Shown: positions 1 through 32,775 of the stretch, piece after piece | Position numbering within the stretch: the stretch's first letter is position 1 | How the letters are laid out: each line of letters starts with the position of its first letter | From: Acidobacteriota bacterium | GTDB lineage: Bacteria > Acidobacteriota > Thermoanaerobaculia > Gp7-AA8 | NCBI GenBank assembly: GCA_046723495.1 | Contig: JBKOUP010000528.1 | Span: 1-32,775, forward strand | Reading direction: 5' to 3' | Length of the DNA stretch: 32,775 bases | Translations under genes and position numbers: made by a program | The notes under the pieces: model-generated | Databases searched by the model: none | What the model saw: only the letters and a program-made list of their open reading frames with translations | Told to the model about the DNA's origin: nothing

Positions 1-1
1 C

Positions 2-151
2 CATCTCACCGGGCAAGCCTTCGACGTGAAGCCGCAGGATGCCGATGCCGATGCCATTCAGGCGGACATCCGCGCGCTGCCGGGACTGCAGAAGTTCCTG
101 ACGAAGGAAGGCGGCCTCGTCCGCTGGCACGCGCAGTTCAACGAGGCGTAG
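2..151 (+). CDS. 3' end of a probable peptidase M15-like (LAS zinc peptidase) protein, truncated by the window edge
   Basis: Frame 2 is open to TAG 149-151 and reads HLTGQAFDV...VRWHAQF, matching the HxxGxAxD and downstream His motifs of M15 peptidases. Only 49 aa are visible. Confidence 0.55.
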   Translation, partial: HLTGQAFDVKPQDADADAIQADIRALPGLQKFLTKEGGLVRWHAQFNEA

Positions 152-168
152 CGCTTGCAACCTCGGCA

Positions 169-1866
169 GTGATGCTGAAAGCGCGCGATCTCGCCGCGTA
201 CCGCGATCTCCTCGTCCTCTTCACGCGTTACGGGCGCAAGGACTTTCGTCTCTCGCTCGCCCCCGAGGACCTCATTACCGCCGACGAAGGCGACGCCGTC
301 ATCGAGCCGGACGTCGCCAAGCGCGCCAAGGCCTTCGCCGAGTCGCTGAAGAAGATGGGGCCGACGTACGTGAAGTTCGGCCAGGTCCTCTCCACGCGTC
401 CGGACATCGTCCCGCCCGAGTACATTACCGAGCTGGAGTCGCTGCAGGACTCCCTCGAGCCCTTCTCTTTCGCCGAGGTCGAGCGCATCGTCGAGGAGGA
501 CCTCGGCGTGCGCATCTCCAAAGCCTTCGAGCGCTTCGAGTCGACGCCGCTGGCCGCCGCGTCGCTCGGCCAGGTCCACCGGGCCATCCTGCGCGACGGC
601 ACCGAGGTCGTCGTCAAGGTCCAGCGGCCGGACGTGCGCGAGCAGGTGCGCGACGAGCTCGATGCCTTCCACGACATCGCCCGCTCGCTCGATCAGCACT
701 CCGAGATCGCCCGCAAGCTCAACCTCGTCGGCGCCATCGAGCAGGCCCGCATCACGCTGACGAACGAGCTCAATTACCTCCAGGAGGCGCGCAACGCCGA
801 GGTGCTGCGCCACAACCTGGCCCCGTTCCGCCAGATTTACGTGCCCCGCGTGATCCACGACATGAGCACCTCGCGCGTGCTGACGACGGAGCTCGTGCGC
901 GGGCGCAAAGTCTCCAAGCTGACGCCGCTCTCGCTCATCGAGAACGATTACGCCGAGCTGGCCGCGGTGCTGACGCGCGCCTACCTCAAGCAGATCTGCG
1001 TCGACGGCTTCTGGCACACCGACCCCCATCCGGGAAACGTCTTCATCCGCGACACGGACGGCGAGCCGCAGGTCGTCCTCCTCGACTTCGGGCAAGTCAG
1101 CCACATCAGCCACGAGCTGCAGGACGAGATCATCAAGCTGCTCCTGGCCATCTCCTCGAACCGCGGCCACGAGGTCGCCGACGCCTGCGTGCGCGTGTCG
1201 GAGGTGCAGGAAACCTTCGACGTATCGCATTTCATCAACGACATCTCCACGATCGTGGCCAATTTCCACGACGCCGACGCCCGCCAGATCAACGCCGGAC
1301 AGCTGATCTTTCACCTGATCGCCATCGCCAACAGCGACGGCCTGAAGGCGCCGGCGGAGCTGGCCATGCTCGGCAAGACGCTGCTGCACCTCGACGGGAT
1401 CACGAAGAAGCTCGACCGCGACTTCGATCCCCAGACGGTGATCCGCGGCTACGCCGAGGAGCTGATCGCGCAGAAGCTGACGCAGAAGTTCAACCCGCGG
1501 AACTTCTATCCCGCCCTGCTCGACCTCAACCAACTTTTCCTCGACCTCCCCCACCGCACCCGCGAGATCCTCGACCAGACCGCCGCCGGCCGGCTGACGT
1601 TCGCGATCAAGCTGACCCAGGCGGAGGTCTTCCTGGCCGGCATCCACAAGATTGCCTACCGCATCACCGTCGGCGCCGTGGCGGCAGCGCTGCTGATCTC
1701 GTCGACGATGCTGATGCGCGTCCCCAGCCGCTTCTCGCTCCTCGGCTATCCGGGCCTGGCCGTGATCGGCTACTTCATCTCCATGATCGTGGCGCTGTAC
1801 CTGGTGATCTCGATCCTGATGCGGGACCGGCAGGACGAGGAGAAGGCGAAGACGAAGGGGCCGTGA
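169..1866 (+). CDS. AarF/ABC1/UbiB family atypical kinase with C-terminal transmembrane helices
   Basis: GPTYVKFGQVLSTRPD, AAASLGQVHRA, VVVKVQRP, HTDPHPGN and LLDFG motifs; two hydrophobic C-terminal segments. Start is GTG 169 or ATG 172. Confidence 0.93.
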   Translation: MMLKARDLAAYRDLLVLFTRYGRKDFRLSLAPEDLITADEGDAVIEPDVAKRAKAFAESLKKMGPTYVKFGQVLSTRPDIVPPEYITELESLQDSLEPFSFAEVERIVEEDLGVRISKAFERFESTPLAAASLGQVHRAILRDGTEVVVKVQRPDVREQVRDELDAFHDIARSLDQHSEIARKLNLVGAIEQARITLTNELNYLQEARNAEVLRHNLAPFRQIYVPRVIHDMSTSRVLTTELVRGRKVSKLTPLSLIENDYAELAAVLTRAYLKQICVDGFWHTDPHPGNVFIRDTDGEPQVVLLDFGQVSHISHELQDEIIKLLLAISSNRGHEVADACVRVSEVQETFDVSHFINDISTIVANFHDADARQINAGQLIFHLIAIANSDGLKAPAELAMLGKTLLHLDGITKKLDRDFDPQTVIRGYAEELIAQKLTQKFNPRNFYPALLDLNQLFLDLPHRTREILDQTAAGRLTFAIKLTQAEVFLAGIHKIAYRITVGAVAAALLISSTMLMRVPSRFSLLGYPGLAVIGYFISMIVALYLVISILMRDRQDEEKAKTKGP

Positions 1867-1872
1867 GAGTTG

Positions 1873-1938
1873 TTAGTTCTTGGTTCTTAGTTCTTAGTTT
1901 GCATCCCGACCAACTAAGAACTAAGAACCAAGAACTAA
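1873..1938. repeat. Heptamer-tandem hairpin (TTCTTAG/CTAAGAA); probable bidirectional terminator
   Basis: Perfect 27-bp inverted repeat 1873-1899/1912-1938 with a 12-nt loop, between convergent genes. It contains the lptE stop codon (1935-1937). Confidence 0.92.
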
Positions 1939-2453
1939 AAACCCTCCAAAAGATTCGTCACCAGCGTCGACGCAAAGCGCACGGCGATCTCCCGGATCGC
2001 GCGCGTCTCCTGGTCGAAGGCGTCCGTCGACTCCGTGTTCGTCTGGTAGTTCTCGGTGAAGCGGTACTGGTCGTTCTTCCACAGCACCTTGTCGTCGGCG
2101 CGGTGGTCGACGAGCTCGATGTTCGCGGTGATGGCCACCTGGTACTGCGTGGCCCGGCCTTGGGCATTGAAGGCGATGGGGAAGATGCCGAAGCTGTCGA
2201 TCGAGCCGCGCAGGATCACGTCGGCCTCGGCCGGCACGGTGACGAGGCGGAGGCGGCCGCGCGACACGAACTCGTCGGCCACCGCCTGCGTCACGCGCTG
2301 CTCCAGCTCCACGCGCGTCGTGCGGTTCACGAAGGCCGGCACCTGGATCGTGTGCACCGTGGGCGGGAGCAGGTTCTGGGCCCGCCCGACCAGCGTGTAG
2401 CCGCAGGCCGTGGCGATCAACCAACAGCCTGCGGCGGCGAGGGCGTGCTTCAT
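1935..2453 (-). CDS. lptE: LPS assembly lipoprotein LptE
   Basis: MKHALAAAGCWLIATAC-GYTL lipobox, IQVPAFVNRT motif and position downstream of leuS. ATG 2453 overlaps the upstream stop (ATGA); the longer track ORF is spurious upstream of this. Confidence 0.85.
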   Translation of the reverse strand: MKHALAAAGCWLIATACGYTLVGRAQNLLPPTVHTIQVPAFVNRTTRVELEQRVTQAVADEFVSRGRLRLVTVPAEADVILRGSIDSFGIFPIAFNAQGRATQYQVAITANIELVDHRADDKVLWKNDQYRFTENYQTNTESTDAFDQETRAIREIAVRFASTLVTNLLEGF

Positions 2454-3234
2454 CGCTTGTAGGTCACGTGCACGGCCAGGTCGTCGAGGTTCTTCTTCTT
2501 CGACATGGCCTCGAACTTCTCCATGTCGTACTCCCAGATCAGCGTCTGCCCTTCCTGGCGCGTGGCGTTGGAGGAGACAACTTTGAACGGCGCGGTGATG
2601 CGGTAGGTCACGCGCATCTTCTTGAAGGCGTCCTTGATCATCTTCTCCGTCTCGGGATCGGCCGGCGGTCCGCCGCCTTCCTTCTTCTCCTCCTGCACCT
2701 TCTCGCTCGGATTCTGCGGCTTGGTGCGGATCGTGACCAGGTCGCCCTTCTCCACGACTTCGAGCCCTTCGAACGGCGTGTCGATCACGCTCTTCTTCGT
2801 CGGGTCTTCGCTCTTCGCCGAGGGCAGCTTCACACCGACGAGATGGCTGAGCTTGTCGAAGCCGAACTTGAAGTAGGTGTCGACGCCGAAGTCGGCCTCC
2901 TTGGCATCGAAGGAGATCAGCTTCACGCCCGGCGGCAGACCTTTCTCGACGTCTTCTTTCTTCGGTTTCTCGCCGGAGTCGGCCTTGGCGGTGCTCTTCT
3001 TCGCCGACTTCTTGAACTCGGCCTTGGCCTTGGCGATCTCCTCGGGCGGGACCGGGCCGGTCTTCCCTTCCATGGAGCGGCCGACCTGGGCCATGATCAC
3101 GACCATCGGCTCCATGTCGATGCCGAGGTGAAAGTCGGCGGTGCCGGACATGTCGGACTTCAGCGTGATGGCGTTGTCGATCTGAAAACAGCCGCACAGC
3201 AGCAAAAGAATAGAGAGGGCGACGCTCTGTTTTT

Positions 3235-3238
<4 letters not shown>
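2450..3238 (-). CDS. Hypothetical lipoprotein (LppM/DUF3153-like)
   Basis: Lipobox LLLCGC; ITLKSDMSG start and VVSSNAT...TLIWEY end resemble LppM-like proteins. ATGA-coupled to leuS and lptE. Confidence 0.7.
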
Positions 3239-5730
<2,492 letters not shown>

Positions 5731-5738
5731 AGCGGCGG

Positions 5739-5744
5739 AGTATA
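5739..5744 (-). promoter_or_regulatory. -10 box TATACT 8 nt before the leuS ATG (leaderless-type)
   Basis: Minus strand reads TATACT-ccgccgct-ATG with no SD sequence. Confidence 0.6.
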
Positions 5745-5749
5745 CCGGC

Positions 5750-6187
5750 TCAAATTTCGTAGACGAACGTGACCGGGCCGTCGTTCTCGAGCGACACGAT
5801 CATCATTTCGCGGAAGCGGCCGGTGGCGACTTGGATGCCGGTCGACGCGAGCGCGCCGGCGAACAGCTCGAACAGCTCGCGCGCTCTGTTGGGCTCCTCG
5901 GCGTTATCGAAGCTGGGGCGGCGGCCCTTGGCGATCGATCCGGCCAGCGTGAACTGCGAGACGGCCAGGATCGCACCGCCGGCCTCGCTGACGTCGCGAT
6001 TCATCTTGCCGGCGTCGTCGCTGAAGATGCGCAGCTCGCGAATCTTGCGCGCGGCGTCGCGCATGGCCTGCTCGCCGTCGCCCTTCTCGACCGCGGCGAG
6101 AACCAGCAGGCCGGCGCCGATCTCGGAGACGAGCTCGCCGGCGACGGAAACCGAGGCCCGGCGCACGCGTTGAATGACGCACTTCAT
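5750..6187 (-). CDS. dtd: D-aminoacyl-tRNA deacylase
   Basis: MKCVIQRV, LRIF.D..GKMN, SQFTL, GRRPSF and NDGPVT motifs. Confidence 0.97.
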   Translation of the reverse strand: MKCVIQRVRRASVSVAGELVSEIGAGLLVLAAVEKGDGEQAMRDAARKIRELRIFSDDAGKMNRDVSEAGGAILAVSQFTLAGSIAKGRRPSFDNAEEPNRARELFELFAGALASTGIQVATGRFREMMIVSLENDGPVTFVYEI

Positions 6188-6222
6188 AGACGCGATCGTA
6201 ACTGACCGCGTACACGTGCACG

Positions 6223-7125
6223 ATGGTTCTCTTCTTCCGCATCGCCGCCGTGATCTGGGGCATTGCCGCCGGGCCCGACGGCAATCTCTGGTTCCCGACC
6301 GCGGCAGGCGTCGCGCGCATGACGCCCGCGGGCGCCGTCACGATCTTCGCGGCCGGCCCGATCTCCGCGGGGCGGGCCATGATCTGCGCCGGTCCGGACG
6401 GCCGCATGTGGTTCACCGAGCCGTACGAGCATCGCATCGGCGCGGTGACGATGGGTGGCATCGTGACGGAGTACGCGCTTCCGGTCGACGCCATTCCGAT
6501 GGGCATCACCGCCGGCGCCGACGGCAACGTCTGGTTCGGCACGAGCGGCGCGGTCGGCAGGATCACGCCGGCGGGCGGCCTGACGCTCTTCCCGCTCAGC
6601 GGCCACGCCGAGGTCTTCGATCTCGCCCTCGGCGGCGACGGCAACGTCTGGTTCGTCGAGTGGCCGCAGAGCGTGGTTGGGCGGATTACGCCCGAGGGGA
6701 TGATCACGCAGTTCCCGACGCCGTGCTGCGGACCGACGTCGATCGCCCGCGGCGACGACGGCGCGCTCTGGCTCGCCTTCGAGCACGCCGTGGGCCGGAT
6801 GTCGACCGACGGCGTCGTCACGATGTTCGCGATGAAGGAGTCGATCACCGTCGTCGGGAACGGTCCCGACGGGAAGATCTGGTTCGGCACCGAATTCACG
6901 CCGCGCCTCGGCATCGTCGACGGCATCAGCGTCGATCTCCCCTCGCAGATCCCGGCCGTCAAGGAGATCGCGGCCGGACCCGACGGCAGCGTCTGGGCCA
7001 CCGTCGACTCTCCGCCGAACATCTGCACGCTTCTCTGCCCGCCGCCCGATCCGACGCCGCCGATCGCCATCGTGCGCGTGAACCCGCACGCGCCGCGGCG
7101 CCGCGCTACACGTAGCGGCGGATGA
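6223..7125 (+). CDS. Vgb-like (virginiamycin B lyase-type) beta-propeller repeat protein
   Basis: About seven repeats of I.AGPDGN.WF...GRIT; Pro-rich tail ending PRRRATRSGG. The start is uncertain. Confidence 0.8.
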   Translation: MVLFFRIAAVIWGIAAGPDGNLWFPTAAGVARMTPAGAVTIFAAGPISAGRAMICAGPDGRMWFTEPYEHRIGAVTMGGIVTEYALPVDAIPMGITAGADGNVWFGTSGAVGRITPAGGLTLFPLSGHAEVFDLALGGDGNVWFVEWPQSVVGRITPEGMITQFPTPCCGPTSIARGDDGALWLAFEHAVGRMSTDGVVTMFAMKESITVVGNGPDGKIWFGTEFTPRLGIVDGISVDLPSQIPAVKEIAAGPDGSVWATVDSPPNICTLLCPPPDPTPPIAIVRVNPHAPRRRATRSGG

Positions 7126-7624
7126 GCGCCACGACCGGCGCCAGGAACGACGGAAGGATCAGGCTCCACTTCAGGTGCGAGGCGGCGCTGCCGATCATCG
7201 CCAGGCCCGGCGAGAGCGTGTGCGTCTTGCGCCAGCAGAGGACGATGGTGATGAACGTGAAGTTTTCGCAGTAGTCGAAGAGCGCCGCCAGCAGCGGCAG
7301 GAGCACGAGCAGGCGCCATCCACGCGGCCGGAGCCCGACGACGGCGACGGCGAAGAGAAGCCCGTAAACGGCCGGAAAGGCGAGATCGAGCTGCCACTCC
7401 TGCGCGAGGTAACGGTCGAGCTGGTCCGCGCGCTCGAAGCTGACCAGGATGTCGGCGATGTCGGACGGATTCACCCCGCACGTCGTGCCATCAAACGAGC
7501 TGCGCGGGTAGTGCGCGCTGTAAAGATAGAAGAGGGCGTTGAAGACGAGGAAGAAGAGCAGCAGCGTCAAAAACGTCCGCCAGCTGACGATGCGCTCGAT
7601 TCGTTCCCAGATCCAGTCAATCAT
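7106..7624 (-). CDS. Hypothetical integral membrane protein
   Basis: Four to five hydrophobic segments, LDLAFP and FDYCEN motifs; 20-nt convergent overlap with the previous gene. Confidence 0.75.
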   Translation of the reverse strand: MIDWIWERIERIVSWRTFLTLLLFFLVFNALFYLYSAHYPRSSFDGTTCGVNPSDIADILVSFERADQLDRYLAQEWQLDLAFPAVYGLLFAVAVVGLRPRGWRLLVLLPLLAALFDYCENFTFITIVLCWRKTHTLSPGLAMIGSAASHLKWSLILPSFLAPVVALIRRYV

Positions 7625-7671
7625 GCTTGTCTACAGACGGTAGAAAACGAACGGCCGTGAACGGAATCGCT

Positions 7672-7677
7672 TACAAT
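7672..7677 (+). promoter_or_regulatory. Candidate -10 box TACAAT for ssb
   Basis: TACAAT lies about 85 nt upstream of the ATG; an SD-like AAGGGGAG is at about 7746-7752. Confidence 0.45.
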
Positions 7678-7760
7678 TCCTTCACCCACACAGGCTGCGC
7701 CCGTGTCGCGCCGGCCCATCAGCCGTCGCCGGAATTCACATCAACAAGGGAGTGCAATCG

Positions 7761-8198
7761 ATGGTCAACAAAGTCATTTTGATCGGGCGGCTCGGCAAGG
7801 ATCCGGAGATCCGCTCGACCGCAGGCGGCCAGACCGTCTGCCGCTTCAGCCTCGCCACCGACGAGAAGTTCACCGACCGCAACGGCGAGAAGCAGGAGCG
7901 GACGGAGTGGCACAACATCGTGGTCTGGGGAAAGCTCGCCGAGATCTGCGGGCAGTACCTGCGCAAGGGAAAGCTCGTCTACATCGACGGCTCGATCCGC
8001 ACCGACAGCTGGGACGACAAGGAGACCGGCCAGAAGAAGTACAAGACCGACATCGTCGCCCAGAACATGAAGATGCTCGACCGCAAAGGCGACGACGAAG
8101 GCGGCGCCTACGCCGGCAGCGGCAGCTACGCCGGAGCCCGCAAGGGCGCCGCGGCGCCCGCGACGGAGATCGAAGACGACGACGAAGTGCCGTTCTAG
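7761..8198 (+). CDS. ssb: Single-stranded DNA-binding protein
   Basis: VNKVILIGRLGKDPE, TEWHNIV, LRKGKLVYIDG and an acidic tail DDDEVPF. Alternative start GTG 7752. Confidence 0.97.
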   Translation: MVNKVILIGRLGKDPEIRSTAGGQTVCRFSLATDEKFTDRNGEKQERTEWHNIVVWGKLAEICGQYLRKGKLVYIDGSIRTDSWDDKETGQKKYKTDIVAQNMKMLDRKGDDEGGAYAGSGSYAGARKGAAAPATEIEDDDEVPF

Positions 8199-8274
8199 GT
8201 CATAGGGAACAGGGAACAGGTGACAGGGGCTGAATCGCTACCTGTCGCCTGTCACCTGTCACCCGTACCCTGTT
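8197..8274. repeat. Degenerate heptamer-tandem hairpin (AGGGAAC/AGGTGAC vs GTCACCT)
   Basis: Left arm about 8197-8227, right arm about 8241-8274, 13-nt loop, several mismatches. Confidence 0.75.
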
Positions 8275-8285
8275 ATCCTCCGCAG

Positions 8286-8909
8286 ATGTATCGCGGCGAG
8301 CGATTCAACGCCATCACGCACGTCGTCGGTTCCGTCCTGGCCGTGGCCGGCGGCTCCGTGGCCATCGCTCTGGCGGCGCGGCGCGGCGGAGCGTCGAGGA
8401 TCGCCGCCGTCGCCGTCTATGCGGCGATGCTCGTCATCCTCTATCTCAGCTCGACGCTCTACCACTCGCTGCGCGGCGCGCCGAAGCGGGTCTTCGACGT
8501 CTTCGACCACTGCGCGATCTACCTCCTCATCGCCGGCACCTACACCCCCTTCACGCTCGTGACCCTCGGCGGCAAATGGGGCTGGTGGCTCTTCGGCGTC
8601 GTCTGGACGCTGGCCATCCTCGGCGTGCTGAAGGACATCCTCCTGCACGGCCGCTACCGCGCCGTCTCCATCGTGCTGTACACGCTGATGGGATGGCTGA
8701 TCCTCGTCGCCTCGCAGCCGCTGTCGCGGGCCATGCCCCGGCCTGGCATCCTCCTGCTACTGGCCGGCGGCGTCGTCTACACGATCGGCATCGGTTTCTT
8801 CGCCATGTCCAATCGCGTGGCGCACATGCACGGCGTCTGGCACCTCTGCGTGCTCGGCGGGAGCGTGTTCCACTACGTCGCCGTCGTGCGCTACGTGGCC
8901 TTGCGTTAA
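8286..8909 (+). CDS. Hemolysin III / PAQR family membrane protein
   Basis: ERFNAITH, SSTLYH, DHCAIYLLIAGTYTP and HGVWHLCVL motifs; about 7 TM segments. Extended -10 TGtTATCCT lies 6 nt before the ATG. Confidence 0.93.
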   Translation: MYRGERFNAITHVVGSVLAVAGGSVAIALAARRGGASRIAAVAVYAAMLVILYLSSTLYHSLRGAPKRVFDVFDHCAIYLLIAGTYTPFTLVTLGGKWGWWLFGVVWTLAILGVLKDILLHGRYRAVSIVLYTLMGWLILVASQPLSRAMPRPGILLLLAGGVVYTIGIGFFAMSNRVAHMHGVWHLCVLGGSVFHYVAVVRYVALR

Positions 8910-9430
8910 CTCACGCCGTAGCGCTCGCGCAGGACCTTCAGATGGTGCCGTTCGTGCCCGAGCACGATGTGGGCGAGGGCGCGCACGGAGACGCCGGCGT
9001 CGTTCGCCGTCCCGCTGCGCCGCCAGGCCTCGTCGGAGAAGCCGCGGAACAGCGCCAGCGTCGCCGCCCGCGCCGCCGCGTACGCCGCGGCGATCTCGCC
9101 CATCGGGCGCTGGTCGAAGTTCGCGTGCTTCATGTACTCCCGCTCGTCGAAGCCCGGCAGCGAGGTCTTGTCGCCGCGGGCGATGGCCAGGGCGCGGTAG
9201 GCGAAGATGTGCTCGCCGTCGGTGAAATGTCCGACGACTTCCTTCACGCTCCACTTCTCCGGCGCGTAGCGATGCGAGGCTTTCGCTTCGTCGATGCGCG
9301 CCAGCAGCGCCGAGGTCTCGGCGGCCTGCGACTCCAGCGCGGCGACGACGTCGTCCTCGGTCACATTGCCGACGTAATCGGCGTAGAACGATGCGTATTC
9401 GGTCGAGTCCGGGTGTCCAACGTTTGCCAT
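8906..9430 (-). CDS. DinB family protein (YfiT-like metal-binding helical bundle)
   Basis: YAPEKWSVKEVVGH, LPGFDE and GHERHH motifs. Confidence 0.88.
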   Translation of the reverse strand: MANVGHPDSTEYASFYADYVGNVTEDDVVAALESQAAETSALLARIDEAKASHRYAPEKWSVKEVVGHFTDGEHIFAYRALAIARGDKTSLPGFDEREYMKHANFDQRPMGEIAAAYAAARAATLALFRGFSDEAWRRSGTANDAGVSVRALAHIVLGHERHHLKVLRERYGVS

Positions 9431-9440
9431 GGGGAAAATT

Positions 9441-10559
9441 CTACGTCCACTCCTCCCGCCCGGTCGTCCCCGTCCGCGGCGCGCTGACGACTTCGTGCTC
9501 CGAGCGCGTGCGGTACATCTCGGCGATGAAGCGCGCGGCCTCGTCCTGCACCTCCTCGAAACGCGCCACCGGCGGCGGCGCGGCGGCGCGCAGCCGGGCG
9601 ATGTGGGCGCGGTAGCGCTCGCCGTGGAGGATGGCCTCGTCGAAGCGGGGGCGGAAGGCCGGGTTCGTGTCGGCGAGGTTGCGCAGGTGGCGCTTGAGGT
9701 CGAGCACGCGCTCGATGTGGCTGCAGAAGTTGATCACGTCGTTGCCGGCCAGGACGGCGCGGTCGGCGAGCATCTCGTACGCGCCGAGGTCGGCGACGGC
9801 GTGCATCTCCATGTCGTCGCTGACCGTGAGGCCGCGGAAGCCGAGCGTCCCGCGCAGCAGGCCGGTCGTGATGCGCCGGCTCAGCGTTGCCGGCGTCGCC
9901 GGATCGATCTGCGGATACGTGCCGTGGCCGACCATCACCGCTCCCGCCTCGTGCATGAGGCGCGCGAACGGAACGAGGTCGCGCCCGAGCAGCTCCTCCT
10001 CCGAGCAATCGATGATCGTCGTGCTGTAGTGCGAGTCGGCCGAGCCGAGGCCGATGCCGGGGAAGTGCTTGAGACACGAGGCCGTGCCGGCCGCGTGCAG
10101 CCCGCGCATGAACGCGCCGCCGAGCTCCGCGTCGCGCTCGGCGTCGTCGCTGAACGTGTGCCGCTCCAGCCCCTCGGGGTGCCGCTCGCCGCGGACGTCG
10201 ACGACCGGCGCGAGATCGACCTCGATGTCGAGCCAGCGCAGGGCCATCCCCATCACGCGCCCCGACCACGCCGCCAGCGTCGCCGCGTCGGCGCCTTCCT
10301 CGAAGGCCTGCGCGCTCGGCAGCCCCGGGATCAGCGTGCGCAGGCGATCGACGCGGCCGCCTTCCTGGTCGATCATGAACACCGGCGGCCGCTTGGCGTT
10401 CGCTTTGATCTCCGCGATCAGCGCGCGGAGCTGCTCGGGCGTGTCGATGTTGCGCCCGAAGAGGACAATCGCGTACGGCGCGACGTCGACGATGATCCGC
10501 CGCTCGAGCTCCGTGAGCGCCGTGCCGGTGAGGCCGATTCCGAGCAGTTGCGTTCCCAT
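9441..10559 (-). CDS. nagZ: Glycoside hydrolase family 3, beta-N-acetylhexosaminidase
   Basis: IDQEGGRVDR, LAPVVD, KHFPG....DSH and SDDMEM motifs. ATG 10559 overlaps the mutS stop (TGATG). Confidence 0.85.
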   Translation of the reverse strand: MGTQLLGIGLTGTALTELERRIIVDVAPYAIVLFGRNIDTPEQLRALIAEIKANAKRPPVFMIDQEGGRVDRLRTLIPGLPSAQAFEEGADAATLAAWSGRVMGMALRWLDIEVDLAPVVDVRGERHPEGLERHTFSDDAERDAELGGAFMRGLHAAGTASCLKHFPGIGLGSADSHYSTTIIDCSEEELLGRDLVPFARLMHEAGAVMVGHGTYPQIDPATPATLSRRITTGLLRGTLGFRGLTVSDDMEMHAVADLGAYEMLADRAVLAGNDVINFCSHIERVLDLKRHLRNLADTNPAFRPRFDEAILHGERYRAHIARLRAAAPPPVARFEEVQDEAARFIAEMYRTRSEHEVVSAPRTGTTGREEWT

Positions 10560-13252
10560 CAGTCGTCCAACGTCTCCTTCAGCTTGGCCAGCTCGTTGAG
10601 GGCCTGCAGCGGCGTCAACGCCTCCAACTGCAATGCCCGCACCCTGTCGAGCACGTCCTGCTCGCGCGAGCCGAAGAGCGACAGCTGGCGCGTGGCCGGG
10701 CGGCCGGTGGTGCGCGTCTCCTCGACGAGGTCGCGCTCGTGGCGCTCCAGCGTGGAGAGGATCTCCCGAGCCCGCTCGATGATCGAGTGCGGAATGCCGG
10801 CCAGCTTCGCCACCTGGATGCCGTAGCTCTTGTCCGCGGCGCCCTCGACGACCTTGCGCAGGAAGATGATCTGGTCGTTCCACTCCTTCACGGCCACGTT
10901 GAAGTTCGCCACGCGCGGCTTCGTCTTCGAGAGGTCGGTGACCTCGTGGTAATGCGTGGCGAAGAGGGTGATGCCGCCGCGGGCGGGCGTGTCGTGGAGG
11001 TGCTCGACGATCGCCCAGGCCAGCGAGAGGCCGTCGAACGTGGCCGTGCCGCGGCCGACCTCGTCGAGGATGATGAGCGAGCGCTCCGTGGCGTTGTTGA
11101 GGATGTTCGCGGTCTCGTGCATCTCCACCATGAACGTCGACTCGCCGCGGGCCAGCTGGTCGGAGGCGCCGACGCGGGTGAAGATGCGGTCGAAGATGCC
11201 GAGGCGGGCCTTGCCGGCCGGCACGAAGGAGCCGGCCTGGTTCAGCAGGACGATGAGCGCCACCTGTCGTAGATAAGTTGACTTTCCGCCCATGTTCGGG
11301 CCGGTGATGATCTGGATGCCGTTGCGGTCGCGGGCGACGTCGGTGTGGTTCGGGATGAAGCGCTCCGCGGTGAGCTGCTCGATGACCGGATGGCGCCCGT
11401 CCTCGACCGCGATTTCGACGTCGTCGGAGAGCGCCGCGCGCACGTAGCGGTGGCGGACGGCGATCGTGGCCAGCGAGGCCAGGGCGTCGACGTCGCCCAC
11501 GACGCGGCCCGCGGCGAGGATCGCTCCCGACATCTTGGAGATGCTCTCCAGCAGCTCGTCGTAGAGGCGGACCTCGATGGCCTTGGCCTTCTCCTCGGCG
11601 CCGACGATTTTTTCCTCGAGCTCCTTGAGGTCGGGGGTGATGTAGCGCTCGGCGTTGGCGAGGGTCTGCTTGCGGATGTAGTCGGCCGGAACCTTGGCGA
11701 AGTTCGCCTTCGAGACTTCGATGTAGTAGCCGAAGACGGAGTTGAAGCGGATCTTCAGCGAGCCGATGCCGGTGCGCTCACGCTCGCGGGTCTCGATCTG
11801 CATGAGGATCGCCTTCGAGCCGTGGGCGATGGCCCGGAGCTCGTCGAGCTCGGCGTCGACACCGGCCTTGATGGCGCCGCCGTCGCGGACGTTGGGGGGC
11901 GGCGTGTCGTTGAGGGTCGTGGCGATGCGCGCGACGACGTCGTCGAGGACAGACCCTTCTCCCCGCTCGCGGGGAGAAGGTGCCGCGACAGCGGGGGTTG
12001 CGGGCCGCCATCCGGGAAGCGTTCGCCCCTCACCCGGCCCTTCGGGCCACCCTCTCCCCGCTTCGCGGGGCGAGGGGTGTAAGGCGTTGCGCAACGACGA
12101 CAGCAGCGGCCCCTGCAGCGGCCGCATGACCGCGCGCAGGTCGTCGATCGTCATCAACGAATCGGCGAGCGTCAGGCACTCGCGCGGCGTGGCGCTGCGC
12201 AGCGTCACGCGTGAGGCCAGGCGCTCCAGGTCCGCGATCTGCGCGAGCCGCTGGACCATCTGCTCGAGGATGGCCCGCGAGCGGGTCAGCTCGTCGACGG
12301 CGTCGTGGCGTTCGAAAATCGCCTCGCGCGATTTCAGCGGACGGGTGATCCATCGCCGCAGCGTGCGCGCCCCCATCGCCGAGCGCGTGGCGTTGACGAC
12401 GCTCCAGAGCGACGCGCGCGGGCGGCCGGGGTCGCGCGACTCCAGCACTTCGAGATTCGCCAGCGTGGCGGCGTCGAGCTGCAGGTAGTCGCTGTCGTTG
12501 TCGACGCGCAGCGTCTGCACGTGATCGAGCGGCTTGCGGTGCGAGGCGGCGGCGTAGCGCAGCGCTCCGCCCGCGGCGCCGATGCGCGGGTCGTCGCCTT
12601 CGAGCCCGAAGCCGCGCAGCGACTGCGTGCCGAAGTGGCGCGACAGGTAGTCGTGCGCGGCGCGCGTCTCAAAGAGCGACGGCTCGCTCCCGGTCGACGG
12701 GATGTGCAGTTTGATGCCGCTCTCGCGCGGAAAAATCGCCTCGCGCGGCGCGAAGCGGGCCACGTCGTCGGACAGGCGCGCGTCGTCCGCCGAGGCGTAC
12801 GAGGTGACGAAAAAGTCGCCCGTGGAGACGTCGAGGTAGGCGGCGCCGAGGCGTTCGCCGTTCGGCAGGAGCGAGAGGAGATAGCACGTCTCGCGCTCGA
12901 CGATGGCCGACTCCGTCGACGTCCCCGGCGTGTAGACGCGGACGATCTCGCGCTTGACGATCCCCTTCGCCGCCGCCGGGTCCTCGACCTGCTCGCAGAG
13001 CGCCACGCGGAAGCCCTGCTTGATCAGCTTGGCGATGTAGGCGTCGGCGGCGTGATAGGGCACGCCGCACATCGGAGCCTCGTTCTCTCCCCCCTTGTGC
13101 CGGGCGGTGAGGACGAGGTCGAGCAGCGGCGCGGCGCGCTCGGCGTCCTCGAAGAACATCTCGTAGAAGTCGCCCAGGCGGTAGAAGAGGATGGCGTCGG
13201 GGACCTGCCGCTTGATGTCGAAGTACTGCTCGAGCATGGGTGTGAGTTTCAT
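10559..13252 (-). CDS. mutS: DNA mismatch repair protein MutS, carrying an in-frame palindromic insertion
   Basis: TPMLEQY, GDFYEMF, Walker A GPNMGGKST, STFMVEM, DEVGRGT, FATHYHE and SYGIQVA motifs. Confidence 0.98.
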   Translation of the reverse strand: MKLTPMLEQYFDIKRQVPDAILFYRLGDFYEMFFEDAERAAPLLDLVLTARHKGGENEAPMCGVPYHAADAYIAKLIKQGFRVALCEQVEDPAAAKGIVKREIVRVYTPGTSTESAIVERETCYLLSLLPNGERLGAAYLDVSTGDFFVTSYASADDARLSDDVARFAPREAIFPRESGIKLHIPSTGSEPSLFETRAAHDYLSRHFGTQSLRGFGLEGDDPRIGAAGGALRYAAASHRKPLDHVQTLRVDNDSDYLQLDAATLANLEVLESRDPGRPRASLWSVVNATRSAMGARTLRRWITRPLKSREAIFERHDAVDELTRSRAILEQMVQRLAQIADLERLASRVTLRSATPRECLTLADSLMTIDDLRAVMRPLQGPLLSSLRNALHPSPREAGRGWPEGPGEGRTLPGWRPATPAVAAPSPRERGEGSVLDDVVARIATTLNDTPPPNVRDGGAIKAGVDAELDELRAIAHGSKAILMQIETRERERTGIGSLKIRFNSVFGYYIEVSKANFAKVPADYIRKQTLANAERYITPDLKELEEKIVGAEEKAKAIEVRLYDELLESISKMSGAILAAGRVVGDVDALASLATIAVRHRYVRAALSDDVEIAVEDGRHPVIEQLTAERFIPNHTDVARDRNGIQIITGPNMGGKSTYLRQVALIVLLNQAGSFVPAGKARLGIFDRIFTRVGASDQLARGESTFMVEMHETANILNNATERSLIILDEVGRGTATFDGLSLAWAIVEHLHDTPARGGITLFATHYHEVTDLSKTKPRVANFNVAVKEWNDQIIFLRKVVEGAADKSYGIQVAKLAGIPHSIIERAREILSTLERHERDLVEETRTTGRPATRQLSLFGSREQDVLDRVRALQLEALTPLQALNELAKLKETLDD
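11954..12077. repeat. REP/RPE-like multi-hairpin element inside mutS
   Basis: Hairpins ccttctccccgc-tc-gcggggagaagg (11955-11980), ggccc-ttc-gggcc (12036-12048) and ccctctccccgc-ttc-gcggggcgaggg (12050-12076). Confidence 0.85.
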
Positions 13253-13259
13253 GGGGTCG

Positions 13260-13334
13260 GGGCTCTCAGCTCTCGGCTCTCAGCTCTCAGGCCCACCCGT
13301 CTCCTGAGAGCCGAGAGCTGACAGCTGAGAGCCC
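13260..13334. repeat. Heptamer-tandem hairpin (GCTCTCA/TGAGAGC) in the mutS leader
   Basis: 32-nt arms 13260-13291/13303-13334, 29/32 complementary, 11-nt loop. Confidence 0.9.
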
Positions 13335-13339
13335 ATCCA

Positions 13340-13657
13340 TCAGTTTATCGGCTTCCGAATCAACAGCAGCGTCCCGTCGCCCGCATCCAGCTCCACAACG
13401 ATGGCGCGCTTCAATGCCGTATGCGGCACCGCGTCGCAGAGCACGACCCAGCGCCGGTGATCGTCGCTCAGGGCCACGTGCACCGTCTCGTATCCGCGGT
13501 ACTGCCGCCTCACGATGGCTGCGGCAATCCGCCCCGCATCGTTGCTCAGCACCCGTCCCCTCGGCCGGGAAGGATCGTTGGCGCCGCGAAGTGCAAGAAA
13601 AAGCACAGCGCAGAGAAGAATCCACGCCGGGTAGAGAAGCCAGGGGCGCCGCGGCAC
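13340..13657 (-). CDS. Small hypothetical membrane-anchored protein (possibly PepSY-like)
   Basis: N-terminal hydrophobic helix; C-terminal WVV...VVELDAGDGTLL pattern; TATGAT 6 nt before the GTG. Confidence 0.65.
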   Translation of the reverse strand: MPRRPWLLYPAWILLCAVLFLALRGANDPSRPRGRVLSNDAGRIAAAIVRRQYRGYETVHVALSDDHRRWVVLCDAVPHTALKRAIVVELDAGDGTLLLIRKPIN

Positions 13658-13677
13658 CGGCGTATCATAGCCGCCCT
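13658..13677. promoter_or_regulatory. Overlapping divergent -10 boxes (TATCAT on +, TATGAT on -)
   Basis: The 20-nt intergenic region has TATCAT at 13663-13668 (9 nt before ATG 13678) and TATGAT at 13669-13664 (6 nt before GTG 13657). Confidence 0.65.
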
Positions 13678-13920
13678 ATGACCCGCGACGAGATCGAGCG
13701 CAAGCTGATCGAGATCGTGCGCAAGGAGAAGAGCGACATCCCCGAGGAGCAGCTCACCGCGGCGACAGCGCTGGCCGAGGCGGGCATCGACTCGCTCGAC
13801 GCGCTGACGATCCTCTTTGCCATCGAGGAGGAGTTTCACGTTTCGATTCCCGACGATCAGGCGCGGGCGATGAAGACGTTTGGGGACATGATCGACATCG
13901 TCGCCGGCCTCGTGGAGTGA
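13678..13920 (+). CDS. Acyl carrier protein
   Basis: 80 aa and acidic; GIDSLD phosphopantetheine site; IEEEFHVSIPD. Confidence 0.92.
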   Translation: MTRDEIERKLIEIVRKEKSDIPEEQLTAATALAEAGIDSLDALTILFAIEEEFHVSIPDDQARAMKTFGDMIDIVAGLVE

Positions 13921-13994
13921 ATGCAGAATGCAGAATGCAGAATGCAGAATTCGACGCGCCGCCATTCTGCATTCTGCATTCTGCATTCTGCATT
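13920..13994. repeat. Heptamer-tandem hairpin (GCAGAAT/ATTCTGC)
   Basis: Perfect 31-bp inverted repeat 13920-13950/13964-13994 with a 13-nt loop. Confidence 0.95.
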
Positions 13995-13998
13995 GGCG

Positions 13999-15219
13999 AT
14001 GATCCGCGTCGCCGTCACCGGCATCGGCATCCTCTCCCCGTTCGGGCGCGGCAAGCGCGCCGCCGTCGAGGCTCTCCGCGCCGGCCGCAGCGGCATCCGC
14101 CTCATCGAGTCGATCGACACCTCGGCGCTGAACTGCCGTATCGGCGGCGAAGTGCCGCGCGAGGCGCACGAGGGGTTGGTCAAGGGCCACGACCGCTTCA
14201 CGCGCTTCGCCGTCATCGCCGCCGAGGAGGCCTGTGAAGAGGCCAACTTCGCCGCGGCGAATTTCGAGCAGGAGCGCGTCGGCTCGATCATCGGCACCGG
14301 CATGGGCGGCTGCGAAAACCTCGACGCCGGCTACAAGCGCATCTACGGCGAGAACGCGCCGCGCGTGCCGCCGACGACGATCGCCTGGTCGATGTACAAC
14401 GCCGCGGCCAGCGTGGTGGCGACGCGCTTCGGCGCGAAGGGCCTCGCCTACGCGGTCGTCTCCGCCTGCGCCTCGGGCGCGCACGCGATCGGGCAGGCCT
14501 TTCGCGCCATCCGCGGCGGCGAGATGGACGCGGTCCTCGCCGGCGGCAGCGACGCGCCGCTGACCTTCGGCTCGATCCGCTCGTGGGAGTCGATGCGCGT
14601 GATGGCCATCGACAACGAGCACCCCGAGGCCGCCTCGCGCCCCTTCAGCGCGGACCGCAAAGGCTTCGTCCTCGCCGAGGGGGCGGCGGTGCTGGTGCTC
14701 GAGTCGTTCGAAAGCGCGCGGCGGCGGGGACAGACGATCCTCGGCGAGATCGCCGGCTTCGGCATGACCAGCGACGCCGGCCACATCACCGATCCTTCCG
14801 CCGACGGCGCCGCGCGCGCGATCGCCCTGTCGCTGCGCGACGGCGGGCTGGCCGTGGACGACGTCGGCTACATCAACGCCCACGGCACGGCCACGAAGGC
14901 GAACGACGTCACGGAGACGAAGGCGATCAAGACGGTTTTCGGCACGCGCGCGTACGAGGTGCCGGTGAGCTCGACGAAGTCGATGCACGGCCATGCCATG
15001 GGCGCGAGCGGCGCGATCGAGATCGCTTCGTCGCTCGCCGCGCTCAACGAAGGATTCTTGCCGCCGACGATCAATCTCGACCGGCCCGATGCGGAGTGCG
15101 ATCTCGACTACGTCGCAAACGTTGCGCGCGACGCAAAACCAGCGCTGTTTCTATCGAGCTCCTTCGGCTTCGGCGGGATGAACGGCGTCGTGGCGGTCCG
15201 TACAGTTCATGGCCTCTGA
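13999..15219 (+). CDS. fabF: Beta-ketoacyl-ACP synthase II-like (KAS) protein
   Basis: RVAVTGIG, ACASG (Cys), NAHGT, KSMHGH and SFGFGG motifs. In-frame alternative start ATG 13921. Confidence 0.88.
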   Translation: MIRVAVTGIGILSPFGRGKRAAVEALRAGRSGIRLIESIDTSALNCRIGGEVPREAHEGLVKGHDRFTRFAVIAAEEACEEANFAAANFEQERVGSIIGTGMGGCENLDAGYKRIYGENAPRVPPTTIAWSMYNAAASVVATRFGAKGLAYAVVSACASGAHAIGQAFRAIRGGEMDAVLAGGSDAPLTFGSIRSWESMRVMAIDNEHPEAASRPFSADRKGFVLAEGAAVLVLESFESARRRGQTILGEIAGFGMTSDAGHITDPSADGAARAIALSLRDGGLAVDDVGYINAHGTATKANDVTETKAIKTVFGTRAYEVPVSSTKSMHGHAMGASGAIEIASSLAALNEGFLPPTINLDRPDAECDLDYVANVARDAKPALFLSSSFGFGGMNGVVAVRTVHGL

Positions 15220-15237
15220 TTTGCTAGCATGCCCGGC

Positions 15238-16635
15238 GTGATCGTCGAAAAAAAGCACGTCGACAACTTCACCATTCTCTATGTCGAAGGGTTGATCAAG
15301 CTCGGCGAGAGCGCGGAGTTCTTTTCCGCCGCGCTGGAGAACGTGCTCAAAAACGAGAGCACGAACGTGATCGTCGACTTCACCAAGATCGACTACATCG
15401 ACTCCACCGGCATCGGCGAGCTGGTCGGCTACCTCGGCAAGTTCACGACGCAAAACCGAAAGCTGATCCTCGTCAACCCCTCCGAGCGGATCATGAAGCT
15501 GCTCAAGCTCGCCAAGCTCGACGCGGTCTTCAAGATTTATGGGACGGAGGAAGAGGCGATCTCCGCGGAGAGCGGCCGCGCGGCCGCCCGCGATTTGAAA
15601 CGGGTCATGCAAGTCCTCGCGCGCGCCTACCGCGGCGCGCACGTCGAGTCCTTCCACACCGGCTCCATCGCCGTCGTCGACTCGCTCGGACGCCTCCTCG
15701 CCTTCGCCGGTGACCCGTCGCTGCGCACCTGCGTCCGCTCCGCGGCCAAGCCGTTCCAGGGCATCCCGCTGCTCGAGTACGGCGGCATCGAGGAGTTCGA
15801 TCTCTCCGGCGAAGAGATCGCCCTCACCTGCGCCTCGCACGGCGGCGAGCCGTTGCACGTGGCCACGGCGGCGGCGCTCCTGCGCAAGGGTGAATTCGAC
15901 GAGGAAGACCTCCTCTGCGGCGCGCACATGCCGAAAGACGAGAAGGCCGCCGCGGAGCTCCGCGCCGCGGGCGAGGCGCCTTCGCCGCTGCACAACAACT
16001 GTTCGGGCAAGCACGCCGGGATGCTGCTGGCCACGAAGGTCATGGACGTGCCGAGCGCGCGCTACATCGACGCCGAGCATCCGCTGCAGGTGCTGATGCG
16101 CTCGACCGTCGCCGACTTCGCCGGCCTCGCCGCCGAGGAGGTTCTGATCTCGGTCGACGGCTGCGGAGTCCCGGCGTTCCATCTCTCGCTCTACCGCGCC
16201 GCGTATGCCTACGCGCGCCTGATGGCGCCGGCGGCGCTGGAGCGTTACGCGGAGAGCGCCGCGAACGTGGTCGAGGCCATGACGGCGTTCCCGTACTACG
16301 TCGGCGGCGCCTGGACGATGACCACGCCGCTGATGGAGTCGTTCGCCGGCACGCTTCTGGCGAAGGAGGGCGCGGAGGGCTTCTACGCCATCGGCATCGC
16401 CCCGGAGATGAGCGGGACATTGACCGAGCGCCTGAGGGTCGCCGATGATACGGCCGTGGCCATCGCCCTGAAGATTCACGACGGCTCGATGACCCGCGGG
16501 CGGAACCCGGTGATCCTCCGTACGCTGGAGCTGCTGGGGATCGAGGTGCCGTTGGCACAGGAGTGGCCGGTGTTCAACGTGGTAGGCACGCGGGTGGGAG
16601 AAGTGAAGGCGGAGTTTGAATTGGAGTATTTATGA
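15238..16635 (+). CDS. STAS (anti-sigma-factor antagonist) domain in one ORF with a class 3 (Rhizobium etli-type) L-asparaginase
   Basis: N-terminal DFTKIDYIDSTGIGEL (STAS phospho-Ser motif). From internal ATG 15607: RSAAKPFQ, CASHGGE, NNCSGKH, DGCG and AKEGAEG. GTG 15238 is preferred over ATG 15229 because TGcTAGCAT lies 7 nt upstream. Confidence 0.8.
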   Translation: MIVEKKHVDNFTILYVEGLIKLGESAEFFSAALENVLKNESTNVIVDFTKIDYIDSTGIGELVGYLGKFTTQNRKLILVNPSERIMKLLKLAKLDAVFKIYGTEEEAISAESGRAAARDLKRVMQVLARAYRGAHVESFHTGSIAVVDSLGRLLAFAGDPSLRTCVRSAAKPFQGIPLLEYGGIEEFDLSGEEIALTCASHGGEPLHVATAAALLRKGEFDEEDLLCGAHMPKDEKAAAELRAAGEAPSPLHNNCSGKHAGMLLATKVMDVPSARYIDAEHPLQVLMRSTVADFAGLAAEEVLISVDGCGVPAFHLSLYRAAYAYARLMAPAALERYAESAANVVEAMTAFPYYVGGAWTMTTPLMESFAGTLLAKEGAEGFYAIGIAPEMSGTLTERLRVADDTAVAIALKIHDGSMTRGRNPVILRTLELLGIEVPLAQEWPVFNVVGTRVGEVKAEFELEYL

Positions 16636-16729
16636 AAGCAGAAAGCAGAAATCAGAAATCAGAAATCCTGGCGGCGAACGCGCGAGTGACGCAGCGATTT
16701 CTGCTTTCTGCTTTCTGCCTTCTGATTTC
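16634..16729. repeat. Heptamer-tandem hairpin (GCAGAAA/TCAGAAA vs TTTCTGC)
   Basis: 34-nt arms 16634-16667/16696-16729, 30/34 complementary, 28-nt loop. Confidence 0.9.
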
Positions 16730-17096
16730 CTGCAAGACCGTCGGCGTCTCCACCACCGCCGGCGGCTACTCCGAGGTCGAGTCGACGGTGGCGGCGGAGA
16801 TGATCCTCGACAGCCAGCAGGTCGTCGTCATCGACGTGCGTCCCATCGACGTCTATCGCGGTCCCCGAGGGCACATTGCCGGGGCGCTGAACTCGCCGCT
16901 GGAGACGATCGAGCACCAGCTCCCGCTGCTCCTGCCGTACCAGAACCAGACCGTGCTCGTGTACGGCGACAGCTCCACCGACGGCGCCGTGGCCGCCAAG
17001 GTTCTGAGCGTGGCCGGCTTCCGCAACGTGGTGCTGATCGCCGGCGGCCTTCGCTCCTGGATTGAACATCGCTATCGGACGGTTAACTCGCCGTGA
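16686..17096 (+). CDS. Rhodanese-like domain lipoprotein lacking the active-site Cys
   Basis: VIDVRP..Y...GHIAGALN and GFRNVVLIAGGLRSW motifs; lipobox LISC. Start is GTG 16686 or ATG 16632 (ATGA-coupled). Confidence 0.82.
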   Translation: MTQRFLLSAFCLLISCKTVGVSTTAGGYSEVESTVAAEMILDSQQVVVIDVRPIDVYRGPRGHIAGALNSPLETIEHQLPLLLPYQNQTVLVYGDSSTDGAVAAKVLSVAGFRNVVLIAGGLRSWIEHRYRTVNSP

Positions 17097-18151
17097 TGCG
17101 AAAACTACTCGTGGCCGCCATCGCGGCTTTTCTCCCCATTCTCGCCACCGCCGCTCCCGCCGAACTCGCCGCGCTGAAGGACTACGCGACGCGGGCGCTG
17201 CCGCGCTGTCCGGACCAGAAGATCACCCTCGAGCTCCAGGAGAAGGAGTCGCCCATCGGCTTCATGCCGTACCTCCTCACCCAGACCTCGAGCGACTCGA
17301 GCTGCGGGCGGCAGACGGCGCTGCTCTACTCGCCGACGACGCGGCAGATCCTCATCGGCGCGGTTCTCGAGCTCCCCATGGACACGCGCAGCGTCGACGT
17401 CCGCGTGTCCGAGCGGGCCATGGAGGCGCTCAAGCAGCCGCTCACCGCGAGCGTGTCGAAGTTCCCCCTCCCCGACCGCGTCCGGGCCGTCTCGATCTTC
17501 AAGCAGACGCCGTACGGCCCCTTCGCCTATCACGGCTTCGTCGACGCCTCGGAGCGCTTCCTCGTCGTCGGCTCGCGCGGGAACCTGCTCACGCCGCCGT
17601 CGAAGACGCTCATCGACGCCCTCGAGCTCAAGAACGGCGTCCGCCGCGGCAACACGAAGGCGAAAGCGCAGATCATCGAGCTCTCCGACTTCGAATGCCC
17701 GAGCTGCCGCCACGCCCACATGGACATCGAGCCGATCATCGAGAAGCACCTCGACAAGGTCGACTACATCCGCCTCGACCTCCCGCTCTTCGAGCACCAC
17801 GAGTGGGCCGTGCCGGCGGCCGTGGCCGCGCGGGCCATCGAACGGGTAGCCCCGAAGGAATACTGGAAATACGTGAACTACGTCTACGCGAACCAGGAAG
17901 AGATCGGCAAGCGCAAGTTCGACGACGTGATCCGCGAGTACTGCCAGGACCGCGACATCAACTGGCCGGCCGTGGAGAAGATCTACCGCAACCCCGCCGA
18001 GCGGACGGCCCTGCTCGACCAGGTGTCCCGCGCGTTCGACAACGGCGTCAACTCCACGCCGACATACATCGTGAACGGCCAGATCATGGGCTTCGGCCCG
18101 AAGGGGACGTTCACGATCAAGGCCATCAAGGACGCGCTGGGGTTGAAATAG
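17096..18151 (+). CDS. Secreted DsbA/thioredoxin-fold protein
   Basis: Signal peptide, SDFECPSC, LPLFEHH and GVNSTPTYIVNG (cis-Pro). Alternative start GTG 17093. Confidence 0.88.
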   Translation: MRKLLVAAIAAFLPILATAAPAELAALKDYATRALPRCPDQKITLELQEKESPIGFMPYLLTQTSSDSSCGRQTALLYSPTTRQILIGAVLELPMDTRSVDVRVSERAMEALKQPLTASVSKFPLPDRVRAVSIFKQTPYGPFAYHGFVDASERFLVVGSRGNLLTPPSKTLIDALELKNGVRRGNTKAKAQIIELSDFECPSCRHAHMDIEPIIEKHLDKVDYIRLDLPLFEHHEWAVPAAVAARAIERVAPKEYWKYVNYVYANQEEIGKRKFDDVIREYCQDRDINWPAVEKIYRNPAERTALLDQVSRAFDNGVNSTPTYIVNGQIMGFGPKGTFTIKAIKDALGLK

Positions 18152-18153
18152 GC

Positions 18154-18185
18154 GTCATTCCGAGCGGCGCTGCGCTCGGGATGAC
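18154..18185. repeat. Short GTCAT...ATGAC palindrome (REP-like); probable terminator between convergent genes
   Basis: gtcattccgagcg/cgctcgggatgac, a 13-bp stem with one G-U pair; same ends as the element in hemW. Confidence 0.8.
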
Positions 18186-18733
18186 ACTGCGATCCCCAGG
18201 CCGTGGCGCTTCACGACGCCGGCGATCTTCGCCTCGTCGCGCACGACCGTGGCGTAGATCCAGGTGTAGTGCCGCTTGTTCTTGATCACCGCGGCGGCGC
18301 GCTCGTCGCCGAGGAAGTGCCGGTCGGCCAGCATCTCCAGGTAGCACGTGATGAGATGGCCGTACGTGCTGTACGGCGTATCGGCCCCCTCCGGCAATCC
18401 GACGGGGATGCGCGGATAGAACCGCCGCAGCTCGGCGACCGCGGCGTCCTGCTGGAAGCGATGCTCGCGCAGGTGCCAGTGGATCTGCTCGTGGAGGTAC
18501 GACGACAGCAGCTCGTCGTCGGAGTCGGCGAAGCCGACGTTCAGCGTGAGCACCGGAAAGGCGTGGTTGACCACGCCCTCCTCGATGACGACGCGGTTCG
18601 TGAAGGTGTAGTCGTGCAGGTCGTACGCGGCGACGAGCTTGTCGAGGCGCTCCTTCGTCGCCGCTTCGCGCGGCGTGCCGTGGGCGAGGCTGACGACGAC
18701 TACAGCTGCTTGTAGAAGAACACCGTATCGCAT
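18155..18733 (-). CDS. Hypothetical secreted protein with HEXXH zincin motif
   Basis: Hydrophobic N-terminus MRYGVLLQAAVVVVSLA, YLHEQIHW, and a later HLITCYLE. The start overlaps the GNAT gene by 34 nt. Confidence 0.65.
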   Translation of the reverse strand: MRYGVLLQAAVVVVSLAHGTPREAATKERLDKLVAAYDLHDYTFTNRVVIEEGVVNHAFPVLTLNVGFADSDDELLSSYLHEQIHWHLREHRFQQDAAVAELRRFYPRIPVGLPEGADTPYSTYGHLITCYLEMLADRHFLGDERAAAVIKNKRHYTWIYATVVRDEAKIAGVVKRHGLGIAVSSRAQRRSE

Positions 18734-19206
18734 GGCGAGCCGTCCGGGTCGAGCGCGTAATTGGGGATGACGCCGACGCGCGTCCACCCTGTCCTTTCGT
18801 ACAAAGTCTCCGCCGTGTCGCCGCGCTTCGTGTCGAGCACGAGCAAGGTGAAGCCGGCGGCGCGGGCGCGGCTCTCCACGGCGTCCATGAGGGCGCGGCC
18901 GAGCCCGCGGCCACGGGCGCGGCGGTGGACCTGGAGCTTGGCGACGTCGGCGCGGTGGGGCTGGTTCGGCTTCGCCGCCGGGAGGAGCTGCACCGTCCCC
19001 ACAATCCCCTCGGCGTCGCGCGCGACGAGGAAGACGGCGCGCGCGCCGGCCGATGCGAGCTTGCCGCGCCACCACGCCGCGGCGTCGTCGAGCGAGAGCG
19101 TGTCGAGAAAGCCGACCGAGGCGCCGGAGGCGACGGCGTCGACGAGGAGCGCGGCGAGCTCGCCCACGTCGGCGTCGGAAGCCGGGCGGACGAGCTCCTC
19201 GATCAC
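18700..19206 (-). CDS. GNAT family N-acetyltransferase (tabtoxin-resistance TTR-like)
   Basis: GASVGF, NQPHRADVAKLQVH, RGRGLG, LLVLDT and LYERTGW..VGVIPNYA. Confidence 0.92.
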   Translation of the reverse strand: MIEELVRPASDADVGELAALLVDAVASGASVGFLDTLSLDDAAAWWRGKLASAGARAVFLVARDAEGIVGTVQLLPAAKPNQPHRADVAKLQVHRRARGRGLGRALMDAVESRARAAGFTLLVLDTKRGDTAETLYERTGWTRVGVIPNYALDPDGSPCDTVFFYKQL

Positions 19207-19207
19207 C

Positions 19208-20020
19208 TCAGAACCCCACGGCGATCTTCGCGGCGTAGCTGCGCACCTCCGCCTGCGTCACCTCGATGACGATCTTCGGACCGGGGATCGAAAAGCGGAC
19301 GCCGGCGGTGTAGCGGTTGATGTTGCTGCGGTCGTCGAGCGTGAACGTCGACGTCGACGTCGTCACCGTGCCGGTGGCATTCGTCCGCTGCCGTCCGACC
19401 GCGGCGTACGGCGTGAGCGGGCCGAATCCCTTGCTGATGAAAAGCTCCAGGCCGTAGGTCTTCAGCTTGTACACGTCGATGCCGCTGATCGTGGCGTAGG
19501 AGCCGCGCGCGGCGAGCTCCGGCGTCACCACCGAGCCGCGCACGACCGGCACGTCGATCGCGCCGCCGTACGCCTTCACGTCGCTGTTCTGGATCTTCGC
19601 GTAGGTCCCCGAGACGGTGGCGAAGCCGAGGCCTTTGCTGGCCACGAGGCGCGGCACGGCCGCGTAGCCGCCGCCGGTGAGGAAGTCGTTGTTGGCCGGG
19701 ACGGCATGGCGCCACCACGAGGCGTTCTGGTCGATTTTGACGAGCGTCGCGGCCACGCCGACGTTGAAGCCGAGGAGGCCGGAGGCGCGTGCCGGCTCGA
19801 CGGGCGTGGCGAAGATGGCCTGCCCCATCGTGCGCGAGAACTGCGCGAACTCCTCCTGCGTCGTGGCCGGATTGAACTCGATGTCCTGCGCGCCGAGCGG
19901 CAGGGCGATCAAAAAAGCTGCGAGAGATAGGAGTTGCTGAGCAGAAATCCGGCCGGCGTGAAGGCCACGCGCGCTCCGTCGCGCCGCAGCCAGCCATCGT
20001 CTAATCCTCGTGCCATCCAT
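19208..20020 (-). CDS. Putative outer-membrane beta-barrel protein
   Basis: Signal-like LLSLAAFLIALPLGA-Q, alternating amphipathic strands and a terminal Phe (IAVGF). SD GAGGAGG lies 7 nt before ATG 20020. Confidence 0.72.
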   Translation of the reverse strand: MDGTRIRRWLAAARRSARGLHAGRISAQQLLSLAAFLIALPLGAQDIEFNPATTQEEFAQFSRTMGQAIFATPVEPARASGLLGFNVGVAATLVKIDQNASWWRHAVPANNDFLTGGGYAAVPRLVASKGLGFATVSGTYAKIQNSDVKAYGGAIDVPVVRGSVVTPELAARGSYATISGIDVYKLKTYGLELFISKGFGPLTPYAAVGRQRTNATGTVTTSTSTFTLDDRSNINRYTAGVRFSIPGPKIVIEVTQAEVRSYAAKIAVGF

Positions 20021-21078
20021 TCGATGCCCTCCTCACCACACAGGTGCACGACGTCATCGTAGTCGATCCCGGCGTTCTGCCGGAGGCGGAGAAAGAGGGT
20101 CTCGCGGCGCTGCTCGGCGGGGCCGAGGGACTCGTCGAGCTCGGGGCCGCGCGCGCCAGCGATGTAGCGGCCGAGGTCGCGCGTGTTGGCGAAGCGGCGC
20201 TCGGCGAGGAACGAATGCGCGGCCAGGCCGAAGCCGAGATAGCTCTGGCGGCGCCAATATCTGAGGTTGTGCAGGCAGGGGTCGCCGAAGTTGCTGATCT
20301 CGTACTGGGCCAGGCCGGCGGCGTTGAGGCGATCGATCGCTTCGACATAGAGCGAGGCGACGTCGTCCTCGTCGGGCAGCGGCGTGCCGCGGCGGGCCAG
20401 CGCGCTCCCCTCCTCGAGATCGAGCATGTAGAGGGAGAGGTGGCCGGCGCCGCTGGCAATGGCGAGGTCGAGGGTCTGGCGAAAGGACTCCGGCGTCTGG
20501 CTCGGCAGACCGAGGATGAGGTCGAGGCTCGTGCGGACGCCGCCGGCGACGGCGTCGCGGAGCGCGGCGAGAGCGCGCTCGCGCCCGTGCACGCGGCCGA
20601 GGGGACGGAGCTCGGCATCGTGGAACGACTGCACGCCGATGCTGAGGCGGTTGACGCCGAGGGTTTTCCAGAAGTCGATGGCGTCCGGCGTCACGTCCTC
20701 GGGATTGGCTTCGAGGGAGAACTCGGGCCCCGTCATCCTGAGCCGCGACGACGGCGAAGGATCTCCGAATGGCAACGACGTCGCAGCCTGAGATCCTTCG
20801 TCGCGCTTCGCCGACTCAGGATGACGCGGGGACTCGAAGTCGAAGCCGGCACGCAGCGCGGCGACGACGCGCGTCAGGTTCTCGGGTGACGTCCGCGACG
20901 GCGTGCCCCCGCCGAAGAAGATGGTCTCCACCGCCTCCCCCGTCGCGCGCTCCTCGATCTCGCGGACAAGCGCCGCCGTGTAGTCGTCCTGCAATCCGAT
21001 CTTCGTTGAGACGGCGAAGGCGCAGTAGGCGCAGTGGACGCGGCAGAACGGGAGGTGGATGTAGATGCCGGTGGCCAT
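19909..21078 (-). CDS. hemW: HemN-like radical SAM heme chaperone, carrying an in-frame palindromic insertion
   Basis: YIHLPFCRVHCAYC, FFGGGTPS, EANP, NRLSIGVQSF, YEISNF and HNLRYW (HNxxYW). In-frame alternative start ATG 21135. Confidence 0.9.
   Translation of the reverse strand: MATGIYIHLPFCRVHCAYCAFAVSTKIGLQDDYTAALVREIEERATGEAVETIFFGGGTPSRTSPENLTRVVAALRAGFDFESPRHPESAKRDEGSQAATSLPFGDPSPSSRLRMTGPEFSLEANPEDVTPDAIDFWKTLGVNRLSIGVQSFHDAELRPLGRVHGRERALAALRDAVAGGVRTSLDLILGLPSQTPESFRQTLDLAIASGAGHLSLYMLDLEEGSALARRGTPLPDEDDVASLYVEAIDRLNAAGLAQYEISNFGDPCLHNLRYWRRQSYLGFGLAAHSFLAERRFANTRDLGRYIAGARGPELDESLGPAEQRRETLFLRLRQNAGIDYDDVVHLCGEEGIEWMARGLDDGWLRRDGARVAFTPAGFLLSNSYLSQLF
20731..20826. repeat. 96-nt nested palindromic element (RPE/REP-like) inside hemW
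   Basis: Outer perfect 12-bp IR cgtcatcctgag/ctcaggatgacg; inner perfect 11-bp IR cgaaggatctc/gagatccttcg. Confidence 0.9.
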
Positions 21079-21135
21079 GCGGAATGCAGAATGCAGAATT
21101 GCTCCGCTTCTAATTCTGCATTCTGCATTCTGCAT
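21077..21135. repeat. Heptamer-tandem hairpin (GCAGAAT/ATTCTGC), second copy
   Basis: 24-nt arms 21077-21100/21112-21135, 23/24 complementary, 11-nt loop; overlaps the hemW start codon. Confidence 0.92.
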
Positions 21136-21146
21136 TTTCGCGCCGC

Positions 21147-21152
21147 TATAAT
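21147..21152 (+). promoter_or_regulatory. Consensus -10 box TATAAT 8 nt before the HD-GYP ATG
   Basis: TATAAT-ccgagcca-ATG with no SD sequence. Confidence 0.7.
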
Positions 21153-21160
21153 CCGAGCCA

Positions 21161-22888
21161 ATGTCCGACCTCCCCTCCCGCCGCGGCCGCCTCGTCTGGA
21201 CTCTCCTCGGGGCGATGATCGTCGTCGGCCTCCTGCCGCTCGTCATCTCGCACTACATCCTCATCGGCATCAACCGCGACTCCCTCGAGACCCTGGAGAA
21301 AAAATACCTGACCCGCTCCGCCGTCAGCATCGCCACCGACGTGCAGACGACCATCGCCAGCAACACCCAGCAGCTGGCCAAGATCGCCGCTTCGCTGCGG
21401 GCCATGCGCCACGCCCTCCCGCCCGGCGCCGACCCCTTCACCTGGGCCGCGCAGAGCAACATCGTCGGCGACTACATCACCGCCGACAGCGAGATCCTCG
21501 GCCTGCGCCTCCTCGACCGCGCCGGCCACGGCGCCGAGGCCGTGCCGCCGAACCTCGACCGCGGCATCACCCAGGAGCTCGACCTCGCCCTCACCGCCGC
21601 CGCGCAGGGGCAGCCCTACACCGGGACCTTCCAGTTCTTCACGGCGCTCAACCAGCCGGTCGTCGTCGTGGCCGTGCCGATCAGCGACGAGAACCAGGTC
21701 ATCGGCACGGTGGAGGGCATCGTCAGCCTCCGCCGCATCACCGAGCGCATTCGCGAGGAAGGGAAAGGCGACGTGACGGCCTTCCTCGTCGACCGCAACG
21801 GCAAGGTGCTGATCCACAGCGAGCCGAGCGTCGACGTCCGCCGTCCCGACGTCAGCAACCTCAAGATCGTCGGCGACTTCATGAAGGCGCCGCAGCGCCT
21901 GACGGAGTCGTACAACGCCGTGCAGGACGGGCATTCGACGAAGATGCTCGGCACGGTCGCGCCGGTGATCCGTCCCGACTGGGGCGTGGTCGTGGAGAAG
22001 CCGGAGCGCACCGCCTTCGCCTCGGTGACGAAGATGATCAAGGCCACGATGTCGTGGAGCTCGCTGGCCCTGGCGCTGGCCATCGCCGCGGCCATCGTCT
22101 TCGCCGCGCGCATCGCCCGCCCGATCCACGCCTTGGCCGAGCGGACGCAGGAGATCGCCGCCGGCAATTACGGGCAGCACGTGGAGGTGAAGGCGCGGAA
22201 CGAGATCGGCACGCTGGCCGACAACTTCAACGTCATGTCCGACGCGGTCGGGCAGGCCATCGAGCAGCTCAAGAAGGCCGCGCATGAGAACAACCTCCTC
22301 TTCATCAACTCCGTGCGCATGCTGGCCGCGGCCATCGATGCCAAGGATCCGTACACGCGCGGCCACTCCGAGCGCGTGGCCCGCTACTCGATCGGCATCG
22401 GCAAGAACGTCGGGCTGTCGGACAAGGAGATGCGCAACCTCCGCATCAGCGCGCTGCTGCACGACGTCGGCAAGATCGGCATCGACGACCGCATTCTCCG
22501 CAAGCCGGGCGCGCTGAACGACGACGAATTCGAGGTCATGAAGCAGCATCCCGCCAAGGGGGCGGCGATCATGAGCGGCGTCGCCCAGCTAATCGACATC
22601 ATCCCGGGGATGAAGTACCACCACGAGAAGTGGAGCGGCGGCGGCTATCCCGACAATCTCGAAGGAGAGCAGATCCCGATGCAGGCCCGCATCGTGGCCA
22701 TCGCCGACACGTTCGACGCCATGACCACGAACCGCCCCTACCAGAAGGCCATGGAGCTCGCCTACGTGGTCGAGAAGATCAAGAGCTTCGCCGGGACGCG
22801 CTTCGACCCGCGCGTGGTGGACGCATTCGTGCAAGCGGTCCGGCGCGGCGACATCCAGATCGACGAGCAAGTGAGAGGCGCCGCCTAA
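21161..22888 (+). CDS. Membrane sensor with Cache and HAMP domains and an HD-GYP cyclic-dinucleotide phosphodiesterase domain
   Basis: Two TM helices flank a periplasmic domain; HAMP (RPI..L...NEIGTLADNFN); DPYTRGHSERV, LLHDVGK, HHEKWSGGGYP and DTFDAMTTNRPY. Confidence 0.93.
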   Translation: MSDLPSRRGRLVWTLLGAMIVVGLLPLVISHYILIGINRDSLETLEKKYLTRSAVSIATDVQTTIASNTQQLAKIAASLRAMRHALPPGADPFTWAAQSNIVGDYITADSEILGLRLLDRAGHGAEAVPPNLDRGITQELDLALTAAAQGQPYTGTFQFFTALNQPVVVVAVPISDENQVIGTVEGIVSLRRITERIREEGKGDVTAFLVDRNGKVLIHSEPSVDVRRPDVSNLKIVGDFMKAPQRLTESYNAVQDGHSTKMLGTVAPVIRPDWGVVVEKPERTAFASVTKMIKATMSWSSLALALAIAAAIVFAARIARPIHALAERTQEIAAGNYGQHVEVKARNEIGTLADNFNVMSDAVGQAIEQLKKAAHENNLLFINSVRMLAAAIDAKDPYTRGHSERVARYSIGIGKNVGLSDKEMRNLRISALLHDVGKIGIDDRILRKPGALNDDEFEVMKQHPAKGAAIMSGVAQLIDIIPGMKYHHEKWSGGGYPDNLEGEQIPMQARIVAIADTFDAMTTNRPYQKAMELAYVVEKIKSFAGTRFDPRVVDAFVQAVRRGDIQIDEQVRGAA

Positions 22889-22889
22889 G

Positions 22890-23255
22890 TTGTTTCAGCA
22901 GATCCTTCTCGACCTCCTGCAATCCATCGACGGATCGCTGGGAGCGCTGTTCCTCGACTGGGAGGGGGAGTGCGTCGAGGTGATCACGGAGCGGCCGTTC
23001 GACGCCGACGACCACGACCTTCGCGTCATCGGCGCGTATCAGGGGATCTTCCGCACGCAGCTGCACAAGCTCTGCGAGTCGCTCGAGGCCGGCCGGATCC
23101 AGCGCCTGAAGATGGACTTCGAAAAGACGAAGGTGCTGACGTGCGACCTCCGCGACGGCTACTACCTCGTGCTGGTGCTGGAGTCGTCGACGAACGAGGG
23201 GCTGGCCTGGCGGCACCTGGAGGCGTGCCGGCACAAGCTGCTGGCCGAGATCTAG
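22890..23255 (+). CDS. Roadblock/LC7 (MglB-like) domain protein
   Basis: 121 aa; SIDGSLGALFLDWEGE and YYLVLVL....NEGLA pattern; TTG start. Confidence 0.7.
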   Translation: MFQQILLDLLQSIDGSLGALFLDWEGECVEVITERPFDADDHDLRVIGAYQGIFRTQLHKLCESLEAGRIQRLKMDFEKTKVLTCDLRDGYYLVLVLESSTNEGLAWRHLEACRHKLLAEI

Positions 23256-23257
23256 CA

Positions 23258-23689
23258 ATGAAGCGCTGGCTGTTTTTGCTCTGCGTCGCATTCGCCTGCA
23301 AGCAGGAGTCGGCCCCCGCCCGACCGCCCGTCGCGCGCGCACCGGAAGTGAGGACGATCGACTCCACGCCGCCGCAGCCGGCCGCGCTCCAGCCCCCGCC
23401 CGTGCTGACGGACGAGGCCCCCGCCCCGAAGAGCACGGTCGGGCAGATGACGCAGGACGCCCCGCCGCCGCCCACGCCGCAGGACGAGGCCGCGCGCGCC
23501 GCGCTGCCGTTCTCGCCGGCCATCGCCCTCGATCCGGTGGACGGGCAGAAGATCTCGATCCGGGCCACGACGCCGACGTTCGAGATCAAAGGGCGCGTCT
23601 ATTACTTCTCGTCGGAAGAGAACAAGCGGACGTTCGCGGCCAACCCAGCGCCGTATCTGCATGGGGTGTTCGCGCTGCCGAAGAGCTGA
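23258..23689 (+). CDS. Lipoprotein with Pro-rich linker and YHS-like domain
   Basis: MKRWLFLLCVAFAC lipobox; DPVDG...GRVYYFSSEENKRTFAANPAPY. Confidence 0.78.
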   Translation: MKRWLFLLCVAFACKQESAPARPPVARAPEVRTIDSTPPQPAALQPPPVLTDEAPAPKSTVGQMTQDAPPPPTPQDEAARAALPFSPAIALDPVDGQKISIRATTPTFEIKGRVYYFSSEENKRTFAANPAPYLHGVFALPKS

Positions 23690-23886
23690 TCAGCGAAAAA
23701 ACTTCTGCAGTTGCCAGCGCAGCGGATCGAGGAGATAGCGGTCCCGCGAATGGGAAAGGTGATGGGCGGCCATCCACCACGGATCGTCGTGGCAATTCGC
23801 CCATTCCTCATCGTTCCGAGCGCCGCGCTGCTGAGCACCTGCTCGACGAAGTCGGCGTCGTCCTCGTCGGGGCATGCGCGACTGGT

Positions 23887-24495
23887 TCAAGGACCCGTGA
23901 CGATCGTGGCGTCGTAGACCGAAACCCACTGCCATCGCGATCGCTGATCGATGTGCAGGGCGACGACGTCGAAGACGACCTCCTGCTCGGCGCCTCCGAC
24001 GACCTGCGGGTTCGAGAACGAAATGCCGCCCATGTGGTGCATTGGCAACCGCAGAGATTCCATCAACGCGAGAGCTCCGTAGGGTCCCCGCCGCACCTTG
24101 GCCCGATAACGGTGGCCGACGTCGAGATGTCCGGAAAACGACTCCACGATGGGTGTCTTCATCTGCCGCTGCAGCGTCAGGTATCGACGGAACTTGCCAT
24201 CGCAGTCCATCCGCTCCGCTTCGAGATCGAACGTCTCGCCGACGATCCGATCCGCGGCGAACGTCCGCGCGGGACTGTGGATCCCGAACCTGACCGGCTT
24301 TCCGCCGATGTCGATCGAGGCCACGAAGCGCACGTCGAGGTCGACATCGTTGAATGTCCCCGTAGCCGGCGAGCGAATCGAGCGCACCGTGCCGCGGAAG
24401 CGGCTCATGGTCCGCAGCATCGTGCCGCAGTCGTCTTCGGCGCGGCCGAGGCCGGCCACGCACAGCAGTAGGACGATGGCGATCCGTCGCGACAC
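23887..24495 (-). CDS. Hypothetical secreted protein
   Basis: GTG 24495 gives the signal peptide MSRRIAIVLLLCVAGLGRA; TATGAT lies 9 nt upstream. No recognisable family. Confidence 0.55.
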   Translation of the reverse strand: MSRRIAIVLLLCVAGLGRAEDDCGTMLRTMSRFRGTVRSIRSPATGTFNDVDLDVRFVASIDIGGKPVRFGIHSPARTFAADRIVGETFDLEAERMDCDGKFRRYLTLQRQMKTPIVESFSGHLDVGHRYRAKVRRGPYGALALMESLRLPMHHMGGISFSNPQVVGGAEQEVVFDVVALHIDQRSRWQWVSVYDATIVTGP

Positions 24496-24505
24496 TCGGC
24501 GCCGA

Positions 24506-25477
24506 TCATACCGGCGCGGAGGCCGGCGCGGTCGCGGCCAAAATCCGGCTCTTGTTCTGCTGCACGAACTGATCAAAGCTCATCAGTGCCGGGTTCAGCG
24601 ACCGGGTGGTCTCCGCGCTGCGCGCTCCGAGCACCTCCTTCTCGAAGTCGCGATAGACCTGGAACATGTTGCCCATCTCGTCGGCGCCGGGGAAACCGTA
24701 GCCGCGGTATTCGTCCGGTTCCGCGGCATGGTAGTGAACCGGTCCGATGCCGAGATCCTTCGACAACTTCTGCCCCATCTCGTCGATGGTGAGCGCTTCG
24801 CTGACGATGCCCACCGTCTTGCCCATCGTTTGCGGACCGGCTTTGAAGATGCCATACGCCGTCTTGCCGATGTCTTCTGCGGCGATGCCGGCCAATTTCG
24901 AGGTCCCCATCGGAAATGCCCAGCTGTAACCGCCGTCCGTTCCCTTCTTCGGGGCCATGCCGAACATGTAGAGGTTGTCCCAGTAAAACGACGTCACCAG
25001 GTACGTGACCGGGAGGCCGGCGAAGTATGCATTCGCTTCGGCCTTGGCATCGAAATGCGGAACGCGATACGTCTTCTGCAGCATCGGCATGCGCTTGTCG
25101 TCGTCCGGCATCAACGTGCGCGTGTCCTCGAGCGTCGACCAGATCACATGCTTGGCACCGGCGGCCCTCGCGGCGTCGGCGATGTTCTTCGCCTGCGCCT
25201 TCTCCTTCTCGGCCGACATGTGCTCCCAGAAATTCGTCACGCCGTACACGCCGTAGGCGCCGGCAAACGCTTTCTCCAGGCTGGCGGCGTCGTCGAGGTC
25301 CGCCCCCACCACCTCGGCACCTCTCGCCGCGAGCGCCTGAGCCTTCTCGCTGTCGGGATGGCGCGTGATGGCGCGGCAGCGATAGCCTGCCGACGGATCA
25401 TCGAGAATCGCGCGGCAGAGACCTCCGCCCTGCGAGCCGGTGGAACCGATGACCGCGATGATCTTGTTTTCTGCCAT
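24506..25477 (-). CDS. NmrA/HSCARG family NAD(P)-binding protein
   Basis: IAVIGSTGSQGG, RAITR, VTNFWEH and VPHFDAK motifs; AGGAG lies 6 nt before ATG 25477. Confidence 0.92.
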   Translation of the reverse strand: MAENKIIAVIGSTGSQGGGLCRAILDDPSAGYRCRAITRHPDSEKAQALAARGAEVVGADLDDAASLEKAFAGAYGVYGVTNFWEHMSAEKEKAQAKNIADAARAAGAKHVIWSTLEDTRTLMPDDDKRMPMLQKTYRVPHFDAKAEANAYFAGLPVTYLVTSFYWDNLYMFGMAPKKGTDGGYSWAFPMGTSKLAGIAAEDIGKTAYGIFKAGPQTMGKTVGIVSEALTIDEMGQKLSKDLGIGPVHYHAAEPDEYRGYGFPGADEMGNMFQVYRDFEKEVLGARSAETTRSLNPALMSFDQFVQQNKSRILAATAPASAPV

Positions 25478-25486
25478 CTTCATCTC

Positions 25487-27517
25487 CTATTTCGTTCTGC
25501 AAAGGCAGCGCAGGACTTCCGCCACGCCCCAGGCCTGCGCGGCGCAGCCGCGCGGCGTGTACGGAGGCTCCGCGTCGAAGACCTCGCTGATCGTGCCGAT
25601 GCAGGCGTCGGCGAGGTGAGGTTTGAATCCGTCGAGGAATCGGCGCGCGCCGGCCAGGTCCTTCGGGTGCACCTTGAGCCAGGCGTCGATGAACGGGCCG
25701 ATCAGCCAGCTCCACACCGTGCCCTGGTGGTAGGCGGCGTCGCGGGCGCGGAGATCGCCGTCGTAGGCGGACTTGTAATTCGGATCGCCGCGCGCCAGCG
25801 AGCGGAGGCCCACCGGCGTCACGAGCTCGCGCTCGACGACGTCGACGACGCGCCGCCAGCGGGCCTCGTCGAGGACGGGGAAGTCAAGCGAGACGGCGAA
25901 GATCTGGTTCGGGCGCAGCGACGCGTCGTTGGCGTCGACGACGTCGTAGAGATACTGCCCCTCCTCGTACCAGAAGCGCTCATTGAACGACGTCCGGCAG
26001 CGCCTCGCCAATTCGTCGATGCGCCGGGCGTTGGTCTCGTCGCCCTCGCGCAGCAGCAACTGCTCGAGGATGCGCAGGGCGTTGTAGTAGAGGGCGTTGA
26101 TCTCCACCGCTTTTCCGCGGCGCGGCGTGACCACCCAGTCGCCGACCTTCGCGTCCATCCACGTCAGCTGGTACCCCTCGGCGCCCTGCGCCAAAAGCCC
26201 GTCGGCGGGATCGACGCGGATGTTGAACGACGTCCCGCGCACGTGGTGATCGACGATGTCGAGCAGCCTCGGAATCATCCCGCGCACCGTCTCGCGGTCC
26301 TGCGTCGCGGCGAGGTAGCGCCAGATGGCGTGGAAGAACCACATCGTCGCGTCCGCGGTGTGATAGAGCCCGCCGTGCTCCCCCTCGGGGAAAAGATTCG
26401 GGATCAGCCCGTCGCGGATGTACGAGGCGAACATGCGCAGGATGTTGCCGGCCTCGCGATGCCGCCCCGTGTCGAGCGTGAGGCCCTCGAGGCTGATCAT
26501 CGTGTCGCGGCCCCAGTCGGTGAACCAGTGATAGCCGGCGATGACGGTGCGCGGCTCGTCGCCCATGGCGCGCACGCGGGCCTCGTCGGCGGCGCGCCCG
26601 TGGGGATGGATGATGAACTGGTCGGCGGCGAGGACGAGCTGCTCATCGCTGCGGGCGATGCCGAGGAGGCGCTGGCGGCGCTCGTTCTCGGCGTTCCAGA
26701 CGTCGTCGAAGGGAAGCGCGCTCACGACGTCCCACGACTCGACCGAGGCGATGAACCCCGCGTCCTCCCCGGCCGCGAGATCGATCTTGATCGCGCCCGG
26801 GCTCCAGAGCGCCCCTTCGTGCTCGTAGCCGCGGCTGCGCTCGACGCGATAGAGGACATGGTCGAACGTGCGCACGCTCTGGTCGAGCCGGGCGTCGCGG
26901 CCGAAGAGCTTCAGCCGCAGCAACGGATATTTTTCGCAGCCGTCGTCGAGCTCGAATTCGTTCGCCGTCTGCTCGCGGACCTTCCACTTCGTCGACGGGC
27001 TCTCCGTGACCAGCCCCTCGTGCGGACGGAAATGCAGCGAGGGACGGAGCTGCAGCGTGAGTCCGGGCGGACCTTCGATGAGGCGATAGCAGACGTACGT
27101 CGAGTTCTGCACGTGGGGCATGACCATGCGCTTCTCGATGCGGATGCCGTTCTTCGCGTAGCGCCACACTGGGAGGCCGCGCTCGAGGACGAACTCCTCG
27201 AGGACGTCGGGCTCGGGCCAGTTGACCTCGCGCTTGCCGTACTCGTCGGCGCTGAGGTGCCAGCAGATGCCGGGGCCGCTGACGACTTCCTCGAGGTGGT
27301 TGAACATCATCGTGCGGCCGAGCGGCGCGCGCAGGGCGGCGATGAGGATGCCGTGAAAGCGCCGCGTGGCCACGCCGATGAGCGTGCCGGAGGCGTAGCC
27401 GCCGAGGGCGTTCGTGATCAGCCACTCGCGGGTGACGAGGTGCTCGACGGCCTCGCCGCGGCGCCAGCCGGGCTGAACGGGAGTGGTGGTCGTCGGTTGG
27501 GTGAGCGTCGCGTCCAT
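25487..27517 (-). CDS. Amylo-alpha-1,6-glucosidase / glycogen debranching enzyme
   Basis: EWLITNALGGYASGT, IAGYHWFTDWGRDTMI, LTWMDAK..TPRRGKAVEINAL, YHQGTVW and GC.AQAW motifs. Confidence 0.93.
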   Translation of the reverse strand: MDATLTQPTTTTPVQPGWRRGEAVEHLVTREWLITNALGGYASGTLIGVATRRFHGILIAALRAPLGRTMMFNHLEEVVSGPGICWHLSADEYGKREVNWPEPDVLEEFVLERGLPVWRYAKNGIRIEKRMVMPHVQNSTYVCYRLIEGPPGLTLQLRPSLHFRPHEGLVTESPSTKWKVREQTANEFELDDGCEKYPLLRLKLFGRDARLDQSVRTFDHVLYRVERSRGYEHEGALWSPGAIKIDLAAGEDAGFIASVESWDVVSALPFDDVWNAENERRQRLLGIARSDEQLVLAADQFIIHPHGRAADEARVRAMGDEPRTVIAGYHWFTDWGRDTMISLEGLTLDTGRHREAGNILRMFASYIRDGLIPNLFPEGEHGGLYHTADATMWFFHAIWRYLAATQDRETVRGMIPRLLDIVDHHVRGTSFNIRVDPADGLLAQGAEGYQLTWMDAKVGDWVVTPRRGKAVEINALYYNALRILEQLLLREGDETNARRIDELARRCRTSFNERFWYEEGQYLYDVVDANDASLRPNQIFAVSLDFPVLDEARWRRVVDVVERELVTPVGLRSLARGDPNYKSAYDGDLRARDAAYHQGTVWSWLIGPFIDAWLKVHPKDLAGARRFLDGFKPHLADACIGTISEVFDAEPPYTPRGCAAQAWGVAEVLRCLCRTK

Positions 27518-27543
27518 CAAGCGCGATGCGTGCTGAACTTATG

Positions 27544-27638
27544 CCGGAAGACGGCGCCGTCCCTCAGACTGAAATGGGCGTTCGAGTCTGAAACGCGTCG
27601 GGCGAAGTTTCGTGTGGAAGGACGGCGCCGCGTCCCGG
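27544..27638. repeat. Long imperfect inverted repeat / candidate structured leader
   Basis: ccggaagacggcgccgtccctc pairs with gaaggacggcgccgcgtcccgg; internal stem tcagact/agtctga. Confidence 0.65.
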
Positions 27639-27650
27639 AGGATAACACTG

Positions 27651-28934
27651 CTACCGTAACAGCTCCATCACCGACAGTGTCATGGCCTTCACCGCGCCCC
27701 GCAGCGTCGGCTCCGGCACCGGCGCAAACTGCGACGAATGCAGCGACGGCCGCGGTCCGCCCGCGGCGATGCGCGCCGGATCGACGGCGCCGACGTTGAG
27801 CATCGCCGTCGGAATCTTTCCGCCGAGACCGAAGCGGCCGAAGTCTTCGCTCACCATCAGCGGATTGATCTGCACGACGTTCGTCTCCCCCATCGACGCC
27901 TTGAGCGCCTTGGCCAGGCGCTCGGTCAGCGCCGGATCGTTGTACGTCGACTCGGTCGACTCGCCCTTCAGCACCTCGACGGTGGGCATGCGGTCCGCCG
28001 GCACGCCCGCGGCGGCGGCGACGCCCCTGGCGATGCGCTCGATCGAGGCCAGGACGCGCTGCCGCACCTCCGGCTTGTACGTGCGCACGGTCATGAGCAG
28101 TTGCACCTCGTCGGGGATGACGTTGCGCTTCGTGCCGCCGTGGATCGCACCGACGGTGACGACGGCGGGGTCGAGCGGCGAGTCCTCGCGGCTGACAATG
28201 GTCTGCAGCGCGGTGATGAACTGCGCGGCCATGACGATCGGATCCTTCGTGGCCTCGGGCCGCGCGCCGTGGCCGCCGACACCGTAGATGACGACGTTGA
28301 CGGAGTCGGCGCTGGCCATGAAGTAGCCGGGGCAGTAGCCGATCCGTCCGGCAGGCAGGTCGGCGTTGTCGTGCATGGCGATGGCGTACGTGGGCGTGCC
28401 GAAGCGCGAGTAGAGGTTGTCGTTGAGCATCCCCTCGGCGCCTTTGACGACTTCCTCGGCCGGCTGCCCGACGAGCATGACCGTGCCGTGCCACTTGTCC
28501 TTCATCTGCGCGAGCATCTTGGCCGTGCCGAGGAGCGTGGTGATGTGGATGTCGTGCCCGCAGGCGTGCATGACGCCGGCGTTCTGGCTGGCGTAGGCGA
28601 CGCCGGTGGCCTCGGTGACGGGGAGCGCGTCCATGTCGGTGCGCACGAGGACCGTCGGGCCGTTGCCGTTCTTCAGGACGGCCACGACGCCGTAGCACGT
28701 CGCGTTCGGATCGGCGTATTTGCCGACGTTCTCCGCGACGGTGTAGCCGAGCGAGCGGAGTTGCGCCGCGACGAAGGCGGAGGTCTTGGCCTCCTGCGTC
28801 GACAGCTCCGGCGCCGCGTGCAATTGCTTGTACGTGGCGATGAGCGACGACATCTCCGCGTCGATCCGCTGATCGAGCGACTGCGCGGCGAGCGGAGCGG
28901 CGACGAGGAGGAGGGCGAGGAAGCGGCGTTTCAT
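27651..28934 (-). CDS. M20D family amidohydrolase (hippurate hydrolase-like) with signal peptide
   Basis: LHAAPELS..E, RTDMDALP, MHACGHD, QPAEE, GGHGARP, SEDF and LHS motifs. Confidence 0.93.
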   Translation of the reverse strand: MKRRFLALLLVAAPLAAQSLDQRIDAEMSSLIATYKQLHAAPELSTQEAKTSAFVAAQLRSLGYTVAENVGKYADPNATCYGVVAVLKNGNGPTVLVRTDMDALPVTEATGVAYASQNAGVMHACGHDIHITTLLGTAKMLAQMKDKWHGTVMLVGQPAEEVVKGAEGMLNDNLYSRFGTPTYAIAMHDNADLPAGRIGYCPGYFMASADSVNVVIYGVGGHGARPEATKDPIVMAAQFITALQTIVSREDSPLDPAVVTVGAIHGGTKRNVIPDEVQLLMTVRTYKPEVRQRVLASIERIARGVAAAAGVPADRMPTVEVLKGESTESTYNDPALTERLAKALKASMGETNVVQINPLMVSEDFGRFGLGGKIPTAMLNVGAVDPARIAAGGPRPSLHSSQFAPVPEPTLRGAVKAMTLSVMELLR

Positions 28935-28963
28935 ACGCGGCGAAGCTTACGTCATCGCGCGCA

Positions 28964-29007
28964 GGAACGCCGCCGTCCTGGCGGCTGGCCGAGCGGCGTC
29001 TCGCCGC
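28964..29007. repeat. REP-like tandem GC hairpins downstream of the cytochrome c gene
   Basis: ggaac-gccgcc-gtcct-ggcggc (28969-28985) and gcggcg-tct-cgccgc (28993-29007). Confidence 0.55.
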
Positions 29008-29025
29008 GGGCGGGCGGCGAGGTGC

Positions 29026-29349
29026 TCACTTCGCCTTGATCGTGCGGATGTAAGCGATGAGCGCCTCGATGTCCGCCGTCGACAGCTGCTTGCCATACGG
29101 CGGCATCTTCCCCTTGCCGCCGGCGATGATCTTGGTCAGCTCGATGTCCGTCTGCTTCTGCACCTCGCCCGAGCGGAGGTCGCGGACCTTCATCGCTTTC
29201 CCGGTCGGCGTCTGGCCGGAGCCGGCCGGGCCATGGCACGTGGCGCACTTCGCCTTGTAGACGGCCGCGCCATCGGGGCCGGCGGCCATCGCGGAGCCGG
29301 CGAGGACGAGGGCAAGGGTCGTCACAAGGATCAAAAGACGAGTCTTCAT
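29026..29349 (-). CDS. Monoheme class I cytochrome c
   Basis: Signal peptide, CATCH heme motif, distal Met in GKMPPY; strong SD GGAGAGGAG. Confidence 0.93.
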   Translation of the reverse strand: MKTRLLILVTTLALVLAGSAMAAGPDGAAVYKAKCATCHGPAGSGQTPTGKAMKVRDLRSGEVQKQTDIELTKIIAGGKGKMPPYGKQLSTADIEALIAYIRTIKAK

Positions 29350-29383
29350 CACAAGTTCTCCTCTCCGTAACAACGTGCAACGC

Positions 29384-31627
<2,244 letters not shown>

Positions 31628-31719
31628 GGTGAACGGCAATTATAGGTCCTTCAACATCAGTCATTTGACATCGCCGCGATGTAAACGGTTACTTCCGTCG
31701 TACGGCATAATCGGGCCCG

Positions 31720-32775
31720 ATGTCCAACTGGGAAGTCGTCATCGGCCTGGAGGTCCACGCCCGCCTCCTCACGGCCACGAAAATTTTCTGCGGCTGCGCC
31801 ACCGCCTTCGGCGCCCCGCCGAACTCGCAGGTCTGCCCGGTCTGCCTCGGCTATCCCGGCGCGTTGCCGGTGATGAATCGTCGCGCCGTCGAGCTGGCCG
31901 CGCGCGCGGCGCTGGCCACCGAGTGCGAGGTGCACGAGCAGTCCGTCTTCGCCCGCAAGAATTATTTCTATCCGGATCTGCCGAAGGGCTACCAGATCTC
32001 GCAGTTCGACAAGCCGCTGGCCACGGGCGGCCGCATCGGCGACGTGCGCATCCGCCGCATTCACATGGAGGAGGACGCCGGAAAGTCGATTCACCACGGC
32101 GACGTCTCCTGGGTCGATCTCAATCGCGCCGGCGTGCCGCTCGTGGAGATCGTCTCCGAGCCCGATGTCCGTTCCGCCGAGCACGCCACGCAGTACCTGA
32201 CGCGCCTGCGCCAGATCCTGATGTACACGGAGGTCTGCGACGGGAACATGGAGGAGGGCTCGCTGCGCTGCGACGCGAACGTCTCCGTGCATCGCGCCGG
32301 CGAGCCGCTCGGCACGCGCACGGAGATCAAGAACCTGAACTCCTTCCGCTTCATCCGCGCGGCGGTCGACTTCGAAGTGGCCCGGCAGATCGCCGTGCTC
32401 GAGTCGGGCGGCACGGTCGATCAGGAGACGCGCCTCTTCGATCCCGCGACCGGCGAGACGCGCGTGATGCGCTCGAAGGAAGAGGCCCACGACTACCGCT
32501 ACTTCCCCGATCCCGATCTGCTCACGCTGTCCGTGTCGCGTGAGCTCATCGCACAGACAATCCCCGAGCTGCCGCACCAGCGCGCGGCGCGGTATCAGCG
32601 CGACTTCGAGCTCTCCGAGACGGACGCGGAGGTCCTCGTCGCCACGCGCGAGTTGGCGGAGTACTTCGAGGCTACGGTCGTCGCCGCCGGCAATGCGCGC
32701 GCGGCGGCGAACTGGGTGCGCAACGAGGTGCTGCGCGTCTGGAATGAGTCCAGGGTCACACCCGAAAATCTCGGC
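31720..32775 (+). CDS. gatB: Asp/Glu-tRNA amidotransferase subunit B, truncated by the window edge
   Basis: Read by hand: [66 protein letters not shown] and [10 protein letters not shown]. Open to the end of the window. Confidence 0.97.

Follow-up and report, generated by a model that had tools for sequence, protein, structure and literature searches.

The stretch of DNA analysed here (32,775 nucleotides of contig JBKOUP010000528.1 from an Acidobacteriota bacterium, GTDB Thermoanaerobaculia, Gp7-AA8; hereafter the window) probably holds a gene for a 154-aa prolipoprotein, 16632-17096, in which the part coding for the signal peptide contains a heptamer-array hairpin that is translated over its whole length (Table 1). 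Under this proposal, initiation at ATG 16632 would be coupled to termination of the upstream STAS-asparaginase II gene through the ATGA overlap and the GGAG that precedes it. The purine-rich 5' arm and the loop would then encode a long, net positive n-region, and the pyrimidine-rich 3' arm would encode the h-region and lipobox, FLLSAFCL-LIS-C34. Following Sec export, Cys34 would be lipidated by Lgt and LspA would cut before it, so that a rhodanese-homology domain without catalytic activity would stay in the cell envelope, held there by its lipid anchor. Signal peptides are usually viewed as slowly drifting and gene-specific; here one would be supplied by a dispersed repeat, which would provide a concrete, testable route from non-coding repeats to coding sequence with an immediate function.

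Table 1. Positions of genes and signal elements around the hairpin (window coordinates)
Feature	Position	Strand	Description
Upstream gene, STAS and L-asparaginase II family fusion	15229..16635	+	PF01740 E 3.8e-17; PF06089 E 7.1e-98
SD-like GGAG	16623..16626	+	5 nt 5' of ATG 16632, within the last codons of the upstream gene
Most likely start codon, ATG	16632..16634	+	ATGA start/stop overlap with the upstream TGA; ancestral junction
5' purine-rich arm	16634..16667	+	GAAAGCA x2, GAAATCA x3 (TRF, fold); probable translation KAESRNQKSEI, part of the putative n-region
Hairpin loop	16668..16695	+	Holds GTG 16686-16688; starts with CCTGGCGG; probable translation LAANARVTQR
3' pyrimidine-rich arm	16696..16729	+	(TTTCTGC)-like units (TRF, fold); FLLSAFCLLIS, predicted h-region and lipobox positions -3 to -1
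Lipobox L-I-S-C (predicted)	16722..16733	+	Cys codon TGC 16731-16733, Cys34 from ATG 16632; passes the regex
Predicted mature lipoprotein (121 aa) and stop	16731..17096	+	Rhodanese-homology domain at about 16797-17066, without the catalytic Cys
Next gene, DsbA/thioredoxin-like, with its own plain signal peptide	17096..18151	+	PF13462, PF01323; overlaps the stop as TGATG

The hairpin and the predicted lipoprotein

Two inverted heptamer arrays, 16634-16667 and 16696-16729, form a strong hairpin whose 34-nt arms are 88% complementary across a gap of 28 nt. Period-7 arrays are reported by TRF at 16634-16667 (4.9 copies, 96% matches) and at 16698-16729 (4.6 copies, 88%), and the RNA fold of the region reaches -46.8 kcal/mol. 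Shuffled sequences average -33.3 kcal/mol (z = -4.2), and 0 of 200 shuffles gave a fold as stable. Neither the GAAAGCA nor the GAAATCA unit contains a G-tract. A candidate 'TGA' target-site duplication around the 5' arm and loop, prompted by the ATGA...GTGA arrangement in the window and in the related hairpin of G011, was dropped on finding the second TGA absent from other orthologous hairpins. Comparison by eye of two closely related hairpins (L025 and L038) revealed no clear pattern of compensatory arm changes. As a separate matter, the stem of -47 kcal/mol, which starts 2 nt past ATG 16632, would impede independent initiation, and translational coupling to the upstream gene may be the answer to this.

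Read from ATG 16632, the frame begins MKAESRNQKSEILAANARVTQRFLLSAFCLLISC; from GTG 16686 it begins (M)TQRFLLSAFCLLISC. The longer n-region (residues 1-22) carries K2, R6, K9, R18 and R22 against E4 and E11, a net charge of +3, and the shorter one has a single Arg. The 3' arm encodes FLLSAFCLLIS, 11 uncharged residues running from the last charge to the Cys, and this is the sole uncharged stretch before that Cys. The lipobox rule used here, applied as a regular expression, was [LVI][ASTVI][GAS]C with the Cys within the first 35 residues, the pattern and Cys-position rules being modelled on PROSITE PS51257. L-I-S-C fits this rule from either start, as Cys34 or Cys16, and so do 94 of the 111 orthologous junctions; the 17 that fail mostly have a repeat-encoded LLPSC. 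Across in-frame orthologous hairpin junctions, the net charge of the n-region ranges from +1 to +7, and 11-25 uncharged residues precede the Cys.

Orthologues are present, one each, in 115 of 124 genomes of the family. Every one of the 111 orthologous junctions analysed has the Cys where the alignment expects it, followed by a conserved [KR]TVG (in fuller form, C[KR]TVG[VI]S), and the four outgroups have this Cys too. The alignment begins at the Cys itself in 109 of the 115 genomes. Profile searches of the genome found one match to Lgt (PF01790, 189 bits) and two to LspA (PF01252, 134 and 99 bits). By its sequence the protein is thus a conserved lipoprotein, with lipidation and processing predicted. 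Since no hydrophobic stretch other than the pyrimidine arm precedes the invariant Cys, the arm must provide both h-region and lipobox for the predicted SPII signal.

The mature portion matches the rhodanese domain PF00581 at residues 56-145 (E 1.8e-13; 51.2 bits against a Pfam gathering cut-off of 22.2). In an alignment with PDB structures, the catalytic Cys of PspE and of 6mxv falls on a Gly of the window protein, and among 76 orthologues this position is Gly in 74 and Ala in 2, with another Cys in 0 of the 76 mature domains. With the catalytic Cys replaced by Gly or Ala and no other Cys at hand, the sequence is therefore read as that of a rhodanese-homology domain and not of an active sulfurtransferase. 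A search of the protein against NCBIfam returned matches only below the curated cut-offs and no named equivalog.

Start codon and competing readings

Judged from sequence features, the start is most likely ATG 16632. The upstream reading frame ends in ...EFELEYL*, a C-terminus that aligns with those of orthologues, and the first codon of the lipoprotein gene overlaps the TGA (16633-16635) that closes this frame. Such an ATGA or GTGA overlap is the commonest junction among orthologues, and an SD-like GGAG, GAGG or AGGA lies at -16 to -4 of 72 of the 75 in-frame overlap starts, ATG 16632 included; GTG 16686 and ATG 16800 have no SD-like motif at -16 to -4.

Strong hairpins occur in 35 of the 111 junctions, and 27 of these have an ATGA, GTGA or TTGA (NTGA) overlap codon at the stop. 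Under a looser hairpin criterion, 25 of the 27 are open and in frame, over 16 lengths; under a strict inverted-heptamer-array criterion, 22 of 22 following an NTGA overlap are open and in frame, over 14 lengths that are all 2 mod 3. These counts come from related genomes and are not independent events, so the 14-16 lengths and several unit types are the better measure; likewise, high G+C makes open frames common, and openness by itself is weak evidence. The ten hairpin junctions not open in frame from an NTGA overlap comprise eight lacking the overlap codon plus L014 and L069; five of the ten are 2 mod 3, approximately the chance expectation, and one of them (L090) is in frame from a TGATG-type overlap. 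Within the 25 in-frame hairpin junctions, 17 have some usable internal start and 8 have none. Hairpins kept in frame at overlaps, eight junctions without a usable internal start, and the GGAG at the ATG together argue that the whole hairpin is probably translated, with the n-region coming from the purine arm and loop, and both h-region and lipobox from the pyrimidine arm.

The most serious competitor, although an unlikely one, places the start at GTG 16686, so that only the 3' arm would be translated, as a 15-residue signal (MTQRFLLSAFCLLIS) before the Cys, and the 5' arm would be an untranslated leader. The fold puts this GTG in the unpaired loop, its product would have one n-region Arg and the Cys at residue 16 in agreement with the lipobox rules, an in-frame GTGACG is also found in the hairpin loop of G011, and the 17 orthologous hairpin junctions with a usable internal start are compatible with it. 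The missing SD-like motif and the 8 of 25 junctions that offer no such start count against it, and the frame kept from the overlap ATG over 14-16 lengths would go unexplained if the 5' arm and loop were untranslated. Moreover, a second gene family has a conserved upstream ATG, and all 10 of its 10 hairpins preserve the frame set by that codon. Both starts may be used, with the GTG providing a rule-conforming 15-residue signal from an accessible loop.

The first-pass annotation had located GTG 16686 in the loop, described the overlap of ATG 16632 with the asparaginase stop, and read the pyrimidine arm as a hydrophobic core and LISC fused to the rhodanese domain. Sequence, TRF and fold confirm the positions and the open frame, and the translation and the PF00581 match confirm the fusion. 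Its claim of a lipoprotein signal holds in light of the invariant Cys, the sole hydrophobic stretch and the encoded Lgt and LspA, but its preference for the GTG start gives way to ATG 16632.

With initiation at ATG 16632 as the favoured reading, two further explanations bear on how the arrays themselves are viewed. In a slippage or phase-variation switch, gain or loss of a 7-nt unit would shift the frame and turn the lipoprotein on or off, as with the CTCTT repeats of Neisseria opa. Seven is not a multiple of three, the arrays lie within the reading frame, and array length differs between related genomes; yet the arrays are short and impure (the 5' arm has 2+3 units of two kinds and the 3' arm only 88% matches), length steps among relatives are 3 and not 7, and the 22 of 22 strict heptamer hairpins in frame after an overlap start, among species-level relatives, include no 'off' allele, all of which, as judged from relatives, makes a switch highly improbable. 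Least credible of all is an untranslated intergenic RNA element (a terminator, stabiliser or regulator) preceding a cytoplasmic rhodanese that starts at, for example, ATG 16800, a downstream start that the first-pass annotation had named as the outcome contrary to its proposal: hairpins of this class do lie mostly between genes, the 10 of 35 hairpin junctions outside the NTGA frame have a spacer followed by an M[KR]K start of their own (L090 excepted), and the hairpin at 13919-13994 of the window precedes a cytoplasmic ketoacyl synthase, but 16731-16799 is conserved as protein, with alignments beginning at the Cys of C[KR]TVG[VI]S, ATG 16800 lacks the SD-like motif, a terminator scan called none at the hairpin, no T run follows the stem, and an Rfam search of the whole window matched 0 families.

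Ancestry of the signal and repeats across the genome

The comparison of orthologue N-termini for repeat-free signals, suggested in the first-pass annotation, proved informative. Repeat-free lipoprotein signals are found in three same-order and one same-class outgroup orthologues, and the deep rows of the orthologue tree are all plain. Therefore, as these sequences read, the repeat overwrote an older lipoprotein signal; it neither created export nor changed location. Of the earlier suggestion that such arrays create or replace export signals, replacement survives and creation does not, since outgroup and deep orthologues were already plain lipoproteins. The proposed route to relocalise proteins is likewise not borne out, because a lipoprotein signal was already present and location is unchanged.

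In the proposed sequence of events, the family would have begun with a plain lipoprotein signal, and purine-to-pyrimidine (R->Y) hairpins of several unit types would repeatedly have colonised one tolerated site right after the upstream stop. Hydrophobic pyrimidine arms would have taken over as the h-region, and in some lineages the purine arm and loop would later have been lost, leaving a compact repeat-derived signal. A single junction in one bacterial family has been colonised by hairpins of many unit types, and those with a hydrophobic arm no longer have the older hydrophobic core beside them. The takeover may be adaptive or may merely be tolerated. A 76-row tree forces at least 11 changes of signal state, and near-identical genomes carry unrelated signals. 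The polarity in which the hairpin came first and the 5' arm was lost later draws on one nested case (L129 within a hairpin clade) and on sequence scars, and is ambiguous for the window's own genus. Among relatives' contigs (85-95% alike), two from run X2 replace 16569-16699 and 16595-16706 with 75 and 49 other letters, respectively, replacements that are compatible with compact relatives devoid of the 5' arm and loop and are uninformative on the window's own strain. In the search of sequencing runs, the best DNA run contained 0.09 of the sampled words, and no matching run was recorded as RNA.

The hairpin structure at this gene is no chance event, because the genome contains at least 242 hairpins made of paired heptamer arrays, which fall into 29 unit classes. 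Every repeat-unit family occurs in one orientation only, with a fixed arm order; the GAA[AG][GT]CA family, for example, has 24 copies, all with the purine arm first. The CCTGGCGG motif at the start of the loop is common to loops of this family, and several copies share sequence beyond their arms, as dispersed mobile hairpins of the MITE/REP type do, with loops that start (T)CCTGGCGG or TCCTAGCGG and end CCGCCAGGA. A search for a candidate cognate transposase, such as the Y1 enzymes associated with REP elements, gave one weak match in the genome (PF01797, 26.5 bits), for which no tie to the repeats emerged. Hairpins of this class are mostly intergenic. In the case of the window hairpin at 13919-13994, the Pfam match of the ketoacyl synthase that follows begins only past the hairpin.

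Whatever the frame, purine arms code for net positive stretches rich in K and R, and pyrimidine arms for hydrophobic stretches rich in L, F, S, A and C. The genome was searched for other arm-encoded signals, as the first-pass annotation had also proposed, and such signals were found. A strict test asked for an arm-encoded h-region and lipobox in a coding-like frame. Among the 69 R->Y hairpins whose pyrimidine arm is hydrophobic, 4 passed, as against 0 of the remaining 173 (Fisher p = 0.006, with 2 hits in the chance control), and by eye about 12 hairpins lie within the signals of exported proteins. These include two cytochromes c, a sulfatase, an SLT transglycosylase, a SurA_N protein, BatD, an amidohydrolase and a prepilin. 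The in-frame pattern recurs in another family, that of a cytochrome c lipoprotein, where 10 of 25 loci have a hairpin, scored by eye, between a conserved M[SFY]RG start and the Cys; eight are heptamer hairpins of at least five unit types and two are GC-rich palindromes, and all ten are in frame.

A bolder and decidedly tentative extension is that R->Y heptamer hairpins are ready-made signal-peptide cassettes which repeatedly overwrite older signals and drive fast signal turnover in Thermoanaerobaculia. If so, a cassette copied just past a start codon would already be in n-region to h-region order, and could in principle give export signals to proteins that have none; further, the stem next to the start codon could couple the downstream gene to the upstream one in translation. 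Full translation of the hairpin would also explain the misplacement of starts by gene callers at such loci. Moreover, natural variants of one lipoprotein (full hairpin, 3' arm only, plain signal) would offer material for studying the effects of n-region length and mRNA structure on export and coupling.

Comparison with known systems

The signal of Escherichia coli PspE, a periplasmic rhodanese, is of the Sec/SPI type. The likeness to PspE (PDB 2jtq; E 6.4e-07) is confined to the mature domain: each protein has one rhodanese domain, roughly 100 aa in length, with export to the envelope, which for the window protein is a prediction. PspE has the catalytic Cys, whereas the window protein has Gly at that position and is a predicted lipoprotein. 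For the signal itself, a literature search of main article texts found no paper on heptamer-array hairpins encoding signal peptides.

Rehm et al. (2015, PMC4692102) describe convergent heptameric repeats whose unit is GGGAATC in the case of Xanthomonas and GGGGA(T/C)T in that of Nostoc, with heptanucleotide repeats of the cyanobacterium Calothrix cited in the introduction. Convergent array pairs able to form stem-loops number 70 and 75 in two Xanthomonas genomes, and the repeats lie mostly just past stop codons or before ORFs and are reported to be under-represented within coding sequence (PMC4692102). The repeats of the present genome are similar in being short arrays of tandem 7-nt units spread genome-wide in convergent stem-loop pairs. 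They differ in that the Xanthomonas and Nostoc repeats are G-rich and were studied as G-quadruplex formers, whereas the units here have no G-tracts and this copy is probably translated; the fixed arm order in each of the 29 unit classes is a further feature of this genome's repeats in the contrast with those of Xanthomonas and Nostoc. The term 'signal peptide' is absent from the text of PMC4692102.

Neisseria opa genes, according to a review (PMC3960869), have CTCTT coding repeats in the leader-peptide region. They resemble the present case in that a tandem unit that is not a multiple of three lies in the part of the gene coding for an export leader, its pyrimidine-rich units giving hydrophobic residues. 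The repeats of an opa gene form one direct array, which works as a high-frequency frameshift switch, whereas the arrays here are short, impure and hairpin-paired, with no out-of-frame alleles seen among relatives.

A parallel in kind comes from enterobacterial MITE-like repeat units that have become joined to ORFs. One of these, RU-2, according to Delihas (2007, PMC2759123), supplies a segment of the signal peptide predicted for Yersinia pestis YPO1552, whose orthologues in other genera have unrelated signal sequences. RU elements are 100-170 bp of unique sequence in that account, in contrast to the heptamer arrays described here. Furthermore, where the evidence for RU elements in the same text comprises single loci and SignalP, that for the present repeats comprises a family-wide series, conservation of frame, a reconstruction of the ancestral state and another gene family with the in-frame pattern.

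The pyrimidine arm as the probable core of a lipoprotein signal

Translation from the ATG at 16632 gives MKAESRNQKSEILAANARVTQRFLLSAFCLLISC followed by KTVG..., a frame that crosses a hairpin of two period-7 arrays (table below) whose 34-nt arms are 88% complementary and 28 nt apart; the region folds as RNA at -46.8 kcal/mol (z = -4.2), a value equalled by 0 of 200 shuffles. In this frame the 5' arm encodes KAESRNQKSEI and the loop LAANARVTQR, which together with the initiator Met make up an n-region of 22 residues and net charge +3, while the 3' arm encodes FLLSAFCLLIS, which supplies both the h-region and positions -3 to -1 of the lipobox, with the Cys codon directly 3' of the pyrimidine arm. 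No other hydrophobic segment precedes the Cys in the translated window protein; if the protein is exported as its orthologues are, the 3' arm must, for want of an alternative, be the h-region. This layout agrees with what the units themselves encode: over three units, the purine arms of the AAGGCAG, AAAGCAG, AAACCAG and AATGCAG classes encode KAEGRRQ, KAESRKQ, KPETRNQ and NAECRMQ (net charge 0 to +2), and their complements LPSAFCL, LLSAFCF, LVSGFWF and LHSAFCI (mean hydropathy 1.6-2.4). The first-pass annotation had placed an ATGA overlap at 16632 and a GTG at 16686 between heptamer arrays, both of which are seen in the sequence, and its proposal that the arm was co-opted as the core of an export signal is upheld by an arm that is the sole hydrophobic stretch before a Cys found at all 111 junctions.

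Features of the window around the lipoprotein gene, with further heptamer arrays
Feature	Position	Strand	Basis
Upstream ORF, STAS + Asparaginase_II fusion	15229-16635	+	Pfam
Start ATG sharing ATGA with upstream TGA stop	16632-16634	+	sequence
Rhodanese-like lipoprotein gene	16632-17096	+	ORF + Pfam Rhodanese domain
5' period-7 array, 4.9 copies	16634-16667		TRF
GTG between two 7-nt-unit arrays	16686-16688	+	sequence
3' period-7 array, 4.6 copies	16698-16729		TRF
Mature rhodanese-homology lipoprotein domain	16731-17093	+	
DsbA/thioredoxin-like protein gene, own signal peptide	17096-18151	+	Pfam
Further heptamer-array hairpins (units AGTTCTT/AACTAAG, AGGGAAC/ACCTGTC, GCTCTCA/GAGAGCC, ATGCAGA/ATTCTGC)	1868-1942, 8204-8263, 13262-13333, 21077-21136		TRF
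Unpaired CTTCTGC array	3704-3735		TRF

The rhodanese-like lipoprotein has a single orthologue in 115 of 124 family genomes (four unpublished genomes are counted in), and 109 of these 115 alignments start at the Cys itself. At the junction, the segment from the STAS-asparaginase-II stop to the lipoprotein Cys, 112 loci were fetched and 111 analysed, one from an unpublished genome being excluded. The aligned position is Cys in all 111, usually with [KR]TVG[VI]S after it, and 94 pass a lipobox expression modelled on the PROSITE pattern, the 17 failures being mostly repeat-encoded LLPSC. Repeat-encoded lipoboxes are often L-P-S-C (junction loci L004, L025, L030, L038, L039, L046, L048 and L050), with Pro at -2, and so fall outside that pattern. 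LspA and Lgt are both encoded in the window's genome. Short lipoprotein signals without repeats, behind an upstream stop that does not overlap, are seen in three orthologues from other families of the order and in one from a different family of the class, and all deep rows of the tree (76 concatenated asparaginase and rhodanese rows, of which one comes from an unpublished genome; built by a quick IQ-TREE search and rooted at the midpoint) have plain signals. The repeat-free outgroups, found by the comparison of orthologue N-termini that had been proposed, and the plain deep rows indicate that export predates the repeat, which came into an existing signal peptide. Of the earlier suggestion that such arrays create or replace export signals, replacement thus stands and creation does not.

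Of the 111 junctions, 75 have the ATGA-type overlap in frame, and the lipoprotein gene overlaps that of the DsbA-like exported protein by TGATG; because the STAS-asparaginase-II and lipoprotein genes overlap tightly across the family, their products may be functionally linked. In alignments with PspE and 6mxv the rhodanese catalytic Cys corresponds to Gly in the window protein, the position being Gly in 74 and Ala in 2 of 76 orthologues, and the predicted lipidated Cys is the only one in any of the 76 mature domains. With its catalytic Cys replaced and no other present, this conserved domain is, by prediction, catalytically dead and unable to form a persulfide.

The site of translation initiation

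An ATGA or GTGA overlap, in which the lipoprotein start codon shares bases with the upstream stop, is the commonest junction in the family. Strong hairpins, defined by 80 nt or more from stop to Cys and a fold energy no higher than -35 kcal/mol, occur at 35 of 111 junctions, 27 of which have an ATGA, GTGA or TTGA codon at the stop; in 25 of these 27 that codon is in frame with the Cys and the frame is open, at 16 different lengths, and since frame counts from related genomes overstate independence, distinct lengths and unit types are the fairer measure. A stricter criterion, inverted heptamer arrays in both halves of the junction, leaves 24 junctions, 22 with the overlap codon and all 22 in frame and open, at 14 lengths (95, 98, 101, 104, 107, 110, 113, 116, 122, 125, 131, 134, 170 and 173) that are all 2 modulo 3; slippage by a single unit changes the length by 7 nt and breaks the frame. 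The other 10 of the 35 hairpin junctions lack an open, in-frame reading from an NTGA overlap, 8 having no such codon and two (L014 and L069) having it out of frame; 5 of the 10 are 2 modulo 3, about the chance level, and one (L090) is in frame from a TGATG-type overlap.

All translated n-regions have a net charge of +1 to +7, with an uncharged stretch of 11-25 residues before the Cys. Of 75 overlap starts, 72 have a Shine-Dalgarno-like GGAG, GAGG or AGGA at -16 to -4; the window has GGAG at 16623-16626, 5' of ATG 16632, and no such motif at -16 to -4 of GTG 16686 or ATG 16800. In 8 of the 25 in-frame junctions, the segment from the 5' arm to the h-region contains no usable ATG, GTG or TTG in frame. 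The conserved frame, the missing internal starts and the Shine-Dalgarno-like motif argue that ATG 16632 is most likely the main start and that the hairpin is translated end to end. GTG 16686, the start originally proposed, is less likely on these same grounds, although it may support some additional initiation beside ATG 16632. The accompanying remark that the whole hairpin is also open from the overlapping ATG was correct, and the in-frame hairpins of relatives favour full translation.

A second purine-first hairpin, at 13919-13994 (GAATGCA/CATTCTG, 100% matches), lies directly 5' of a ketoacyl-synthase gene whose ORF is open across it from ATG 13921 (MQNAECRMQNSTRRHSAFCILHSALAMIRV...). Given that the Pfam match begins at residue 29, at profile position 3, the true start is probably the Met of MIRVAVTG, 3' of the hairpin. 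The case is a caution that a frame open across a hairpin does not prove translation.

Evolution at the junction

One site carries many unit types across lineages (including GAAGGCA-like, AAACCAG, GAATGCA, GAACGAT, GGATGAA, GAATGAA, GACAGCA and GGGCAGT-like), and hairpins there always begin 0-6 nt after the upstream stop. By eye, a hydrophobic pyrimidine arm reaches the lipobox (...LLPSAFCLLLFSC, ...FCILHSVFCILLFSC, ...CCLLSVVCCLSVVFCLTAC); with a polar arm, such as ATCGTTC encoding FIVHRSS or TTCATCC encoding FILHPSS, there is either a separate non-repeat h-region downstream or a hairpin lying in the spacer before the gene's own M[KR]K start. Arm hydropathy, on this visual assessment, predicts the arrangement. 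Some orthologues have a compact form with only the heptamer-periodic 3' arm behind ATGA, including two same-genus relatives (MRRALLPSAFCLLVFAC) and members of other genera (MKTSAALLLSAFCFLISAC, MKRTFLLFAFCFLLFSC).

The in-ORF hairpin state changes 14 times on the tree, at least 11 changes being forced by well-supported branches, and the compact locus L129 is nested within a clade of hairpin forms. Loci L125 and L132 are a near-identical pair with completely different signals; both in this pair and in L129/L133 (DNA compared under the handles L036/L048 and L051/L049) near-identical flanking proteins, with branch lengths of 0.02-0.03, accompany unrelated junction signal peptides, and in one such pair all array units differ alike, CCTTCTG versus CTTTTTG. 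These pairs suggest rapid array replacement or homogenisation, or recombination at the junction between lineages. Non-heptamer GC-rich palindromes occupy the same post-stop site at L022 and L069 in the rhodanese family and at L213 and L217 in a cytochrome family, in the latter in frame with the conserved start.

The likely order of events, as we infer it, would begin with a plain lipoprotein signal, behind whose start codon a hairpin was inserted; the old h-region would have been lost where the arm was able to substitute for it, and a further step, limited to some lineages, would have removed the 5' arm and loop. Between the window and its two same-genus relatives, the difference may have arisen either because the window lineage gained the hairpin or because the relatives lost it.

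Heptamer hairpins across the genome and known systems

The window's genome, a 4.3-Mb draft of 530 contigs and 67% G+C, was compared with relatives that are all metagenome-assembled and from the Acidobacteriota class Thermoanaerobaculia. It contains 739 arrays of period 7 with three or more copies (TRF), with 242 inverted adjacent pairs of complementary units and 255 unpaired arrays. The pairs fall into 29 unit classes, each with one arm order only, for example pyrimidine arm first in AACTAAG (62/62), and purine arm first in AGGGCGC (39/39), AAACCAG (29/29), AATGCAG (16/16), AAGGCAG (12/12) and AAAGCAG (8/8). The window element's family, GAA[AG][GT]CA, has 24 copies, all purine arm first, several of which, the window copy included, share the loop opening (T)CCTGGCGG; fixed arm order and a common loop start identify these hairpins as scattered copies of one repeat family and not a local accident. 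AACTAAG is the commonest class, and translations of both its strands have stops (N*ELRTK, LSS*FLV), so its hairpins cannot be read through in every frame.

The genome's hairpins (140 purine-first, 98 pyrimidine-first, 4 mixed) were surveyed for an ORF that stays open across the downstream arm and has coding-like third-position G+C. A strict test, run automatically and demanding an arm-encoded uncharged stretch and a lipobox Cys in a coding-like frame, retained 4 of 69 purine-first hydrophobic-unit hairpins versus 0 of 173 others (Fisher p = 0.006), with 2 matches in non-coding-like frames as the chance control. By eye, about 12 hairpins lie within signals of proteins with export-indicating Pfam domains: two c-type cytochromes, a sulfatase (sulfatase-TPR), an SLT transglycosylase, a SurA-like (SurA_N) protein, BatD, a VWA protein, an amidohydrolase with a lipobox and a prepilin-type protein, in which the hairpin is inside the leader, 5' of the G/FTLVEL site (loci L193-L203; contigs C276, C74, C346, C433, C11, C90, C380, C416, C325 and C15). 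One of these cytochromes represents a second family, with an orthologue in 35 of 41 genomes (a tally that includes one unpublished genome). All 25 loci examined share the lipoprotein Cys, and in all of them a start M[SFY]RG... overlaps the upstream gene's end; 10, by eye, have a hairpin between start and Cys (8 heptamer, of at least five unit types, and 2 GC-rich palindromes), in frame in all 10. At this locus the window's genome has an AAACCAG hairpin, one same-genus relative an AATGCAG hairpin and the other a plain signal.

Overall, the evidence points to an arm that serves as export-signal core in place of an older signal, with a start most likely at the overlap ATG, in which case both arms would be translated. 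The original interpretation is partly supported: it survives as to the arm, and gives way as to the creation of export and the GTG start. Full-text searches of the non-subscription literature yielded nothing on heptamer hairpins as signal peptides. Convergent heptamer array pairs in Xanthomonas and Nostoc are described as non-coding, G-quadruplex-forming repeats, and the term signal peptide is absent from that paper (PMC4692102). In Neisseria opa genes the leader-peptide region contains CTCTT repeats that work as a frameshift switch (PMC3960869). The closest precedent for a repeat serving as a signal is the enterobacterial repeat RU-2, part of the predicted signal peptide of Yersinia pestis YPO1552 (PMC2759123).
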